Sequence record: NC_055733.1
Strand: one strand, 5' to 3'
Length of the DNA stretch: 64,000 nucleotides
Shown: piece after piece, positions 1 to 64,000 of the stretch
Layout: each line of letters starts with the position of its first letter
Position numbering within the stretch: the first letter of the stretch is position 1
Program-made: the position numbers and the translations under genes
Notes under the pieces: model-generated
The model's input: the letters and a program-made list of their open reading frames with translations, nothing else
Database searches by the model: none
Told to the model about the DNA's origin: nothing

Positions 1-82
1 TGTTAGAATGTATGTCAAGAACATCGGTTCGACTGCAATTGACGTTACCGTTAAAGCAATCGAATCCATTGGGGGTCAATAA
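1..82 (+). CDS. 9: 3' end of baseplate wedge/long-tail-fibre connector gp9 (partial)
   Basis: Open frame VRMYVKNIGSTAIDVTVKAIESIGGQ* whose TAA overlaps the g10 ATG; assigned by T4 synteny. Confidence 0.6.
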   Translation, partial: VRMYVKNIGSTAIDVTVKAIESIGGQ

Positions 83-2238
83 TGAGTAAACAATCTATTA
101 TCATCGGTAACGCAGTTGATGACGGCACCGGTGATTACATGCGTCGTGGTGGACAGAAGATTAACGACAACTTCACTGAACTATATAGTGAATTGGGCGA
201 CGGTTCTGTTCCTCACGCTGCTGGCGCGTGGAAGCGTTATTCTACAGTCGGCACACCGCTTAATGTTGTGTTCGGTAAAGCATACACAATCGACACAACC
301 GGCGGACAAATCACAGTTAACTTGCCTGCTGGTAAGCCATCCGATTACGGTAAAGTAATTCGTCTTCGCGATGTTAACGGCTCTTGGGCAACTAACCCAG
401 TTAACTTAGTTCCGGGTGGTACCGATACCGTTAAAGGAACAACTAAGAAACACAAGCTTTGGAAGAACTATCTTGACGCCGAACTGGTATATTGCAGTCC
501 TGGTAAATGGGAATATGCAGATAACAAGCGGGTGAACGGAATTAGTACCGCAAACGGTGCCACTGTTGCAAGAAAGGAATTTATTGCGGTAGAAGGCCAA
601 ACTGATTTCATTAATATTTTCGAATCCAGTTATAACCCAGCTGCGGTAGAAGTTTATCGTCGCGGTAACTTGCTCTATTACGGAGATCGCATTTCCGAGA
701 ATACTGACTACGGATCAATGACAGCAAAAACTCCTGTTGTTAGTGATGTGACTATTACAGGTGGCAAGAAAAATGATACTGTTGGCTATTCTCAGGGTGT
801 GGTTGGAACAATCAACGCAACAAAAAATAAAGTTGAAGGACTTGTTATTGTTGATTTTCGTGGAGAAGTGTCAACAAATACCGTTATCATGCAATTTGCA
901 AACGGCGCTAAGCCGATGGACGCAAACGTAATTTACGTTCAAAACGGAACTTCTGGACCATGGTTCTTACAATATGATTCAAGTCGTACCGCATATATTG
1001 GTGTTTATCCAGATCTGATTACAAAGCTAACATCTACCGAGAGTCAGACATATAAGGTATCGGTATATAAACTGAATACACTTGACGGATTTTCTATTCG
1101 TTTATCAGAGCCATGTTTTGCGGGTGACGTTGTTACCGTTGTGACTTATCTCGATGGAATTGCGTCATATCGTAGCTCATATCAACGTTATACTCTTAGA
1201 GTGTATGACGAAAAACTTACAACCGCTGACATTAAGACTGTTCCGGGACAGCGTTGGGTAGGAGATCTGAGTAAGAAAGCTAGATTCAGTTTAAACGACT
1301 TTGACCTGCTGGAGAACGAGACTTATAACCCGTTTAGTATGGAGATACTTGTAAACGGTAGATCTCTTACCAGAGCAGGAGAGGGAGATTTGCCTGCGTT
1401 TATTTGTGAGGGCGCAAATGCGAATGACGAAACATCTTGTATCGCACTTGGTGGTGCGTGGGTACCATCTGGTGGTGATTTCTCTACAGTAACGGATTTG
1501 AATGATCGTTATCGTGAGTTTGTTATCAACCAACCACTAAATCACAAAGATATCATTACTATTCGCTGGTATAATAACGATATCGGGACAACGCTTGATT
1601 GGGAAGGCGACGGTGGAATCAAAGAATTGGCAGATGCTCGATTCCTAGTTTCCGATAGAACGTTCAATCGAAATAGCAAAATTATGTACACCGATACAAA
1701 TAATCCCAATGCATCAACTGCTGTAGCAGATCCAGAAACGGAAGATGCAATTAGATTTACAAGTGTAGATAGTTTACTTGAGTCGATTTATCCTGTTGGG
1801 TCAATTTATATCAACGCACACAACCCAAATAATCCAAAGTCATATATGGGATTTGGAGAATGGCGTAGATTTGGACAAGGTAGAGTTCCAGTTTCGTGGA
1901 ACGAAGATAATCCGAATGACCCGAATTTTGGATTGAATACCAATGATAAAGACGTCAACGGAAACCCAAGACATTCTGCTGGTAATACCGGAGGTGCGGT
2001 AACAAACACACTTGGTATCACCAATATTCCTCCTGTAACATCAAGCGAGAAAGCTTTGATTGTTGATCCTGCTGGTGATGTTCTTGTTGGCGGTTGTCAA
2101 TTTGACCCAGACGATCATGGTCCCGGGTTTAAGAGATATCGAGAAGACTTGGTGAAAGCGCGTCCGAGTGAGATTGCGTTGCCAGTTAATAATCTACAAC
2201 CGTTTATTACGGTTCATATGTGGCTAAGGGTTCTATAA
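82..2238 (+). CDS. 10: Baseplate wedge subunit gp10
   Basis: N-terminus KQSIIIGNAVDDGTGDYMRRGGQKINDNF and C-terminal IYPVGSIY...QPFITVHMWLRV are gp10-like; 718 aa. Confidence 0.93.
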   Translation: MSKQSIIIGNAVDDGTGDYMRRGGQKINDNFTELYSELGDGSVPHAAGAWKRYSTVGTPLNVVFGKAYTIDTTGGQITVNLPAGKPSDYGKVIRLRDVNGSWATNPVNLVPGGTDTVKGTTKKHKLWKNYLDAELVYCSPGKWEYADNKRVNGISTANGATVARKEFIAVEGQTDFINIFESSYNPAAVEVYRRGNLLYYGDRISENTDYGSMTAKTPVVSDVTITGGKKNDTVGYSQGVVGTINATKNKVEGLVIVDFRGEVSTNTVIMQFANGAKPMDANVIYVQNGTSGPWFLQYDSSRTAYIGVYPDLITKLTSTESQTYKVSVYKLNTLDGFSIRLSEPCFAGDVVTVVTYLDGIASYRSSYQRYTLRVYDEKLTTADIKTVPGQRWVGDLSKKARFSLNDFDLLENETYNPFSMEILVNGRSLTRAGEGDLPAFICEGANANDETSCIALGGAWVPSGGDFSTVTDLNDRYREFVINQPLNHKDIITIRWYNNDIGTTLDWEGDGGIKELADARFLVSDRTFNRNSKIMYTDTNNPNASTAVADPETEDAIRFTSVDSLLESIYPVGSIYINAHNPNNPKSYMGFGEWRRFGQGRVPVSWNEDNPNDPNFGLNTNDKDVNGNPRHSAGNTGGAVTNTLGITNIPPVTSSEKALIVDPAGDVLVGGCQFDPDDHGPGFKRYREDLVKARPSEIALPVNNLQPFITVHMWLRVL

Positions 2239-3213
2239 ATGATCAATATCTATCAACAGCCGGTTGATATTACTTTTGCCTACGGATCAAGATTTTCATT
2301 TTCCGTTGGTGCGAACACTGATATCGACAACGGCTATGTAACATATCGCTGGGAGTGGACTGCTCCCAGCACAGCTAACTGGGCAGCAATTCAACATCCT
2401 TCTGCCACGTTAATGAGCGTCGTTATTCTTCCTTCTATGGGAACAGTATATAACACAAATGATTTTCGTTGTGTTATTACCGAATACGATAATCTGGGAG
2501 TTAAAAAATCTGAGTTAATAACTTCTATTGTCAAAGGTATCAAGTTTGAAGGAAGAACATCGGTAGCAAAAACAAAAACTTCCGACGCCGTTCTTATTAG
2601 ATCTCGTCTAGCTAGACATTCCGAGTTTGAACTTCATCCGTCCCTAGATAATACGTTTCTGAGTGATAATATTGGCCTTGCTACATTACAAGACGCAGAA
2701 GACAATATTACGCATCCGAACGTTCAATCCGCAATTGTTGATTTGGCAGACGGTATGACTTTGCCTGTTGGTTCAGTTATTATCGAAAGAAAGAACGATG
2801 ATCCTAGCGGAAAAGCACAACAAACGGTATTACAGTTTGACGGAATCATTGCTTCTCCTGTTGCCGACGTCGATGTTGTCTTGAACGTATTCGGACGTAG
2901 AGTTGTGATTGCGGATAAGAGTATTGCAGCACAGGTAAAAGATCAAGTTTTGACGATTCTTGCGGATTTTGAAAACGCTGGACTTTATGTTAAGAACGTC
3001 AGTTCTGTTTCGGCAACTTCTATTTCGTTTGAGCATAGAGATCATAAAAATCATGTTCCTCCTGCTTGGACTCAATACGGAGTTACTATGACTGGTCTAG
3101 TTGCGTCTCCTGCTGCTAAGGGTTATGGACAGTGGCAAAAATTTGCAGAAACTAACATTACTGGATTAGATGCTGCGGTATCTAAACTTTATTACTGGGA
3201 GAGAATTTCGTGA
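2239..3213 (+). CDS. 11: Baseplate wedge/short-tail-fibre connector gp11 with an Ig-like N-terminal extension
   Basis: SRLARHSEF...NVQSAI...GKGYGQW-type core plus synteny; the first ~100 aa look Ig-like (QQPVDIT..YRWEW..FRCVI). Confidence 0.85.
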   Translation: MINIYQQPVDITFAYGSRFSFSVGANTDIDNGYVTYRWEWTAPSTANWAAIQHPSATLMSVVILPSMGTVYNTNDFRCVITEYDNLGVKKSELITSIVKGIKFEGRTSVAKTKTSDAVLIRSRLARHSEFELHPSLDNTFLSDNIGLATLQDAEDNITHPNVQSAIVDLADGMTLPVGSVIIERKNDDPSGKAQQTVLQFDGIIASPVADVDVVLNVFGRRVVIADKSIAAQVKDQVLTILADFENAGLYVKNVSSVSATSISFEHRDHKNHVPPAWTQYGVTMTGLVASPAAKGYGQWQKFAETNITGLDAAVSKLYYWERIS

Positions 3214-4519
3214 GAACAAATAATATTACACAGCATATTAGTTCTAAAGCGGGGTCGGTTGTATTCGACCCCACAAAAGCTCCGGCATTCGATAATACAA
3301 TTACCGATTTGCAAAAGCTGGGAGAAAAAATCGACGCTCACGCCACGAAGCTTTGCCTGTTGCTAGTGAAACAGTATCCGGTATTGCCGAATTGGCCACC
3401 GTTGACGAAGTATTGCTTGGAAACGACAAAACAAGATTAGTTACTCCTTTTACTTTGCAACAAAAATGGGCTCGTCCAAATGCAAGTGATACGGTTTATG
3501 GACTTGTTCGTTATGCCACTGTAGCTGAGAGAGAAGAAGCTGCTGCTAAGGTTGATATAACTGTAAACACAAGTGCATTGTGGGACGTTGTGCGCAACAA
3601 GGCAACATCTTCTGAATCTAAGCGTGGGTCTGTTAGTCTTTCAACTCTGGTAGCTGCCAAAGCAGGCGTAGACGACACCACCGCGATGACACCAGCTAAA
3701 GTAAAAGCAGCAATCGATACATTTGCAGTGACAAGTATTTCTGGTGCAACCGAAACAGTTGCAGGTACAGTAAAAAATAGTCCTGCTCTGGTAACAAACG
3801 CGGCATTACACACGGGATTCGCAGTTACTCCGAAGGGATTTATTGAGACTAGAGCTGCACAGAATCGCGTTGGAACAGTTCGTATGGCAACCCAAGCGGA
3901 AGCTAATGCTAGAACGGCTACCGACTTGGCAATCAGTCCAGCGACTCTTCCAATCGCGTCTGATACACAATACGGCATTACTGCCCTTTTGCACAACGCG
4001 CAATCTGGTGTTACTAACAAAGCGTTAAGCGCACACGGCGCAACTCTGTTTATTAACAGAAACGGCGATCAGATGACAGGAGATCTAACTGTTCGTGGAT
4101 TATTCACGCTTTCTCCACAGGGTGGTTCATCAAACTCATTTACACGAAAAGATTACGTGGACGGCTTAATTAATTCTCGCTCACCAAACGGCCACCAACA
4201 CGGTACTCCACGAGAAGTATGGACACATTTGTGGCAAGGACCATTAGATCGCGGAAACTTCGCAATCAATCAGCCGTGGTGGAACTTTGATGCTCTTGTT
4301 ATTGAAGGCTCCCGCGACGGTGGCCATGTATTCTTTACTCGTGAAGTGAGTCGCTGGCAAATAGAACAGATGCAAAACAAATATCCTAACTGGGATCTGG
4401 TAGCTAATGAAGCTTATTATTGGTACGGTAAGTTCGGTGGTGACGGTCGCACATTTTATGTGACCACAGAAAACTGTTATTTGTGGAACATCTACGGTAT
4501 TAAAAAATACTGGTCTTAA
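3210..4519 (+). CDS. 12: Short tail fibre gp12 (split by a 1-nt deletion near 3348)
   Basis: MRTNNITQHIS start and ASETVSGIAELAT repeats; adding one A at 3348 gives HATKALPVASE and joins ORFs 3210 and 3353. Confidence 0.88.
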
Positions 4520-4520
4520 T

Positions 4521-4528
4521 ACTAAATA
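4521..4528 (+). promoter_or_regulatory. T4-type late promoter (ACTAAATA) upstream of wac
   Basis: NNTAAATA motif. Similar motifs at ~12784, 18112, 18679, 21578, 22414, 24140 (TATAAATA), 31513 and 36126, each just upstream of a late gene. Confidence 0.7.
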
Positions 4529-4562
4529 ACAGTATTAGCAAAATAACTTATAAGGGTGAATA

Positions 4563-7500
4563 ATGGCTATCGAAAAACCAACACAGTCACAATTGCCATT
4601 TGTTGACGGCGTTCCTGCCGTTGGACAGACTCGCATCGACTGGATTCAAAACGGTGAATATACCGACGGAGCTGTTAGCGCCACTGATAACGGTGGCGCC
4701 CTTAACAGAGCTTCGGTTAAGGTGCAGAAAAACGTTAACGCTATTAACGTTGAATTGAATAAAACAAAAGACTCGTTGAGCAAAGTTATCGATTTGGCAG
4801 AAACCCATGATCGCATTCTGAATGCACAGGGAGACGGAACAAACCTATATGATCGAATGACTGCGGTAGAAACCGTCAACAAGACACAACAAGATATATT
4901 GAAACGAATTGAAGACGATGAAATCGAGCATGTTGCAAAGACGGAAGCAATCAACAAGCGTATTACCGACACAGTTGACCCGCAAATCGTTAATATCAAG
5001 AAGATGCTTGGCAACTACAAGGGATTCGATCAGGACGGTAATCCGGATGTAAATGCTCCTGGTTTGGGGGTAAAGGGTCAAGTTGAGCGCAACTGGGAGA
5101 GTTCCGTACAGCACGAAAACAGAATTAAAAGCTTAGAGAGTTTCTGGCAAGGAGATACTCCCGATATTCTCATTCGTAACGTTCGTGATATTCGTTCTGA
5201 AATCGGTCCTTCTTCCGATAAAACGGATAAGACCCTATATCAGAGAATGAAATCATCGGAGGATCATGTAGCAGAAGCGAACAAACATCTTGATGATATT
5301 GATCTTTCAACCGGTAAGATTGAGTTTCCGATTAAATATGTGAATCAAGCCGGAACAGAAATCACAGTAAACAACATTTGGGAATATACCAAACTCGTTC
5401 GTGGTGACGTTGGCGCAAATCAGAATCTCTTGAACACAACCGTTAATACGGTAACAAAACACACTACCGATATCAAAACACTACAAGATTTTGATGTTAG
5501 TTCGGATCAGCGTCTTGATGCACTGGAATCTATTGTTGGTGTTCAGCCTACTGACGGATTGCGTGGTGATGTTCGCGCTCTTGATTTGAGAGAAGCGAAT
5601 AACGCAAGTCGATTGGAAGGAATGGTAAAAACGGTAACGGATCTCGTTAACTTGGAGACAACTCCGGCAGTTAGAGATCTACAGGAAGACGTCGCTAAAC
5701 TTAATCCAGACGTTTACGGAACTGGAGTAGATACTGATTCTGATATTGTTAAGCTTGGTATCAAAACAACTAACCAGCGTATGTATACCGAAATGTACAC
5801 TCCGTTTAAAACCGGTAGTGGATTTATTTTGGATACTTCCGATCAAAACATAGATGCGTCGTTTGTTCGTCGTTATATCAACAATAAATGGGAATGGAGA
5901 AATCTGTTTGACAGCGATCTTGTTATCGGATCAAATCGTTCACTGAGAAACTTTGACGGACAATCCGCTGTATCGTTCAATTTGAGACCTGGACTTGCTC
6001 CTGTTACAATTTTCGGCCAAGAAAACTCCGAGATTGAAATCAAAGGAACAGTATTGAATGAGATTGATATTCCTGGTGTTAAATTCAAAACACAAGAAGT
6101 CATTAAGTTTGGTGATGTTCGGCACATTATTGGAAACAATAAACCAATTGAGTTCAAAATCGATACCGGTAGTTCGCTCGTAGTTAGATTTGGTACAAAC
6201 GTTGGCACAGTAATCCATTCTTTGAACTTGAAGGATTATGTTGCTGATATTGATCCTAGAACTGGATTCAGGCTGAATCGTGATGTTGGTATTACTGCTG
6301 ATACAACTCTTGGGAACAAGAATGTTATCAAGTCGGGATTCCTGAACAAAACTGTTACCGTTTCCGACGAAGGTATGTTGACTGAGTTTGCTGGCGAAGT
6401 TTCTAAAATTCGTTTGGCAATTGGCGCAAACTATACCGGTTATACTGATGCGAACGTTCTTATTAATGAAGTCGGTGCTTCTGTATTTGCTACAAAAGAT
6501 TATGTTGAAGTTGGTGACACTAAAGCAAGTCCAGCACTAAGAACATTCGGCGACGATCTTCGTTCCGTTAAAGTCGTTGCTGGTTCAGCGAACACACTGT
6601 ATACAGTGTGGCACGACGGATTAGACGCTCCAAAGGACGGTGCATTCTACGCACGCAAAGACGGAGCATGGACAGCATTTAACCCAGGTGGAAACGGACA
6701 GGGACTGGCTGATGACGCTCCAAATAACGGATTGCCTCACGTTCGAGTAACAACAAACGGTAATTCTGTTTGGGAAGCGTTGGGTTCAAAAAATATCAAT
6801 CTGAGTCCGAACGTTGCAATTAATTTCAATACAACGGATCATGGATTGGTATCTGCATTTGCTCCGCTCGCAACTGGTGCTATTAGCATTGGATACGACA
6901 ACAGCAAATCTCCGATTACATTCAAAGGTAGAGTTCAGAGCTTTACAATGGGCAATGAGCAAGCATTGTTGGGACTGACTACTTCCGATGAAATTCGTAC
7001 AATCGTTAAAGTTGACTTTGAAAACAATATTGTTCTTGGTGATGAAACACCGCAGTTTATTTCGGTAAACAGCCGCTTGTTGATTTCAATAACAGATCTT
7101 ACAAAGTATGGCATGACGGTATCGATGCACCTAGCGATCAAAAATACTATGCACGTCGTAACGGCAACTGGACAGAAGTGTTCAACGGTATTGACCCAAA
7201 TGCCGATGTAAATACTTCAGGAGCGTACAAGTCTAAGAACGTAAATATTGGCTTCACCGAACAGGTTGGTGCTGATTATCTTGTTCATATTGGACAAAAC
7301 AATCAATATACCAAGATTGAGGGTAAAGTGATGGATATTCAATTGGCACAGCCAGTTGATAACTCATTTACTTCCGTTAAAGGTATGCTGAAAGGCGCAG
7401 AAATCAACGTAATTGCGGTAAAAGATAACGTCGCCGGAAATAGTCAAGTTGTTGTTGGTGATACGAACGTTGAATTACAAATGAATTGTATCAACGCATA

Positions 7501-7669
7501 TGTGAACGGAAACGCGGTAATCACTTCCGCATTTGATGTTCCTAGCAACGACATCCGTTATTCTCGTAGAAACGGTCAGTGGGTACAGAGTTACTATTAT
7601 GGTGACTTTGCTACAAACGCACCGGCTAATCCAACAGAAGGTGACGTATTCTTTGAGTTCGTAAACTAA
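4563..7669 (+). CDS. wac: Fibritin (whisker/collar), ~1035 aa, split by a 1-nt deletion near 7067
   Basis: N-terminal LPFVDGVP...RIDWIQNGE...GALNRA, long coiled coil, foldon-like motifs; adding one A joins ORFs 4563 and 7178. Confidence 0.88.
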
Positions 7670-7679
7670 GGAACTAAAG

Positions 7680-9251
7680 ATGCCAATTAGAATTGCTGAT
7701 CAAAATGGGGTGCTGCATAATGCAGCCCCCAAAATTTATAACGGATATTGGAGAAATGCCGTTGCTTGGGTTTATTCTGGTGGAGCATGGCGTAGAACTT
7801 ATGATCCAAAAGATGAAAACTTGCTAATCAATAGTCGTTTATTGAACGGAACAGATTATTTCACGTATGCGGACGGAAGAGTAATCGGATTTACACCACC
7901 GGGCTGGAGCGCATTTTCTAATGTACCTCAGGTTAGAGGAAATTCGTATGCATTCTATTCGAATCGCGAGGACGAATATAGCCGAGCGTATACATTCAAA
8001 GCAGCAACGAGCCGAATGTTCTTTAGAACTAGAATTTATCTTAAAGCCGGTGAAACGTATAACGCAAGTGCTTTTGTTCATTCTATTAATCTTCAAGTAG
8101 GAAGAAAGTCATTTGATATCTACGTTGACGGAGTTTCATCTGACAAACAGAAAGAATATATTCAGTTCGTTACGCAGTTTCCTACTGTTCCTGAATTGAA
8201 AGCAGGTATGAGAGTGCAATCAACTTTCAAAGCATTAAAAGATTGTTTGGTGCAGTTTAATATCGGCGTTGGAGTTGATTACAACGACAGTGGAGAAATC
8301 CAAGTTAGTCAGCCCATGGTAACTAAGTCGAGTGTTATGCTTGCTTACCAGCCTACTCCAGTTGATGCCAACTACAATGCGATTATCATGAAAGACACAT
8401 ACATGAAGCTGAATAAAACGCTTCCTCCAATCGCAGGAACAAATCATTTGGAGTCTAGTGTTCAGTTGCTTGATGATGTATCAGATCGCATAATGATCAT
8501 TGGATATAATAACGATATTTCGACCTCCGGAATCGGAGTTGATATCGTTAAAAATACGCTGTTTGTTATGGCAGAAAACGTTATTACACATGAAGTACCT
8601 ATTATAACTCCTATTCCGAAGAATCTGGTATTTGGTGCAGGAATCTGGTATGATGTTTCTGGTGGATACATTAGAAATATTAGATTACACGCAAACGGAG
8701 ATTTAATAGCTAGAATTCCAGACACAACTTCGGTTGTTGCTGCTACTAATTTTGTGTTCGGTAGTAAGCAGTACCCTATTAAAGGAGTCATAGTTGAGCA
8801 ATTTGGTATGTTCGTAAACGGAAGAAACCATATTTTCAACATCGAAGAAGGAACGGGAAATATTTCGAGTGAAACTCCTAGTCCTGATATGTTGACTGTT
8901 GATTTTGGGTCAGACGATACGAAATACGAGTGGCTCGGCGCATTGCTACCTAAGATTACAGTTCAACCTGATTCTGAATATATCGGAACATCTGGTATGA
9001 CGGTAGAGCTTAAATCATCCGGAAGCAATTACGACACAATAGAATGGAGAACTCAATACGGAGCAATCGAGAATTCGAACTCGAATAATCTAAGTGTTAT
9101 TGTTTCTGATACTTATGATTATAGTCTTGTTTATCAAGCAGTTTATAAGAATCGATTCGGAAGTGTGAGTACAATAAAAACAAAAATCTCCGAGTTCCCT
9201 ACTCCTAGACGATTGATCCAGGACGAAAAAGGGAGATCGGTTGGGTACTGA
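7680..9251 (+). CDS. Putative virion adhesin/fibre appendage (beta-rich, C-terminal Ig-like segment)
   Basis: 523 aa, good RBS, lies between wac and g13; KITVQP..VELK..IEWR..VYQAVYKN..GSV pattern. Confidence 0.6.
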   Translation: MPIRIADQNGVLHNAAPKIYNGYWRNAVAWVYSGGAWRRTYDPKDENLLINSRLLNGTDYFTYADGRVIGFTPPGWSAFSNVPQVRGNSYAFYSNREDEYSRAYTFKAATSRMFFRTRIYLKAGETYNASAFVHSINLQVGRKSFDIYVDGVSSDKQKEYIQFVTQFPTVPELKAGMRVQSTFKALKDCLVQFNIGVGVDYNDSGEIQVSQPMVTKSSVMLAYQPTPVDANYNAIIMKDTYMKLNKTLPPIAGTNHLESSVQLLDDVSDRIMIIGYNNDISTSGIGVDIVKNTLFVMAENVITHEVPIITPIPKNLVFGAGIWYDVSGGYIRNIRLHANGDLIARIPDTTSVVAATNFVFGSKQYPIKGVIVEQFGMFVNGRNHIFNIEEGTGNISSETPSPDMLTVDFGSDDTKYEWLGALLPKITVQPDSEYIGTSGMTVELKSSGSNYDTIEWRTQYGAIENSNSNNLSVIVSDTYDYSLVYQAVYKNRFGSVSTIKTKISEFPTPRRLIQDEKGRSVGY

Positions 9252-9294
9252 GGACGATAAGTTAATCGAAACCCAAAAGCCCTAAGGAGGCTAT

Positions 9295-9899
9295 ATGCCC
9301 ACAATTAAAATTTCCGACCTACCCAAAGTCGATGAATATGTTGGAAACGAGTTCGGGCAAGTAATACAGAACGGCAGCAATAAGAAAGCCGTTCTATTGT
9401 TTGCCGACTCAAACAACAAAATTGTTATTCCCAGTGGATTTACAGTTCACACAGAAACAAATGACGGAGTAAAAACGTTATAGAGTTAACGCAAGACGGT
9501 AAATCTTTCTATCTTGGACCAAAAAGTGTTAAGCCGGTGATTGAAGCAGATGTATCTGGTATGGTAGTGAAAAACATTACCGTTCCGAACAACATCGGCT
9601 ATAATGCACTTAGCACAGAAGGCGAAAGAAAGAGTCTTATTAAACTTGGGAGTGACAACAAGGTAACTATCGGAGACGATAAAGCCTCATTGACTTTGAT
9701 CCAGGGATCCAATCATGAAATAACCGTTAGACGCGAAAGTTTGCCGGGAAATAATGATTGGTCGGATTATCGTTTGATCGACACGGGATTGTTTAAGGAT
9801 TATTTCGTCATACACATGAATTCAGTGTATACCTATGGTACCGCTGATCCAAATGACAACGACGGATATCCAGACGGACACCTATACATCAAATATTAA
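9295..9899 (+). CDS. Putative small fibre-like virion protein (split by a 1-nt deletion near 9473)
   Basis: Adding one A gives GVKNVIELTQDG and joins ORFs 9295 and 9537; ends YGTADPNDNDGYPDGHLYIKY. Confidence 0.6.
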
Positions 9900-10092
9900 T
9901 CGAACGGCGAGTTTCCCCGCCGTTATATGGAGGGAAGATTTTTGTTTATCCAAGATAAATAACACAAATACGCCTTGTGAAGTGCGTCTCAAAATAAACG
10001 GACAATACAAGACAGGAACTGCATATATTAAAGTAAACGGCAAATACCAACCGGTAAACAGCCAAACAACAAACTTAAAGCTGAAAGGCTAA
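9835..10092 (+). CDS. Small putative fibre-tip/adaptor peptide, start uncertain
   Basis: C-terminal CEVRLKINGQYKTGTAYIKVNGKYQPV looks coding; the 5' end is unclear. Confidence 0.35.
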   Translation: MVPLIQMTTTDIQTDTYTSNINRTASFPAVIWREDFCLSKINNTNTPCEVRLKINGQYKTGTAYIKVNGKYQPVNSQTTNLKLKG

Positions 10093-10101
10093 GGATTAAA
10101 A

Positions 10102-10299
10102 ATGCAAGCAATTATTTTGTTTATGCTCAAGCGAGTTGGCACCGAAGTGCTGTTGCAGATGCTAAAGCAGTTAGTAAAGATTCTGGAAAAGCGCATCGAT
10201 AATAACTTTGGCTCAGAAGACGTTGACGCAATTGAAAAACGTGTTGAAGTTGCTAAAGATCCATTTGCCTCGCCAATTGCGCACCCAGGAAAAGAATAA
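10102..10299 (+). CDS. Hypothetical 65-aa amphipathic protein
   Basis: AAGGA RBS, fills the gap before g13. Confidence 0.6.
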   Translation: MQAIILFMLKRVGTEVLLQMLKQLVKILEKRIDNNFGSEDVDAIEKRVEVAKDPFASPIAHPGKE

Positions 10300-10314
10300 A
10301 GGAGATTAGCCGAG

Positions 10315-11234
10315 ATGATGTCAAATAATTTTGTTAGGAACCCAAGAGAGCTTAAAGATCTTATTTTGAGACGTCTTGGCGCTCCCGTAATTCAAGTGGA
10401 AGTAACAGAGGATCATATCTATGATTGCATTGGACGCGCACTTGAATTGTACAAAGAATATCACCACGACGGCTTGAATAAAGCCTATCTGAGTGTTAAA
10501 CTGAATCAAGAACAAGCAGCAACCGGCTATATTGACATTTCTGCTTATCCAATTTTTGCAATCACAAAAATCATTCGTCACAAATCAACTCTATGGGGCG
10601 GATTAGGCGGTGGAGCTACGCTAAACTTTTTCACTGACTTTTTGACTACACTTGGTGGCGGTCCACAGGGCATTAGTTATCATGGTCCTTTCGGAGCACT
10701 TGGTAATATTGGATTCTTTGCACAATTCCAGAGCTATCAGAATTTAATGATGGATCAGCTTGACCCTCTTCCGGATTATTGGCTTGACCCAGTTAACGGT
10801 GTTGTTCAGCTAACAGGAAACTTTAGAGAGAACGATATTATTATCATGGAAGTTCATATTCAGAATTTTGTCGAACTCGAAAGATCTGTTCGTGGTATCG
10901 CTGGAGCTGGAATCGTCGCTGGCGGACCAACGTCCGCTGATAACAGAGACAAGTGGATGAACCCATACGCTAGAATGCCAGCAAACGTCGCTGGAAGAGC
11001 TAGGAGCGAATTCCCGGATCAGGGGGTATACAATGTTCGATGGGTGAAGGATTACGCTACAACGCTCACCAAAGAGATTTGGGGTGAAATATTAGCGAAA
11101 CATCAAGCATGGCATTGCCGGGTGGTGTTACTGTTGACGGCACAAGACTAATCGAAGAAGCCAGACAAGAAAAAGAAGTGTTGCGCCAAGAGCTTATGCT
11201 TTTGGAGGAGCCACTTCCCATTATTATGGGGTAA
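10315..11234 (+). CDS. 13: Neck protein gp13 (1-nt deletion near 11107)
   Basis: NPRELKDLILRRLGAPVIQVEVT; restoring a G gives [26 protein letters not shown]...IIMG*. Confidence 0.92.
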
Positions 11235-11237
11235 TTG

Positions 11238-12026
11238 ATGTTTGCACGTAATCAAAGCATGTTTGCCCAGCTCGAAACAGGAGCTGGGTACAGTAAGACT
11301 TATCAAAACGAAGTATTAAATCCGTATGTGAATAAACACGAATACGAGCCGACTCTTTCATTGCACGAAATGCTTGTTGCTGAATCTATTCAGATGACTG
11401 GCGTTGAAATGTATTATATTCGTCGTGAGTTTGTTAACTTTGATCGAATCTTTGGCGAAGATATGCAATCTAAATTTAAGAAAGCATATAAAGTCGCTAT
11501 GTATTTGGAGAGTTTCGATGAATATAGCGGACAGAGGGATTTCTTTTCGAAATTCGGTATGCAAGTCAATGACGAAATCACTTTGTCTGTTAGTCCAAAG
11601 TTGTTTCAGATTCAAGCAGACGGAGAACGAGTTAAGGAAGGAGATCTGATTTATTTCCCACTCAATAACAGTTTGTTTGAAGTTACCTGGGTAGAGCCTA
11701 GTTCGCCTGTTGTAAACCGCGAACAGCTCGCCAAATACAAAGTAACAGCACAGAAATTTATTTACAGTGGTGAGGAAATCAAGCCAGAGTTTGATCCAAA
11801 TCGATACGTGCTCGGAGACGATGACCCGCTATCTCAGATCAATGCACTTGACGGACGCGCGGATATCTCGGTGGACGAGTTCGCGGAAGATGACGCATTC
11901 AACGAAGAGTCGGAAGATTTTGTTGTTGAGTTTGACAACATTATCGGAAACGGTGCACCAATAGCAGAACACAAGCAAATTAATCCTGCTCCTGTTAGTG
12001 CATTCGATGATCTCGAATCGTTTTAA
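11238..12026 (+). CDS. 14: Neck protein gp14
   Basis: LVAESIQMTGVEMYYIRRE, FFSKFGMQVNDE, EGDLIYFP motifs. Confidence 0.93.
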   Translation: MFARNQSMFAQLETGAGYSKTYQNEVLNPYVNKHEYEPTLSLHEMLVAESIQMTGVEMYYIRREFVNFDRIFGEDMQSKFKKAYKVAMYLESFDEYSGQRDFFSKFGMQVNDEITLSVSPKLFQIQADGERVKEGDLIYFPLNNSLFEVTWVEPSSPVVNREQLAKYKVTAQKFIYSGEEIKPEFDPNRYVLGDDDPLSQINALDGRADISVDEFAEDDAFNEESEDFVVEFDNIIGNGAPIAEHKQINPAPVSAFDDLESF

Positions 12027-12037
12027 GTAAGAGCCCG

Positions 12038-12643
12038 TTATGGGCTCTTTTTGTATGTGGAACACAACTCACAAATTGCGTCCGATTTGATTCGACGCAA
12101 CGAGAGATCGAAGCTGCCGTGTTGCTTGCAAGTTACCTGATATTGTGTGCTGTTGCCAGCCCATCCGGAGACTTGACGAATTGTGTATCCGTGTTTCTTT
12201 GCGTACTCGCTGGTGATTTGAATAGCAAGATGCTTTGGCTTTTTATTTTGTATGCCAACGCATATAGTACAAGTTGGTGCGTCGAACATGACTTTACCTA
12301 CCTTCTCATAGAAAATGTGACCGTGCTCACAAGTCAAAGCGACCTGGCTTTCCCTGTGCCAATCCTCTTTTGGTGAGGGAGGCATATGGAGTTTAAACTT
12401 TGTGTTTGACAAGTTGCGACGCACCAGAGTCTCTTTTTGTTGGGCAGTGAACGGGTAGCGTCGATTGCACCAACACATGAGTCGTTCAATCTGTTGAAAA
12501 GTACCAGGGAACACAGGCTCACCTAGCCATGTTTTCTTTGAGCACTCTTCACAAACACAAGCATACACTTTGTTCCTAGCGTTGTCAACACAAATTATAC
12601 GTGTGATAGTGAAATGAACAATTTTCATACCGATTCTGTTCAT
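12038..12643 (-). CDS. Cys/His-rich zinc-ribbon-repeat protein resembling homing-endonuclease DNA-binding modules
   Basis: CEEC, CEHGH, CTIC, CKQHG, CELC motifs; antisense inside the late cluster; no HNH or GIY-YIG motif seen. Confidence 0.6.
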   Translation of the reverse strand: MNRIGMKIVHFTITRIICVDNARNKVYACVCEECSKKTWLGEPVFPGTFQQIERLMCWCNRRYPFTAQQKETLVRRNLSNTKFKLHMPPSPKEDWHRESQVALTCEHGHIFYEKVGKVMFDAPTCTICVGIQNKKPKHLAIQITSEYAKKHGYTIRQVSGWAGNSTQYQVTCKQHGSFDLSLRRIKSDAICELCSTYKKSP

Positions 12644-12683
12644 AATCTATTCTCTTCCAGAAAGTCGCGCCAGCGACTGCGAA

Positions 12684-12763
12684 GCTAACTTATTGATTTT
12701 ATTGAAGAAGACAAAATAGATTCTCATTAAAGATATATAAGAGATTTTATTTTGTCTTTTTAG
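12684..12763. repeat. 80-bp structured non-coding repeat, copy 1
   Basis: 76/80 identical to 49510-49589 by manual alignment; contains an 18-bp imperfect inverted repeat. Confidence 0.9.
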
Positions 12764-12810
12764 CGGCTATGCCGCAGTCTGCGACTAAATACAAGTAAAG
12801 GAGGATACCA

Positions 12811-13633
12811 ATGTTTGGGTATTTTTACAACAGTATTTCAAGACGCTACATTGTTCTAATGGGACAACTGTTCAACGGTGTACAGGTAGCGCGTGAACGA
12901 GACGGTAAAGTTTCGTATCAGAAAGTGCCGATCACATACGCCAGTAAAGAGCGGTTCACTATGAAGCTCAACAGTGTTAACAGTAACATCGACGAACATG
13001 GAGTTGCTCGCATTGAGACGATTTTGCCACGTATGAACTTGGAACTGATCGACATGGTATATAACCCTATGTTCAAGACTGGTGTCAACGTCAGATCCCA
13101 ATCTCTTGGTGCAGGTACTTCTGTGTCTCGTAATAATCCGGTACCATACAAGTATATGTTCAATCTGTCAATCGCTACCAGATTTGAGGATGATATGTTT
13201 CAGATTGTTGAACAAATATTGCCATATTTTCAACCAAACTTTACTACCAAGATCACGGAACTTCACGATAGTTTAACACCGGTTGATCGCGATATTCAGA
13301 TCACAATCCAAGGACTTTCTATTTCAGAAGATCTCGAAGGTGCATCTACCGAACGTCGTCGAATTCAGTGGGATATTACGTTTGAACTTGACGGCTGGCT
13401 ATATCCTCCAATTGCGAACTTGAAGGGCGAAATTAAGACAATTTATCTTGATTTCTATTCTAACAAGACTGAGTTGAAAACGAGCGAAGAAAATTTTGAA
13501 TCTGTTGACTTTGAAGTGGACCCAAGAACTACCACAAAAGAAAATTGGGACGGTAAATATATTCAGACAACAAGCGAGAATATTCCTATTCCAAAAGAGC
13601 CTACTAAACCGGGACCGAGAGGATTAAAACACA

Positions 13634-13641
<8 letters not shown>
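12811..13641 (+). CDS. 15: Tail terminator/sheath stabiliser gp15
   Basis: MFGYFYNSISRRYIVLMGQLF, KVPITYASKERF, ILPYFQP. Confidence 0.95.
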
Positions 13642-16037
<2,396 letters not shown>

Positions 16038-16046
16038 GGAAAACAA

Positions 16047-18086
16047 ATGGCATTACTTTCTCCGGGTGTAGAGACTAAAGAGATTAATTTGCAGACCACT
16101 ATTGCACGTTCTTCTACCGGGCGCGCCGCGCTTGTAGGGAAGTTCAACTGGGGTCCTGCTTATCAAATTTCCCAAGTAGTCTCAGAAGTTGATTTGGTAG
16201 ATAAATTTGGTCGCCCCGACGATCAAACCGCTGATAGTTTCTTTAGCGGAGTCAACTTCTTGAATTACGGCAACGATCTGCGTCTTGTCCGTGTTCTGAA
16301 TGAAACAAAGAGCCGTAACTCCTCTGCTCTATATGAGAGTCTGAGTTATACAATCACTTCTCCTGGCGTTGATTACAAAGTCGGTGATGTGGTAAACGTA
16401 TTGCAAGGCGGAAACGTTATTGCGAGTGGTAAAGTTACCGTAGTTAGTTCATCTGGCGGCATTGTCGCTTTTTATGTTCCAACTGCTGCTATTATCACCC
16501 GAGCAAAAGCTATTAACGATTATCCTGCTCTTGATAATGCATGGCAAATTCAATTTGCTGCCGGTGGTCCCGGATCTGGACAAGCTGCGACTGCTACTGT
16601 CGTTGGAATCAATCTGGACTCTACCATTTTCGTTCCTAACGATGAATATGCAATGGCTGCTATTTCTGAGCGTAGCGAAACTAAGCGCACTTTCATTGAT
16701 ATTTGCGAAGAAATGAAAGTTCCAGCTATTGCTGCTCGTTATGCTGGTACATACGGCGATAATATCAAAGTGTTGTTGATTGCATACAAGGATTATTACA
16801 AGTTCAACGAAGCTGGTAAAATCGTTAGCGTTAACACTATTAATCCGAAAGTATTCCCGTCTGGACTTGATTACGGTAACGTAACTCCTAGTTCTTATCT
16901 AGAATTTGGTCCGCAGAATAAAAATCAATTTGCTTTCATTGTTTTCAATAACGGCGTTGCTGTTGAATCTAAAGTTCTGAGTACCAAACCGGGAGATCGT
17001 GATATTTACGGAACAAGTATCTTCATTGACGAATATTTCGGCAACGGATATAGTGCATTCGTACAAGGCGTTTCTGAGTCTTGGCCTGTTGGATATACCG
17101 GTGTTCTTGCTCTAGGTGGCGGACAATCTGCTAATACCGATATTACTGCTGCTGAGTTCATGAAGGGCTGGGATATGTTTGCTGACCGCGAACACACCGA
17201 CGTTAACTTGTTTATCGCTGGTGCAGTTGCGGGCGAAGGAGCTAAAATCGCTTCTACTGTTCAAAAGGCAGTTGTTGCTATTGCGGACGAGCGTCGCGAC
17301 TGTCTTGTGCTTATTTCCCCTCCTCGCGAATATATGATCAATCAGCCAGCGGCTAGTGTTGTTCGTAAACTCGTTGACTGGAGACGTGGCGTTAACCAAG
17401 CTGGTATTTCCCTTGATGACAACATGAATATCGGCACCACTTATGCTTTCATTGACGGTAACTACAAATATCAATATGACAAGTATAATGACGTTAACCG
17501 TTGGATTCCGCTTGCCGCTGATATTGCTGGTCTGTGTGCTCGCACCGATACAGTTGGACAGCCATGGCAGTCTCCTGCCGGATTTAACCGTGGACAGATC
17601 GTGAACGTTATTAAACTAGCAGTTGATACCCGTCAAGCACACCGCGATGAAATGTATACCAACGGTATTAACCCAATCGTTGGCTTTGCTGGACAGGGAT
17701 ATATCCTGTACGGCGATAAGACTGCAAGCCAAGCGCCGACTCCGTTTGATCGTGTAAACGTTCGTCGTCTGTTTAACTTGCTGAAAAAGTCAATCAGCGA
17801 AAGCGCGAAATATAAACTGTTCGAATTGAACGACGCATTCACGCGCTCTAGTTTCCGTTCGGAAGTTGGATCTTATCTGGATACCATTCGTTCATTGGGC
17901 GGTATTTATGATTTCCGCGTTGTTTGTGACGAAAGCAATAACACTCCTGCGATCATTGATCGTAACGAGTTTGTGGCTACTATTCTGATCAAGCCAGCAC
18001 GTTCTATCAACTATATCACTCTGTCGTTCGTTGCTACTAGCACCGGTGCGGATTTCGATGAACTTGTTGGTAGTTTTCAACAGTAA
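16047..18086 (+). CDS. 18: Tail sheath gp18
   Basis: MALLSPGVETKEI, SPAGFNRGQI, RVNVRRLF. Confidence 0.97.
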   Translation: MALLSPGVETKEINLQTTIARSSTGRAALVGKFNWGPAYQISQVVSEVDLVDKFGRPDDQTADSFFSGVNFLNYGNDLRLVRVLNETKSRNSSALYESLSYTITSPGVDYKVGDVVNVLQGGNVIASGKVTVVSSSGGIVAFYVPTAAIITRAKAINDYPALDNAWQIQFAAGGPGSGQAATATVVGINLDSTIFVPNDEYAMAAISERSETKRTFIDICEEMKVPAIAARYAGTYGDNIKVLLIAYKDYYKFNEAGKIVSVNTINPKVFPSGLDYGNVTPSSYLEFGPQNKNQFAFIVFNNGVAVESKVLSTKPGDRDIYGTSIFIDEYFGNGYSAFVQGVSESWPVGYTGVLALGGGQSANTDITAAEFMKGWDMFADREHTDVNLFIAGAVAGEGAKIASTVQKAVVAIADERRDCLVLISPPREYMINQPAASVVRKLVDWRRGVNQAGISLDDNMNIGTTYAFIDGNYKYQYDKYNDVNRWIPLAADIAGLCARTDTVGQPWQSPAGFNRGQIVNVIKLAVDTRQAHRDEMYTNGINPIVGFAGQGYILYGDKTASQAPTPFDRVNVRRLFNLLKKSISESAKYKLFELNDAFTRSSFRSEVGSYLDTIRSLGGIYDFRVVCDESNNTPAIIDRNEFVATILIKPARSINYITLSFVATSTGADFDELVGSFQQ

Positions 18087-18138
18087 TCAATGAGGGGGCG
18101 AAAACTCCCCCTCTAAATAACTTCACAGAGGAATAAAA

Positions 18139-18627
18139 ATGGAACTAACGGATATCACCCGTGCATATTCCAACGGGGACTTTGCGCGTCCTAACTTGTT
18201 TGAAGTTGAAATTCCATTTATGGGCAAAGATTTCAAATTTAAATGTAAAGGCGCGTCTATGCCTCCTGGTGTAGTAGAGCCAGTTCCTGTAAGCTATCAG
18301 AATAAAAAGATGAAGCTGGCAGGAGATCGTACATTCGAAGACTGGACTATTACCGTCTATAACGACGAAGCACACAACACACGCCAACAATTTATTGAGT
18401 GGCAAAATCTGGCACAAGCTCTTGATCGTAATATTCTGGGCGAAGCTCCTGCGTCTTACAAGAAAGAGGCTACGGTTCGTCAACTTGATCGTAAAGGAAG
18501 ACAAACTCGTCAATATACCGTTTATGGCGCATGGCCAACGAATATTGCTGAGATTGCTCTCTCATGGGATCAGAACAACGAAGTTGAAACGTTTGAAGTC
18601 ACTTTGTCTATTGACTGGTGGCAGTAA
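18139..18627 (+). CDS. 19: Tail tube gp19
   Basis: DFARPNLFEVEI, KLAGDRTFEDWTITVYND. Confidence 0.97.
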   Translation: MELTDITRAYSNGDFARPNLFEVEIPFMGKDFKFKCKGASMPPGVVEPVPVSYQNKKMKLAGDRTFEDWTITVYNDEAHNTRQQFIEWQNLAQALDRNILGEAPASYKKEATVRQLDRKGRQTRQYTVYGAWPTNIAEIALSWDQNNEVETFEVTLSIDWWQ

Positions 18628-18705
18628 TATAAAGAATGGGCGTAAATCGCCCGTTCATTAATGTCTCTTTTTGAGACAACTAAATAGTATAAGAAGGAGA
18701 CATTA

Positions 18706-20271
18706 ATGAACACTATTTTTCTAAAGCTATTGCAGCCTTGGATGAAGGACGACGAAAAACGAGTTCAATCCGATATTTCAGATCGTATCGATTCATTCGC
18801 TGTTCCTGATAATGCCGACGGTGCAATCGAAGTTGATAAACAAATTGACACAACTGCTCCAAAAACGGCAATTGTTCAGTCTGTTCTCGGATACGCTCCG
18901 AAAATACAAAATACCAAAGACTTGATTAACCAATATCGTAGTCTTTCTAAATATCACGAAGTTGATAATGCAATTGATGAAATTATTAATGACGCAATCG
19001 TTCAAGAAGACAACCGCGATACCGTTTATTTGGATCTCGATAAGACTGATTGGAACGAAAGTGTCAAAGAAATGGTACGAGAAGAATTCCGTACTATTCT
19101 AAAACTGTTGAAGTTTGAGCGAGAAGGAAAGCGTCATTTCAGACGTTGGTATGTCGATAGTCGTATCTACTTCCACAAGATGATTGACCCGGCTCGTCCA
19201 AAAGACGGAATAAAAGAACTGCGTTTGCTTGATCCGCGTAACGTTGAATACTATCGCGTTAACTTGAAATCAAACGAAAACGGCAATGATGTTTATAAGG
19301 GAGTGAAAGAATTTTTCACTTACGGCGCAACGGAAGATAACAGATACAACATTAGCGGTAACTCCAATAATCTTGTTCAGATTCCGATTGACGCAATCGT
19401 ATATGCTCATAGTGGCAAAGTTGATATCGACGGCAAAACAATCGTTGGTTATCTTCATAACGTAATTAAGCCAGCCAACCAACTCAAAATGCTCGAAGAT
19501 GCAATGGTAATTTACCGTATCACTCGCGCTCCTGAGCGTCGTGTTTTCTATATCGACGTTGGTAACATGCCGAATAAGAAGGCAACGCAACATCTAAATA
19601 ACGTTATGCAGGGACTAAAGAATCGCGTTGTTTATGATAGCTCTACTGGTAAAGTCAAAAACAGCTCCAATAATCTCTCCATGACGGAAGATTACTGGTT
19701 GATGCGTAGAGACGGTAAAGCTACTACCGAAGTTTCCACGCTTCCTGGTGCGCAATCCATGGGCGAAATGGATGATGTTCGTTGGTTTAATCGTAAACTA
19801 TATGAATCTATGAAAATTCCGCTTAGTCGTTTGCCGCAAGAAGGAGCTGGTGTTACATTCGGTTCTGGTAATGATATCACTCGCGACGAACTGCAATTTA
19901 CCAAGTTTATAAGAGGTCTACAACAACAGTTTGAGCCTATTTTCTTGAATCCGCTTAAAACAAATCTGATGCTAAAAGGCAAAATGAGTGATTTGGAGTG
20001 GGAAGAACAGGCAGAGAATATCAAGGTTGTTTTCTCAAAGGACTCTTATTACGAAGAGATTAAAGATGTTGAGATTCTGGAACGTCGAGTCAATTTAGTG
20101 CAAACCCTTGCTTCCGCGGAAGTCACTGGTAAGTATTTGTCTCATGAATACGTGATGAAAAACATTCTGCGTATGAGCGACGAAGATATTAAGACTGAGC
20201 GGGAAAAGATTGACGGTGAACTAAAGGATTCCGTTTATAAAAACCCAGATGATCCTATGGAGGAATTTTAA
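18706..20271 (+). CDS. 20: Portal protein gp20
   Basis: FRRWYVDSRIYFHK, YRITRAPERRVFYIDVGNMP, EDYWLMRRDG. Confidence 0.97.
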   Translation: MNTIFLKLLQPWMKDDEKRVQSDISDRIDSFAVPDNADGAIEVDKQIDTTAPKTAIVQSVLGYAPKIQNTKDLINQYRSLSKYHEVDNAIDEIINDAIVQEDNRDTVYLDLDKTDWNESVKEMVREEFRTILKLLKFEREGKRHFRRWYVDSRIYFHKMIDPARPKDGIKELRLLDPRNVEYYRVNLKSNENGNDVYKGVKEFFTYGATEDNRYNISGNSNNLVQIPIDAIVYAHSGKVDIDGKTIVGYLHNVIKPANQLKMLEDAMVIYRITRAPERRVFYIDVGNMPNKKATQHLNNVMQGLKNRVVYDSSTGKVKNSSNNLSMTEDYWLMRRDGKATTEVSTLPGAQSMGEMDDVRWFNRKLYESMKIPLSRLPQEGAGVTFGSGNDITRDELQFTKFIRGLQQQFEPIFLNPLKTNLMLKGKMSDLEWEEQAENIKVVFSKDSYYEEIKDVEILERRVNLVQTLASAEVTGKYLSHEYVMKNILRMSDEDIKTEREKIDGELKDSVYKNPDDPMEEF

Positions 20272-20433
20272 ATGAATGAATTTATGAAAGCAGTATCAGA
20301 AGGAGATTTTGTCTCCGCAAAGACCGCGTTTAATAACGAAATGTCCATTCGCACTGCCGCTGCGGTACAACGCCGTAGAGAAGAAATCGCGGCAACTGCG
20401 GCTCCGATGTCCGATTATAGCTGCGATGAATAA
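20272..20433 (+). CDS. 67: Prohead core protein gp67 (53 aa, absent from the ORF track)
   Basis: Hand-translated MNEFMKAVSEGDFVSAKTAF...RRREEIAA; lies between g20 and g68. Confidence 0.8.
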   Translation: MNEFMKAVSEGDFVSAKTAFNNEMSIRTAAAVQRRREEIAATAAPMSDYSCDE

Positions 20434-20477
20434 TAAGAGCGGGAATAATTCCCGCTTGTAAACTAAGAAGGTGACCA

Positions 20478-20951
20478 ATGTCAAAAGAACTTGTGACAGC
20501 AAAGTGGAAAGCTTCCGTGCATGGTCGTATTATCGAGTCGGATGAGGAACTAAGTATTCTCGAAGAACTGGTATCAGAATGCAAACCTAGCGTTGCTGGC
20601 CGTCTGGAAGAAATGAAAAAGATTCTTGGCGATTCTGTGAATACCGTGCTGGAAAACATGCTAAATACAGATGAAGCAATTGAAGCGTTTGCCATGTTGT
20701 CGATTAACGATGCGGAAGAAATTCAGGAAGCAATCGTCAAGCGCGTTGACGCTCTTGGAATCGTAACTCGTCTAAAAGATCGTAAGACTCGCGAACGTCA
20801 AGCAACACAAACAACTGGCCTATCTAAAGCCGCAAGACGTCAAATTGCCCGTAAAGCTGCTAAAACAAAACGCGCCCATCCGAATATCACCCGGAAAGCG
20901 GTTCGTAAGCAGAAAAAGGCAATGAAAAAACGTCACCAGATGGGGCTGTAA
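20478..20951 (+). CDS. 68: Prohead core protein gp68
   Basis: IVKRVDALG...RQATQTTGLSKAARRQIARKAAKTKRA. Confidence 0.93.
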   Translation: MSKELVTAKWKASVHGRIIESDEELSILEELVSECKPSVAGRLEEMKKILGDSVNTVLENMLNTDEAIEAFAMLSINDAEEIQEAIVKRVDALGIVTRLKDRKTRERQATQTTGLSKAARRQIARKAAKTKRAHPNITRKAVRKQKKAMKKRHQMGL

Positions 20952-20953
20952 AT

Positions 20954-21583
20954 ATGACTGAGCCGTATCTGTTAACCGAAGACTGGGGACAACCTGGTAG
21001 AGTCGGCGATGCCAATGTTGTCGTTGAATCAATTGAAAGTGACGGAAAACTTTATATTGAGGGTATTTTCATGCAATCCGAAGTTGTTAATGGCAACAAA
21101 CGGATGTACCCGAAAAAAGTATTACAGGAAGCCGTTGCTAAATACATTAAAGAACAGGTTGATACAAAACAGGCTCTTGGTGAATTAAATCACCCAGCTC
21201 GCGCTAACGTTGATCCTCTACATGCAGCAATCATTATCGAAAAGCTGGAAATGCGCGGAAATGACGTTTGGGGACGTGCCAGAGTTATCGAAGGTGATTA
21301 TGCGGAAGGCGATAAAACTGCCGCTCTAATTCGTGCTGGTTGGATTCCGGGCGTAAGCTCACGTGGTTTGGGTACCGTAAAAGCGAACCGTTATGGTATT
21401 AACGAGGTTCAAGAAGGTTTTAGATTAACTGTTGGTGTTGATGTTGTTTGGGGGCCAAGTGCGCCTAATGCATATGTTAAACCGGTAGTAGAATCTCTGT
21501 CTGCTCATATTGAGGAAAAGGAGAAAGTTAGCAATAACGAAGCTTTTCTGGCATTGGCGGAAGCGTTAAAAAACCTTAACTAA
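20954..21583 (+). CDS. 21: Prohead protease gp21
   Basis: LYIEGIFMQSEVVNGNKRMYP, ALGELNHP, GVSSRGLG. Confidence 0.96.
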   Translation: MTEPYLLTEDWGQPGRVGDANVVVESIESDGKLYIEGIFMQSEVVNGNKRMYPKKVLQEAVAKYIKEQVDTKQALGELNHPARANVDPLHAAIIIEKLEMRGNDVWGRARVIEGDYAEGDKTAALIRAGWIPGVSSRGLGTVKANRYGINEVQEGFRLTVGVDVVWGPSAPNAYVKPVVESLSAHIEEKEKVSNNEAFLALAEALKNLN

Positions 21584-21614
21584 ATACATGTATAACAACT
21601 ACCGAGGATTTAAA

Positions 21615-22412
21615 ATGTCTATTAAAGACCAACTGCTTTCAGAAGCAAAGAATATTACCCTTGGCGTTGAACTGGACAGCATTTTCGAGTCCGTTGAACT
21701 GGCACCAGAAGTTAAGGCCAAGTTCAGCACCGTTTTCGAATCCGTTGTTAAAGAACACGCCGTAAAACTGGCCGAGTCACACGTTGAGCAAATTGCCGAA
21801 GAAGCTGATCGTCTGGTTGAAGAAAAATCTGCCGAGAAAGTTGAACAGCTTTCTGAGCAAGTAAACAAGTATTTCGATCATCTTGTCGAAAACTGGATGG
21901 AAGAAAACAAAATCGCAGTTGATAACGGTATCAAGGTTCAAATGTTTGAATCTCTGCTGGGCTCAATGAAAGCTGTTTTTGTAGAACACAACGTTGTTGT
22001 TCCTGAGGAATCCGTTGATGTAGTTGCAGAGATGGAAGAAGAACTCCGCGAAGCTCGTCAAGAATTGAATGGTGCGCTGGATAAAGTTTCCGAACTGAAA
22101 GAAAGCATTGTTTCAATTAAGCGCGATCAAATTGTTGCCGAAGCAACTAAAGATCTAACTGAGATTCAAAAAGGTAAAGTAATGTCACTGTCCGAGGGTA
22201 TCCCATTTGGCGAAACTTTCTCTGATAAGCTGACTGCCATTGTTGAGATGGTAAGTGCGGTTAAACCGCAAGAACAGCCAGTAACTCAAGTAAACGAAAA
22301 TCTGAATTTCGTTGAACTGGAAACAACTGTTGAGCCGATTGTAGAAAATAAAGAAACTTCTACCGCTCCGCAAATTGATCCTGCAGTCGCTGGTTATCTG
22401 AACTTTATCTGA
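21615..22412 (+). CDS. 22: Prohead scaffold gp22
   Basis: Acidic coiled coil, KYFDHLVENWMEENKIAVDNGIK. Confidence 0.93.
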   Translation: MSIKDQLLSEAKNITLGVELDSIFESVELAPEVKAKFSTVFESVVKEHAVKLAESHVEQIAEEADRLVEEKSAEKVEQLSEQVNKYFDHLVENWMEENKIAVDNGIKVQMFESLLGSMKAVFVEHNVVVPEESVDVVAEMEEELREARQELNGALDKVSELKESIVSIKRDQIVAEATKDLTEIQKGKVMSLSEGIPFGETFSDKLTAIVEMVSAVKPQEQPVTQVNENLNFVELETTVEPIVENKETSTAPQIDPAVAGYLNFI

Positions 22413-22477
22413 TACTAAATACTATCAGATAAGAATGATTGTCTTTAATAAAAACTTTTTCATAAGGAAACAAAAGA

Positions 22478-24090
22478 ATGTCTAAGAAATCTCTCCTGAA
22501 AAAATGGCAGCCGCTGGTAGAAAGTGAAGGTATGCCTGCTATTGCTTCTATGAAGCGTAAGGATATCGTCGCTCGTATCTTCGAAAACCAGGACGAAGAT
22601 ATTGCACATAACGAAGGTGGTGTGTATACTGATCAGGTAGTTGTTAACTCCATGATCGACGTTAAAGGTCGTATCAACGAAGCTAAAGAAAAAGCACTGG
22701 CAGAAGCAACATCGGCGGTGATCACGGCTACGATGCTGCTAAGATTGCATCTGGTGAAACTACTGGTTCTATCACCAACGTTGGTCCTGCTGTTATGGGT
22801 CTGGTGCGTCGCGCTATTCCGCAACTGATTGCGTTTGATATTTGCGGTGTTCAGCCAATGACTAGCTCTACCGGTCAAGTGTTTACTCTGCGTGCCATTT
22901 ACGGCGGCAACTCTCAAGACGCTAGCGCTCGCGAAGCTTTCCACCCGACTTTCGGCCCAGACGCTGATTTCTCCGGTCGTGGCGCTGCTCAAGATATCGC
23001 TGAGTTTGCCCGTGGTAATACATTCGCTACCGGCGCGTTCGCTAAACTGCACATCGAAGCTGCTACCGGTGTTCAAGCTGGTACCAAGACTGTTCAGTTT
23101 ATCAAGGACTATACTATCGACGCTCTGCCTGCCGATCAAGTTGAAGCCGGTCTGGCTTACAAGTGGCTACTGGCTAACGGTTACGCTGTAGAAACAAGCT
23201 CTGCAATGGCTACCGCTTTTGCTGAACTGCAACAAGGTTTCAACGGTTCTACCGATAACGAGTGGAACGAAATGTCCTTCCGTATTGACAAGCAAGTTGT
23301 TGAAGCTAAATCTCGCCAACTGAAAGCTCAATACTCTATCGAAATGGCACAAGACCTGCGCGCGGTTCACGGTCTGGACGCTGACAGCGAACTGTCTAGC
23401 ATTCTGGCTAATGAAATCATGCACGAAATCAACCGTGAAATGGTTCTGTGGATTAACGCTACTGCTAAAGTAGGTAAGACTGGTTGGACTAACATGCACG
23501 GCGGTAAAGCTGGTGTGTTCGACTTCCAAGACACCAAAGATATTCGTGGTGCTCGTTGGGCTGGTGAAAGCTACAAAGCTCTGGTAGTTCAGATCGACAA
23601 AGAAGCTAACGAAATCGCCCGTCAAACCGGTCGCGGTCAAGGTAACTTCATCATCTGTTCACGTAACGTTGCCGCTGCTCTGGGTCACACCGACATGCTG
23701 GTTACCCCGGCTGCTCTGGGTGCTAACACCACTATGAACACCGACACCACTTCTAGCCTGTTCGCTGGTGTTCTGGCTGGTAAGTATCGTGTGTATATCG
23801 ATCAGTACGCTGTTGAAGATTACTTCACCGTGGGTTACAAAGGCGCTTCTGAAATGGATGCTGGCCTGTACTACTGCCCATACGTTGCGCTGACTCCGCT
23901 GCGTGGTACCGATCCTAAGAACTTCCAACCTGTTCTGGGCTTCAAGACTCGTTACGGTGTTAAACTGCACCCGATGGCTGACGCTACCCAGAATAAAGGG
24001 TTCGCTAAGATCAGCAACGGTATGCCGCAACACACCAACATGTTCGGTAAGAATGCGTTCTTCCGTCGTGTACTGGTAGCTGGTGTTTAA
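22478..24090 (+). CDS. 23: Major capsid protein gp23 (1-nt deletion near 22708)
   Basis: Adding one A gives AEANIGGDHGYDAAKIASG, continuous with GLVRRAIPQLIAFDICGVQPM. Confidence 0.97.
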
Positions 24091-24108
24091 TCGTTAAGAT
24101 AACACAAC

Positions 24109-24137
24109 AAGAGGGAGGGCGCAAGCTCTCCCTTTTT
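24109..24137 (+). terminator. Intrinsic terminator after g23
   Basis: GGGAGGGC-GCAA-GCTCTCCC followed by a T run. Confidence 0.8.
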
Positions 24138-24176
24138 GTTTATAAATAACACAAGAAACCCACAGGGAGTCATTAA

Positions 24177-25355
24177 ATGTTAAAAGACTTAATCGCGGAG
24201 TCTAGCGGTGCATCGAGCATTGAAGCTGGACGTCCTACTCTAGTTGCTCTGACTAGAAAAACTCAAGAAAAAATCTATAAAGAACTGGTATCAATTCAGC
24301 CGACTAAACAGCCTCTCGCTACCGTTTATGGAATGCGTTTGGACTACGTTGCCTCCGACGGTCGCACGTATGATATTCAACTTGATCACCGCACTCATGG
24401 AGGCGCGTACAAGATTGGATATTCAACTCTTCCGGCTCCGTCAACAAATAACGTAAAAAGCGATCAATTCCAATTTAACGGATATGCATACGAAGTTATC
24501 AATGCTGGCAACTATGTAGACGGATATACAACTGACGAAGATTATCATCGAGCTATGATACGCGGGGATCTACGTCTATTGGCAGACGGAATCGATTATG
24601 CAAACGAACAAGACGGAAATGAAATTGTTCCAGAAGTTAAGTTTACTTTGAATCGTTGGTCTGCTCTCGTTCGCGCTCGCAAGATGAAATGCCCGATCAC
24701 TATCGAATTACTTCAAGATATGGAACGTGAGCATCTTAATTCCAATGACGCAATCGAAGATCTATTGGCTACTGCAATTGCCGAGGAAGTTAACAGTGAT
24801 ATCGTTTCTAAGCTGATTTGTATTAGTACCAAAGAAGACGAATTGAACTTGAACAACCACGAAACAACTTATTTCCAAGGCCGTGAGATCATTAATAAAG
24901 CTTGTCGTATGGCAGCGGAAGTAGAATGGTGGACTTCTTTCCCTGCAACATATGTTGTTGCGAGTTTTAAAGTGGCCGGTATTATTCGTGCGAGTGGACA
25001 AGTTGAAAGTGACGGAACTATCAAGGGAACTAAACTGAAACTTATTATGGATGGCAACGCAATCGTTGACTATTTCATGGTGGGTGCAAAAGCAGATTCG
25101 GGTCCAAATAGCATGGATAACGCAAGTGGCGTATTCTATTCTCCGTATCAGGAAGATGATGAAGCAGGCACTTTCTTGGTAACATCTGAGCCAGGTGCAA
25201 TTCAGCCAGTTGTTGGTGTTATTAGTCGTTATGCTCTGAGCTGCTTCCCAGATTATGCTGACGTTGCACAGGGTGCAAAGCCAAATGGCGAAGATTGGCA
25301 AAAAGCTGCAAATCGTAGCATGTTCGTTCGACTAACTCCAGTCGTTGTACAATAA
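24177..25355 (+). CDS. 24: Capsid vertex protein gp24
   Basis: GRPTLVALTR, QPTKQPLATVYGMR, gp23-paralog features, synteny. Confidence 0.9.
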   Translation: MLKDLIAESSGASSIEAGRPTLVALTRKTQEKIYKELVSIQPTKQPLATVYGMRLDYVASDGRTYDIQLDHRTHGGAYKIGYSTLPAPSTNNVKSDQFQFNGYAYEVINAGNYVDGYTTDEDYHRAMIRGDLRLLADGIDYANEQDGNEIVPEVKFTLNRWSALVRARKMKCPITIELLQDMEREHLNSNDAIEDLLATAIAEEVNSDIVSKLICISTKEDELNLNNHETTYFQGREIINKACRMAAEVEWWTSFPATYVVASFKVAGIIRASGQVESDGTIKGTKLKLIMDGNAIVDYFMVGAKADSGPNSMDNASGVFYSPYQEDDEAGTFLVTSEPGAIQPVVGVISRYALSCFPDYADVAQGAKPNGEDWQKAANRSMFVRLTPVVVQ

Positions 25356-25366
25356 GGAATATTAAA

Positions 25367-25579
25367 ATGTCAACATCAATGTTTAACTCCGATCATATCA
25401 CCACTTTGATCGCCGAATCGATTCTGAATAAGAGTCCAGAACAGAAAGAGAAAGAACGTCTGGCAGAAGCTAAGGCGCTTAATGAGAGACGTTTGGAAGA
25501 CGGCATCGCTAAGACCCGTGCATTCCTATCAACTCTGAGTGAGAATCAACGCCAGCGATTCCTACAGAGTATTAGATAA
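25367..25579 (+). CDS. Hypothetical 70-aa protein, candidate head-internal protein
   Basis: AGGA RBS, co-transcribed with g24; contains LIAES like the gp24 N-terminus. Confidence 0.6.
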   Translation: MSTSMFNSDHITTLIAESILNKSPEQKEKERLAEAKALNERRLEDGIAKTRAFLSTLSENQRQRFLQSIR

Positions 25580-25580
25580 C

Positions 25581-25612
25581 AAAAAGGCCACTCAAACGAG
25601 TGGCCTTTATTT
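25581..25612. terminator. Bidirectional terminator
   Basis: AAAAAGGCCACTC-AAAC-GAGTGGCCTTT between convergent genes. Confidence 0.8.
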
Positions 25613-25954
25613 TTACATCAAAGATACAACGATAGAACCGAATAGTTCGTCTTTAATTCGCTGCTCGATTGGCAGTTCTTCATAGTCAACAATACATGGA
25701 TGAGTTTTTAGTTTTGAATCTTTTGTCTCACCATATTTCCACCCCTCGGAAATCTTATGTGATTTCCACTCATGATGAAGTTGCTCGGCAGTCTTGTCTG
25801 GATCAGCCATAACAGATTTAACACCAAGAATACAGGATTGTCTCTGTTGTTCCTCCGCTTCTTTCCATGGCTTAATAGAGTCGTCGCCCAATAGTAGGCA
25901 ATAATGACGGTTCATTTCGTGGCAGACTGCGGCAATTTGTTCAACTGTTAACAT
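25613..25954 (-). CDS. RyR (ryanodine-receptor repeat) domain protein
   Basis: HHEWKSHKISEGWKYGETKDSKLKTHPCIVDYEELPIEQRIKD matches the RyR repeat signature. Confidence 0.8.
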   Translation of the reverse strand: MLTVEQIAAVCHEMNRHYCLLLGDDSIKPWKEAEEQQRQSCILGVKSVMADPDKTAEQLHHEWKSHKISEGWKYGETKDSKLKTHPCIVDYEELPIEQRIKDELFGSIVVSLM

Positions 25955-25991
25955 TTCAAAGTTCCTTCTATGTAGGTTTATCTACATGTAT

Positions 25992-26549
25992 TTATTCTAA
26001 GAAGGATAGATCGATCTGTTTATGCGTTTCAAATTCAGGAACTTCTATATCAAACTTGTCGCAGATCTTTTTCATATTGTCATAATTCCACAAATTGACA
26101 ACAGGAATTCCTCTACGTTTGGCTATAGTCGTTGCCGTTCTTGTTCCACCCTGAATAACTCCTTTTCTCTCGGTAGAATAGCATATCACCAAGTCGGAAG
26201 GGGTATTCAAATCTCTGCCTAGAATTTGATATGCATTTCGAACATGAAGCCATTGGGAATAAAAATCTAGGTATTGAAAATGCGGCAAAATATTCTTTAC
26301 CATTTCTTCTGCTTCAAAGAAGTTTTCAAACTTAGTAACGTTTATTCCCTCTGGATATTTGTCGTCTGGGCGGTATATCTCTGCTAGTGTTGGATCATAT
26401 AGTTTCATGAACTCATAATCCATGCCAATAGCACGGCCAGATCTCCCGATCCAGCCTTTATCTGAGAATGCTTTACCGATTTGATTGACTGACGGGACGA
26501 TCAACTTGGGTGGGTATCTCGTTCCGATCAGTGTCACAATTTTTTTCAC
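25992..26549 (-). CDS. SLOG-superfamily (DprA/YpsA-like) protein
   Basis: TLIGTR, RSGRAIGMD, HVRNAYQILG, SDLVICYS, GGTRTATTIAKRRGIPVVNL. Confidence 0.7.
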   Translation of the reverse strand: MKKIVTLIGTRYPPKLIVPSVNQIGKAFSDKGWIGRSGRAIGMDYEFMKLYDPTLAEIYRPDDKYPEGINVTKFENFFEAEEMVKNILPHFQYLDFYSQWLHVRNAYQILGRDLNTPSDLVICYSTERKGVIQGGTRTATTIAKRRGIPVVNLWNYDNMKKICDKFDIEVPEFETHKQIDLSFLE

Positions 26550-26697
26550 AACACTCCTCGCAAATGATTACACACAGATTTCCGATATGTGGCAAAACTA
26601 CATCTGCCAGCGTCGTTGCTTCTTTCTCGCTACAAATATCGCAAATATACACGTTTACCCTCATTATTATTGATATGGACCAGATATTCTGGTCCAC
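26473..26697 (-). CDS. Small Cys-rich hypothetical protein (boundaries uncertain)
   Basis: CDIC...CEEC motifs; fills the gap between neighbours. Confidence 0.4.
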   Translation of the reverse strand: MDQNIWSISIIMRVNVYICDICSEKEATTLADVVLPHIGNLCVIICEECCEKNCDTDRNEIPTQVDRPVSQSNR

Positions 26698-26703
26698 TGC
26701 TCA

Positions 26704-27048
26704 TTAACCCGCGATTACTGCTTTTTCGAATGCCATGCTCATTGCAGTTTGCGGCATTGCTTGCTTTTGTTGTTCGCGCTTCTCGATTCGCTGCTTACGC
26801 TCTACTTTTGTAGGAGTGAAAGTCCAGATCTTGCGACGTTGTACAACTTTCACCGGAACTTCGATTTCAACATCTTCTTCCTGATCGTCAATCACGGTAA
26901 AGGTTTTTGCTCTCACCCGAGCTTGTTCGACCTCTTTGACCCAGCGACTGACGGTAGATGCAGATACTTCCAGTTGTCGTGCAATTTCTGCTTTAGAAAC
27001 GCCGTTTTCATTCATGAAATGGGCTTTGATTTTAGTAGCGTTGTTCAT
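26704..27048 (-). CDS. HTH protein, paralog 1
   Basis: SKAEIARQLEVSASTVSRW; start moved to MNNAT. Confidence 0.75.
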   Translation of the reverse strand: MNNATKIKAHFMNENGVSKAEIARQLEVSASTVSRWVKEVEQARVRAKTFTVIDDQEEDVEIEVPVKVVQRRKIWTFTPTKVERKQRIEKREQQKQAMPQTAMSMAFEKAVIAG

Positions 27049-27058
27049 CGTTTTGTCC

Positions 27059-27286
27059 TTATGCTGCTTTCTTCGGGTTGTTGTAAACATACTTGGTGCG
27101 ACGCTGAACTTTACCAGCAAACTCAGCTTCCAGTTTGTTAGCTACTGATTCACGACGCATATCATTTACTTTATCGATGTAACGGCCAACTGTGCGCGGG
27201 GATACCTTGAGTTCACGGGCAACTTGAGCTTTGGTTTTCTTAGAAGCAGTAACAGCAAAGTAGGCTTTGATTTCGATGTTGTTCAT
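27059..27286 (-). CDS. HTH protein, paralog 2
   Basis: TKAQVARELKVSPRTVGRY; directly under a strong early promoter. Confidence 0.78.
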   Translation of the reverse strand: MNNIEIKAYFAVTASKKTKAQVARELKVSPRTVGRYIDKVNDMRRESVANKLEAEFAGKVQRRTKYVYNNPKKAA

Positions 27287-27293
27287 GATGTTT

Positions 27294-27375
27294 TCCTCAG
27301 AGTTTGTTTCGTTGTGAATCGCGTCTCGCGTTTCGATGTAGCTATAATAACAGGTTGTTCCAATGCGTCAACGAC
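27294..27375 (-). promoter_or_regulatory. Early promoter cassette, copy A
   Basis: TTGACG-16-(TGT)TATTAT followed by the leader CATCGAAACGCGAGACGCGATTCAC...CTGAGGA; related copies at ~57930, 62098 and 62822. Confidence 0.8.
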
Positions 27376-27390
27376 TTTTTGGAAAATAAT

Positions 27391-27417
27391 AAAAAAAAAT
27401 CCCGCCGAAGCGGGATT
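27391..27417 (-). terminator. UUCG-tetraloop terminator
   Basis: AATCCCGC-TTCG-GCGGGATT plus a T run; same stem at ~54760 and ~58005. Confidence 0.85.
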
Positions 27418-27418
27418 C

Positions 27419-27886
27419 TTATAGGTAGATCACGGTAGATTCAGTGATTTCGGTTCCGTCGATGTGAACAAACATGCTGTTGCGAGGCTCACGAACAACA
27501 ACAGTCATACCAGTTTTCTCGATCAATCCGCGGACAAAAGACTTGAACTCGGAATCTCGCTCTGATTTCAAGTCCGCATACTGGGCAGAATCGATACAGC
27601 TAAACCAATATTTGTTATTGATATTGCTCATATTCCAAGCCCATGGGAAAGATTCTCCCATTACATCAAATGCCATGGATGGGATTTCTTTGCTAATTAC
27701 CTGAGCTGGCTTAGTAGCCGGTTTTTCCACACTCTTAACCGGTTCTACCTTCTCTTGGATTTCAACCAGTTCAATAGGAGCGGGAATAACTTCCTGAGCA
27801 ATCTCTTCAACAACAGGAACAATACTCTCTTTAACAATTTCTACCTCTGACGACACAACATCTTGCGCCTTGCTTTTCTTAGCCAT
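27419..27886 (-). CDS. hoc: Hoc-like head decoration protein without Ig domains
   Basis: Immediately downstream of inh as in T4; C-terminal VVVREPRNSMFV resembles the Hoc/Inh capsid-binding motif. Confidence 0.55.
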   Translation of the reverse strand: MAKKSKAQDVVSSEVEIVKESIVPVVEEIAQEVIPAPIELVEIQEKVEPVKSVEKPATKPAQVISKEIPSMAFDVMGESFPWAWNMSNINNKYWFSCIDSAQYADLKSERDSEFKSFVRGLIEKTGMTVVVREPRNSMFVHIDGTEITESTVIYL

Positions 27887-27935
27887 TAATTTCTCCTTAT
27901 TGGATAAAGCCCACCAATGTGGGCTATATCTTTAT

Positions 27936-28634
27936 TTAGAAGAAATGGTGATACTGGCTGTTTCTGGATTCACGAACGATGACTTTGCCGTTCATCTGGA
28001 TATAATAGAGCATATCATACAGAAAATCTCGGTCATTTCCTTTATAGTTCATAACGTTGATCTTCCAGTCCCTTGGCTGCTCAAGAATCCAATCAAGAAT
28101 CCAATATGGCAGATTCAAGTACGCATCTTTGCCGTATCCAATGAGATCAGACTTTGGACGATAATCGTTGCCGATGTGAACAACGTGATGACCGCTAGAA
28201 GGCAAATCGTTGCCGATGTTTTTAAGAATACCCAATGCTTCCATTTGAGTGAAATTCACTTTGGGAGTAGAAACATCGATCACTTGATCTTTCAGGAAAT
28301 CGACAACGGTATAAGTACCGGTTGGTTTGACTTCTTCCATATCAGTTCCAAGATCGATTGGACAAGCGCCGTCACACTCAGGAACTTCGGTAATCGGAGT
28401 TACATCGACTGTTATCTCGTCGTCAATTTCAGGAGGTCCAAAACTAGAAGTTTCAGCAACACCGTTTGCCATAGCGTCGAGTTTGTCCATAATCAGACTA
28501 ATCTGATCTTTGACACTAATACCAGTCTTCGGGACTTTGACGCCGTGTTCTTTACAATACTTCTGAATAGCGGCTTTTGCTTCTGCCGCTGGTAGTTCAT
28601 CTTTGAACTTGTAGATCTGTTCAATATCAATCAA
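27936..28634 (-). CDS. inh: Inhibitor of prohead protease
   Basis: EAKAAIQKYCKEHGVKV N-terminus; LPYWILDWI...YYIQMNGKVIVRESRNS C-terminus. Confidence 0.88.
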   Translation of the reverse strand: MIDIEQIYKFKDELPAAEAKAAIQKYCKEHGVKVPKTGISVKDQISLIMDKLDAMANGVAETSSFGPPEIDDEITVDVTPITEVPECDGACPIDLGTDMEEVKPTGTYTVVDFLKDQVIDVSTPKVNFTQMEALGILKNIGNDLPSSGHHVVHIGNDYRPKSDLIGYGKDAYLNLPYWILDWILEQPRDWKINVMNYKGNDRDFLYDMLYYIQMNGKVIVRESRNSQYHHFF

Positions 28635-29059
28635 GCGTTTAATGCTCCATGTTTAGTCACGAGTTTATCAATCGTGTCCGTTTGTGTAAGACGTAGTTTA
28701 GCAAGATCCATCATGTCAGTAAACACGCGAATTTCATTTTCAATATACCGATCGGTATCAAGAATATACAATTCATGAAAACCTCGCTCGGTAACACGCT
28801 TACGAGGTGCGGTATCTGCGCTCTCACGTTCCGGGCATTGGATCAACTGCACAAAAGCCTTATTGCTCATGTACGTGCGTCCATACTGTTTAACCGGCAC
28901 AATCTTGGTAGCACGAATAACGTAGAACTTGAAACCCTCATTGCCACGGTGAATCGCAATCGCACCTGGTTTGTGATGTGCGTAGTTGTTATCCGAATCG
29001 GATTTCAGAATCGGATAGTTTTTGAACCAATCCTGACGATCATTCTTATACTCGGCCAT
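28631..29059 (-). CDS. Hypothetical protein
   Basis: ORF with an RBS before MAEYKND; overlaps the inh start. Confidence 0.65.
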   Translation of the reverse strand: MAEYKNDRQDWFKNYPILKSDSDNNYAHHKPGAIAIHRGNEGFKFYVIRATKIVPVKQYGRTYMSNKAFVQLIQCPERESADTAPRKRVTERGFHELYILDTDRYIENEIRVFTDMMDLAKLRLTQTDTIDKLVTKHGALNA

Positions 29060-29273
29060 TATATTTTGTCTCCAGTAAATGTTTTGCGTAGTACCCAGCG
29101 CCACAAATCGGACCAGCTATAAGTACCATGATAGTATAACATGTTCCCAGTGTTTGGATATCTCTAATGTACAGAGAAACGCAAATGATTGCAAAGATAT
29201 ATCCAAGCATGGAAGCAATCATTCCGTTAGCTCCCATACAGTATTTCTTTATAAAGAGAAGAAACTTTACCAT
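29046..29273 (-). CDS. Small two-TM membrane protein
   Basis: Two hydrophobic stretches; coupled to its neighbours. Confidence 0.55.
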   Translation of the reverse strand: MVKFLLFIKKYCMGANGMIASMLGYIFAIICVSLYIRDIQTLGTCYTIMVLIAGPICGAGYYAKHLLETKYNGRV

Positions 29274-29523
29274 TTGATTTCCAGATATGATTGATCTAGT
29301 TGATTCATACCGGTGTGCATTTTAGCAGAATATCCGGCGTTCAACAACTCACGAAGAATTAGTTCCCGAACTTCATAACGAGGAACGGCAGTGATATTAC
29401 AAATTCGAAGTCCGCGCTTGGCAGCAGCTTGATTGCAGGCTCTATTGTATTAGTCATGTACTCGGAGATCATAGCAACGCTATTCTCTTCCGTCATTTTG
29501 ATCGCTTCTTTTGCGGTGAACAT
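29267..29523 (-). CDS. Hypothetical protein, paralog of 62188-62457 (1-nt deletion near 29430)
   Basis: Adding one A gives PAIKAAAKRG...ELLNAGYSAKM...YLEIKW*, similar to ..KHGYEVEF..YLKISW*. Confidence 0.65.
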
Positions 29524-29564
29524 TTTAATCTCCCGATGAAGAGGGCCGAAGCCCTCAAATGTTA

Positions 29565-30590
29565 TTACCAGTCGCCGTCGCAGATAGAAACCCAATTTGG
29601 GCGAATCATGTTTCCGATCTCAGTGTTGATCATTCGCATAACTCGTCCAGCTTCATCTGCCGCTTCTTTCACAGATACGCCATCCAGTTCATCGCGCTCA
29701 TAGTCTTTCTGAACGTCTTTGGACATAAGACCCAGAACTTTACCAAACTCGTTGGTTTTCGGGGTATCCATTTTGGACAGCACGTTCTTGAGACGATTAT
29801 CAGTGATATAGCGGCTAATGTCAAGTACAAGTGCCTTGTCTTTTTCAGACAGTTCTTTAACTTCTACTTGAACAGCACGACCTTTACCGGTTTCGCTCCA
29901 TTTCTCGTTTTTGCACTTGATTGCAACACGATTGCCGTTACGGAAACGAGCTGGTACGTTTGGCTTAGCCACGTATCCTTCTGCGATATTATCAGTGCCA
30001 ACGCGAATGTCAATCTGCTTACCCGCATTGACTTCCATGACAACAGATTGCAGATCTACCGGGATTTTCATGATCTCAGCGAAAGTACCGACTTTCAGAA
30101 GCGGTGCAGTTTTCAGACTCATTGCTTTGCAAAGTTCTTCGACTTGCAAATCTTCCAACATGAATTGATCGCCGTGAATAGGCTGCACGATGATATCAAA
30201 CACATAGAAATCTTGTGGACCGTACTCGATACCAGTCTGGATCCACTTGCCATAGCTCATGATGCCAGCATATTCACCAAACACGCCGATAGAGTCTTCT
30301 TTGTTAATAATGTCCAGATGAACAAGACATTCATGTAGTTGACGGATTTGTTTTTCGTATCGTCCAACAATCACTTGATGATCATAGAAACTAGAAGCTT
30401 CTCCTAGGAAGCTGGAACGCTTACCGGCAGTGAAATCGACTCCGTTAGTCCACATAGAGAAGTTGGTACCATGGATTTTCTCGCGGGCGGTCCACACGAT
30501 ATTCTTTTCTGCAAAACCTTGTTCTTGAACAGCGAAAATCACCTTCTGCTTGGTGTGATTTTCCATTTCTGGGTAGCCTTGAAATTTCAT
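29565..30590 (-). CDS. rnlB: RNA ligase 2
   Basis: AREKIHGTNFS motif I, VFGEYAG, FYVFDI, AEGYVAKP, IKCKNEKW, SRYITDNRLKNVLSK. Confidence 0.95.
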   Translation of the reverse strand: MKFQGYPEMENHTKQKVIFAVQEQGFAEKNIVWTAREKIHGTNFSMWTNGVDFTAGKRSSFLGEASSFYDHQVIVGRYEKQIRQLHECLVHLDIINKEDSIGVFGEYAGIMSYGKWIQTGIEYGPQDFYVFDIIVQPIHGDQFMLEDLQVEELCKAMSLKTAPLLKVGTFAEIMKIPVDLQSVVMEVNAGKQIDIRVGTDNIAEGYVAKPNVPARFRNGNRVAIKCKNEKWSETGKGRAVQVEVKELSEKDKALVLDISRYITDNRLKNVLSKMDTPKTNEFGKVLGLMSKDVQKDYERDELDGVSVKEAADEAGRVMRMINTEIGNMIRPNWVSICDGDW

Positions 30591-30592
30591 CT

Positions 30593-30901
30593 TTATTTCC
30601 TCTTCTTACGTCTTTTGTTTTTGTTTGAGTTGATTTCACCGTTTGGGATTGTGTCTGTTGCAACACCAAACCCCTTTGATTTTACCGTTGCTTTTCCACT
30701 GATCTTATGACTGATACAGTTCCGGTGTTGAAAGTTACCGAGCCGTCGAGTCTCATTTAGTTCACGAATCGTATCCGCTAACGTCTTTTTATTATTGTCG
30801 GAATCGAATGCGCCGTCAACACCTTTTTGCAAAAGGTAAACGACACCGATTATAGTTCCAAGAACAGCTAGTCCTCCGAACTCGTTCATATCAAAAATCA
30901 T
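30593..30901 (-). CDS. Hypothetical membrane-anchored protein with a basic tail
   Basis: N-terminal TM, C-terminal NKNKRRKKRK; early-type promoter upstream (TTGACG...GAGAAT). Confidence 0.6.
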   Translation of the reverse strand: MIFDMNEFGGLAVLGTIIGVVYLLQKGVDGAFDSDNNKKTLADTIRELNETRRLGNFQHRNCISHKISGKATVKSKGFGVATDTIPNGEINSNKNKRRKKRK

Positions 30902-31031
30902 AGTTCGTCTCCTATTTGATGATGCAATTCTCGCACATTAGATTCGAATCGTCAAACACTTTTGGAAAAATAAAAGCGGGAAGCCCGTGCTAGACTTCCC
31001 GCTTTGACATTCCATTGTAGATACAATGTTA

Positions 31032-31427
31032 TTATTGTTGTCTATCTGTATTCTGCCAACGATCCGTTATTGGCGCTACCTCACCCGGTCTGCGTTGATT
31101 ATCTTCAACTCTCCTAGATAGATCATCTATTTTAGCCTGCATCGCCCGAAGAAGTTCTTTTTCATCGGCCGATCTCGCGTCGCTTATGTCCTTTGCGTAT
31201 AGCATAGACTTTAACTGCGCGTTTTCAACGTCGGTGTGTGTCGGTAGCTTCGAAATATCATCTTTCAACGCTGACACCGATTGATCAAAATGGGCAGTGA
31301 TTTCTTCCTTTAACTTGTAATCGCGCTGATCTCCGATAAACGAGTTGTAGGTAAATACCGCTCCCCAGATCGTAACAAACAAAGTCAACGTCGAAATAAC
31401 GTTTTCTTTTATGTTCACTACAAACAC
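31032..31427 (-). CDS. Membrane-anchored coiled-coil protein, probably late
   Basis: TM at aa 10-30; ATAAATAG late-promoter-like motif at ~31460-31467 on the - strand. Confidence 0.6.
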   Translation of the reverse strand: MFVVNIKENVISTLTLFVTIWGAVFTYNSFIGDQRDYKLKEEITAHFDQSVSALKDDISKLPTHTDVENAQLKSMLYAKDISDARSADEKELLRAMQAKIDDLSRRVEDNQRRPGEVAPITDRWQNTDRQQ

Positions 31428-31542
31428 TCCTTACCGCAACTTGTAATTAAGTTACAATACTATTTATTGTTTATGATTTAGACGGTTCATGCTATAATCA
31501 TGGAACAAAGCCGCTAAATAAAACAAAACTGTTAGGAACTGT

Positions 31543-33057
31543 TTGATGCACGTAAACGTAAAATTTAGAGACTATAGCAACGCATTCATTGATTGTGACA
31601 ACAATATTTTTATGGAATTGCGCAACTATTTTACCTTCGATGTCGACGGCGCACGGTTTAACCCAAAATTCCGCTACGGAACATGGGACGGTAAAATCCG
31701 TATGCTATCCAACGAAGGACTTCTACCGATTGGTCTGGTAGATACACTCGTCCGATATTGTAAAGAAAACGATTTGGAAGTCAACGTGGATTCGGAATTT
31801 ACTCCCGAAACCGAAATGACTAGAGAAGAGTTTGATACTTGGTTGTCCGAACTTGAAATTTATTCCGGTCAGAACAAGATCACTCCTCATTGGTACCAAG
31901 CCGATACCGTATTCAACGCAATCAACAAAAATCGTATGATTGGCAACTTGCCAACGTCTGCTGGTAAATCACTGATTGCTTGTTTGCTTACCTACTGGTA
32001 CTTGCAACGATACGAAGGCAAAGTTCTTGTACTCGTTCCAACAACTGCACTCGTTGAGCAGATGATTGGCGACTTCGCAGATTATCGCCTGATTCCGCGT
32101 CAAGCTTGTCTAGGCGTTATGGCCGGCACAAGAAAGAACGGAAGCGAGCCAATCGTTGTTTCTACATGGCAAAGTGCCTGTAAAATGAGTTCAGACTGGT
32201 TTAAGCAATTTGGCATGATTATAGTTGATGAATGTCATCTGTCAACTGCTAAAGAGCTAACAACTATCATTAAAGGTATGGCTGACTGTCGTTTCAAAAT
32301 CGGCATGAGTGGTTCTTTGCGTGACGGCAAAGCAAACGTTTTGCAATATATTGGCATGTTTGGTGATGTGTTCCGTCCGGTAACAACTAAGAAACTTATG
32401 GAAGACGGACAAGTAACAGACTTGGATATCAACGCTGTATTCTTACGTTACCCAGAACACGAAACAATTTTGCACAAGGGTAAATCGTATGCGGACGAAA
32501 TCAAAGTCATTAACAATCATACGAAACGAAATGCTTGGATTTGTAGACTTGCGTTGAAACTTGCCAAAGATCGCAATGAAAACGTGCTTATTATGTTTAA
32601 ACACGTTGCTCATGGCAAGTGGTTGTATGAAGCTCTGAAAAAGAAATACGGTGAAAAAGTTCACTTTGTTTCCGGCGAGACTAAGACTGACCAACGAGTC
32701 AAGTTAAAAGGCGATGCAGAAAACGAAGACGGATTGATTATCGTCGCGTCTCTGGGTGTGTTCTCTACTGGTATCAGTATCAAGAAATTGCACCACGTAA
32801 TCTTCTCCGCGCCGACTAAGAGTAAAATCCTCGTTCTCCAATCGATAGGCCGCGTTCTCCGCAAACATAGCAGCAAAGACGTAGCTACCCTTTGGGATAT
32901 TATTGACGATATCTGTGTTAAGCCAAAGAGCGCCAATTCGAAGAAGAAGTATGTTCACAAAAACTATGCTTACACTCATGGGCTAGAACGGATCCAAAGA
33001 TACAGTTCAGAAAACTTTAACTATCGGATAAAAGAGGTGGCACTTGAAACAGTTTGA
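31543..33057 (+). CDS. uvsW: UvsW SF2 helicase
   Basis: LPTSAGKS, IVDECH, GMSGSLRDG, QSIGRVLR. Confidence 0.96.
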   Translation: MMHVNVKFRDYSNAFIDCDNNIFMELRNYFTFDVDGARFNPKFRYGTWDGKIRMLSNEGLLPIGLVDTLVRYCKENDLEVNVDSEFTPETEMTREEFDTWLSELEIYSGQNKITPHWYQADTVFNAINKNRMIGNLPTSAGKSLIACLLTYWYLQRYEGKVLVLVPTTALVEQMIGDFADYRLIPRQACLGVMAGTRKNGSEPIVVSTWQSACKMSSDWFKQFGMIIVDECHLSTAKELTTIIKGMADCRFKIGMSGSLRDGKANVLQYIGMFGDVFRPVTTKKLMEDGQVTDLDINAVFLRYPEHETILHKGKSYADEIKVINNHTKRNAWICRLALKLAKDRNENVLIMFKHVAHGKWLYEALKKKYGEKVHFVSGETKTDQRVKLKGDAENEDGLIIVASLGVFSTGISIKKLHHVIFSAPTKSKILVLQSIGRVLRKHSSKDVATLWDIIDDICVKPKSANSKKKYVHKNYAYTHGLERIQRYSSENFNYRIKEVALETV

Positions 33058-33301
33058 TTCATTTATGGCAGAAGCAGAAGAGAAAGTCCGTGTATCAATC
33101 GAGGGCTTTCTCGATAAGATCTATAACTGCAAAACCGTAGACGGCGTTTGTGAGTTGGAGAAATTCTACTCCAAACGCAAGAAAGAAGTTAACATTAGCG
33201 ATTCGGAAGATATTCAGATTCGCGATGCACTGAGCGGACGCAAGAAAGATATTGAATCTCAAGACAGTGCGGAAGCAGAAGGCAAGAAAGTTGACCTATG
33301 A
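33044..33301 (+). CDS. uvsW.1: UvsW.1
   Basis: FLDKIYNCKTVDGVCELEKFYSKRKKE..DSEDIQIRDAL; synteny. Confidence 0.85.
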   Translation: MKQFDSFMAEAEEKVRVSIEGFLDKIYNCKTVDGVCELEKFYSKRKKEVNISDSEDIQIRDALSGRKKDIESQDSAEAEGKKVDL

Positions 33302-33329
33302 AAAAGGGAGCCATTGGCTCCCTTTTTGT

Positions 33330-33740
33330 TTATTCGCCCGCTTCCAGTTTACGGCAATCTATAATCGCTCGCAGTGAAAAACCACGCTGACGAACGGCTT
33401 CCATTGCTTGGCGACAAAAATCGGCTTTTGCTTGACTGAGTTCTACTGCCGCGTTTTTCTTGATAACGTCCTCGTCACCAGCGATAACAGTTTTTAGTTC
33501 GGTGGGACTGTATACGTCCATGCATACTTCATCCTCACTTCTTCCGGTGTAGAACATAAATCGGTCTCTTAACATCTTTTTGCGCTCGGCATCAAGTCTA
33601 GTGATTTCCCGATTTATGTCGGCGAGATACCGGTTCCACTTACCATACAGAACCGGATTCTCTGCTACCTCAGTTTGAACCGCAGTCAACTTAATTGGCA
33701 AGTCTGCCTTAAGCTCTTCCTTTAGTTCATCAAGAGTCAA
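33330..33740 (-). CDS. uvsY: Recombination mediator UvsY
   Basis: LDELKEELKADL, NPVLYGKW, YTGRSED, QRGFSLRAII. Confidence 0.92.
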   Translation of the reverse strand: MTLDELKEELKADLPIKLTAVQTEVAENPVLYGKWNRYLADINREITRLDAERKKMLRDRFMFYTGRSEDEVCMDVYSPTELKTVIAGDEDVIKKNAAVELSQAKADFCRQAMEAVRQRGFSLRAIIDCRKLEAGE

Positions 33741-33906
33741 AGCAGTTCTACCTCATCGAGATTAAAACTATCGTTGCTCTCATTTACCGAAGATTGTACG
33801 TCTTCTAGGTAACGTTTGCAAACTTCTTTGTGAACTTTTTTACCGTCAACAGTTTCAACTCGATCTGTTGGCAACAGGTGTTGTTTACAAACAGCACACT
33901 TCTCCA
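33737..33906 (-). CDS. uvsY.-2: UvsY.-2-like small Zn-binding protein
   Basis: MEKCAVCKQ...VH..C; synteny. Confidence 0.7.
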
Positions 33907-33908
33907 TT

Positions 33909-34391
33909 TTACACTCCCATTTCTTTGCGAACAAGAGCACCATCAAACATCTTGCCTTGTTCCTGCGCAGCTTTCTTACAAGCTCCCATAACTTGGCCGA
34001 TGTTGGCACCACTCATATTTACAATGATAGCACGAATGTCGGCAGAGTCAAACACTTGCGGCAGATATGCGGTATAAAGCTCACGTTCGATCAAAGCATT
34101 GGTATAACGGATGTCCTGTTTCAGAATGTCCATTACTTCTTGATTGGTCAGATCGTTCGAAATTTGCTTGGTGCGTTTATGCAGTTCCGAGATTGCTTCA
34201 TCCAAGTTCTTAACAAACTTACGAATAACAGCTTGTACCTGTTCATCGGTAACAGTTGCATTACCAGCTGGAGACGATTCGCCGATAAGAGTGGTCAGCG
34301 CATTGATTTTCAGTTTACCGACTTCGGTAATACGTTCTTCGGATTTCCGCAGCGCGATTTGATCTTTTTTCAGTTGTTCAAGCAGAGACAT
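33909..34391 (-). CDS. GatB/YqeY-domain protein
   Basis: LKKDQIALRK..LTTLIGE..DEQVQAVIRK..E..LYTAYLPQ..NIGQVMG. Confidence 0.8.
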   Translation of the reverse strand: MSLLEQLKKDQIALRKSEERITEVGKLKINALTTLIGESSPAGNATVTDEQVQAVIRKFVKNLDEAISELHKRTKQISNDLTNQEVMDILKQDIRYTNALIERELYTAYLPQVFDSADIRAIIVNMSGANIGQVMGACKKAAQEQGKMFDGALVRKEMGV

Positions 34392-34418
34392 TATTTTTCC
34401 TTATAGGGCCTTAGCCCC

Positions 34419-35783
34419 TTAGCAATATATTACCCATTTCTGGGCGCGTGTGCAACCAACATATCCGAGTTGCGTTTGGATTTCAAATTGAGCGAAATTC
34501 ATATCACCGGTATAAACACAAACACCGATAACAGTCGTTCCCTGACTCTTGTGGAAAGTCGATGCGCCTAAGCTCTTGGTATTAACGAACATCCCTTTTA
34601 CTTGCCAGAAAGCTTCCCAGAGTCTGGAAGTAGCTTTGCCACTACCCATCTGTTTGTACTGACTAGCAGCATAGGACAACGCTTCATCCAATAGGACTTG
34701 GCTACTTGCATCCCATACAACAGAGATTTCTACCTCTTTGTCGCTATCAACGCCTTCAGTAACATCGGTTTCCTGGCGCTCTACCAACATTGTTGCGACT
34801 TCGATTTGAATTGGATCAACATACGGCAAGCTGATATATTTCAGTTGACGCTTGATTGATCCTGGGATAATCTTAACAGTTTCGCCGTTGTTTAGCAACG
34901 TCTCCGTGAAAGTTTCTCCACCAATCTCTTCTTCTCGCATAACAGGTTCTTGCATTACCAGATATTCGTTATCAACGAATGGATCGGTAGTCTTGTAAAC
35001 GTGTTTTCGGATCACACGGTTGAAGCTGTTTACAACGTCGTTAGTATAAGCCAACATACGGTAGTTTAACAAGTCTTCTGGCGTTTTTACCTTTGACAGA
35101 TAGATTTGCATCATCTTTGCAATCGTTTTTACATCAAGTACACCGGTTCCCGTTGCTTTGTCCCAATTCGTCTCGAACCAGCCACCGTTACGGATCTTAG
35201 TCGCAACTTGAATAATCGGGTTACCAGCTTGTTGACGAACAACAGTTTTCAGCTCTGCCAAACGGAAACGCTTGTCGGTAAAGAAAGGACTAATCTCTCC
35301 CGGCGCGTGTCGAACTGGCTGAATCTGGTGTTTGTCACCGATAGCGATAATCTGACAAAACGGATGCACAGATTTCAGAAGAATTTCAAACAGATCGTTA
35401 TCTACCATACTCGCTTCATCAACGATCAGGTACTGAACGGCTTTGAGATCTTCCTTTGCTTTATCGCTTTTTGATTGTTTGAATTCCCGAACATCTTCAT
35501 ATGTATCTGGATGAATCTTCAATACACTATGAATCGTGCTTGCGGTGAATCCGCTCATTTTGCTAAGAACGATCTTGGCTTGGTGAGTTGGGGCACATGT
35601 TATTACAGCGCCGTTATTCAGGTCAAGCAATTTTTGAATCAGAATCTTAGTCAAAAATGACTTACCGCTACCTGCAGGACCAGAAATCGTGATATGTTTC
35701 TTGTCTGTTAAAACTGCATCAATAGCAGCTTTCTGGCAGTCGGTAAGAATAATTTTAGCTAATAGGCTCGCTGCCTCGCTCAT
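34419..35783 (-). CDS. dda: Dda SF1B DNA helicase
   Basis: GPAGSGKS, APTHQAK, VDEASMV, GDKHQIQPV, TFHKSQG. Confidence 0.94.
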   Translation of the reverse strand: MSEAASLLAKIILTDCQKAAIDAVLTDKKHITISGPAGSGKSFLTKILIQKLLDLNNGAVITCAPTHQAKIVLSKMSGFTASTIHSVLKIHPDTYEDVREFKQSKSDKAKEDLKAVQYLIVDEASMVDNDLFEILLKSVHPFCQIIAIGDKHQIQPVRHAPGEISPFFTDKRFRLAELKTVVRQQAGNPIIQVATKIRNGGWFETNWDKATGTGVLDVKTIAKMMQIYLSKVKTPEDLLNYRMLAYTNDVVNSFNRVIRKHVYKTTDPFVDNEYLVMQEPVMREEEIGGETFTETLLNNGETVKIIPGSIKRQLKYISLPYVDPIQIEVATMLVERQETDVTEGVDSDKEVEISVVWDASSQVLLDEALSYAASQYKQMGSGKATSRLWEAFWQVKGMFVNTKSLGASTFHKSQGTTVIGVCVYTGDMNFAQFEIQTQLGYVGCTRAQKWVIYC

Positions 35784-35785
35784 TG

Positions 35786-36115
35786 TTACTCCTCAAAGAA
35801 TGATTCAACTACCTCTTGTTCGAGATTTTGAATACAAAAATATGTCTGACCGTTAATGTCAAACGTGAACGGATTAAACTCGTTTTCGATATGAGTTACC
35901 CAAATGTCACCAACTGTCAATCCCAGAAGTTTGGATCCGTGTTTTCCTTCTAGTGAATCCCGCATTACACCAATCAGGGATTTGAGTTGAATCATACCAT
36001 CTTCCATTTCGTCGTCGCTCACATGAACAACGATAGGGAAGTTACCGACGTCTTCAACGATACCAGACAGCAGTTGGCGACGCAGATTGTAAGCAAACAA
36101 CAGACTGTTTTTCAT
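35786..36115 (-). CDS. Hypothetical protein
   Basis: 109-aa ORF with a GAGGA RBS. Confidence 0.65.
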   Translation of the reverse strand: MKNSLLFAYNLRRQLLSGIVEDVGNFPIVVHVSDDEMEDGMIQLKSLIGVMRDSLEGKHGSKLLGLTVGDIWVTHIENEFNPFTFDINGQTYFCIQNLEQEVVESFFEE

Positions 36116-36159
36116 GATGAAATCCTCTAAATAAGCAATATAACGTAAGGAGTTAAAAA

Positions 36160-38099
36160 ATGAGTATCAAAGAAATGTTAATGACCGAGCATCGCCCGTT
36201 CCATACACTTCTACAAAAACAAACAAAAACTCACTGTCCAACGATCTATGGACTTTCTCAGTTGGTCCCAAAACCCTAGGTGTGAAAGCAAATAGTATGC
36301 GAACAACCGGATTGGCTACCTACAAGAAGTCAGCTCTACCGTCAGTATTTCACATGTTCGAAATCGAGTCAAGTGGTAAAACAACAAGGAACATCAAATC
36401 TATTCCTAAGCCGCTTAACGCAATTGCTACCGTTGCTGAGATTATAGCAAACGAAACTCACGAAAACAAGCTTAATGATGTTGTTATTTTCCGTGTTCCG
36501 TCCAGCATGGGCAAAGCGGAAAGCGTTAGTGCTATCGTAACACGATATGTCAAAAAGAGTGGTGTTCCGTTTGAGCCGAAGGGAGTAATCAACGTAGGCG
36601 AAAAAGGTTTCAACTACATTTTCATGACTCGCAAGGGCAAAAATCCAACAGTTGCTCAGGTGTTTGGCATCAAAGACGACGAGGTGATTACACTTGCCGA
36701 CTTGTCTGCTAACGAATCAACTATGGAAAAGATTGTAACTAAACTTGAGCCACAAATCAAGCGTCAAGTTCCTTCAATGATCAAAGTTTCTGAAATCGTT
36801 GGCGGTAGCGATGTTCCGGAAAACGCAGCCAAGTTTATCAAAGATAATCCACCTGTGTTGGGTAACGTGGATGTTAGCAAGAAACCAGAATTTAAAGTTG
36901 CGGACCTGTTTGCTAAGTATGAACTTGATTCAAGTAATGTGTTTATGTCATCAACTAACCCAACCGGTGATCGCCCAGCGAAAACAAGCAATATCGCGGG
37001 TATTATTTCCATGAACTCTATGGCAGATAGCGTTGAAGCCAAACGGCTTGCAGCACAGATTGGTGAAATGAATATCACCATGAAAGACTTCTTGGAAAAC
37101 AGCGATAAAATGACGAATCTGAAAAAGTTCATCGAGGAAGAAATCACCGGTAATGCTACCGAGACTGAAAATATTGTACAGGCAGTATTTACTCACGGAA
37201 TCGTTGAATCTATTTCGGATAAGATTACAGGGGCATACGCGAGCTTCCGTCCTACTTATATTGCAAAGGAAGATGTTGCTATTATTGAGCGTTATTGCGG
37301 CTCAGGATATTCTCAAATTAATAACCAGCTCATTCACGGACTTGTTACTCCTGCTGCTACCGAGTGGATCAAGAAACTTGATGAAGCGTTTGAACGTTCT
37401 GGCGTTCGCGTGAATCCGGAGCTTACAGTCTATCGTGGTAGTAAGCTGCCTAGCTCGGAAGTCTTTGATATCACGGTTGGCAAGCTTTTCCACTTTAGAG
37501 CGTTTGTTAGTACGTCATTGAACCCCAGAACTGGATTTAGTTTTGGTGGTAACGACAAACACGATATTGCCAGAGTATTGATTAGCACAAATCGAAGAGA
37601 CAAGATCGATGATACCGAGCCTATGCAAGATCCAATGATTGCTGCATTTATGATCAGCGGACTCGATAAGATTCCTGTTATTATTCCAGGTGATTATAGT
37701 CCATATGAAAGAGAATGTGAAGTTGTTTTGCCTCGTGGCACCACTATTCGAATCGAAGATATGGCAACAGCGAACTTTAATAAGTTCACAAAGACACTTA
37801 CCAATATTCTTTTCGTTTGTAAGGGTGTCGCACCGTCAGAAGTAAGCATTAATGAAGTCGTTTATGACGGCGATGAATTCATGAATACCGGAAGACTGGT
37901 AGAATTCTCTCGATTCTCAGATCAGCAAAATGAATTGGTAGAAGCTAAGAAGAAAGCAGACAAAGCAGATAGCAAAGTAAAAGCCGCTATGTTGTTCACT
38001 GCCGCTGTTAACAGCGAGTCATTCACCAAGCAAATGAGCAAGAAAGAGAAAGATGAAATGAAACGAATCGCGGACAAATACTGCGGGTCTATTATGTGA
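36160..38099 (+). CDS. alt: Alt-like virion ADP-ribosyltransferase (1-nt deletion near 36188)
   Basis: YCGSGYSQIN, TVYRG, FVSTS, ERECEVVLPRG (R-S-E ART motifs); late promoter; repaired start MSIKEMLMTEASPV. Confidence 0.88.
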
Positions 38100-38127
38100 A
38101 AAAGGGAGCCGATGGCTCCCTTTATTT

Positions 38128-39615
38128 TTATCCGAAAAACTTCTTGATTGTCTTTTCATCGAATGCATGTTCGACGTTATTGGCTTCGTCTTTGTCGATG
38201 CGACGATGTTTGATAATCGGCAGGAAGAAACTGACTTCCTTCTTGTTTTTCTTGTTGCGTGTCAAGCCGTTACACTCGATTTCCCAGATTGAGCCAATCA
38301 GTTCATCGGCAATACTCATGAGATATTCACGATCCAGATAGTCGCGCTCATGCAGAGGAATAGGAATCCACTGCTTGGTCTTCTTATCTTTGACTTGAGT
38401 TGTATCGGTAAAACCGGAGCCACAGTTACAGCGAACTTTACCGTCGGCAGTCTCGATTGTGAATCCGCCAACTTTGTTCGGATCTTTTTCGTGCGGATAC
38501 AAAGCGACCACACGAACGTCAACACGAATTTTTTCTTTGAACTTAACCTGATCTTTGCTACGAGTATTCTTCCACATGTTCAGTCCACATTTCAGAATGA
38601 TACCTTCGTAACCAAGTTCACGATAACGCTGGTATACTGCTTTGGCGTCGGCCAGAGTGCTTACCTTAGTCTGCTCGATGATCTCCACACGGAAGCTATC
38701 ACAACGCGATACAAACGCTTCCAGCATTTCCCTACGCTTCTCAAAGTAGAAGTCTTTAGGACAATCACGCTGACCGTAATAAACATCACGCGGGATAATG
38801 TCCCATACTTGATATACAATACAATCGGCTTCGTCAACCGTGATTGAGTTTTTCAGGCTCTTGTTTACGATGCCGTTACCCTCTTCACGGTCCGATACAT
38901 CTTCGGATTTGTCAAAATCGTCGGAATCGTCTTCCATGAGTGCGCTAAGACCAGTCGAGACTGATTTTTGTTTTCGATACACCAACTCGCCGTCGATTAC
39001 CCAGTTTTGCATACCGGATTTCTTGATTGCTTCTTTCAGCTTATCCAGACCCATGTATTCGTTGCCAGCACGGGAATACATAGTGATAGAGTCGGTATCG
39101 GCGTCGATATCGGTAAAGCAACGAGCACCATCTGCTTTCAATTCTGCAATAGCGTGGCCGCGATTGATAATAGCCATAGAAAGCTTATCATCTTCTGGTT
39201 GTGCAAGCATTTGCGGCTGTTTTGGACACAGATCTGCCCATACTTTATTCGCGATTGTTGCACCGATGCCGATTTCGAGATCGCGAAACATAACGCGACG
39301 AATAACCTCATAATCATGAGCATTACCCATGGACAACGCTTTCGCTAGTTCAGCAACAGCGGTACCGCCAGTGAGTGCGCGAGTTACCAGATAGGTTTCC
39401 ATGAATGTCAGAGTTGCGATGATATCAGTCTTGTTATGAAAATCAACAACAACTGGAAAAGTCTTCTTGTTTATGCCAAAGTTAATTTGCTTGTTGTAAG
39501 CGAACTTAAAACAAGTGCTCAAACCTGGAACATTTTTGTGATACTCCACGATTTGTTGCTTTTTGTTGGTTGAATCTTCGGCAGCAATCACTTTCAAAAT
39601 GTCTAATACGAACAT
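38128..39615 (-). CDS. 30: ATP-dependent DNA ligase gp30
   Basis: ELKADGAR, IDGELV, VWDIIP, GYEGIILK, FFLPII. Confidence 0.96.
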   Translation of the reverse strand: MFVLDILKVIAAEDSTNKKQQIVEYHKNVPGLSTCFKFAYNKQINFGINKKTFPVVVDFHNKTDIIATLTFMETYLVTRALTGGTAVAELAKALSMGNAHDYEVIRRVMFRDLEIGIGATIANKVWADLCPKQPQMLAQPEDDKLSMAIINRGHAIAELKADGARCFTDIDADTDSITMYSRAGNEYMGLDKLKEAIKKSGMQNWVIDGELVYRKQKSVSTGLSALMEDDSDDFDKSEDVSDREEGNGIVNKSLKNSITVDEADCIVYQVWDIIPRDVYYGQRDCPKDFYFEKRREMLEAFVSRCDSFRVEIIEQTKVSTLADAKAVYQRYRELGYEGIILKCGLNMWKNTRSKDQVKFKEKIRVDVRVVALYPHEKDPNKVGGFTIETADGKVRCNCGSGFTDTTQVKDKKTKQWIPIPLHERDYLDREYLMSIADELIGSIWEIECNGLTRNKKNKKEVSFFLPIIKHRRIDKDEANNVEHAFDEKTIKKFFG

Positions 39616-39631
39616 ATAAACCCTCTTTAAA

Positions 39632-39668
39632 TGTGGCACCATTATATCATAGTGCCACACGTTGTCAA
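39632..39668 (-). promoter_or_regulatory. Sigma70-type promoter for g30 with the -10 inside an 8-bp inverted repeat
   Basis: TTGACA-16-TATAAT; TGTGGCAC/GTGCCACA arms. Confidence 0.8.
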
Positions 39669-40033
39669 TGAATAATCAGATCGCCACAAGCAACATTACA
39701 TTTGCCGCTTTTGCCTTTAACTCGAACGTCGCCACATTCTACAGTCAAGCGACCAACGTCACCACCAATCACAACGTCACCCGCATCAACATCGCAGTTA
39801 ATAACATCGCCTTTAATTTCAACATCACCGGTACCAACTTCCAGTTTGTCAACGTTGCCGACAATCTGAATCACAAGCTTAGAGCTGTTTTCTACTTCTT
39901 CGCCGTCTACCATGACTTTGCCGCCAACGATATCGACATTCTTACCGGCCAGAACTTTTCCGTTAACGGTAATGTTCACGCTGTTTTTTGCAAACATTCT
40001 CGCTTTGTTGCGAAATGCATCCAAAAATCCCAT
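39665..40033 (-). CDS. Beta-helix/solenoid-repeat protein
   Basis: Repeating V-x-x-G-D-V-x-I-x-G-D-V pattern; start moved to MGFLDAF. Confidence 0.65.
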   Translation of the reverse strand: MGFLDAFRNKARMFAKNSVNITVNGKVLAGKNVDIVGGKVMVDGEEVENSSKLVIQIVGNVDKLEVGTGDVEIKGDVINCDVDAGDVVIGGDVGRLTVECGDVRVKGKSGKCNVACGDLIIH

Positions 40034-40034
40034 A

Positions 40035-40433
40035 TTAACTCCTAAAACTTCTAGCGGTTGCAATTTTGTGACAGATGATTTCCAGATCACCCTCTGGATA
40101 AACAGTATGACCGTTTTTGATAGCAGCTTTGAATTGGCCAATCGTCTCTTCCATTTTAGCAGTCGGCACAGTCGCAACGGCGGTAATCGCGTGATTTAAG
40201 CCAGGCTCACTAAAGCTACGCATACCGTTACCGAACATGCCATATTTGATTACGAGAGATTTTAGATCATCATGATCACCGCCGTCAAGCAAAACAAGAG
40301 TCTCATGATCTCTTGCCCACATAACAACATCAAACTCGGGATTGACCATCATTCTGGTAACGGCGTGTGCTGCTTGAATACCAGCTTGTTTATCGCCTAA
40401 GTAGCGATTGATAAACACATAACACTTTTTCAT
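40035..40433 (-). CDS. Peptidyl-tRNA hydrolase 2 (Pth2)-like protein
   Basis: GIQAAHA, W...ETLVLL, FSEPGL..AITAVA. Confidence 0.65.
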   Translation of the reverse strand: MKKCYVFINRYLGDKQAGIQAAHAVTRMMVNPEFDVVMWARDHETLVLLDGGDHDDLKSLVIKYGMFGNGMRSFSEPGLNHAITAVATVPTAKMEETIGQFKAAIKNGHTVYPEGDLEIICHKIATARSFRS

Positions 40434-40825
40434 CGAAAATCAGTTTCCTCGTACTGCCAGTTCATTTTAGCGTAGAATTTGCCACCGTTGGAAAAAGTAT
40501 ATTCAACAACAAAGTCCCGATTTGGCAGAGTTTCAACAATACGACGGGTGCAGTTCATACACTTGACAACCTTAGAATCACTCCAAGCTGGCATTTTCCA
40601 GCGAGGTGCTTCTTTCACAAATTGAACTTCATATTCTTTGTCGAGTTCAATTGTTGGAATCTCATATACTCGAACGGATACGTCACATACCTTAACGACG
40701 ATACCGAATCCGTTGTCACTATGAACTACCAGATCCCCTGCTTTCATTTCGTTGCCGAAAACGTCCTCATGTTTGCCGAATGCATAAACGCGACGCCCAT
40801 TTTCAACTTTTATTACCGAAGGCAT
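40430..40825 (-). CDS. Hypothetical SH3/KOW-like protein
   Basis: DVFGNEMKAGDLVV motif shared with the next ORF. Confidence 0.6.
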   Translation of the reverse strand: MPSVIKVENGRRVYAFGKHEDVFGNEMKAGDLVVHSDNGFGIVVKVCDVSVRVYEIPTIELDKEYEVQFVKEAPRWKMPAWSDSKVVKCMNCTRRIVETLPNRDFVVEYTFSNGGKFYAKMNWQYEETDFR

Positions 40826-41136
40826 GACAAGTATTCCTCTTTTATGTTAACATTTTTAATGATTGTGTTTTGAATCGTGTCCACTATGTTACAAGTATTC
40901 AAGTTTGTTTTGTAAAACAAGAACGTGTTTGTTACAAACACAGAGGAACAAGGCACTTCAATTCCGTTTGAAGTAATGTCGGTAAACGTCATTTCATGAC
41001 CGTCTGATTTTACAGCAGGAATAATTCTGCATTTATCGTTCGCAACTGTAACGGCCAAGCAGATTTTCGTGCCACTTCCGCTATTGTAAATCACAACCGA
41101 CCCACGACGAACTATATTACCGAACATATCTTTCAT
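40813..41136 (-). CDS. Hypothetical SH3/KOW-like protein
   Basis: MKDMFGNIVRRGSVVI. Confidence 0.6.
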   Translation of the reverse strand: MKDMFGNIVRRGSVVIYNSGSGTKICLAVTVANDKCRIIPAVKSDGHEMTFTDITSNGIEVPCSSVFVTNTFLFYKTNLNTCNIVDTIQNTIIKNVNIKEEYLSCLR

Positions 41137-41138
41137 GA

Positions 41139-41843
41139 TTATACCTCGTACACCGCTTTTGCGATCTGTTCCCAACTACAAACATTATGCTTGTTAGTCA
41201 TAGAAGAGTCAAGCTTTTTATTGCTACCACGAAGAATATGGAATTTCAGCTTTTTGGAATCAAAAACCCGATGAAATGATTCCAAATGATGATGAAGATC
41301 ATCAACGTAGCCAACGACGTTTTCCTCGCCATATCGTTCTTTAACATGGCGGAACATATTACTTTTGGACTCGTTGTGATCGCATGTCAAGATCTCTTTA
41401 AACGCATTCGGAAACAGCACGTTCAGATTTGACATTCGATTGACGCTAACTTGGAAGTCAGACCCAATAGCGGTAGTAGCGACGAAATCAAAGTCCTTTT
41501 TGAGACGATTTACCCACAACAGAGCATCGTCATATGCTTTAAGTCCACGGAACCACTTAGAATTGTTGTACATCCGAATCAGATTTTCACCGTGTTCTTG
41601 ATTGCACTGAAAGATCTCTCCGGCTTTGCGGAATCGTTCATCGATAATCAGATCGATTACAACATCGGTAGGAATATTGTATTCAGCGCAGAAGAACGGC
41701 AGATTCGACGCCCATGACAACAATACACCGTCAACGTCCGTAACGATAATCTTTTTCTTAGGCGATAAGATCGTATCTAGGTTTAAGGAACCGTACATCT
41801 TGTCCTGTTGTTGAGTTTGAGACTGGATTGCCAAGTCTGTCAT
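41139..41843 (-). CDS. 30.2: HAD-family phosphatase, T4 30.2-like
   Basis: IVTDVDGVLLSW, YVDD; position after g30; start uncertain. Confidence 0.8.
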   Translation of the reverse strand: MTDLAIQSQTQQQDKMYGSLNLDTILSPKKKIIVTDVDGVLLSWASNLPFFCAEYNIPTDVVIDLIIDERFRKAGEIFQCNQEHGENLIRMYNNSKWFRGLKAYDDALLWVNRLKKDFDFVATTAIGSDFQVSVNRMSNLNVLFPNAFKEILTCDHNESKSNMFRHVKERYGEENVVGYVDDLHHHLESFHRVFDSKKLKFHILRGSNKKLDSSMTNKHNVCSWEQIAKAVYEV

Positions 41844-41996
41844 AAGTAACCACCATAGTTGATTGTAAAGTGAAATAAGTAACGATGATATAATCGTTGG
41901 TATAGAGCGCAGTTTCACCACACTCATGTTTGCCTTGTTGATATGATTGGTACTCGAAACCACTAACCCAGTTTCCGTTCACTCGATAATGAGATT

Positions 41997-42338
41997 TCAG
42001 CGTCGGTGGCATTTGTAAACGCTCCGTTTGTTACCGTGCGTGGCCCAGAACGGAACTTCTTGTTCGAGTTTGCAACTGAATTCGCGAGCTGGCTCATACA
42101 TCAGATGATCTAACATCGCGAGAGAATCAGAGATAACAATCCGCATTTTCATTTTCTTATCTTCTTCGGCCGAACGAAGTTCTTCGATTTGATTCAAAAC
42201 GTCTTCCTCTGTGATTTCAAGACCAATGAAAGCTTTCTTTAGATCTTCGTTCTCGGTAAGAATGCGGACCAGTTCAGCGCGCATTCCGATTCTTTCACTA
42301 CCGCCAATAATAGCGACCTTAATCGGTTCAGACGACAT
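41997..42338 (-). CDS. Hypothetical protein
   Basis: GAGGA RBS; start overlaps the 3' end of 30.3 by ~100 nt. Confidence 0.6.
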   Translation of the reverse strand: MSSEPIKVAIIGGSERIGMRAELVRILTENEDLKKAFIGLEITEEDVLNQIEELRSAEEDKKMKMRIVISDSLAMLDHLMYEPAREFSCKLEQEVPFWATHGNKRSVYKCHRR

Positions 42339-42751
42339 AAAAATTCCTCTACGGTCAAGATTGTTCTAAAAGAGTCCGTGTTTCCAATGCTATGCATCAG
42401 AACGTGGTTTCTTGAGTCATACAACGCTTGTTTAAAAGCGTCTGATTGCTCACATAGCTCATAAAATGCATTATCCAATAATGCTTGATAAGCGTCAGAA
42501 TGGCGATTGAATGGAACACCCTTCCAATACAGAGTTTGATCGTTGTACCATTTCTTCTTGGCACCACGAAACTTAGCTGACGCACCACACATACTAGCTA
42601 CTTTTATTTGTTTGTCAACATCTTTAAACTTGAGGGACTGCAATAGTCCCTCCATTCCGCCACATTTCACGCCGTCAAAGATGAATGAATTACTTGCCAA
42701 GTTCGAAAGTACGTTCGCCGGATATGGCGATGTGATATGAATATCTAACAT
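42239..42751 (-). CDS. 30.3: NADAR-family protein, T4 30.3-like
   Basis: YPANVLSNLA..FIFDGV..MEGLLQSLK, TLYWKG, LMHSIG..TILTVEEF. Confidence 0.82.
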   Translation of the reverse strand: MLDIHITSPYPANVLSNLASNSFIFDGVKCGGMEGLLQSLKFKDVDKQIKVASMCGASAKFRGAKKKWYNDQTLYWKGVPFNRHSDAYQALLDNAFYELCEQSDAFKQALYDSRNHVLMHSIGNTDSFRTILTVEEFLCRLNRLRSLLLAVVKESECALNWSAFLPRTKI

Positions 42752-42918
42752 GTTAGCTCGCTATACAACAGCTTGGTTCGCTCGTTGGCCTGTTTCAAAA
42801 GCTTAGACAATGCATCCATGCTCATTCGTGGCTGAATAACGCCAGAACGTCTCTGGCGTCTTCTGGCGTGACGTTCTACGTCTTTCATTAGTCTAGCCAA
42901 CTTAGTCGTATCGTTCAT
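42745..42918 (-). CDS. Small basic hypothetical protein (57 aa, not in the track)
   Basis: Hand-translated MNDTTKLARLMKDVERHARRRQRRSG...; coupled at both ends. Confidence 0.6.
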   Translation of the reverse strand: MNDTTKLARLMKDVERHARRRQRRSGVIQPRMSMDALSKLLKQANERTKLLYSELTC

Positions 42919-43470
42919 TACTTGATCTCGATGATTTCCACCGGTTTACGCTCTCGTCCGAGACGTCCGAGTGTCTGTTCCAGGTTGTAGGTACGCCCGG
43001 CGGCTACGTCATCTTGTGCAATGCCGATCAGTTGCACCAACCGCTTTTGCTTCACGCTCGTTGTGTAGCTTGTCTGCTAGTTCTTCGAAACCGATACGCT
43101 CCTCACCAACACAGATTACCGCTGTGCCTTTGACGACGCCATAATCAACACCGATAGCTGGACTCAGAACCATTTCATAATCCTCGCTTTCAATGTCGCC
43201 ATCATATTCACAGGTATAAACCGGAACATCTGGGTATTTCAAAAGCATTTGAGCGAATTCATGTGTGGTCATTTGCTTCTCAATCGGAGCGATGATTTCA
43301 TAAACTGTATTACGTGTGCGGAACCAACCCTGTCCAATCTCTTGAACGGTTGATGTCATGACTTCGGTACCATTGGAAAAACGACCAGCTTTATCAGCGT
43401 AGATTTTACCACTTGCGCGATAACCAACACGCGGAATGGAGTCAATCACAATCTTAGCGTCAAAATTCAT
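42918..43470 (-). CDS. Two-domain hypothetical protein (probable indel near 43046)
   Basis: The +1 frame continues RLVQLIGIAQDDVAAGRTYNLE... to a stop abutting the next start. Confidence 0.55.
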
Positions 43471-43474
43471 TTCA

Positions 43475-43681
43475 TTACCTCATTAACTTGTGGTACTTCA
43501 TCAAGTGAGTACCGAATGTGTCTTGTATCCCTATGTAACATGTCAGTCCATAGAAGATCATGCCATACCCGAGAAAGAAAACTGTTTCATAATCGAGTTG
43601 TTTGTAATAACTGATACCTATCATAGCATTTACCAGAGCGAAATCAATAGAAAATGCTAAAATAATTGCCAACGCTTTCAT
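43475..43681 (-). CDS. Small two-TM membrane protein
   Basis: Two hydrophobic segments. Confidence 0.6.
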   Translation of the reverse strand: MKALAIILAFSIDFALVNAMIGISYYKQLDYETVFFLGYGMIFYGLTCYIGIQDTFGTHLMKYHKLMR

Positions 43682-43751
43682 ATTTTCACCATAAAAATGG
43701 GGACAATCTTTCGACTGTCCCCATTTTACTAAACTTGATTTACAAAGTCAA

Positions 43752-44183
43752 TCACTTACCGCGACGAACTTTCTTTTTGGTAACCGGTGATTGAGTTTCT
43801 GCACCAGTCGGACGCGGAGCGTGACGCTTGAACTTGAACTCGGTACGCTGGGTTTCGGCATCAACGATGCGATTTTGCTTGCCAAGTACCAGAGATTCGG
43901 TATCTTTCACGTACTTGTATACGCGCTCGGCTTTGCGTACCAGACGAGTCAGAGCAACGTCCAGACGAGATTCTTGTGCGCCTTTCTTCGGGTTCTTAGG
44001 ACCAGCATAGCCCCAACGAGAAGACTTAGCGGGAACCTTTTTCAGTGCTGCCTTAGCAGCTTCATCTTGCGGGTTAGCGGCAACATGACGCTCGATATCC
44101 CGGGTCTTGTTTTTCACAAACAGACCAGCGGTTTTGTAGGTTGCGAAGTGACCCTTGCCACGAGAAGATTTTTTACCAGCCAT
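43752..44183 (-). CDS. Highly basic hypothetical protein
   Basis: K/R-rich, AAGGA RBS, biased codons, followed by a terminator. Confidence 0.75.
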   Translation of the reverse strand: MAGKKSSRGKGHFATYKTAGLFVKNKTRDIERHVAANPQDEAAKAALKKVPAKSSRWGYAGPKNPKKGAQESRLDVALTRLVRKAERVYKYVKDTESLVLGKQNRIVDAETQRTEFKFKRHAPRPTGAETQSPVTKKKVRRGK

Positions 44184-44343
44184 TTTGAATTTCCTTTTGT
44201 ATAGATTCGATTAGTTGTTTAACACCGTCATCACTGAATTCAGTTTCGATGTTTTCGACGTCTAGTGTCCAACTAGCCGTAAGCTTTCTAGGTTTAGCGT
44301 TAACAACGACTCGTTCGACTCTGAATGTCAGTGATTGATCAGT
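44173..44343 (-). other. 56-codon gp23-like open frame directly after the rIII stop, with no ATG/GTG/TTG
   Basis: TDQSLTFRVERVVVNAKPRKLTASWTLD... aligns with gp23 MSFRIDKQVVEAKSRQLKAQYSIE. Confidence 0.55.
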
Positions 44344-44628
44344 TCAGGATTTGAAGTAGTCTTTCAGTTCGGTAGTGATACCGCGAACAACAGTGCTATC
44401 CAGTTCTTTAGCGAAACGCAGACCGTATCCTTGTTCCATGTCCCATTGGTTGATGTATTCTACCAGTTCAACGGCTTTCTTGTTCTTGGGAAGAGCGGAA
44501 GCAACTTCCAGAGCATAAGCCAGAACGTCGATAGACGCGCCTTGATTTTCGTGACCGGCATTCCATGCTTGACGTTGAGCAACAACACCACCACGTACCA
44601 GAGTTTCAGCAAAAGTTTTTACAGACAT
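44344..44628 (-). CDS. rIII: Lysis inhibition accessory protein RIII
   Basis: QRQAWNAGHENQGASIDVLAYALEV matches T4 QRNAWNNGHENYGASIDVEAEALE. Confidence 0.88.
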   Translation of the reverse strand: MSVKTFAETLVRGGVVAQRQAWNAGHENQGASIDVLAYALEVASALPKNKKAVELVEYINQWDMEQGYGLRFAKELDSTVVRGITTELKDYFKS

Positions 44629-44637
44629 TTTATTTCC

Positions 44638-45048
44638 TTAACGATTCAGAAGAGTAAGAGAAGATGTGAACGGTTGCTCACTTTGTTCTACGGGTTTGCC
44701 TTGTGGCTTACCATCATAGATTGTACGAATGCCTTTGTAATGCATAGTCACGAAAATTCGTGCTTCTGTGCTGTTACGCGGGATAAGCCCGTAGGCCATT
44801 CGCGGGTCAGGTACGTTACTGTAAATCCCACCACCTTGCGGCAGCGCAACGTCCTTTCCAATCAACTCTTTGATACTTTCTGGACAGTTTTCACCAACAG
44901 AAACGACAGTTCCATACAAAGGAATGTCACCTTGATTTCTAACACCGAGAATCAATCCGGCATCAGATTTCAGTTCCTCACCCTTTCGGGCTGCATTACA
45001 TTCGAGAACAACTTGTTCGTCAAATGCTCTAAAACCTAATTCACTCAT
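44638..45048 (-). CDS. 31: GroES-like co-chaperonin gp31
   Basis: RAFDEQVVL, GLILG, GTVVSVGE, NVPDP, HYKGI. Confidence 0.9.
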   Translation of the reverse strand: MSELGFRAFDEQVVLECNAARKGEELKSDAGLILGVRNQGDIPLYGTVVSVGENCPESIKELIGKDVALPQGGGIYSNVPDPRMAYGLIPRNSTEARIFVTMHYKGIRTIYDGKPQGKPVEQSEQPFTSSLTLLNR

Positions 45049-45117
45049 TATTGATCTTCTTTAAATGAGTTTAACATACGTTGTCTCTCAGGACAACTCC
45101 CTTTTGTTGTTCGCTTG

Positions 45118-45162
45118 TCGCGTCAACAAAGTAATAATATCATTGTTGACGCGAGTCGTAAA
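45118..45162 (-). promoter_or_regulatory. Early promoter for g31 with the -10 inside a perfect 12-bp inverted repeat
   Basis: GTTTACG-17-TATTAT; TCGCGTCAACAA/TTGTTGACGCGA arms. Confidence 0.75.
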
Positions 45163-45164
45163 CA

Positions 45165-45494
45165 TTAAATTCGAATCAAATCTTCGATTTTCAGAGAACC
45201 GATGGAGATCAGTTTCTTGAGCTGGAAGCTACGCCACTCTTTGGTACCAACTTCATAGAAGCGGCAAGACTCAAAGCTTTCGCGACGCACAACAGACGGT
45301 TTAACTTCTTTTTCGAACAGCTCTTTGCCGAGTTCGGTAGTGATCAGGCGCTCATTCAAAGAGGCTTGAGCTACACGTATGGAGCCGTCAACTTTTTCGA
45401 ACACCACTTGATGTTCACCCAGACGCAGAATTGCTTCCACGCAACGTTTTACGATTACTTTTTCGTTTTCGGTCAGATCTTCCCACTTTCTCAT
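45165..45494 (-). CDS. 31.1: T4 31.1-like SH3 protein
   Basis: VVFEKVDGSIRVA..L, FYEVGTKEWRSF; synteny. Confidence 0.78.
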   Translation of the reverse strand: MRKWEDLTENEKVIVKRCVEAILRLGEHQVVFEKVDGSIRVAQASLNERLITTELGKELFEKEVKPSVVRRESFESCRFYEVGTKEWRSFQLKKLISIGSLKIEDLIRI

Positions 45495-45766
45495 TTTTTC
45501 GGTTCCTTACAGGTTTTGTCAGTTATATCAGTTTCTTTCATCCAGCCGGACTCGCTAGAGTAGAAGAATGTTTTATTGGTCGGAGCAGGAGCATATCGGG
45601 ATTGTTCGATATGCACAGTTCGGCCTTTGTATGTTGCATTGCAATCAACATCGGTATCAACCACGTTGCTCATGTATTCAGATGCAGCAGGCATAGCCAT
45701 AAGCACTACAACAACACCGAACAGGACTTTCTTTGCACGGTCACTCAGGGTAAAATCAAACTTCAT
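45491..45766 (-). CDS. Exported/membrane-anchored hypothetical protein
   Basis: N-terminal TM or signal peptide, Cys pair. Confidence 0.6.
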   Translation of the reverse strand: MKFDFTLSDRAKKVLFGVVVVLMAMPAASEYMSNVVDTDVDCNATYKGRTVHIEQSRYAPAPTNKTFFYSSESGWMKETDITDKTCKEPKK

Positions 45767-46311
45767 TCTATACGTTTCCTTTTAGATAAAACTTTTTCCC
45801 AGTTTAACATAGTCAGGTATTTCTTGTCAATCTTTATGACTTTGATACCGCTACGTGTCAACGTTTCGGCCCAATCCGCGTTTGAGCCGTTATAATCTTC
45901 ACAATACACAAGCGTTTTGATTTTAGCTTGTGCAATCGTCTTGGCACACTCTGGACACGGTGCCATAGTGCAATACATGGTAGCGCCTTCGATAGACTTG
46001 CCGCCGTGAGCAGCGAACAGAATAGCGTTCATTTCTGCATGAATAACGTTGGACTTAGCCCAAGCGGAGTATTCATCCGACTTGTCTTGTCTGAGTCTCA
46101 ATTCTTTACCCACTCCAGGAACATCGACGTATTCTGCCCATCCGTTTTCTTCTGCTACTTCGTCACAGTTTGGCTGTCCGGAGATTGTGCCGTTGTAGCC
46201 ACTACTGATAGGACGATCATCTTTAGAGATAATCGCACCAACTCTATAGCTAACACACTTGCTTTCCTGTGCGACAAGAAAGGCATTTTGTAACAGTGTT
46301 GTTGTCTTCAT
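45763..46311 (-). CDS. cd: dCMP deaminase
   Basis: VGAII, SGYNG, HAEMNAI, PCPECAK. Confidence 0.95.
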   Translation of the reverse strand: MKTTTLLQNAFLVAQESKCVSYRVGAIISKDDRPISSGYNGTISGQPNCDEVAEENGWAEYVDVPGVGKELRLRQDKSDEYSAWAKSNVIHAEMNAILFAAHGGKSIEGATMYCTMAPCPECAKTIAQAKIKTLVYCEDYNGSNADWAETLTRSGIKVIKIDKKYLTMLNWEKVLSKRKRIE

Positions 46312-46682
46312 TTTACTGGTTTCGGATCAATAATGATAGAGTCTACCGCAACTTTAATCACGATGTTTTGTTCTTTAAACAAAAGCCTACTAACACGTTG
46401 AAACAGTGCGGCATTATCGTTGATAATGCTCGGATGTTTTGCTGTGTGCCAGTGAGCATTTCGACATTGATAATCTGACCATGCTTCGCGAGCAATGTCA
46501 AGACACACGCCGAGTTCTTTGGCAACAATTCGATGCTTCAACTCATTCCAGAAACCAGAATTGTAAAGCTTGAGTGTAGGATTACCACCCTTGCCAAATG
46601 TGATACCGCCACCAACCGGAATCAGTTTTTTATGCTCGGTATCATAAAAAGCATAGTTGCCCTTTAAATCAATCGTTTCCAT
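46308..46682 (-). CDS. Hypothetical protein
   Basis: ORF in a coupled - strand run. Confidence 0.6.
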   Translation of the reverse strand: METIDLKGNYAFYDTEHKKLIPVGGGITFGKGGNPTLKLYNSGFWNELKHRIVAKELGVCLDIAREAWSDYQCRNAHWHTAKHPSIINDNAALFQRVSRLLFKEQNIVIKVAVDSIIIDPKPVK

Positions 46683-46939
46683 TAAATGTCCTTTGTTGGG
46701 TTTTGAGGCAAATGACCTTCGCACCATTCGATTTTATCGCCAACGTACCACACGGTATAAATCATATTTCGAAATGCCATCATCCCGTTATGCATGGGAT
46801 GAGGAATTCGAATATTAAATTCATATTCATCTGGTCTATTGCGACGATATCCAAAAGGAATGCCTTTCTGTCCGTACTCAGAAGCAAGGACAGGAATCAG
46901 TTTCTCCTCGATTTCAGTCTCAAACTGTGTAGGAGTCAT
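46682..46939 (-). CDS. Hypothetical protein
   Basis: ORF in a coupled - strand run. Confidence 0.6.
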   Translation of the reverse strand: MTPTQFETEIEEKLIPVLASEYGQKGIPFGYRRNRPDEYEFNIRIPHPMHNGMMAFRNMIYTVWYVGDKIEWCEGHLPQNPTKDI

Positions 46940-47223
46940 CTTGTTTTCCCAAACGTTAGTTTAGTAACACTTTCGATCATCATGGTATCCAACATTCGCT
47001 TGATACGACGAGCGTCATCTAGTGCTATTGGTTTATACTTGAGTTTGCCAAACATACTTTTACCGGCAAACTCGCCCTTTTCAATTAGCTCTATCAGCTT
47101 AGGTACCAGTATACTACCCTGGTAATCTTTTGCAAGCTCTTTCGTCTTAAAAATACAAGCTCGTCCGTCTTGTAGAACAACTGATCTTCTCTGGTTGTCA
47201 TCAAAATATGTAATCGCGTACAT
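46936..47223 (-). CDS. Hypothetical protein
   Basis: GGAG RBS. Confidence 0.6.
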   Translation of the reverse strand: MYAITYFDDNQRRSVVLQDGRACIFKTKELAKDYQGSILVPKLIELIEKGEFAGKSMFGKLKYKPIALDDARRIKRMLDTMMIESVTKLTFGKTR

Positions 47224-47296
47224 AAAAACTCCTTGTTTCTATCTATGCTATCACAGAAATAACACAGAAGAAACAAGGGGATTCCTCCCCTTGCAA

Positions 47297-48214
47297 TTAG
47301 AAATTGGATTCTTGAACTTCCCAGCACTCAAGACCAATCGAGCGCCACATATCTACCACTTTCTTGCGGTCATCTACAGCATACAGCACGTTGAATTTCG
47401 GTGCAATATCACGGAAGAAGATTTCTTTCTTGATAACGTCATCGGGACGTTGATCTCCTGCTTCACGCTGGAAGTGAAAATCACACGGCATACCGACTTT
47501 CTTGTACCACTCTGCGGTGGCCCCTTTACAACAGCCATCACGACCACTCAAGTTGATGATAGTCACACCACGCGCTTTCAGATCTTTAGCGTGATTGATT
47601 ACGTTATATTTCGGCAGATCTTGTCCAACCTTGTCCCATTCGAACGGACCGCGATTGTGCATATGTGCAGTAGTTCCGTCAGTGTCAAACATCACCGCGC
47701 TAGGCAGAGAGGTGGACGGCTCATACAACTCGGTTTCAACTGCATAATCGGGAACATACGAAGTATGAATTTCAGGATTGAATTGTTCAACAAATTGTTC
47801 ATGCATCGCTTTCACGCGCTCGGGATCAAGTTTCCAAGCTCCGCGAGTTTTGTTACGCGCAAGCAGCTCGTCCAGCTCAACATTGAACCACAGTTCACGA
47901 TATTCGTATCCAACACTAGCGGCAAATTCTTGCCACTGTTTACGATACACTGGACTCAAATTGGTATCGGAAATGATTACATTCTTTTTAGCGGCAACAG
48001 CAGCATTAACAGCGGCTTTGTTGATCTCACTAACGAGATTTTCGCGATCATTGTTGAACTTATATTCACCCCAGCCACCAACCGCAAACAGAGACTTCCG
48101 AGTGTTATCGCGATTTACTTCCACAAGTAGACCACGAGATTTCTTTACTTCACTTTTTGCGTAGGTACTCTTACCAGAAGACGATACGCCAACAGTCAAT
48201 TCAATATACGGCAT
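47297..48214 (-). CDS. pseT: Polynucleotide 5'-kinase/3'-phosphatase
   Basis: GVSSSGKST P-loop, IISDTNL, FDTDGT HAD motif, DDRKKVVDMWR. Confidence 0.95.
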   Translation of the reverse strand: MPYIELTVGVSSSGKSTYAKSEVKKSRGLLVEVNRDNTRKSLFAVGGWGEYKFNNDRENLVSEINKAAVNAAVAAKKNVIISDTNLSPVYRKQWQEFAASVGYEYRELWFNVELDELLARNKTRGAWKLDPERVKAMHEQFVEQFNPEIHTSYVPDYAVETELYEPSTSLPSAVMFDTDGTTAHMHNRGPFEWDKVGQDLPKYNVINHAKDLKARGVTIINLSGRDGCCKGATAEWYKKVGMPCDFHFQREAGDQRPDDVIKKEIFFRDIAPKFNVLYAVDDRKKVVDMWRSIGLECWEVQESNF

Positions 48215-48216
48215 TT

Positions 48217-48711
48217 TTAACCCTTATTTACCAGTTCTACCAGATAAGGCACGATTTCATCATGCTTTACGGTTTTGCTATGTTTACCATGCATTCCAAA
48301 CATCCGATTATACGGGGTTTGATCGTTCATGTAAACTACCTTTTCATTTTCTTTATAGACAACATAAAACTTGTAGCATCCAACTCGGATATAAAGATTG
48401 TTGATGATCACTTCCACAGAGTTTTCACCGAATGCGTCTCGAACGTCTTTTGTGATTCGCATCTTATCGGTAATTTCGTCAAACTCTTGTGCACCATCAT
48501 CGCTAAAGATTCGTTCACAGTAATAATCCTTGCCGTCTTGAACTTCTAGTTCAATACAGTGAGAATCATAATACCCATGCTCGTCATCTTCCAACTCTTG
48601 TTCGAGTTTGGCAATTGCTTTTAAAACTGCATCACGCTCGAATTCAATCTCAACATCGGTGATTTCGAATCTAGCTTGATCTTCCTCAAAAGCATTCAGA
48701 TTGGCTTTCAT
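48217..48711 (-). CDS. Acidic hypothetical protein
   Basis: 164-aa ORF with a GGAG RBS. Confidence 0.65.
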   Translation of the reverse strand: MKANLNAFEEDQARFEITDVEIEFERDAVLKAIAKLEQELEDDEHGYYDSHCIELEVQDGKDYYCERIFSDDGAQEFDEITDKMRITKDVRDAFGENSVEVIINNLYIRVGCYKFYVVYKENEKVVYMNDQTPYNRMFGMHGKHSKTVKHDEIVPYLVELVNKG

Positions 48712-48792
48712 TCTACAGTCTCCTTTTGACTTTTCAAGACAACTCGAAAATTGTCTTGAAAAGTCGGGCAGTTTCCTCTGCCCACACTTATA

Positions 48793-49317
48793 TTATTGCT
48801 CGATACAGTCACAATTCTGTAACTTTCTCATGTTGGCCTTGACTTTAGAAAGGTAAGTCTGACCGTCTTTGCCACGATAGTTAAATCCGGCATTATATGA
48901 AGCAATGATCTTGCTCCAAGCTTTCTTACCATGAACTTCTTGCCAGTATTTCAAGTTCATTTCGGTCATGGAAGCAGATAGCTCCATGTTCTCGATTAGA
49001 CCCTTTTTGAGATCGCGAACTTGTTTGGCAGTCATCTTGTAACCAAGCTTCTTTTCCAGTCCCCTAACGGTGTAACGAAGATTATTCTGAAACACCCCGT
49101 AGTCACCGGAAACATTGTTTACGAGATCCTTTCCAGCTTGACTCTCGGTAAGAGCTATGGCAGCAAAAGTCATGCCGTAATCCATATTCTGACCCAACTC
49201 ATATGCTCGATTAAGAACATACAACTGATCAGCATTCAAATCAAGACTAGACGGCGCAGCATTAACGCCAACACTACTAACTGCCAACAGTAGTGCTATA
49301 CCGATTTTCTTTAACAT
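48793..49317 (-). CDS. Exported SLT-type lytic transglycosylase
   Basis: Signal peptide, AAIALTES catalytic Glu, GVFQNN, IASYNAG. Confidence 0.82.
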   Translation of the reverse strand: MLKKIGIALLLAVSSVGVNAAPSSLDLNADQLYVLNRAYELGQNMDYGMTFAAIALTESQAGKDLVNNVSGDYGVFQNNLRYTVRGLEKKLGYKMTAKQVRDLKKGLIENMELSASMTEMNLKYWQEVHGKKAWSKIIASYNAGFNYRGKDGQTYLSKVKANMRKLQNCDCIEQ

Positions 49318-49399
49318 TTTCTTCCTCTATTTGTTTGGAATAGAAAGATACCTTTTTCTATGCACTTCCTTTGTTGTGGTTGTTGATGATTGCCTAGTG

Positions 49400-49427
49400 A
49401 TTATACACGACGAAATAGCTATGTCAA
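49400..49427 (-). promoter_or_regulatory. Sigma70-type promoter for the transglycosylase gene
   Basis: TTGACA-16-TATAAT. Confidence 0.75.
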
Positions 49428-49509
49428 ACGGTATAATCGATTTTATCTCATTTGATTATTAAATAATCTACTCCAGAAATCAGATATCGTAAGATTGCGA
49501 GCATAGCGA

Positions 49510-49589
49510 GCTAACTTATTGATTTCATTGAAGAAGACAAAATAGATTCTCATTAAAGTATTATAAGAGATTTTATTTTGTCTTTTTAG
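49510..49589. repeat. 80-bp structured non-coding repeat, copy 2
   Basis: 76/80 identical to 12684-12763, same orientation. Confidence 0.9.
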
Positions 49590-49645
49590 ATCATTTAATT
49601 AACACTTATAACAAGGTTTTAACAAACTAGCGGCTACGCCGCAGT

Positions 49646-49957
49646 CTATCGACACTCTTCTTCCTTGAGATCTTTTCGATAATGACAAATGATCTCGTTT
49701 TGCTTCTGAACATAGTTGAACACTTTTTCAAGCCAGATCCGATATCTTACCGAATCATCATAGCTCATTGCTACATAAGGCTTACCGTCGTCAAGAATTA
49801 CTCTCCACTCCGGTCGATAAGTCTCTACTACTTCCGGTCTCGGTGGGTGATAGACAACTGGCTTGATTTCTTGTTGGTGTTTCGCACACCCACCCAACAT
49901 CAGAGTTAGTCCAATCAATGCATGTTTCATTTGCATTTCTTCGCTCCCATGATACAA
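49646..49957 (-). CDS. pseT.2: Outer-membrane spanin (o-spanin)
   Basis: Lipobox LGGC, Pro-rich segment, overlaps the i-spanin. Confidence 0.8.
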   Translation of the reverse strand: MYHGSEEMQMKHALIGLTLMLGGCAKHQQEIKPVVYHPPRPEVVETYRPEWRVILDDGKPYVAMSYDDSVRYRIWLEKVFNYVQKQNEIICHYRKDLKEEECR

Positions 49958-50313
49958 TCGGCGTTATCACTAAATCCCTGATAACTGGTATTGATCTTCT
50001 TCTCTACCAGCTTGGGTTTCTTGGCAACAACGTCACCTCTGCCGATCATCTTCTCAAGTCCAGATACTTTGTTATCAAGCTTCGTATTAAGCTCTCCCAT
50101 GCGTTTTCCAAGCGTTTGACTCTGAGTTGATAGCTCCGTAATATTCTCCTGCAACTCTTTCGCCAAACGCTCCTGGCTTTCGATTTGAGTTGATAAACTC
50201 GATATCTCTTTTCTCTGATCCTCTATCGTGCTGCTCATATACCAGAAAGCGCCGCCAAGCAGAGCAATCCCAAGTACACCAGCAGTCCACTTATTCGCTA
50301 ATAAACCTAACAT
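49927..50313 (-). CDS. pseT.3: Inner-membrane spanin (i-spanin)
   Basis: N-terminal TM, coiled coil, VAKKPKLVEKKIN. Confidence 0.82.
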   Translation of the reverse strand: MLGLLANKWTAGVLGIALLGGAFWYMSSTIEDQRKEISSLSTQIESQERLAKELQENITELSTQSQTLGKRMGELNTKLDNKVSGLEKMIGRGDVVAKKPKLVEKKINTSYQGFSDNADCIMGAKKCK

Positions 50314-50548
50314 ACTTCTCCTTATGTCTCATGATTTTGTGAACAAGCACATTACTATTTACAAACAACTGAACCGTTTCCTTTGTGTGAATTTCGAGCG
50401 CACCAGTAATGAAATCCTTGATAAAGAACTTATTACCCTTCCGACTGATTGCATACAGATTGCGACAATTGACGATGTAATGACGTTCGCCCTTATAGAA
50501 CCGTGCTATCAGTTGACTTGATGCCATAAGCCTTGATTGGGAACACAT
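50291..50548 (-). CDS. Hypothetical protein (start uncertain)
   Basis: ORF in the operon. Confidence 0.45.
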   Translation of the reverse strand: MCSQSRLMASSQLIARFYKGERHYIVNCRNLYAISRKGNKFFIKDFITGALEIHTKETVQLFVNSNVLVHKIMRHKEKYVRFISE

Positions 50549-50786
50549 CGGTAGCGACGATAGGATCGATTACCTCAGCTTTCTCATAATCAGTCATACA
50601 CTCGTTTAGCTTCTTAAAGAAAGCGTTGGCATCGCATTCCATAGCGCATACAGACGGTATATCACCATGCACGATAAATGGGTGAATAGGATTACCGGTG
50701 TATTCGACTGTGCCAACTTTGTTGATCTTCTGCTTGTGTACCAAGTACAGTTTGCCGTCTTTATAAATATCTTTCATGCTAAACAT
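50493..50786 (-). CDS. Hypothetical protein
   Basis: GAGGA RBS. Confidence 0.6.
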   Translation of the reverse strand: MFSMKDIYKDGKLYLVHKQKINKVGTVEYTGNPIHPFIVHGDIPSVCAMECDANAFFKKLNECMTDYEKAEVIDPIVATDVFPIKAYGIKSTDSTVL

Positions 50787-50873
50787 ACGAAATTCCTCAT
50801 AGCTAATGAGCTAACATACTATCATAGCTCGGTAAACATTACAAATAAAAAAGGCACCCGAAGGTGCCCAAAA

Positions 50874-51479
50874 TTAATCTCGTTCTACATCTTCAATCAT
50901 GTAACGCGATACATCATGATCGTCATGATACTGATTTCGCCAAGAGCTAATGATCATCTTTGGCTTATAGTCGAATACCATGAAATCAAATGCAGGATAA
51001 GCTTCCAACACTTTCACGATCTCTTCCCATTTTCCGCCACCGATACCAGCTCCGATTCGTGGCATCAGAATGACTGGATTATTGGTGTCGTTTACCGTAG
51101 CTTCTTCGATTCTCAGCATCATTTCATCGAACGCACGTTCAAATGCTTCCAGTCGGAAATCAGGACCACCGTAAAGTTGTGAATATAGATTGAACATCAC
51201 AACGCCACCACCAATTGACGCAGCACTGAGACTTCCTAGTTGGCTAGCCATTTTTTCTTCATCCGTTTTAAACTCAGCGGCATATTCTTCATCTGCCTTT
51301 GCTGCTTCTGGATAATTTCGAGCTACTTGAGCAGCAAAACCAGCTCCCATTGCCGCATAACAGTTACAGCCCTGCGCTACAAATATTTTGGCGTCCGTGT
51401 TGATACCTTCTTTCCGATCTTTAATAAGCTTGTTGATTACTTCGATCAAGTTAGCTTCCAAATAATGAATCATTTTCAC
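50874..51479 (-). CDS. Macrodomain (ADP-ribose-processing) protein, T4 tk.4-like
   Basis: AQGCNCYAAMGAGFA, NLYSQ, MPRIGAGIGGGKW. Confidence 0.88.
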   Translation of the reverse strand: MKMIHYLEANLIEVINKLIKDRKEGINTDAKIFVAQGCNCYAAMGAGFAAQVARNYPEAAKADEEYAAEFKTDEEKMASQLGSLSAASIGGGVVMFNLYSQLYGGPDFRLEAFERAFDEMMLRIEEATVNDTNNPVILMPRIGAGIGGGKWEEIVKVLEAYPAFDFMVFDYKPKMIISSWRNQYHDDHDVSRYMIEDVERD

Positions 51480-51555
51480 ACCTCAATTAAAAGATATCTT
51501 ATCCTATCAACTTATCGTGTTTATGTCAAATGTTTTTGGAAAATAAAAAGCCTCC

Positions 51556-51660
51556 CTAGGGAGGCTCCATATCGTCGTTACCACAGAATGGGCAACTACC
51601 GTCAGAAATATCGGCATGAAACAGACTAGCCGAACAACGATTGCATATATGTACTAACAT
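51556..51660 (-). CDS. 34-aa zinc-ribbon microprotein (not in the track)
   Basis: MLVHICNRCSASLFHADISDGSCPFCGNDDMEPP; GAGGA RBS. Confidence 0.6.
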   Translation of the reverse strand: MLVHICNRCSASLFHADISDGSCPFCGNDDMEPP

Positions 51661-51733
51661 TTTCTTTCCTCTTAGATAATGAATGTAACTCAAACGTCAC
51701 CCGGCTAATGCCGGTTGTCTATAAAATAGACGA

Positions 51734-52222
51734 TTAATCTTGCTTATTTATGTGCTCACTATCTGAGCCATATTGGTAGAATGCGTGTTCTGTGAATAGA
51801 CAACGATTCTTTTTGTCAACTAGGATATCACCGCATCCTAAAAACGATCTCTTTGTGCGTACAGCATTATTCCATACCGCTTTCGGAAACTTATACTCTC
51901 GATTCTTGCCTGTCAATACGAATTCGTTAATGATAACGAGATTCGGAGTTTGACTTGCAAAACGATACATAAAAGAGCCGTCGATGCAAGCGAAATCCAT
52001 CATGTTCTTAGCAATGTAGAAACTGATTTGCTGATTACCGCGCTTGAACCCACGCCATGGTTGACCATTTGCAACATCAAATCCAAGTGCATTCATGAAT
52101 TCAACTAGAGATTCAAGCCGACATTTGATCGCGTCCGCTTGATGTTCTCTGTTCTGCATTGCCGGGGTAGGCTCTCTCCATGTATGGCGATGTTTCCAAG
52201 GAACGTATTTATATTCTGCCAT
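51734..52222 (-). CDS. Hypothetical protein
   Basis: 162-aa ORF coupled to the upstream gene. Confidence 0.65.
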   Translation of the reverse strand: MAEYKYVPWKHRHTWREPTPAMQNREHQADAIKCRLESLVEFMNALGFDVANGQPWRGFKRGNQQISFYIAKNMMDFACIDGSFMYRFASQTPNLVIINEFVLTGKNREYKFPKAVWNNAVRTKRSFLGCGDILVDKKNRCLFTEHAFYQYGSDSEHINKQD

Positions 52223-53001
52223 TAGTCGCCCAACTTTTTCAGTTTGTTCTTGATGGTTGCAATACCGTTAGAATAGATCTGCATATTACGCTTGGAAAGT
52301 TCCAGTTGTTCGTTGATCTTGTTCATGTTCAATTCTTCTTGCTGAATACGTTGTTCAGTAGCGTTGAGTTCGGCTTGTAGCTTCTTCCGTTCCGCATCAA
52401 AACTATCATAGTGAGCAAGAATCCGACGCATAGTGGCATCAAACACCTGTGCGCCAAAATCGCGTTGATACAACTCGATTGCCCGCTGTGCTTTCTCAAT
52501 ATCGATCCGAACTACCTCTTTGAAGAAGTGTACCTCAGACGGCATGATGATAGGATATTTCGGACTGTACTTCACCTTCTTGTCACCAATCAGCACTTCA
52601 ACAACGGCACTCAGACTGTTGTGGTTAACGACCTCGAATACTTCGTCGCCAACGATGTTCACAAAATCAGTATTCTCGGAACACTTGATCTTGTATGCAT
52701 TCTTGGAAGCTTCATCTTTGAACTTGTAAGTTTTGCCAACCCCAAGAACAAATGATGCCTGACGACTGGTAGTAAATTGTTTGGCAGCTTTTACAGAGAT
52801 CCAACCCCGTTGAGCGGTCTCACGCTTTTTACCGTCAGCACTCGCTACAGTCATATAAACGCCGTCTTTCTCGTCCAATAGACGGAATTCGAACTCTTTA
52901 TTTTCTTGTGTCCACTTTACCAGTTCGAAGTGACGTTTGGTATCGGTAAACTTGTCCAATAACTTCGGATGCATCGACTTGATGCGATACAGAGTAATCA
53001 T
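52222..53001 (-). CDS. Hypothetical protein (beta domain plus coiled coil)
   Basis: Own promoter TTGACA-17-CATAAT at 53030-53058. Confidence 0.7.
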   Translation of the reverse strand: MITLYRIKSMHPKLLDKFTDTKRHFELVKWTQENKEFEFRLLDEKDGVYMTVASADGKKRETAQRGWISVKAAKQFTTSRQASFVLGVGKTYKFKDEASKNAYKIKCSENTDFVNIVGDEVFEVVNHNSLSAVVEVLIGDKKVKYSPKYPIIMPSEVHFFKEVVRIDIEKAQRAIELYQRDFGAQVFDATMRRILAHYDSFDAERKKLQAELNATEQRIQQEELNMNKINEQLELSKRNMQIYSNGIATIKNKLKKLGD

Positions 53002-53061
53002 TTTTGTTCCTATGGTGTTTTATAGGGCGATTATGCTAGACAATCGCCCAAGTGTCAATAC

Positions 53062-53580
53062 TTACAGCATTTCTTTTCGCTGTGCCAGAGTCTTGGTAAG
53101 AATCTCAATCTTCTCTTCGATTTCACGAATGTTCAGATTGTGCATATCCCATGACTTACGCAGACCAGCAGCGGTGATCTTGGAGTCAGGTGCGTCTGGA
53201 TGATAGGACTTGTGAATCGCCATCAGTTTAGCGAAAGAAGTTTTTGCGAATGCTTCGTCCATGTTGATCTCCACGCTTACAGCGACTTGGAAGTAACGCA
53301 TTTCGGATTCGGCGATCAATGTGGCGCCACTGTCGATATAGATTTGTTTTCCATGCACGTCGGTTAAAGACTTTCGTACATCATCCACCAGTTCGCCTTC
53401 TTTGTTCATTCTGTCGCCATGGAATTCACCTTCAACGATGCGAAACACACCACCGGCGTTTACGATTGCATCTACGATATGGCGATTTATCCGTGCGGCA
53501 TCGCGATATGTATCCTGACATTGTTTGTTCTTGAACTCGTAGTTCTCGCCGATTTTCATAACGTTCATATTTGTGCCCAT
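53062..53580 (-). CDS. Hypothetical protein, paralog family with its neighbours
   Basis: IGENYEFKN...IAESEMRYF. Confidence 0.65.
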   Translation of the reverse strand: MGTNMNVMKIGENYEFKNKQCQDTYRDAARINRHIVDAIVNAGGVFRIVEGEFHGDRMNKEGELVDDVRKSLTDVHGKQIYIDSGATLIAESEMRYFQVAVSVEINMDEAFAKTSFAKLMAIHKSYHPDAPDSKITAAGLRKSWDMHNLNIREIEEKIEILTKTLAQRKEML

Positions 53581-53643
53581 TTCAATTTCCTCAGTTTTGT
53601 TTCAGTAATAATACGGTATCAAATCTCGTTTTGTTCGTCAAGC

Positions 53644-53994
53644 TCAATCTTTAAGAATTTCGATCAAACTTATTTCCATGATTTCAGACTCGCGTCCCGC
53701 TTTGAATGCTGCCTTGATTTTTTCGATCAACTTATTCATAGTCGATTGTTCGGCTTCCTCAAAGTAAACGTAATCTGATTGAAGAATCGGATTATACGTC
53801 ATTGTAACACCGTTCAGCTTATCAACGCAACCCTCAATCACAGAATCAACAACGATAACAGGCTGATTCATTACGTTATGAATCTTGTGATACGCGCTTG
53901 TTCCACTAGCTAGACCCAGATTTTCAAAATACTGCTTTTTGTGTTCATCGCTAATAAAACGGATCTGTTGTCCGTCATACACTCGGTCTATCAT
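53644..53994 (-). CDS. Hypothetical protein, paralog family with its neighbours
   Basis: DGQQIRFIS...ILQSDYVYFEE. Confidence 0.6.
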   Translation of the reverse strand: MIDRVYDGQQIRFISDEHKKQYFENLGLASGTSAYHKIHNVMNQPVIVVDSVIEGCVDKLNGVTMTYNPILQSDYVYFEEAEQSTMNKLIEKIKAAFKAGRESEIMEISLIEILKD

Positions 53995-54185
53995 TGAACT
54001 CTCCTTAGATAGTCTTCCATATCTCCTGTGACTACCTTGGTGATTTTACGTCCTTGATAGAAGAATGTCAATATGCTCATGTCTTTTCTTAGCCAAAGAC
54101 ACGGAGTAAACATAACATCTTCTACCAAAGATCCCGCTTTTACGTCATGAATGTTTTTCAGTAGTCTAAATTTGAGTTTTTTCAT
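53991..54185 (-). CDS. Hypothetical protein
   Basis: ATGA-coupled. Confidence 0.55.
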   Translation of the reverse strand: MKKLKFRLLKNIHDVKAGSLVEDVMFTPCLWLRKDMSILTFFYQGRKITKVVTGDMEDYLRRVQ

Positions 54186-54589
54186 GATTTATGAGTTGCA
54201 CCGTATATTGAGACAATACACCCAATAAATGCAGTCAGAAGACCAAGCAGAAAGACAGGTGCGGATCTTTCTAGGATATTCTTCGTTTTCATTGAATCCG
54301 CTTCAATCATGAAATTGGTGCCAGACGGATATTTTGACATTTCTTGATATGCAAGTGGGTGATAGTTGTTCACAACGTATTCGTTAACCCTAGCGTCAAT
54401 AAAACGACACTTAAACACTTCTGATACGCTGTGTTTACTGCCTTCAAGTCTGGTATAGCAGCCGTCAAGTGGCATACTTACCATTTCTTTATCCTGACAA
54501 CCGGCGTATATAAATCCGCCTGCGCCAACTGCGAATGAAAGCAACCCACCCACAATCATGCCAATTCCAGTCTTTTCGATTTTATTCAT
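54182..54589 (-). CDS. Two-TM membrane protein with a periplasmic domain
   Basis: Start moved to MNKIEK; N- and C-terminal TMs. Confidence 0.65.
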   Translation of the reverse strand: MNKIEKTGIGMIVGGLLSFAVGAGGFIYAGCQDKEMVSMPLDGCYTRLEGSKHSVSEVFKCRFIDARVNEYVVNNYHPLAYQEMSKYPSGTNFMIEADSMKTKNILERSAPVFLLGLLTAFIGCIVSIYGATHKS

Positions 54590-54741
54590 GACGTTTTCCT
54601 CATTAGTTTTGGTACGTATACCATAGCGCCTGCGGTGGTCAATGTCAACACTACACCGAACAAAAGTCCGATTTTTCCGAAGAAATGTACCATAACGAAA
54701 CATAGAACATTAACGACAATACACATTAAAACTTTTATCAT
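54586..54741 (-). CDS. 51-aa hydrophobic membrane protein (not in the track)
   Basis: MIKVLMCIVVNVLCFVMVHFFGKIGLLFGVVL...; ATGA-coupled. Confidence 0.55.
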   Translation of the reverse strand: MIKVLMCIVVNVLCFVMVHFFGKIGLLFGVVLTLTTAGAMVYVPKLMRKTS

Positions 54742-54787
54742 GTTGATTTCCAAATGAAAAATCCCGCCGAAGCGGGATTTGAGCTAA

Positions 54788-55870
54788 TTAGATACCCGTA
54801 AAATACTGTATGATCTCATAATGATCATCAAAGAAGTTATGACGATTGCGGCGTACCATATGCATCGGCATCCAGAACACATCGCGAACTTCATCACGCG
54901 GCTTAACAGCAGGTAGCTTTCCGTCGTTATCCGGCTGCAATTCAATGTACAGAGCCAAAGTCGGCTTGCAGATCGGGTAACTGCGACCTGGGTAATCGAA
55001 AATCTTTTCTTTCTTGACGGACCCGCGAATCACCCGTTCGGGAACTTTTAGACGAACTTCCTCTCGTAGCTCACGAATCGCACACTCTTTATAGGTTTCG
55101 TCTTCGTTCTTATGACCACCTGGCAGAGCATACGCGCCGAGTCCTGGCAGATTTCCACGAATTGTAACGAGCAAGTGACCGTTGCAAGTAACTACGGCAT
55201 CACCAGTAGAACAGTTCAGAGCCTCGCGATATGGATACGCTTCCATTTTCTTGAGTTCTTTGATATTGTGTTGGTGTTCTTTCGCCAGTCTGTCATACTC
55301 TTCCGATTTCTTGACCTTGTAGGATTTCAGCCACTCGATAACTCCTGGTGTAACAATCTCACTATGCAACTCCGTGAAATCGAACTCTGGGTCAAAGAAA
55401 GAATCGCGAATGAAAGTAGCACTGATCGGCTTACCGTTGTGCATTTGGCATTCAATTTCAGTCAGTTCCCAGCCGAAAGTCTCAAGCCACCAACTGTTTT
55501 TGTCTTTCTTGTTACCAACCATGGTAATTTTGTCGCCGAGTTGCTCGTCTACCGCGTCTCGAATATCAGCTTGCCAACGTTCATTGGTATAGTTGCTATC
55601 GTCAACATAACGAAAGTTTACTTTACTAGGATCGAGTCCGTAATCTTTCATGCCAATACGGAGCATTGCTTCACGTTCGGCGGGACGGAACGGGTTTTTC
55701 ATATTCGGATATGCATTCGCGGAACCCAAGATAATATATACTTTTTTTGCAACGCTCATTGCAACGCGAATCATTTCCAGATGGCCGATATGATTAATCT
55801 GATATCTGCCGTTTACCACTGCTTTGTCATACACTTTATTCATTTCCCAAAACTCCTTTGGTAATGCCAC
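54788..55870 (-). CDS. Bifunctional NMN adenylyltransferase/Nudix ADP-ribose pyrophosphatase (NadM-Nudix, NatV-like)
   Basis: GRYQINHIGH (HxGH), KNPF...R, ISATFIR; Nudix box GGHKNEDETYKECAIRELREEV. Confidence 0.9.
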   Translation of the reverse strand: MALPKEFWEMNKVYDKAVVNGRYQINHIGHLEMIRVAMSVAKKVYIILGSANAYPNMKNPFRPAEREAMLRIGMKDYGLDPSKVNFRYVDDSNYTNERWQADIRDAVDEQLGDKITMVGNKKDKNSWWLETFGWELTEIECQMHNGKPISATFIRDSFFDPEFDFTELHSEIVTPGVIEWLKSYKVKKSEEYDRLAKEHQHNIKELKKMEAYPYREALNCSTGDAVVTCNGHLLVTIRGNLPGLGAYALPGGHKNEDETYKECAIRELREEVRLKVPERVIRGSVKKEKIFDYPGRSYPICKPTLALYIELQPDNDGKLPAVKPRDEVRDVFWMPMHMVRRNRHNFFDDHYEIIQYFTGI

Positions 55871-55901
55871 ACTCAGAGCGGTGGCTTAACTCATAAACAC
55901 A

Positions 55902-56126
55902 TTATACACGATTTGCGACATTCATCAAGAGATTTATCGCATCTTTTCTAAAACTATCTGGCAGATTGAAACAACAGGTATCCCATATGTTATTCCGCAA
56001 GATAGTGGTAGTCAAGTTTCGTGACTCCAGTTTAACAATGTGGCTTTCACCACACTGTCTCACATACTTACCAAGATACATCACACCGTCATAAAGTGCA
56101 AGAACAATTTCGTTTTCTTCAAACAT
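55902..56126 (-). CDS. Hypothetical protein
   Basis: Start moved to MFEENE. Confidence 0.55.
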   Translation of the reverse strand: MFEENEIVLALYDGVMYLGKYVRQCGESHIVKLESRNLTTTILRNNIWDTCCFNLPDSFRKDAINLLMNVANRV

Positions 56127-56316
56127 TATCTTTGTACCAGTAATAGCTACAGGAGAACGTATTCGACTTTGGGACAACGGAAACACCTTTCTCTGTAGAT
56201 ACCTCTACACTATCTCCCAAGTCTCGTTGGATAACGGCCTGATAGCTATAGCCGCTAATTAACACTTTACACGGGTTACCGACTTTGTATTCTTTTAATC
56301 CGTATCTCAAGCTCAT
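56119..56316 (-). CDS. Hypothetical SH3-like protein
   Basis: Coupled ORF. Confidence 0.55.
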   Translation of the reverse strand: MSLRYGLKEYKVGNPCKVLISGYSYQAVIQRDLGDSVEVSTEKGVSVVPKSNTFSCSYYWYKDNV

Positions 56317-56570
56317 TTGTTTTTACAAACCGCGTTTGCCTCCTGAAACTTAGAATAATCACGGAAAGGGTTAGAGATAACGTAAATCGAAACTAACCCA
56401 ATTCGACTGTGCAGCTCACACAAGTGCGCGGGAGGATTACCTTCTAGGATCGCATTCTCCATGCGATTCATTAACTTTTCGGTATCACTTCTTAACATCA
56501 ATGCGGAAACAACAGCACTTGACGCAAAAGCCAGAATCAAAATCAATAGACCGCGAGTTAAATCATTCAT
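56313..56570 (-). CDS. N-anchored periplasmic protein (2 Cys)
   Basis: TM plus EANAVCK. Confidence 0.6.
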   Translation of the reverse strand: MNDLTRGLLILILAFASSAVVSALMLRSDTEKLMNRMENAILEGNPPAHLCELHSRIGLVSIYVISNPFRDYSKFQEANAVCKNK

Positions 56571-56920
56571 CGGTTAACCTCATTGAGACAATAATTATAG
56601 ACATCCATGTTTCGTTTCAGTTTAACGGCAAGCTCGGTCCTGAGTGTCAGTTTATAACAAGCGTTTTTCAGATACACACGATATTGTCCCCTTGCTTCGG
56701 ACAAAGCCATAGCGTTTCTATCATAAATTTCTTCTTGCTCTCGATATGTGATTTGATCATCAACATGGACAAAATCGTCTCGGTTGCGAATCACATCACC
56801 TTCAAGCCGGATCAATTCCGAAACATACATTTTATCAAACTGCTTTTCCATGAACATGATACCGGTTCCGATTATAGCAGCGAATCCAACCAATCCCAGA
56901 TAAGTCTTCCAATTATTCAT
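56567..56920 (-). CDS. N-anchored periplasmic protein (2 Cys)
   Basis: TM plus NAC...YNYC. Confidence 0.6.
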   Translation of the reverse strand: MNNWKTYLGLVGFAAIIGTGIMFMEKQFDKMYVSELIRLEGDVIRNRDDFVHVDDQITYREQEEIYDRNAMALSEARGQYRVYLKNACYKLTLRTELAVKLKRNMDVYNYCLNEVNR

Positions 56921-57341
56921 CCAAATTTACTCCATGAGACTTACAAATTTTGTTGGCTTCGATAACGTCTTGCATGAACTTAGTGCCGTCTTTCAAATCG
57001 ATTTCGGTACGTTCGTCCTGTGTGCGATATATCTTGCATGTATAATAAATCTGACGGTGTGAGTTATCAATCAAATTGCGATTGATTTCCTGAATTTTCC
57101 TCAGATTATCAACGCTCATTGAGCCAATCAACCCGATTTCTTCCTCGTGATATCGTTTGCGGTCTTCTTTCAGATCGATATGGCGCTTTATGATCTCGTT
57201 TACGTATTCTTGCTCTACAGACCAAATCATTGGAACATTCATTTCATAGCTGATCGCTCGGTGTTCTTGATAAGCAGCGCCAGCAATAAAAGCTCCACAG
57301 AAAATGATTGTTCCTAATAGTGCTACTTTGTATCGTTTCAT
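56913..57341 (-). CDS. N-anchored periplasmic protein
   Basis: TM plus YTC...EANKICK. Confidence 0.6.
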   Translation of the reverse strand: MKRYKVALLGTIIFCGAFIAGAAYQEHRAISYEMNVPMIWSVEQEYVNEIIKRHIDLKEDRKRYHEEEIGLIGSMSVDNLRKIQEINRNLIDNSHRQIYYTCKIYRTQDERTEIDLKDGTKFMQDVIEANKICKSHGVNLDE

Positions 57342-57553
57342 TTCAGGGTCTCCGGTTTAACAGTAGCGAAATTCAGAATAGTTTGTCCGTATCCGTTGTC
57401 ATCGGTGAAAACCGGTTTCATATACATTGGAAAGTCAAACTTGCTATACTCTCGGGCAACGAAATCATAGTAGCCAACTTCGGTCAAGAAACCCAGATAT
57501 TCAGCTTTGGCGTTCAGAAGAGTGTAACCGATTTTGATCATAAAGTCGTGCAT
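57338..57553 (-). CDS. Hypothetical protein
   Basis: GGAG RBS. Confidence 0.55.
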   Translation of the reverse strand: MHDFMIKIGYTLLNAKAEYLGFLTEVGYYDFVAREYSKFDFPMYMKPVFTDDNGYGQTILNFATVKPETLK

Positions 57554-57562
57554 GATAGCTCC

Positions 57563-57922
57563 TTATTTTTTGAAAGTGATTTCGGTGCCGTTTTCGCACA
57601 GTACGGTGATTTCGGTGTTGCTAACGATATGAACGACTTGGAATTGCTGGGTTTTGAACTTGCGATCCATGACGTTAAAGCTAGTTTTGTAACGGTATTT
57701 CTTGCCAGCTTCTACTGGAGTTTTGCCGAACAGCTTCTTGTAAATCTCGTATTCGCTACTGTGGGAGATTACAGCAACTTTACCATCAGAGTCAAGCAAC
57801 ATATAAGACGGCATAACAAATTGTTGAGTGTTATCATAAACGTGGAATCCGAGTTTCTTTGCTGCTTCCAGTTCTTTCAGGGTTTGCAGACCTTTAACAT
57901 TCATTACGTTTTGCTTGCTCAA
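57563..57922 (-). CDS. Hypothetical early protein (TTG start)
   Basis: First gene after an early promoter cassette. Confidence 0.65.
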   Translation of the reverse strand: MSKQNVMNVKGLQTLKELEAAKKLGFHVYDNTQQFVMPSYMLLDSDGKVAVISHSSEYEIYKKLFGKTPVEAGKKYRYKTSFNVMDRKFKTQQFQVVHIVSNTEITVLCENGTEITFKK

Positions 57923-57929
57923 GATAACT

Positions 57930-57990
57930 TCCTCAGATTGTGTGTTTCGATTTGGCTATAATAACAGGACTAGATTTTGATGCAAGCACT
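57930..57990 (-). promoter_or_regulatory. Early promoter cassette, copy B
   Basis: TTGCAT-16-(TGT)TATTAT, then ATCGAAAC...CTGAGGA. Confidence 0.75.
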
Positions 57991-58028
57991 TTCTGAAAAA
58001 TAAAAATCCCGCCGAAGCGGGATTATTG

Positions 58029-58592
58029 TTAGCGGAGCTTGATTGTCTTAGCTTCACCAGTTTCGAAAGCTTCGTTGGTCTCTTTGTCCAACACAATCTT
58101 ACACAGAGAATCGATATCTTTCTTCGGGAAACCAGCTACGCGAGAGAAGAAGCCAGACATCACATAGTTAAGCTGATTTTCATAGCCAGTACAAACGTCC
58201 AGCTTTTTATCTTGACTCAGTTTGAACTCATTACGACCAGCTTCCATCGCTACTTGCAGACTCTTATACATAGAGCTATCAAATTGCAGGTTGTTTTCAG
58301 TCATGAACTGAGTAACAGCTTTAGAGCCATCTTTACCGTATCTACCTTGGAAAGTCGCGTCAATGATCTTTTTCAGGTCAGCGGTGTACATGTCCGGAAT
58401 TTGAGCCATGTCACGAATCTTGAGGGTGTAGTTGCTCAGAGTGTTCTGGCTTGCTTTGTGGAACTTCTCGATATTCGATTCCATCTGAGTGTTGGTGTTT
58501 GAGGTACTAACGTACATGCCAACAAAACCAACAACAGGAACAACAACCAGACCAAGAACAAACACGATAACAGCAATCAAAGTTTTATTCAT
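58029..58592 (-). CDS. LemA-like membrane-anchored helical protein
   Basis: N-terminal TM, YVSTSNTNTQME..I, RNEF..Q, FFSRVAGFP tail. Confidence 0.6.
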   Translation of the reverse strand: MNKTLIAVIVFVLGLVVVPVVGFVGMYVSTSNTNTQMESNIEKFHKASQNTLSNYTLKIRDMAQIPDMYTADLKKIIDATFQGRYGKDGSKAVTQFMTENNLQFDSSMYKSLQVAMEAGRNEFKLSQDKKLDVCTGYENQLNYVMSGFFSRVAGFPKKDIDSLCKIVLDKETNEAFETGEAKTIKLR

Positions 58593-58601
58593 TTTAGTAC
58601 C

Positions 58602-59657
58602 TTAGTTTTTAGTGAAGAAGTAACCAACAGCGATTGAAGAACCAATACCAACGATAAGTGATAGAATAATTACCCACATTGGAGGCTCTACTTGATCTTT
58701 CAAGTATTCAAACTGTTCCATAGGAAGTCTGTTATACTTGTTGGCTATAATATTAACTTGAGATTTCAACAAGTCAAGCGTTATTTCTTTGTCTACCGAT
58801 TCATTTCGCAGAGTAACATGAAGTTCTTGATTTCCCATGCCGTTGCCTAAGCTAGTGCTCTGGAACCAAGAGACTTTATTGCCGTCTACTCCATAAATCA
58901 TGATAACATCGTTTTTCTTGCCACCGGACCAATTGTAAATCAGTGCGTCGGCGTAGTCAATCGGATTTTTTGTCAATACCGCAATAATGTTGATCTGTTT
59001 CTCTTTACCCAAAGATTTCAGAACAGTTTCCAGGTAAGTGTTCCAGTCTCGGGTATCCGCACCGGACATATTGATAACGCGATTAACATTATAGTAATCA
59101 AACACTTCTGGGTATTTCGGGATCTCGTTCTTATACTTTTCAATCAAATTCTTGTCATGCGCAAACAGAGAATCTGATGCCGCTTTGATATAGTTGGTAT
59201 AAGCGTGTTCTTTAGCAGCCGGATCTCCGATTTGAACTTTAGAGAAACGCGGCGGCTCAAGACTACCACGACGATCAATCCGATCAATTTCAAAAGTGCC
59301 TACGGTAGTGTGAACATCCCAATCCCAGTCGTTCGAATGCTCATAACAGGTATCACATACCCGAGTTGTAGAACATGAACGACTTTTACCGGAACCAGAG
59401 CATGAGCGAACATTACGACAACGACAGTCGTAGCTATGGGAACAGCTAACATAAGTTTGTTCCTTTGACGTCACGTAACCACTAAGAATTTCGGTATCGT
59501 ACATCGCACGATAAGTACCGAGTCCATACACCATTCCAGTTAATGCCACAGCTATGGCAGCGTTTGCCGCCATTTCGCCATAGGTATACTCGCGTTTGAA
59601 CCAAAACTTGTATATGAACGGCACAAGCAGTGGCACGATCAAAATCAAATAGAACAT
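58602..59657 (-). CDS. Membrane protein with a periplasmic TPM-like domain
   Basis: Two N-terminal TMs, Cys-rich loop, KQINIIAVL..WSGGKKNDVIMI, C-terminal TM. Confidence 0.6.
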   Translation of the reverse strand: MFYLILIVPLLVPFIYKFWFKREYTYGEMAANAAIAVALTGMVYGLGTYRAMYDTEILSGYVTSKEQTYVSCSHSYDCRCRNVRSCSGSGKSRSCSTTRVCDTCYEHSNDWDWDVHTTVGTFEIDRIDRRGSLEPPRFSKVQIGDPAAKEHAYTNYIKAASDSLFAHDKNLIEKYKNEIPKYPEVFDYYNVNRVINMSGADTRDWNTYLETVLKSLGKEKQINIIAVLTKNPIDYADALIYNWSGGKKNDVIMIYGVDGNKVSWFQSTSLGNGMGNQELHVTLRNESVDKEITLDLLKSQVNIIANKYNRLPMEQFEYLKDQVEPPMWVIILSLIVGIGSSIAVGYFFTKN

Positions 59658-59667
59658 TATGTTATCC

Positions 59668-60681
59668 TCATTTTACTAATGCATCTGCGATCCTGTTAAT
59701 GCGATCACACATCATCGCACGTCCAAGTTCTTTACCTTGTTCACTATACGCGGAAGCAACCACAGAGTCAAATGCTTTTTCAGCGGATTCGAACTTTTCT
59801 TTGCTAACTTGATTTTCATCAACAAAGTAGTTTTTGATCTCTTCTCGGAACTTATTCCGAGTCGCGTTCAGTGCTGTATACAATCTAACATTCAACGCGG
59901 TATCTTGCAAGCTGTTTTTCACGATATCAGCGAACTTTTTGAACTCACTTGGTACTTTCACAACTGAATAAAACTTGGCAAGTTGCTCCGTGTTCATATC
60001 ATATGCGATTGCCGCGAATTGCTCAACAGGAGCACCATTACCATGACGATGAATTGTCCATCCCGCATGAATACCTAGTGCTTTGAATGCACCGGTGCAA
60101 TGCATGTTCATAAGGAAATCGGACATATTTTTGCCGAATGACTTTTCAAACTCAAGCCAGATTCGCTCCGAGGTCAAGTGATCCATTCGACCATCTTTGA
60201 TGCATCGTAGAATGCATTCCAGCGTGAGCGTAGACAGACGGAAATCATAACGTGCCGCAAATCGACAAGCACGGAGAACACGTACTGGGTCCTCGTGAAA
60301 CGCTTGTGGATTAACTACATTTACCACGCGATCTTTGATATCCTGTTGGCCGTTGTACGGGTCAACGAGTACACCATTCATACCAAGAGCCATTGCATTC
60401 ATTGTAAAGTCACGACGCAACAAATCTTGTTCGAGTGTCACATTCGGGTTAAAGTCGGTAACGAAATCGTTATAGCCTTTGCCAGTAGAACGTTCGGTAC
60501 GAGCAAGTGCATATTCTTGACCCAGATCATCGAGATAAACCGGAAAATCTGCGCCTACTTGCTTGTATCCTTTAGCGATCATTTCATCGTGGGTAGAACC
60601 CACGATAACGTAATCTCGGTCTTTTGGCTGACGATTCATTACCATATCGCGAACAGCGCCGCCTACCAAATAGATGTTCAT
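59668..60681 (-). CDS. cca: tRNA nucleotidyltransferase (CCA-adding-like, class II)
   Basis: YLVGGAVRD, DRDYV, LARTERS, DLLRRDFTMNAMA, EDPVRVLR, ERIWLE. Confidence 0.92.
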   Translation of the reverse strand: MNIYLVGGAVRDMVMNRQPKDRDYVIVGSTHDEMIAKGYKQVGADFPVYLDDLGQEYALARTERSTGKGYNDFVTDFNPNVTLEQDLLRRDFTMNAMALGMNGVLVDPYNGQQDIKDRVVNVVNPQAFHEDPVRVLRACRFAARYDFRLSTLTLECILRCIKDGRMDHLTSERIWLEFEKSFGKNMSDFLMNMHCTGAFKALGIHAGWTIHRHGNGAPVEQFAAIAYDMNTEQLAKFYSVVKVPSEFKKFADIVKNSLQDTALNVRLYTALNATRNKFREEIKNYFVDENQVSKEKFESAEKAFDSVVASAYSEQGKELGRAMMCDRINRIADALVK

Positions 60682-60917
60682 TATCGTATCCTCGCTTGAT
60701 AGAATTCAGTTAAGTAACGAGCCCAGTTATCATGAACCGACAATGTGGGATTACCATTACCACGTGGGATATTTTGACACATGGTGATATAGCTGTCAAG
60801 TTTATCAAACGTTTCCACCGCTAGTAATTTGATGGCAGGATCGTTTTTCGTCATCGATTCTTTGACGTCATATCGAAGTTTGTACGCTTGATCATATGTA
60901 AAGATAATCATTACCAA
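60681..60917 (-). CDS. Hypothetical protein
   Basis: Coupled ORF. Confidence 0.5.
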   Translation of the reverse strand: MVMIIFTYDQAYKLRYDVKESMTKNDPAIKLLAVETFDKLDSYITMCQNIPRGNGNPTLSVHDNWARYLTEFYQARIR

Positions 60918-61168
60918 TCCTTACTGATTCTTATCAGACTTTTAATTGCTTCAAATGAACGGATGTCCATTGACAATGTAGTGCCTCCAACGGAGGTTTC
61001 CAGATTTTCAACAACATAAATCAGATTATTGATCTTTTTACCGATTCTCTCCAACAGAGAGGCATCAAGACTGCCAACTTTACGTTGTTTTTCTTGATCG
61101 TTCAACATAATTTCGATCAGTTCGTTGACTTTTTTCGCGGTATTATACCCGATAGTGTAACCAAACAT
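60911..61168 (-). CDS. Hypothetical protein
   Basis: GGAG RBS. Confidence 0.6.
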   Translation of the reverse strand: MFGYTIGYNTAKKVNELIEIMLNDQEKQRKVGSLDASLLERIGKKINNLIYVVENLETSVGGTTLSMDIRSFEAIKSLIRISKDW

Positions 61169-61177
61169 AAATTCTCC

Positions 61178-61327
61178 TTAGATCTTATGATGAAAGTAAA
61201 ACAATGTCATAGACGCCGCCAACTCGCCGATGATAATCCAATTAAGCTCATATCCGTTTTGTACGATAGTCATGCCAGCGAGCATACCCAAAACTGTACC
61301 GAGTGTTTGTAACATTGATTTCAACAT
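61178..61327 (-). CDS. 49-aa membrane protein (not in the track)
   Basis: MLKSMLQTLGTVLGMLAGMTIV...; GGAG RBS. Confidence 0.55.
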   Translation of the reverse strand: MLKSMLQTLGTVLGMLAGMTIVQNGYELNWIIIGELAASMTLFYFHHKI

Positions 61328-61328
61328 A

Positions 61329-61607
61329 TTAACTCCTTTCGTAGTTTTTCACATTTACCATAGCGTGAACAATGAACGGCACATAACGCGCTTCAATGTC
61401 AAGTCGATTTTCCGTTTTGTTCATCAGTGTGGTGCCGATAAGCTCACACAGAGAGAGAAAAGGCTCGATTTCATCACGAACGAAGTTTCTAAGGTGGAAC
61501 AACTCGTTGCGACTGTTGTTCCAATCAATTTTGTCATTATCTACCAGAACGGATGCTCTATTGATGTAGTATCGAATTTCTGCTGCTGATTTCAGATCTA
61601 CGATCAT
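61329..61607 (-). CDS. Hypothetical protein
   Basis: ATGA-coupled. Confidence 0.6.
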   Translation of the reverse strand: MIVDLKSAAEIRYYINRASVLVDNDKIDWNNSRNELFHLRNFVRDEIEPFLSLCELIGTTLMNKTENRLDIEARYVPFIVHAMVNVKNYERS

Positions 61608-61786
61608 TTTTTCAGAATCTCCAGAACAAGAGGCATGTCATCGATATAGATCGGGAATGTGCTCTTTGTGTCGTGTGTCAGGTGACATACTCGTTTGAAA
61701 ATGTCTAACTTGGATTTCATGGATTCCATTTTCATTCTCTGTTTGTTATCAAACTCATTCCACTGTTCACGCGACATAAGAGACAT
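61604..61786 (-). CDS. Hypothetical protein
   Basis: Coupled ORF. Confidence 0.5.
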   Translation of the reverse strand: MSLMSREQWNEFDNKQRMKMESMKSKLDIFKRVCHLTHDTKSTFPIYIDDMPLVLEILKK

Positions 61787-61833
61787 TTTGTGTAACAGTT
61801 GATAACCAACTTCGTAGGAGATTTGTACGTGTA

Positions 61834-62091
61834 TTATGCTGCCTTTTTGTTTTGACGACGGGTTATAGTGCTCGGCTTGGTGCCAACAAATATCACTTTC
61901 TTGGTACCACGTTTTATACCAGCGAACTTCACTTCCAGATCAGCGGCGATTTGAGCTTTAACAGCTTCGCGGCCTTGTTCTACCCAGCGACCGATGGTGC
62001 GAGGAGAAACTTCCAGTTCACGGGCGACTTGGGCTTTGGTGATGTTTTTACGAACTACAGAAACATAAGCTTGGATTTGTACGTTTTTCAT
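61834..62091 (-). CDS. HTH protein, paralog 3
   Basis: TKAQVARELEVSPRTIGRW...LEVKFAG...KKAA. Confidence 0.78.
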   Translation of the reverse strand: MKNVQIQAYVSVVRKNITKAQVARELEVSPRTIGRWVEQGREAVKAQIAADLEVKFAGIKRGTKKVIFVGTKPSTITRRQNKKAA

Positions 62092-62097
62092 GATGTA

Positions 62098-62176
62098 TTC
62101 CTCAGAGTTTGTTTGTGAATCGCGTCTCGCGTTTCGATGTGGACATAATAACAGAACTGGATTACCGTGCAAGCAC
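62098..62176 (-). promoter_or_regulatory. Early promoter cassette, copy C
   Basis: TTGCAC-16-(TGT)TATTAT; leader nearly identical to copy A. Confidence 0.8.
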
Positions 62177-62187
62177 TTTTTAAACTT

Positions 62188-62457
62188 TTACCAAGAAATT
62201 TTCAAATAATCACCCGTAGTAGATCTGTGATCGTATTCCGTAGTGAATTCAACTTCATATCCGTGTTTGGTAATCTCGTTGACTACTTCCCTACGAATAT
62301 CAGAACTAACGTCATACACATAGACAACACGCTTACCTTGAACAGAAGCTGCCTCGATCTTCTTGCTTGCGTTGCTGATAGCTTCGCGCATACGGAGAGC
62401 GCGATCAAATCTTAAATTTTCTCTTGCTTTAGATGCCGGAATCATAATTTTCTCCAA
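62188..62457 (-). CDS. Hypothetical protein, paralog of 29267-29523
   Basis: IEAASVQGKR...KHGYEV...YLKISW. Confidence 0.65.
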   Translation of the reverse strand: MEKIMIPASKARENLRFDRALRMREAISNASKKIEAASVQGKRVVYVYDVSSDIRREVVNEITKHGYEVEFTTEYDHRSTTGDYLKISW

Positions 62458-62485
62458 AGAGAGGGCCGAAGCCCTCAGTTAGTTT

Positions 62486-62821
62486 TTAGCCTACGCGGAT
62501 GATATCGATACGCAGGATACCGTCGCATACATCAGCACAAACACGGATATCATTTTTGCCAACTCGCAGAGTCATACCAGCTTGTTGACCTTCTATCATG
62601 TCGTTGAACTTGATTTCTTCGTTGTTCAGACACAGATTAGCTTTTTCGGAGAAAGAAAACTCGCCTTTCTTGATAGCTTTCTTTACCAGAGTTTTGACAG
62701 AAGCGCAACCTTTGCCGGTGCGGATTGCAGTCTCACGACCGTTAGCTTCAAAACGTTCACAAGCACTCAGTCCGAAGTAAGTCAGTTTGTAACCAGTTGG
62801 GCCGTACATATTCATAATCAT
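62486..62821 (-). CDS. Hypothetical early protein
   Basis: First gene after early promoter cassette D. Confidence 0.65.
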   Translation of the reverse strand: MIMNMYGPTGYKLTYFGLSACERFEANGRETAIRTGKGCASVKTLVKKAIKKGEFSFSEKANLCLNNEEIKFNDMIEGQQAGMTLRVGKNDIRVCADVCDGILRIDIIRVG

Positions 62822-62886
62822 TTCCTCAGTTGGTGTATCTCGTTTCGATGTGGTCATAATAACAGGACTGGATTTCGATGCAAGCT
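62822..62886 (-). promoter_or_regulatory. Early promoter cassette, copy D
   Basis: TTGCAT-16-(TGT)TATTAT, then CATCGAAACGAGA...CTGAGGA. Confidence 0.75.
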
Positions 62887-62921
62887 TTTTCCAAAAAAAA
62901 TCCACCCGAAGGTGGATTTAG

Positions 62922-63155
62922 TTAGAAGCTACCAAGCTCGTTTGCTCTTTGTTTGATTTGCTCGTCTGTTAAAGTCGAACGACCCTTGATTGTTTCGTCA
63001 TATTGAAAAACGCCGTCGGGTGCAATCAGAACATAATCGCTTGACCCAGTTTCGGGATTTCTAGTCATCGCTAACCCGAGTGGATGTAAAACTTGTTCAT
63101 TGATACGCTTGATAAGCCCCAATGAGGACATATCGTTCCAATCGATCTTTTTCAT
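62922..63155 (-). CDS. Hypothetical protein
   Basis: Coupled to the rnlA stop; followed by a UUCG terminator. Confidence 0.65.
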   Translation of the reverse strand: MKKIDWNDMSSLGLIKRINEQVLHPLGLAMTRNPETGSSDYVLIAPDGVFQYDETIKGRSTLTDEQIKQRANELGSF

Positions 63156-64000
63156 TAGAATCCCTTCGGAATAAAAGTCTTTGGATACTTCTTGATTACT
63201 GCCACGATTTCGTCTGTCATGTTGAAATCTGGACGTTGCGCAAACATCTGCATAGCGATATTGAACCAGTGACGCTCATTTTTAAAATCGTTGTTCATGT
63301 TGATCGCATAATCACGACGCTCCATGCCACGATACTTTTCATAAGCTTTGGTAAGCTTCTTCATCGCATCCACAACAACGCCACGGAAGTGATTATCAAA
63401 GATCTCGATCTTTTGAAGACTGTTTGGATCGTCACGGAACATCTGACGCAAGTCATCGGTGCAATTTTCGGCACAAGCGTAGATCAGTCGCTCGCTGTTG
63501 TTAATACTGTCTTTGGTGTGATGCAGAGCAACGTACCAATCTGTTTTCAGCTTGAACATTTGATAGTCTTCCATAACTACCACAAAGCCTTCGATGCCAG
63601 TCATTTGGTAAACTTCATTGATCCAAGCTTTTCCATCACCGGGAACTTCGAAGAAGTCGGCAGCGTATTTCGCAAACGTCGGATCTTTTTGTAGTTCACC
63701 GAAATCAACATATTCGCCAGTTTCGTTGTGACGAATGTTCAGAATACGGAGCTGGTGTTCGTTGTAGCACAGCACGATCTGATTATTAGGAGCAGTCCAC
63801 TCCATATTCACAGTAAAGCCGTTTTCTGCATACGCAACACAGAAGTCAAGCAGATCCTTATGATCTTCCTTATACAACCAAACGCTGGCATCATTCGCTT
63901 GATTGCTACGAATGGACGCTTTGGATTTCAGCAGGAGATTTTTAGTATCACCGCTGATATCGAGATAGGTAGAGATCAGGGAGCCGTCGCGCTTGTCGAT
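63155..64000 (-). CDS. rnlA: RNA ligase 1 (5' end outside the window)
   Basis: Hand-extended frame IDKRDGSLISTY (KxDGS adenylation motif), TVNMEWTAPNNQIV, IEGFVV, FKLKTDWYVALH. Confidence 0.92.
   Translation of the reverse strand: MDKRDGSLISTYLDISGDTKNLLLKSKASIRSNQANDASVWLYKEDHKDLLDFCVAYAENGFTVNMEWTAPNNQIVLCYNEHQLRILNIRHNETGEYVDFGELQKDPTFAKYAADFFEVPGDGKAWINEVYQMTGIEGFVVVMEDYQMFKLKTDWYVALHHTKDSINNSERLIYACAENCTDDLRQMFRDDPNSLQKIEIFDNHFRGVVVDAMKKLTKAYEKYRGMERRDYAINMNNDFKNERHWFNIAMQMFAQRPDFNMTDEIVAVIKKYPKTFIPKGF

Follow-up and report, generated by a model that had tools for sequence, protein, structure and literature searches.

A group of T4-like Aeromonas phages carries a family of strongly folded non-coding repeats, nested palindromes of 130-200 nt which occupy seven intergenic sites per genome. 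This family, with about seven sites in each phage, is previously undescribed; no description of the repeat was met in the literature searched (the Aeh1 and T4-family genome papers, reviews and full-text searches). The elements may mark the places where DNA copying starts or where transcripts end. One reading, put forward tentatively, is that they represent a new kind of hairpin site, regularly spaced and read by a specific factor, which would organise, across the whole genome, a DNA transaction of T4-like phages lacking MotA, either as structured origin or primer-RNA sites, or as strand-specific nick or clamp-loading sites serving as fixed late-transcription enhancers, with both number and spacing under selection. 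The seven homologous, regularly spaced sites are concrete and cheap candidates for replication start in T4-like phages outside the T-even group. Should they initiate replication or recombination, this large phage group would gain its first origin family defined by sequence; should they instead process or insulate RNA, they would constitute a new phage RNA element and imply a factor reading its invariant apex. Whichever function applies, they are a clean natural case of a virus undergoing concerted evolution and compensatory change, and offer practical landmarks for the engineering of aquaculture-relevant Aeromonas phages.

The two copies in the window

The window analysed is a 64,000-nt stretch of the genome of Aeromonas phage Ah1 (genome positions 124001-188000). 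A sequence-only reading had described in it a structured element present twice, and that repeat pair was borne out: 12683-12763 and 49509-49589 are identical at 77 of 81 positions, with coordinates and sequences as described. Three of the four differences lie in the apical loop and one lies 5' of the hairpin. Chance would give 0.13 occurrences of the 18-nt arm in the window, where there are four, each copy contributing both of its arms; the 20-nt GC hairpin motif occurs twice against 0 expected. That GC hairpin follows copy 1 directly (12761-12780) and copy 2 after a 38-nt insert (49628-49647). Copy 1 also has the reported lead-in and AGTCGC/GCGACT arms. The parts of copy 1 and its neighbours are as follows.

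12038..12643, minus strand: ORF201, phrog_20519 family, weak similarity to HNH-endonuclease families
12642..12663, plus strand: 5' lead-in, ATAATCTA...CCAGAAA, in which a TAnnCT hexamer stands some 10 nt ahead of the first stem
12664..12677, plus strand: 5' GC hairpin H1, GTCGC-GCCA-GCGAC
12679..12685, plus strand: GCGAAGC, one form of the conserved flank motif GC-GNA-GC, with its partner GCTATGC at 12766-12772
12686..12698, minus (antisense) strand: match to the IHF consensus, WATCAANNNNTTR, the invariant columns being the consensus positions
12705..12761, plus strand: central hairpin with a purine-rich 5' arm and a pyrimidine-rich 3' arm
12763..12785, plus strand: 3' GC hairpins H3 (GCGGC-TAT-GCCGC) and H4 (GTC-TGC-GAC)
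12785..12791, plus strand: late promoter CTAAATA of gene 15, abutting copy 1 and outside the repeat

The CTAAATA sequence was assigned using the late-promoter consensus of Aeh1 (PMC2988020), and is followed by a Shine-Dalgarno sequence (12800-12804) and an ATG at 12811. Read on the minus strand, the lead-in overlaps the ribosome-binding region of ORF201. A long-range closing helix is possible in copy 1, between GACTGCG (12675-12681) and CGCAGTC (12773-12779). In paralogues and orthologues H1 is swapped for GTGGC/GCCAC, AGTGC/GCACT, GCGCC/GGCGC or CCGACC/GGTCGG. H1 (GTCGCGCC...) has what we take to be a resemblance to a CRISPR repeat; mimicry of such a repeat was considered and set aside; the variant-B copies lack H1. 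Copy 2 is of this variant.

49400..49427, minus strand: vs.1 early promoter, perfect sigma-70 TTGACA-16-TATAAT, just beyond copy 2 and outside the repeat
49463..49479, plus strand: 5' lead-in, ATAATCTACTCCAGAAA
49493..49513, plus strand: variant-B 5' arm, GATTGCG-AGCATAGCG-AGCTA
49512..49524, minus (antisense) strand: match to the IHF consensus
49531..49587, plus strand: central hairpin, its arms those of copy 1, three apical-loop bases differing
49590..49627, plus strand: optional AT-rich linker, in which the left inner segment recurs inverted and degenerate
49628..49653, plus strand: 3' arm TAGC-GGCTACGCC-GCAGTC and H4 (GTC-TATC-GAC)

The 5' arm of copy 2 pairs with the 3' arm at 49628-49646, closing the whole element into a rod. 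The AT-rich linker is kept in some family members and is deleted in copy 1. H4 of copy 2 overlaps the stop codon of a minus-strand gene (49646-49957). As the earlier reading had held, the element matches neither a sigma-70 promoter nor an intrinsic-terminator consensus. No promoter-like site lies inside either copy, and the promoters which follow them differ and sit outside the repeat. On the sense strand of the two copies no terminator-like site was detected, the one weak site being antisense, at H3 of copy 2; the U-tract signature of a terminator is absent from both.

Distribution of the element

The two copies do not form a simple duplication 37 kb apart, as had been supposed, but are two of eight copies at seven intergenic loci of the Ah1 genome, and belong to a family which spans at least four genus-level lineages (Ah1/Aeh1, PX29, phiAS5 and Ahp1_CNU-2021, hereafter CNU). 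The same loci as in Ah1 are occupied in Aeh1, PX29 and phiAS5, and one locus in Ah1/Aeh1 holds a tandem pair; a ninth copy belongs to Aeh1/avDM12. CNU, a more distant relative, has exactly seven copies, five at shared loci and two elsewhere, so that CNU and the Ah1 clade disagree in two of their seven loci. The five shared loci keep their synteny in four genus-level lineages, and the core-gene boundaries 14|15 and 54|26 are among them. Elements are found in both orientations. Because both loci of the window carry the element in independently sequenced genomes (Aeh1, PX29, phiAS5 and Ahp1_CNU-2021), the copies are not an assembly artefact, the alternative that had been raised. Copy 1 had also been described together with its gene; at the same locus CNU has the element and lacks ORF201, so that a link between the two is rejected, and ORF201 is an independent insertion unrelated to the element.

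Pattern scans of IMG/VR, of metagenomes and of one genome per bacterial species gave chance matches only, with no copy outside this phage clade and none in a host among the bacterial genomes and metagenomes scanned. Across the whole window Rfam returned nothing at gathering thresholds, the Y RNA, 6S, tmRNA and tRNA-like families included, and only chance-level matches at E <= 10. A search for tRNA and tmRNA genes found none.

Secondary structure and covariation

In the central hairpin a mismatch or 3x3 internal loop separates the lower stem from an upper stem of 10 bp, and the whole is capped by an apex, TCTC-A-TTAAAG-nnn-TATAAG-AGA, which is nearly invariant across the family. On either side are GC mini-hairpins and the conserved flank motif GCGNAGC...GCTNCGC. 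The flanks are two-fold symmetric, GC-GNA-GC being found on both sides on the strand that reads towards the centre, and the left arm recurs in inverted form as the right arm (GCGAGCGTAGCGAGC with GCTCGCTACGCTCGC, and GGAGCGTAGCGACA with TGTCGCTACGCTCC). Terminal inverted repeats and a palindromic body of the MITE, ERIC or REP-BIME type are present. The CNU copies end in ...GGGGAGTGTCGC.

Compensatory changes were found in nine of the 24 base-pairs of the central hairpin. The element had been read as conserved in the stem over the loop; at the level of the family the relation is reversed, with an invariant apex and stems which change by compensation. The wider suggestion of a conserved, structured and functional-looking cis element is upheld, in that it is kept in relatives and its stems covary. 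The lower stem is AT-rich in Ah1-type copies and GC-rich in CNU, and a bulged A in Ah1 is compensated by a U.G pair in CNU. Purines make up 74-87% of the 5' arm in all lineages, including those in which its sequence has been replaced. Folding is far more stable than that of shuffled sequence, with z = -5.0 for copy 1 and z = -6.7 for copy 2; across copies the predicted stability ranges from -41 to -61 kcal/mol, with z between -5 and -7.4.

The more stable RNA hairpin is that of the sense strand in 28 of 30 copies. Central-stem cells are paired in 87.6% of cases on the sense strand and 81.2% on the antisense strand, and 76 G.U against 22 A.C cells likewise favour the sense strand, a bias which reduces to few independent events, about 7 to 1, once the homogenisation of the copies is considered. 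With DNA energy parameters both strands fold equally well.

The core of the copies in Ah1, Aeh1, PX29 and phiAS5 is an AT-rich island of about 24% GC, counted by eye, in a genome of 42% GC. The IHF consensus is matched in full in 21 of 30 copies and in relaxed form in 27; the segment is missing from all CNU copies. Eight of the 33 IHF-consensus sites in the Ah1 genome fall within elements.

Genomic context

In every case a stop codon stands on one side of the element and the next gene's promoter on the other; the start codon of that gene is 33-80 nt after the hairpin. An exact late promoter, CTAAATA, is present 15-60 nt downstream of 15 of the 37 copies, and adjoins five of the seven CNU loci. 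Copies are co-oriented with the downstream gene at all seven loci of CNU and six of seven in phiAS5; three Ah1 copies lie antisense to the local direction of transcription. The lead-in motif accompanies the element in every orientation, the two flipping together. It was rejected as a general promoter class, being essentially restricted to elements and resembling CTAAATA without matching it. At the element's 5' end there is no consensus promoter, an observation against an origin. Also against an origin, the g47 copies have no lead-in motif and a canonical terminator immediately in front.

Sites without the element in a sister lineage carry an ordinary terminator in the same place. The tail-fibre site of Ah1 has a UUCG terminator where CNU carries the element, and in CC2 the place upstream of gene 15 is taken by a plain hairpin. 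These terminators fit a role at transcript ends at least as well as an origin. An antisense small ORF starting at the loop ATG was also considered; it has no Shine-Dalgarno sequence, its stops vary, and it joins an annotated ORF only in phiAS5, so it was judged non-coding.

Ah1 has separate terminator/early-promoter cassettes similar to PeSL (promoter-early stem-loop), described in the T4-type phages RB49 and phi1 (Arbiol et al. 2010, PMC2839356). Like the element, PeSLs are dispersed, recombinogenic intergenic repeats of a T4-type genome, with a stable stem-loop before a promoter. A PeSL, however, contains a consensus sigma-70 early promoter within the repeat, where the element has none, and a short stem-loop of a G-run and a C-run instead of a composite structure of 130-200 nt with an invariant apex. 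PeSLs are clustered in hyperplastic regions beside ORFans and are frequently gained and lost between close relatives, whereas the element is regularly spaced and is syntenic at five loci, sites between core genes among them.

Number, spacing and homogenisation

The seven loci, constant in number in four lineages, are approximately 25-45 kb apart on the circular map, ie at intervals of about 30 kb. The gaps have a coefficient of variation of 0.28 in Ah1 (P = 0.002 for evenness) and 0.15 in CNU (P = 3.7e-5), where the largest gap is 38.6 kb. Evenness holds when candidate positions are limited to ORF-free gaps (P = 0.0012 for Ah1 and 3e-5 for CNU). Two loci have changed between lineages with number and spacing kept. 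Paralogues are 81-92% identical; orthologues between genera are 71-80% identical, about equal to non-orthologues. The copies within one genome are homogenised, ie they undergo concerted evolution, which fits recombination hot spots.

Possible functions

The regular genome-wide spacing favours an origin-like or other genome-scale role. On the leading explanation, possible if short of probable, they would act in a DNA transaction of the whole genome, in the first place the transcript-primed initiation of (recombination-dependent) replication. Transcription, whether begun in upstream genes or at the TAnnCT lead-in, would cross the element in the sense direction. The RNA's purine-rich 5' arm could then form a stable hybrid with the pyrimidine-rich template, while the displaced sense strand would fold. 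A factor reading the invariant apex and the flank motif would process or stabilise the structure of hybrid and folded strand, and the RNA would prime a leading strand co-directional with the downstream gene. Such sites would be the functional analogue, in phages without MotA, of the T4 R-loop origins oriF and oriG. Besides number and spacing, kept through the turnover of two loci, the preference for sense-strand folding, the co-orientation with downstream genes, the purine-rich 5' arm of all lineages, the AT-rich core of Ah1-type copies and the concerted evolution of the copies speak for this explanation. Both a motA gene and a middle-promoter consensus are missing from Aeh1 (PMC1524935), and phages without MotA therefore cannot build T4-type origins. 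By eye, no arrangement of a MotA box and -10 sequence was seen in the element alignments.

The element and oriF (uvsY) and oriG (34) of T4 are alike as cis elements of about 100 bp, several per genome (Kreuzer & Brister 2010, PMC3016281). The T4 origins, about 5-7 in number, coincide with recombination hot spots and are often near late-gene clusters (PMC3016281). They are transcribed, as is proposed for the element, and in Ah1-type copies the segment is likewise A+T-rich. On the other hand, oriF and oriG need a MotA middle promoter and an unwinding element, and the element has no recognisable promoter. A conserved unwinding element is not a feature of the family, because the lower stem is GC-rich in CNU. 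The R-loop origins of T4 require no specific RNA structure and have no sequence in common (PMC3016281), in contrast to the homologous, highly structured copies described here, of which those of CNU are not AT-rich. The GC skew follows gene orientation only and gives no origin signal.

A role for the element as an RNA module at transcript ends is the main alternative and almost as likely. The element would be the 3' end of the upstream unit, a stable Y- or rod-shaped domain that stops 3' exonucleases, or that a factor reading the apex cuts or binds, so that read-through is ended or processed before the next promoter. Its position between stop codon and promoter, with a late promoter close by in many copies, the sense orientation in CNU and phiAS5, and the ordinary terminators at empty sites all favour such a role, and the wobble pairs of the sense strand and the very high predicted stability are consistent with it. 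It leaves the fixed seven and the regular spacing unexplained, however, and would have no need of a two-fold symmetric flank motif. The lack of a U-tract and the three antisense copies of Ah1 also argue against it, as do the terminator cassettes which the phage already owns, the g47 terminator directly preceding an element.

A transcript-end module would be the phage counterpart of the RNase III sites of T7 or of the REP and ERIC hairpins of 3' untranslated regions. T7 has about ten related intergenic RNase III hairpins of some 60 nt, with an internal loop in the stem, all sense and in a single orientation on one transcript, at gene boundaries; their cleavage is demonstrated, and leaves the upstream mRNA with a stabilising hairpin at its 3' end. 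By comparison the element, likewise an intergenic hairpin family with an internal loop, is larger, has a closing helix and flank hairpins, and is antisense in some copies. REP/BIME-1 (RIP/RIB, IHF-binding) and ERIC are imperfect palindromes that occur in both orientations at the 3' ends of transcription units and fold in mRNA, and as in Ah1-type copies of the element inverted GC-rich units flank a central segment with an IHF consensus. They are chromosomal, irregularly spaced, present in tens to hundreds of copies, and have no conserved apex. The element, unlike these, was found only in phages among the genomes scanned, and at seven fixed sites.

It is unlikely that the element is a protein site in double-stranded or cruciform DNA with no RNA role, at which a symmetric factor would hold the apex and the inverted GCGNAGC boxes, with bending by IHF in Ah1-type copies, and which would organise the chromosome at regular intervals. 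Under variants of this reading the sites could be strong targets of topoisomerase or gyrase, could undergo programmed breakage or nicking to supply gp46/47-dependent recombination, or could be places where the gp45 sliding clamp is loaded to activate nearby late promoters. The late enhancer of T4 is a strand-specific DNA discontinuity acting in cis (PMC2988020), and exact late promoters adjoin most of the CNU loci. Spacing, fixed number, the symmetry of the flanks, the invariant and pseudo-palindromic apex, and an IHF-consensus match at a fixed position that accounts for 8 of the 33 in Ah1 would all suit a DNA site, but the strand-asymmetric wobble pairs and the compensated bulge point to a folded single strand. 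DNA energy parameters do not separate the strands, the IHF-like segment is missing in CNU, and no candidate binding protein or nickase was found.

Slightly less probable still is a multi-copy small RNA acting in trans, made from the TAnnCT lead-in or cut from longer transcripts, which would titrate an RNA-binding protein of host or phage, the candidates being the phage DUF2828/VWA 'RNA-binding protein' or a defence factor. The helix joining the 5' and 3' ends would give a discrete RNA domain, the invariant apical sequence suits recognition by a protein, seven to nine near-identical copies would provide a high dose, and the lead-in flips with the element. A DUF2828 and VWA protein is encoded in all lineages examined. 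Against this, there is no consensus promoter before the element or terminator after it, no Rfam family matches, Y RNA included, the spacing is left unexplained, and the phage genome holds no complementary target of the conserved single-stranded segment. A connection to Ro60 and Y RNA was followed up and set aside, the DUF2828/VWA protein having no informative match among PDB sequences and the Rfam Y RNA models being silent; it is a weak lead.

A selfish, MITE-like miniature inverted-repeat element, spread through the genome and persisting without function, is very improbable: the terminal inverted repeats, palindromic body, both orientations, the tandem pair in Ah1/Aeh1 and the two loci which differ between lineages are what such an element would show, but no transposase was found, no target-site duplication was seen by eye and no copy occurs in the bacterial genomes and metagenomes scanned, while five loci are syntenic in four genus-level lineages with the number fixed at seven and the spacing regular, the stems covary around an invariant apex, and the element is better conserved between Ah1 and Aeh1 (96%) than the coding DNA which flanks it (88.5%).

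Two copies in the window belong to a larger family

The window is genome 124001-188000, plus strand, of Aeromonas phage Ah1 (NC_055733.1; Straboviridae, Cinqassovirus), and it contains two copies of an intergenic nested palindrome. Positions below refer to the window unless marked as genome.

about 12642-12791, plus strand: copy 1, between ORF201 (minus strand) and gene 15
about 49463-49653, plus strand: copy 2, between two minus-strand genes, a pseT.3-like gene and vs.1
12038-12643, minus strand: ORF201, phrog_20519 (phage family of unknown function), between genes 14 and 15

Both stretches were rechecked in the window, and the coordinates and sequences in the sequence-only reading are as given there. 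Positions 12683-12763 and 49509-49589 are identical at 77 of 81 nucleotides; the 18-nt arm occurs four times (0.13 expected) and the 20-nt GC hairpin motif twice, with none expected. Each copy folds far better than shuffled sequence (z = -5.0 for copy 1 and -6.7 for copy 2). The pair had been taken for a simple duplication, which it is not: a search of the assembled Ah1 genome gave eight copies of a family, every one intergenic.

Plus strand: genome 39884, 136683 (copy 1), 173509 (copy 2) and 218599
Minus strand: genome 23862, 78243, 107914 and 108094, the last two being a tandem pair

The original observation is confirmed and enlarged, with support for its proposal that the element is structured, functional and acts in cis.

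A BLASTN comparison with relatives, suggested at the outset, located the element in other T4-like Aeromonas phages, and the 81-nt core matched such phages only (Ah1, avDM12-TAAL, Aeh1, phiAS5, phiWae14, PX29 and AsFcp_1/2/4). Pattern scans and an HMM recovered eight copies from Aeh1, seven from PX29 and seven from phiAS5; blastn put the core at nine places in Aeh1 and avDM12-TAAL, against the eight Aeh1 copies retrieved, which points to one more copy or fragment. The same seven loci are occupied in Ah1, Aeh1, PX29 and phiAS5.

Upstream of gene 47
"40k" (our label), a site in the early region
Gap between a draG-like gene and a 1200-aa ORF
Gap between genes 54 and 26
Upstream of gene 15
Gap between pseT.3 and vs.1
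Upstream of ndd

Ahp1_CNU-2021 (CNU), a more distant relative whose copies are missed by blastn with the core, was found by tblastn with gp15 (77% identical). It has seven copies, five at shared loci and two at new ones (one next to the primase gene, one within the tail-fibre cluster), with none at the gene 47 or ndd loci. In CC2, which is more distant again, the region upstream of gene 15 has just a plain hairpin and a late promoter. Metagenomes and one genome per bacterial species were also scanned, with matches at chance level only. Rfam holds no matching family and the T4-family genome papers and reviews searched do not describe the repeat, leaving the family without a description in either.

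Anatomy and compensatory change

The strand called sense here reads 5' to 3' as follows.

Part 1: lead-in motif, ATAGTAnnCT..CCAGAAA in the Ah1 type
Part 2: short GC hairpin, its sequence varying among copies with pairing kept
Part 3: GC-GNA-GC motif (GCGAAGC, GCGTAGC or GCGGAGC)
Part 4: conserved unpaired segment GCTAAC..ATTGA, in Ah1-type copies (those of Ah1, Aeh1, PX29 and phiAS5)
Part 5: central hairpin of about 24 pairs
Part 6: AT-rich linker, optional
Part 7: GCTACGC, the inverted counterpart of the GC motif
Part 8: last small hairpin

The left arm is an inverted copy of the right arm, and by pairing they can close the element as a whole. Closure is predicted to give a long rod in variant-B copies, which like copy 2 have an alternative 5' arm; in CNU a predicted 14-bp helix closes a three-way junction (-61 kcal/mol, z = -7.4).

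In the 37-copy alignment 87.6% of central hairpin cells pair, compared with 44-64% when partners are slid by one to three columns. The stems covary, with two-sided changes at 9 of the 24 pairs (59 cells, against 18 in shuffles). One pair switches by lineage (Ah1 C-G, PX29 G-C, CNU A-U); CNU has G-C in place of three A-U pairs of the lower stem; and the bulged A of Ah1 corresponds in CNU to a U.G pair made by an extra G on the opposite arm. The flank motif hardly varies in any lineage, nor does the apex (TCTC-n-TTAAAG, two or three bases, TATAAG-(G)AGA), and this suggests that something reads these bases. The description of a stem conserved over its loop thus holds for the two nearly identical Ah1 copies, but not for the family, where the apex is invariant and the stems compensate.

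The strand that folds

One-sided changes produce 76 G.U or U.G cells on the sense strand against 22 A.C cells, the latter chiefly where the base of the stem is frayed, and pairing is 87.6% for sense and 81.2% for antisense. Folded with RNA parameters, 28 of 30 copies have the more stable hairpin on the sense strand (mean -18.0 versus -14.7 kcal/mol); with DNA parameters the two hairpins do not differ in stability. Since copies within a genome are homogenised, the bias amounts to about seven independent events versus one, and is evidence of moderate weight for folding of the sense strand. Purine content of the 5' arm is 74-87% in every lineage, including where its sequence has been replaced.

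Genomic context

Every copy comes after the end of one gene and ahead of the next gene's promoter. Late promoters in these phages have the consensus CTAAATA, in agreement with PMC2988020, and an exact match stands 15-60 nt after the hairpin in 15 of 37 copies, including five of the seven CNU loci. Sigma-70 early promoters follow other copies, a perfect one for vs.1 adjoining copy 2, and most sense copies have a ribosome-binding site and ATG 33-80 nt downstream. All seven CNU copies and six of the seven in phiAS5 point in the direction of the downstream gene. Three Ah1 loci (vs.1, 40k and ndd) are inverted, the lead-in motif inverting along with the element.

Where one lineage has an element-free site, an ordinary UUCG terminator and then a promoter occur instead, as at the tail-fibre locus of Ah1 and the gene 47 locus of CNU. 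The former (L004:17590-17700, in a further Ah1 stretch; genome about 204600-204700) lies in a 359-nt gap without an annotated gene between two tail-fibre genes, at the position of a CNU copy, and the gap ends in the terminator followed by a late promoter. The gene 47 copy of Ah1, PX29 and phiAS5 lies between a UUCG-type terminator and a promoter.

Copy 1 had been described together with its gene, ORF201. Since the 14/15 gap of CNU has the element without ORF201, the latter is an independent insertion adjoining it rather than its gene; ORF201 is also missing at this locus in CC2. It weakly resembles HNH-endonuclease families and has a Pfam CapR hit below threshold, and may be the remnant of a free-standing insertion of the homing-endonuclease type.

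Concerted evolution, number and spacing

Core identity is 81-92% between paralogues within one phage and 71-80% between orthologous loci across genera, the latter about equal to that of non-orthologous loci. Ah1 and Aeh1 are 96% identical in the cores and 88.5% in the surrounding 1.7 kb. On these identities the copies exchange sequence within a genome and are more conserved than the flanking coding DNA.

What is most surprising about the family is how many loci there are and how they are spaced. Seven are present in every lineage examined, in spite of turnover at two of them. Around the circular map, gaps measure 16-45 kb in Ah1 (CV 0.28, P = 0.002) and 25-39 kb in CNU (CV 0.15, P = 3.7e-5), where a maximum gap this small has P = 2e-4. 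Spacing is still even when the null is limited to ORF-free gaps (P = 0.0012 for Ah1, 3e-5 for CNU). A fixed number and even spacing call for a genome-wide role.

Possible functions

No single model accounts for all the properties. Fixed number, even spacing, bounded gaps, homogenisation and invariant bases that a factor reads would fit sites serving a genome-wide DNA transaction, and a transcript-primed replication origin or recombination-initiation site is ranked first, tentatively. The purine-rich sense RNA would hybridise to the template and the displaced sense strand would fold, an arrangement that would agree with both the strand bias and the shared orientation of copies and downstream genes. 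In T4, 5-7 origins start replication via transcript-made R-loops, and they coincide with recombination hot spots (PMC3016281). MotA and middle promoters are absent from Aeh1-type phages (PMC1524935), so origins there must be built differently from those of T4. Against this model, the element has no recognisable promoter, GC skew gives no origin signal, and the stem is GC-rich in CNU copies; the origin model is a candidate, possible rather than probable.

Close behind, and slightly the more doubtful, is an RNA module at transcript ends, which would resemble T7 RNase III sites or REP/ERIC hairpins. The sense orientation of the copies, their placement between stop codon and promoter, and the terminators at equivalent empty sites all favour it. 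The two models are not mutually exclusive and are separable by simple experiments. A purely DNA-level protein site ranks lower: it could be a topoisomerase site, a clamp-loading or nick site for late transcription, or an IHF site, the consensus of which is matched at a fixed position (a putative site) in 21 of the 30 Ah1-type copies but is absent from those of CNU. A trans-acting small RNA and a selfish MITE are also lower-ranked.

Other features of Ah1

Ah1 gp150 (L002:38452-39888, in another Ah1 stretch) and phiAS5 ORF0290 are annotated as RNA-binding protein and have DUF2828, DUF7788 and VWA domains; the PDB gave no informative sequence match. Long inverted repeats adjoin the 40k copy (genome about 39960-40080, stretch L001) and the ndd copy (genome about 218700-218790, stretch L004), both outside the window, with arms ACCAGCGATTC...GAATCGCTGGT and TTGGAGCGAT...ATCGCTCCAA and a structured loop of about 40 nt.

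A second repeat family, unrelated to the element, occurs in the window (first line below), as do two further repeats (second and third lines).

27323-27420, 54753-54782, 57937-58027, 62124-62184 and 62835-62921, minus strand: UUCG-loop intrinsic terminator with U tract and, about 20 nt past it, a sigma-70-type early promoter (GTTGAC-17-TATTAT)
27183-27309 and 61988-62114: direct repeat of 127 nt, 74% identical
18653-18711: 25-nt inverted repeat

The first of these look like PeSL-type terminator/early-promoter cassettes, and the direct repeat spans the start of two small paralogous minus-strand genes behind two of them. The inverted repeat has a Shine-Dalgarno sequence and ATG in its 3' arm and a CTAAATA late promoter in its loop. 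It matches the classic T4 arrangement, in which the ribosome-binding site is masked in early read-through transcripts and late transcription begins within the hairpin.

Follow-up and report, generated by a model that had tools for sequence, protein, structure and literature searches.

An open frame without a canonical start behind rIII of Aeromonas phage Ah1 resembles a segment of the Gp23 capsid protein and may be a mini-gene

The rIII locus and the frame behind its stop codon

The window analyzed here is a 64,000-nucleotide stretch of Aeromonas phage Ah1 (MG250483, positions 124001–188000), and positions refer to this window unless the genome is named. On the minus strand, the gene immediately upstream of rIII is gp31 (44638–45048), annotated in related records, whose product is the co-chaperonin that works with GroEL in folding gp23. 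The rIII gene itself (44344–44628) encodes the 94-residue lysis-inhibition accessory protein. The rIII product matches PHROG 1457 (E = 4e-27), carries the name rIII in all related records, and is assigned to Pfam family Linr3 on an identical product. It ends in DYFKS at a TGA stop codon (44344–44346). A spacer of 160 nt separates rIII from the next gene on the same strand (43752–44183), which encodes a basic protein of 143 residues associated with PHROG 18475 and, weakly, with DUF7022. This downstream gene begins with ATG at 44181–44183 and has its own ribosome-binding site, AAGGAAA, at 44190–44196. The gene for the major capsid protein, gp23 (22478–24090, plus strand), provided the comparison sequence; its open reading frame is split in the Ah1 record by a one-nucleotide deletion near 22707.

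The spacer is wholly filled by a mini-frame of 56 sense codons (44176–44343, minus strand), which lies directly behind the rIII TGA in the rIII frame and terminates at TAA (44173–44175), so that its end overlaps the ATG of the downstream gene. A preliminary description of this locus had reported a frame open for 56 codons behind rIII, devoid of ATG, GTG and TTG and close to the gene for the gp23 chaperonin; each of these observations was confirmed on the minus strand, the count of the three canonical start codons being zero. In-frame near-cognate codons are CTG (codon 5), ACG (22), ATC (32 and 45), ATA (48) and ATT (52). Counted from the CTG at 44329–44331, which we propose as the start, the mini-frame has 52 codons. 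The rIII stop and the CTG are separated by four codons (T-D-Q-S, 44332–44343), which would serve as a linker under restart at codon 5 and would encode the first residues of an extension under read-through of the stop.

Two segments can be distinguished within the predicted peptide. Residues 5–29 (44257–44331) correspond to capsid-protein-like strands, namely the E-loop return strand and a P-domain strand, and carry an invariant A-K-P-R-K...W-T motif. An amphipathic helix is predicted for residues 38–53 (44185–44232); it can be aligned with the first part of the capsid spine helix and with a helix of the homologous proteins L044, L043 and P0003 described below. An AF2 model of the frame alone was of low confidence (mean pLDDT 68.6) and contained this helix as its sole element, with no sheet. 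At least 56 open codons follow the stop in 26 of the 298 gene-like Ah1 ORFs (9%), nearly all of which enter the next gene; the mini-frame is notable because it is conserved in relatives and capsid-like, and not through openness alone. It is unannotated in every record with annotation that was examined (AsFcp_1 carries none), and the gene caller of the sequence collection placed no gene there, the ATG-containing allele included.

Alleles and distribution

Five alleles of the mini-frame were identified, represented by Ah1, avDM12, the PX29/AsFcp group (PX29, three AsFcp phages and four identical metagenome contigs), the Ah1-like metagenome contig L021, and Aeh1. The frame is open in all five, and the spacer is 157–160 nt long throughout, in genomes that are otherwise tightly packed. 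Indels among alleles are all in frame, those between the stop and the conserved core being multiples of three. The fourth codon of the linker varies (S, A or E), and Aeh1 has an in-frame indel at this point.

Four of the five alleles (Ah1, avDM12, PX29 and Aeh1) lack a canonical start. Codon 5 is CTG in Ah1, avDM12 and the PX29 group. In L021, whose flanks are 98–99% identical to Ah1, it is ATG, creating a canonical 52-codon ORF (P0012) that begins 12 nt after the TGA, and the same C-to-A change (44331 G>T on the plus strand) occurs in the wastewater contig X4. The L021 ATG lies within a divergent, recombined patch, so whether the ancestral codon was ATG or CTG cannot be told. These alleles bear on the suggestion that an ATG had been lost from the Ah1 record through a two-nucleotide sequencing error, which did not hold: the start-less sequence recurs in avDM12, PX29, the three AsFcp phages and the four contigs. 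Sequence runs in which the stretch occurs consist of metagenome contigs, and the TGA is retained in contigs of three metagenome studies. ATG-started homologs do exist, both as the L021 allele and as stand-alone genes.

The frame is altogether absent from phiAS5 and phiWae14. A search of IMG/VR for further alleles returned known isolates only, and a scan of JGI metagenomes gave one match, a coiled-coil protein, which was false. A positional equivalent in T4 was considered and rejected: the spacer after T4 rIII is full of stops, and gp30.9 has no Gp23 match. The gene neighboring the frame in Aeh1 is recorded only in Aeh1.

Relationship to Gp23-family capsid proteins

The preliminary description had likened the frame to the gp23 of Ah1 itself, with nine identities in 24 positions, a count that proved exact. 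The likeness to capsid proteins stood, whereas the implied derivation from the phage's own gene did not. BLASTP matched the frame at E = 2e-7 to two full-length Gp23-family capsid proteins, L043 (579 residues) and L044 (494 residues), which themselves score 197–265 bits as Gp23; the alignments span frame residues 5–52 and 10–54. BLASTP against Ah1's own gp23 and gp24 alone was not significant (E = 1.7–10), an hmmsearch among the 3602 ORFs of the phage found its gp23 at E = 0.048, and the 9/24 identity does not exceed the identity to foreign capsid proteins. A recent duplication of gp23 or gp24 was rejected on these grounds.

Profile comparisons also found gp23 similarity. Pfam PF07068 (Gp23) matched the Ah1 frame over profile positions 134–158 with 16.3 bits (E = 0.0066), below the curated cut-off of 24.4 bits; the ATG allele P0012 (15.4 bits) and genome scans (14.9–16 bits) likewise did not reach it. 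PHROG 138 matched at E = 0.0064, and hhalign of the frame against gp23/gp24 of Ah1's phage clade aligned gp23 residues 263–288 (P = 2.3e-4). Additionally, a profile derived from the frame and searched against 1.8 billion proteins recovered P0002–P0006 (E = 3e-5 to 4e-4), among which P0003, P0005 and P0006 exceed the Pfam Gp23 cut-off over the same profile region, providing a transitive link to Gp23. On these sequence comparisons, homology to Gp23 is real over the aligned segment, with foreign capsid proteins nearer than Ah1's own gp23, and the shared segment runs from the E-loop return strand through the next P-domain strand into the first turns of the spine helix. The frame covers only positions 134–169 of the 376 in the Gp23 profile, or 25–48 residues where a capsid protein has more than 500; it falls short of a complete HK97-type fold, and the product cannot form a capsid subunit.

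Other small genes built from capsid-protein pieces

Several of the proteins recovered, here called type B (P0006, P0013, P0002 and relatives, all annotated as hypothetical proteins), share with the frame an N-terminal module consisting of a strand, an A-K-x-R-K-L...W-T motif and a helix with E-I-D-x-E-I. They start with ATG and are encoded among the small genes of large phages. In most of them a conserved, Trp-rich module of about 60 residues follows at the C-terminus; the Ah1 frame lacks it, ending about where this module begins. One protein, of 114 residues and from an uncultured phage, departs from this pattern: it starts with ATG and consists of strand and helix only. P0003 is a singleton. 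In the AF2 model of P0006 the C-terminal domain was predicted with confidence while the capsid-like N-terminus was disordered, and Foldseek found no PDB match to this model at E ≤ 0.001 (best 0.9).

A second capsid-fragment gene occurs in the same phages. The Aeh1 protein ORF176c (PHROG 12830), described in GenBank as similar to T4 gp23, has its Ah1 counterpart in a 129-residue ORF at genome positions 97025–97414; the protein scores 25.5 bits, above the Gp23 cut-off, and Aeh1, PX29 and phiAS5 all conserve it. It differs from the mini-frame in representing another piece of the capsid protein (profile positions 5–44, the ...G-V-Q-P-M region), in starting with ATG, in being annotated, and in lying within a tRNA cluster beside a GIY-YIG endonuclease gene. 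Ah1 carries two such genes, uncultured jumbo phages carry several, and in the search made here pieces of the major capsid protein encoded as separate small genes account for at least 72 protein clusters.

Divergence among alleles

Between Ah1 and Aeh1, 37–38 of about 160 nt differ and an in-frame indel is present, and no stop has arisen, while the other two frames contain 3–10 stops. Changes are distributed 13/6/19 over the three codon positions, and dN/dS is 0.35–0.42 for the frame versus 0.10–0.27 for flanking genes. In permutations of this comparison, the probability of no stop combined with at least the observed amino acid identity was 0.02–0.04, and that of as few second-position changes was 0.01; in simulations of neutral divergence from Ah1 to Aeh1 the frame stayed open in 32–33%. 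The closer alleles behave differently. Ah1 and PX29 differ by eight non-synonymous and two synonymous changes (dN/dS about 1.1), and all four changes between Ah1 and avDM12 are non-synonymous. The region around the spacer is a recombination mosaic, with Ah1–PX29 identity of 94% in the spacer versus 80–86% in flanking genes. The sequences suggest a coding-like pattern in the Aeh1 comparison and a neutral-looking one among close alleles, and the case for coding-type constraint depends on that one deep comparison, with modest P values. Conservation of the frame itself was borne out in five of five alleles.

Discussion

We propose, with slightly less than even confidence, that the frame behind rIII is a mini-gene started at a CUG or AUG codon by ribosomes leaving rIII. 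It is probably tiny and weakly translated. On this proposal, the gap after rIII would be an unannotated mini-gene encoding a 52-residue peptide from a Gp23-family (HK97-fold) capsid protein, of a lineage older than any recent copy of the phage's own gp23 and shared with the small capsid-fragment genes of uncultured large phages. Ribosomes that terminate rIII at UGA would remain on the A-rich message, which has no Shine–Dalgarno sequence before codon 5, and would restart 12 nt downstream of the UGA at that codon; translation would end within the start region of the next gene. Ah1 has CUG at codon 5 where one wild allele has AUG, so that peptide yield in Ah1 would be low, CUG being a very poor bacterial start. 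The poor CUG and the missing Shine–Dalgarno sequence count against the proposal, as do the neutral-looking changes among close alleles, the single deep comparison behind the coding pattern, the position of the L021 ATG in a recombined patch, the absence of the frame from phiAS5 and phiWae14, and the lack of a gene call even on the ATG allele. Among the routes of expression offered in the preliminary description, the CTG start gains most, from the natural ATG allele and from stand-alone homologs that begin within about three codons of codon 5, while UGA read-through found no specific support. For the peptide alone, a flexible strand segment and a single helix are predicted, so that it would act by mimicking this part of the capsid protein. 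In the weakest step of the proposal, the target of this mimicry might be a partner that normally contacts the copied segment, such as a further gp23 subunit as it folds or assembles, or else a capsid-protein sensor of the host.

Several other explanations must be weighed against a restart at codon 5. Possibly, as a programmed or a tolerated event, tryptophan is inserted at the UGA of rIII by a few percent of ribosomes, giving a 151-residue RIII isoform with a capsid-like tail. This would fit the frame that rIII and the extension share in every allele, the stop-to-core indels in multiples of three, and the missing canonical start in most alleles, and yet we consider it improbable. The ATG allele and the N-termini of the stand-alone homologs indicate an independent start, and a fusion in the rIII frame without the stop was not found in any relative. 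TGA is followed by A in all five alleles, and phiAS5, without the frame, ends rIII with TAA; however, because TGA is frequent, being the stop of 36% of Ah1 genes, and the 3' end of rIII is conserved by descent, the common TGA says little. The tRNA evidence is similarly divided. The Ah1 tRNA-Trp(CCA) has U11:A24, and C27 and C43 are unpaired at the top of its anticodon stem, and in E. coli tRNA-Trp both G24A and unpinning of the 27:43 pair are reported to raise UGA reading (PMC13092985). However, the tRNA-Trp species of Aeh1, PX29 and phiAS5 have C11:G24 and G27.U43, and Aeh1 and PX29 carry the frame nonetheless. A suppressor tRNA is absent, none of the 23 phage tRNAs having a UCA anticodon, and the genome shows no sign of an alternative genetic code. 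Selenocysteine insertion or another known RNA element at the TGA was rejected, as no SECIS or other Rfam element matched at E up to 10, and no conserved structure was found downstream.

A less unlikely alternative, which we nonetheless hold to be rather doubtful, is that the frame is an untranslated relic: a former ATG-started capsid-fragment gene would have been deprived of its start codon in the lineages of Ah1/PX29 and Aeh1 and now be drifting, with too little time elapsed for stops and deletions to build up. The absence of a canonical start from four of five alleles accords with this, as do the missing C-terminal module of most type-B homologs and the fact that phiAS5 dispenses with the frame. 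So does the dN/dS of about 1 among close alleles, nearly all of whose changes alter the protein, as in an untranslated relic. About a third of neutral simulations to Aeh1 leave the frame open, and in a recombination mosaic the high Ah1–PX29 spacer identity can reflect recent exchange rather than constraint. On the other hand, a relic needs at least two losses of the start or a start-less common ancestor, in which case the coding-like pattern of Aeh1 arose without a start. Every indel is in frame, and all alleles keep the full 157–160 nt despite tight genome packing. Moreover, neutral drift would seldom place an ATG precisely at the domain boundary, the chance being by a rough estimate about 3% for about 15 substitutions, given that 1 of about 480 possible single changes creates this ATG. 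Finally, the spacer could be conserved as a cis-acting nucleic acid element (an RNA structure, promoter, terminator or recombination site) in which the open frame is incidental, and the Ah1–PX29 spacer dS of 0.058, versus 0.62–0.71 at synonymous sites of the flanking genes, together with a long-range stem that can be drawn in Ah1, might be cited in its favor. We regard this as highly improbable: the fold is no better than that of shuffled sequence (z = −1.46), the RNAalifold covariation term is unfavorable, with a single compensatory pair as against many that Aeh1 disrupts, and the spacer has no Rfam match and no promoter or terminator consensus. Such an element would also leave the capsid homology and the codon-position pattern unexplained.

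Should the peptide be produced, a gene has been overlooked in the annotation of this phage group for want of a normal start, and the locus would offer a compact example, from a T4-like phage, of either non-AUG restart or read-through. As a relic, the frame would illustrate no more than the usual decay of a gene at a hot spot of recombination. More broadly, small genes made up of capsid-protein fragments are common in large phages. Capsid proteins are often what bacterial defenses sense, and the folding of gp23 depends on the product of the neighboring gene 31, which makes these fragments reasonable candidates for counter-defense or assembly control. A bolder and unlikely extension is that large Gp23-type phages routinely encode "capsid mimics", an undescribed class bearing capsid pieces on a flexible N-terminus and serving as decoys or as regulators or poisons of folding and assembly, with the CUG/AUG choice as a dosage switch. 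Among the pieces in question might be the G-V-Q-P-M region and the E-loop return strand together with the spine helix; it is speculative, too, that they are often joined to a common small Trp-rich domain. A literature search found no paper on a capsid-fragment decoy and nothing relevant on Aeh1 rIII.

With capsid-triggered defenses, of the CapRel type or Lit/Gol, the mini-frame shares only the idea that a free capsid piece could occupy a sensor; the Lit-activating Gol region is a different and more N-terminal part of gp23 than the segment copied here. The coat gene of phage Q-beta, whose leaky UGA yields A1 as a read-through product, offers the same arrangement of an in-frame ORF right behind the UGA-A stop of a small phage gene; the Ah1 frame differs in having an ATG allele and in that no stimulatory element was found. 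Restart after termination occurs in T4-like and other phage operons. Compared with translationally coupled phage genes, for which the CUG start of most alleles would be unusual and among which the mini-frame is placed by a restart proposed from its sequence, it is alike in its 12-nt stop-to-start distance, in having no Shine–Dalgarno sequence of its own, and in an end that overlaps the next start.

An open frame between rIII and the next gene

The window derives from Aeromonas phage Ah1 (Straboviridae, Cinqassovirus) and corresponds to positions 124001–188000 of MG250483. On the minus strand, cd is followed by two small genes, gene 31 (44638–45048), rIII (44344–44628; PHROG 1457, E = 4e-27), a 160-nt gap and a gene for a 143-residue basic protein (43752–44183) with its own AAGGAAA ribosome-binding site. 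The gap is exactly filled by the mini-frame (44176–44343, minus strand), whose end lies across the ATG start codon of the following gene. As the preliminary description stated, this frame continues the rIII register past ...DYFKS-TGA for 56 sense codons to a TAA and contains no ATG, GTG or TTG. The earliest near-cognate codon in it is a CTG (codon 5). Since 26 of 298 Ah1 ORFs stay open for 56 codons or more behind their stop, openness taken alone is weak evidence. The position is unannotated in every related GenBank record examined, and the frame is thus not public knowledge.

Homology to the major capsid protein

Direct comparison of the Ah1 mini-frame with capsid families gave weak signals: 16.3 bits with Pfam Gp23 (E = 0.0066), under the 24.4-bit cut-off, and E = 0.0064 with PHROG 138, the major head protein family. 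A profile built from three alleles and searched against 3602 stop-to-stop Ah1 ORFs ranked gp23 best after the frame itself, at E = 0.048 only, and hhalign of the mini-frame with gp23/gp24 of the clade gave P = 2.3e-4. The nine identities in 24 positions earlier counted against Ah1 gp23 are exact, and BLASTP detected no significant match of the mini-frame to Ah1's own gp23 or gp24.

Evidence from outside the Ah1 genome is stronger than these within-genome signals. Against 1.8 billion proteins, the three-allele profile returned six matches (E = 3e-5 to 4e-4), five of them small proteins of 51–145 residues; three of these five metagenomic proteins (P0003, P0005 and P0006) lie above the Pfam Gp23 cut-off, in the same part of the profile. 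A scan of IMG/VR yielded two full-length Gp23-family capsid proteins of 494 and 579 residues (197 and 265 bits), which align by BLASTP with frame residues 10–54 and 5–52, respectively (E = 2e-7). On these alignments with foreign proteins the proposed capsid homology is real, while BLASTP does not bear out a derivation from the gp23 of Ah1 itself. Because foreign capsid proteins and small proteins match it better than Ah1 gp23 does, the mini-frame is an old capsid fragment with an evolution of its own, not a recent self-duplication. What has been copied is the strand returning from the E-loop, the P-domain strand that follows it and the first part of the spine helix.

In the Ah1 record, gp23 (22478–24090, plus strand) is split as 23_1 and 23_2, with a break near 22707; it is one base short relative to Aeh1 and PX29, in which the frame is unbroken (534–539 residues). 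As the capsid gene is essential, this break is most likely a sequencing error.

Alleles, mosaicism and possible selection

Five alleles of the mini-frame were found: those of Ah1, avDM12, the PX29/AsFcp group (identical in four more metagenome contigs), the Ah1-like Logan metagenome contig L021, and Aeh1. None of the five is interrupted in the rIII frame, and in each of them rIII itself stops at TGA. In phiAS5 (L005 2257–2338) and phiWae14 (L014), rIII ends in TAA and the mini-frame is replaced by an 82-nt spacer with a perfect 8-bp hairpin. Phage T4 (L040 2042–2285) has a 244-nt gap after rIII with many rIII-frame stops and no capsid-like frame, and T4 gp30.9 gave no Gp23 match.

Ah1 and Aeh1 are ~97% identical across gene 31 and rIII, and identity falls to 65–80% in the spacer and the adjoining 170 nt of the following gene. 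Between Ah1 and PX29, identity is 90–97% within a block of ~270 nt made up of the spacer and the final third of rIII, compared with only 73–86% outside it. By these steps in identity, the rIII–spacer region is a recombination mosaic. The divergent patch in Aeh1 is ~360 nt long and extends out of the spacer into the following gene (mosaic region: window 43900–44460, or 2140–2590 of the Ah1 stretch L001).

Since Ah1 and PX29 share a block of high identity, Ah1 versus Aeh1 is the only deep comparison for selection on the mini-frame. The two differ at 37–38 sites, distributed 13/6/19 by codon position, and relative to Ah1 the Aeh1 sequence has an indel that keeps the frame, and zero stops. The dN/dS ratio is 0.35–0.42, with 0.10–0.27 in the flanking genes. 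When the substitutions were permuted, the absence of stops together with at least the observed amino-acid identity had P = 0.02–0.04, and so few second-position changes had P = 0.01. These values lend moderate support, and no more, to a putative protein-level constraint. Among close alleles, changes are nearly all non-synonymous (dN/dS about 1), a pattern compatible with neutral drift and also with the rapid change usual in accessory genes. Two low-depth metagenome contigs carry single-base indels (window 44176 and 44194). X4, from wastewater, has an A inserted in the run of A upstream of the ribosome-binding site of the next gene, which would alter the final six codons of the frame; X6 is one base short in codon 3 of the next gene. 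At 4–7x depth, both may be assembly errors.

Possible translation of the mini-frame

Codon 5 is ATG in X4 (44331 G>T, plus strand) and also in L021, the flanks of which are 98–99% identical to Ah1 and avDM12; L021 consequently has a canonical ORF of 52 codons starting 12 nt past the rIII stop. Because the L021 ATG sits within a short divergent patch that takes in the 3' end of rIII and frame codons 1–10, it is an allele of a different lineage rather than an isolated point mutation, the ancestral state being either ATG or CTG. Stand-alone homologues have N-termini within about three codons of codon 5, and an uncultured phage encodes an ATG-started protein of 114 residues consisting of the strand and helix only. 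Together, the ATG allele, the homologue N-termini and this protein favour a putative independent small gene starting at codon 5, which agrees with the CTG start among the routes first proposed. No Shine–Dalgarno sequence precedes codon 5, so ribosomes just finishing rIII would be the likely source of initiation there. A weakly translated mini-gene, read by restart at CUG or AUG after rIII, is therefore a tentative proposal, to which we give somewhat less than an even chance.

The main rival, which we rate as rather unlikely, is an untranslated relic. A relic would explain why no normal start is present, why recent changes look neutral and why the C-terminal module of most homologues is lacking; less easily reconciled with it are the coding-like divergence from Aeh1, the indels that keep the frame, the preservation of the full length and the existence of the ATG allele. 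A fusion of RIII with the mini-frame by UGA read-through, also suggested initially, would suit a frame that is always in the rIII register behind a stop that is always UGA-A, but no suppressor tRNA, SECIS or other Rfam element, or conserved RNA structure was found. Ah1's own tRNA-Trp(CCA) (genome 96561–96635, minus strand, outside the window) combines U11:A24 with C27 and C43 left unpaired where the anticodon stem has its top, and in E. coli tRNA-Trp both the G24A (Hirsh) change and an unpinned 27:43 pair are reported to raise UGA reading (PMC13092985). However, the tRNA-Trp of Aeh1, PX29 and phiAS5 has C11:G24 and G27.U43, so these features cannot account for the frame across the clade. We consider such a fusion improbable, and a cis-acting RNA or DNA element in place of a coding sequence highly so. 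TGA is the stop of 36% of Ah1 genes.

For a translated mini-gene, AlphaFold2 modelling of the Ah1 peptide alone predicts a flexible strand region and one helix (mean pLDDT 68.6); a flexible peptide of this kind would suit a mimic that engages a binding partner of the copied segment. The Lit-type decoy raised in the preliminary description is not specifically supported, because the Lit-activating Gol peptide lies elsewhere in gp23 than the copied segment.

Capsid-fragment genes in Ah1 and in metagenomes

Ah1 carries one more capsid-fragment gene, a 129-residue ORF outside the window (genome 97025–97414, minus strand; 1636–2025 of the Ah1 stretch L008; PHROG 12830) located in the tRNA cluster between tRNA-Trp and tRNA-Cys and adjoining a GIY-YIG endonuclease gene. 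Its C-terminal part matches positions 5–41 of the Gp23 profile with 25.5 bits, above the cut-off. A TAG closes the ORF in Ah1; in the genome-wide search, the Gp23 match continued downstream of that codon. It is conserved in PX29, phiAS5 and Aeh1, where GenBank remarks of ORF176c that it is 'similar to T4 gp23'.

In metagenomes, at least 72 clusters of phage proteins of 84–175 residues have a common Trp-rich C-terminal module (L017, L018, L066 and L067; proteins P0002–P0080). The capsid pieces at their N-termini include the G-V-Q-P-M region, an A-K-x-R-K-L...W-T strand with a spine-helix motif, and a match to another capsid family. AlphaFold2 modelled P0006 (mean pLDDT 75) with a confidently folded C-terminal domain and a disordered N-terminus, the capsid-like part; Foldseek with this model returned no significant PDB match, and the one type-A member searched had no detectable homologue in cultured phages. 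One contig can hold two such genes, and uncultured large phages carry several each, beside the real capsid gene. A literature search found no publication on capsid-fragment proteins of this kind; small as it is, the putative mini-gene points to an undescribed and widespread class of them.
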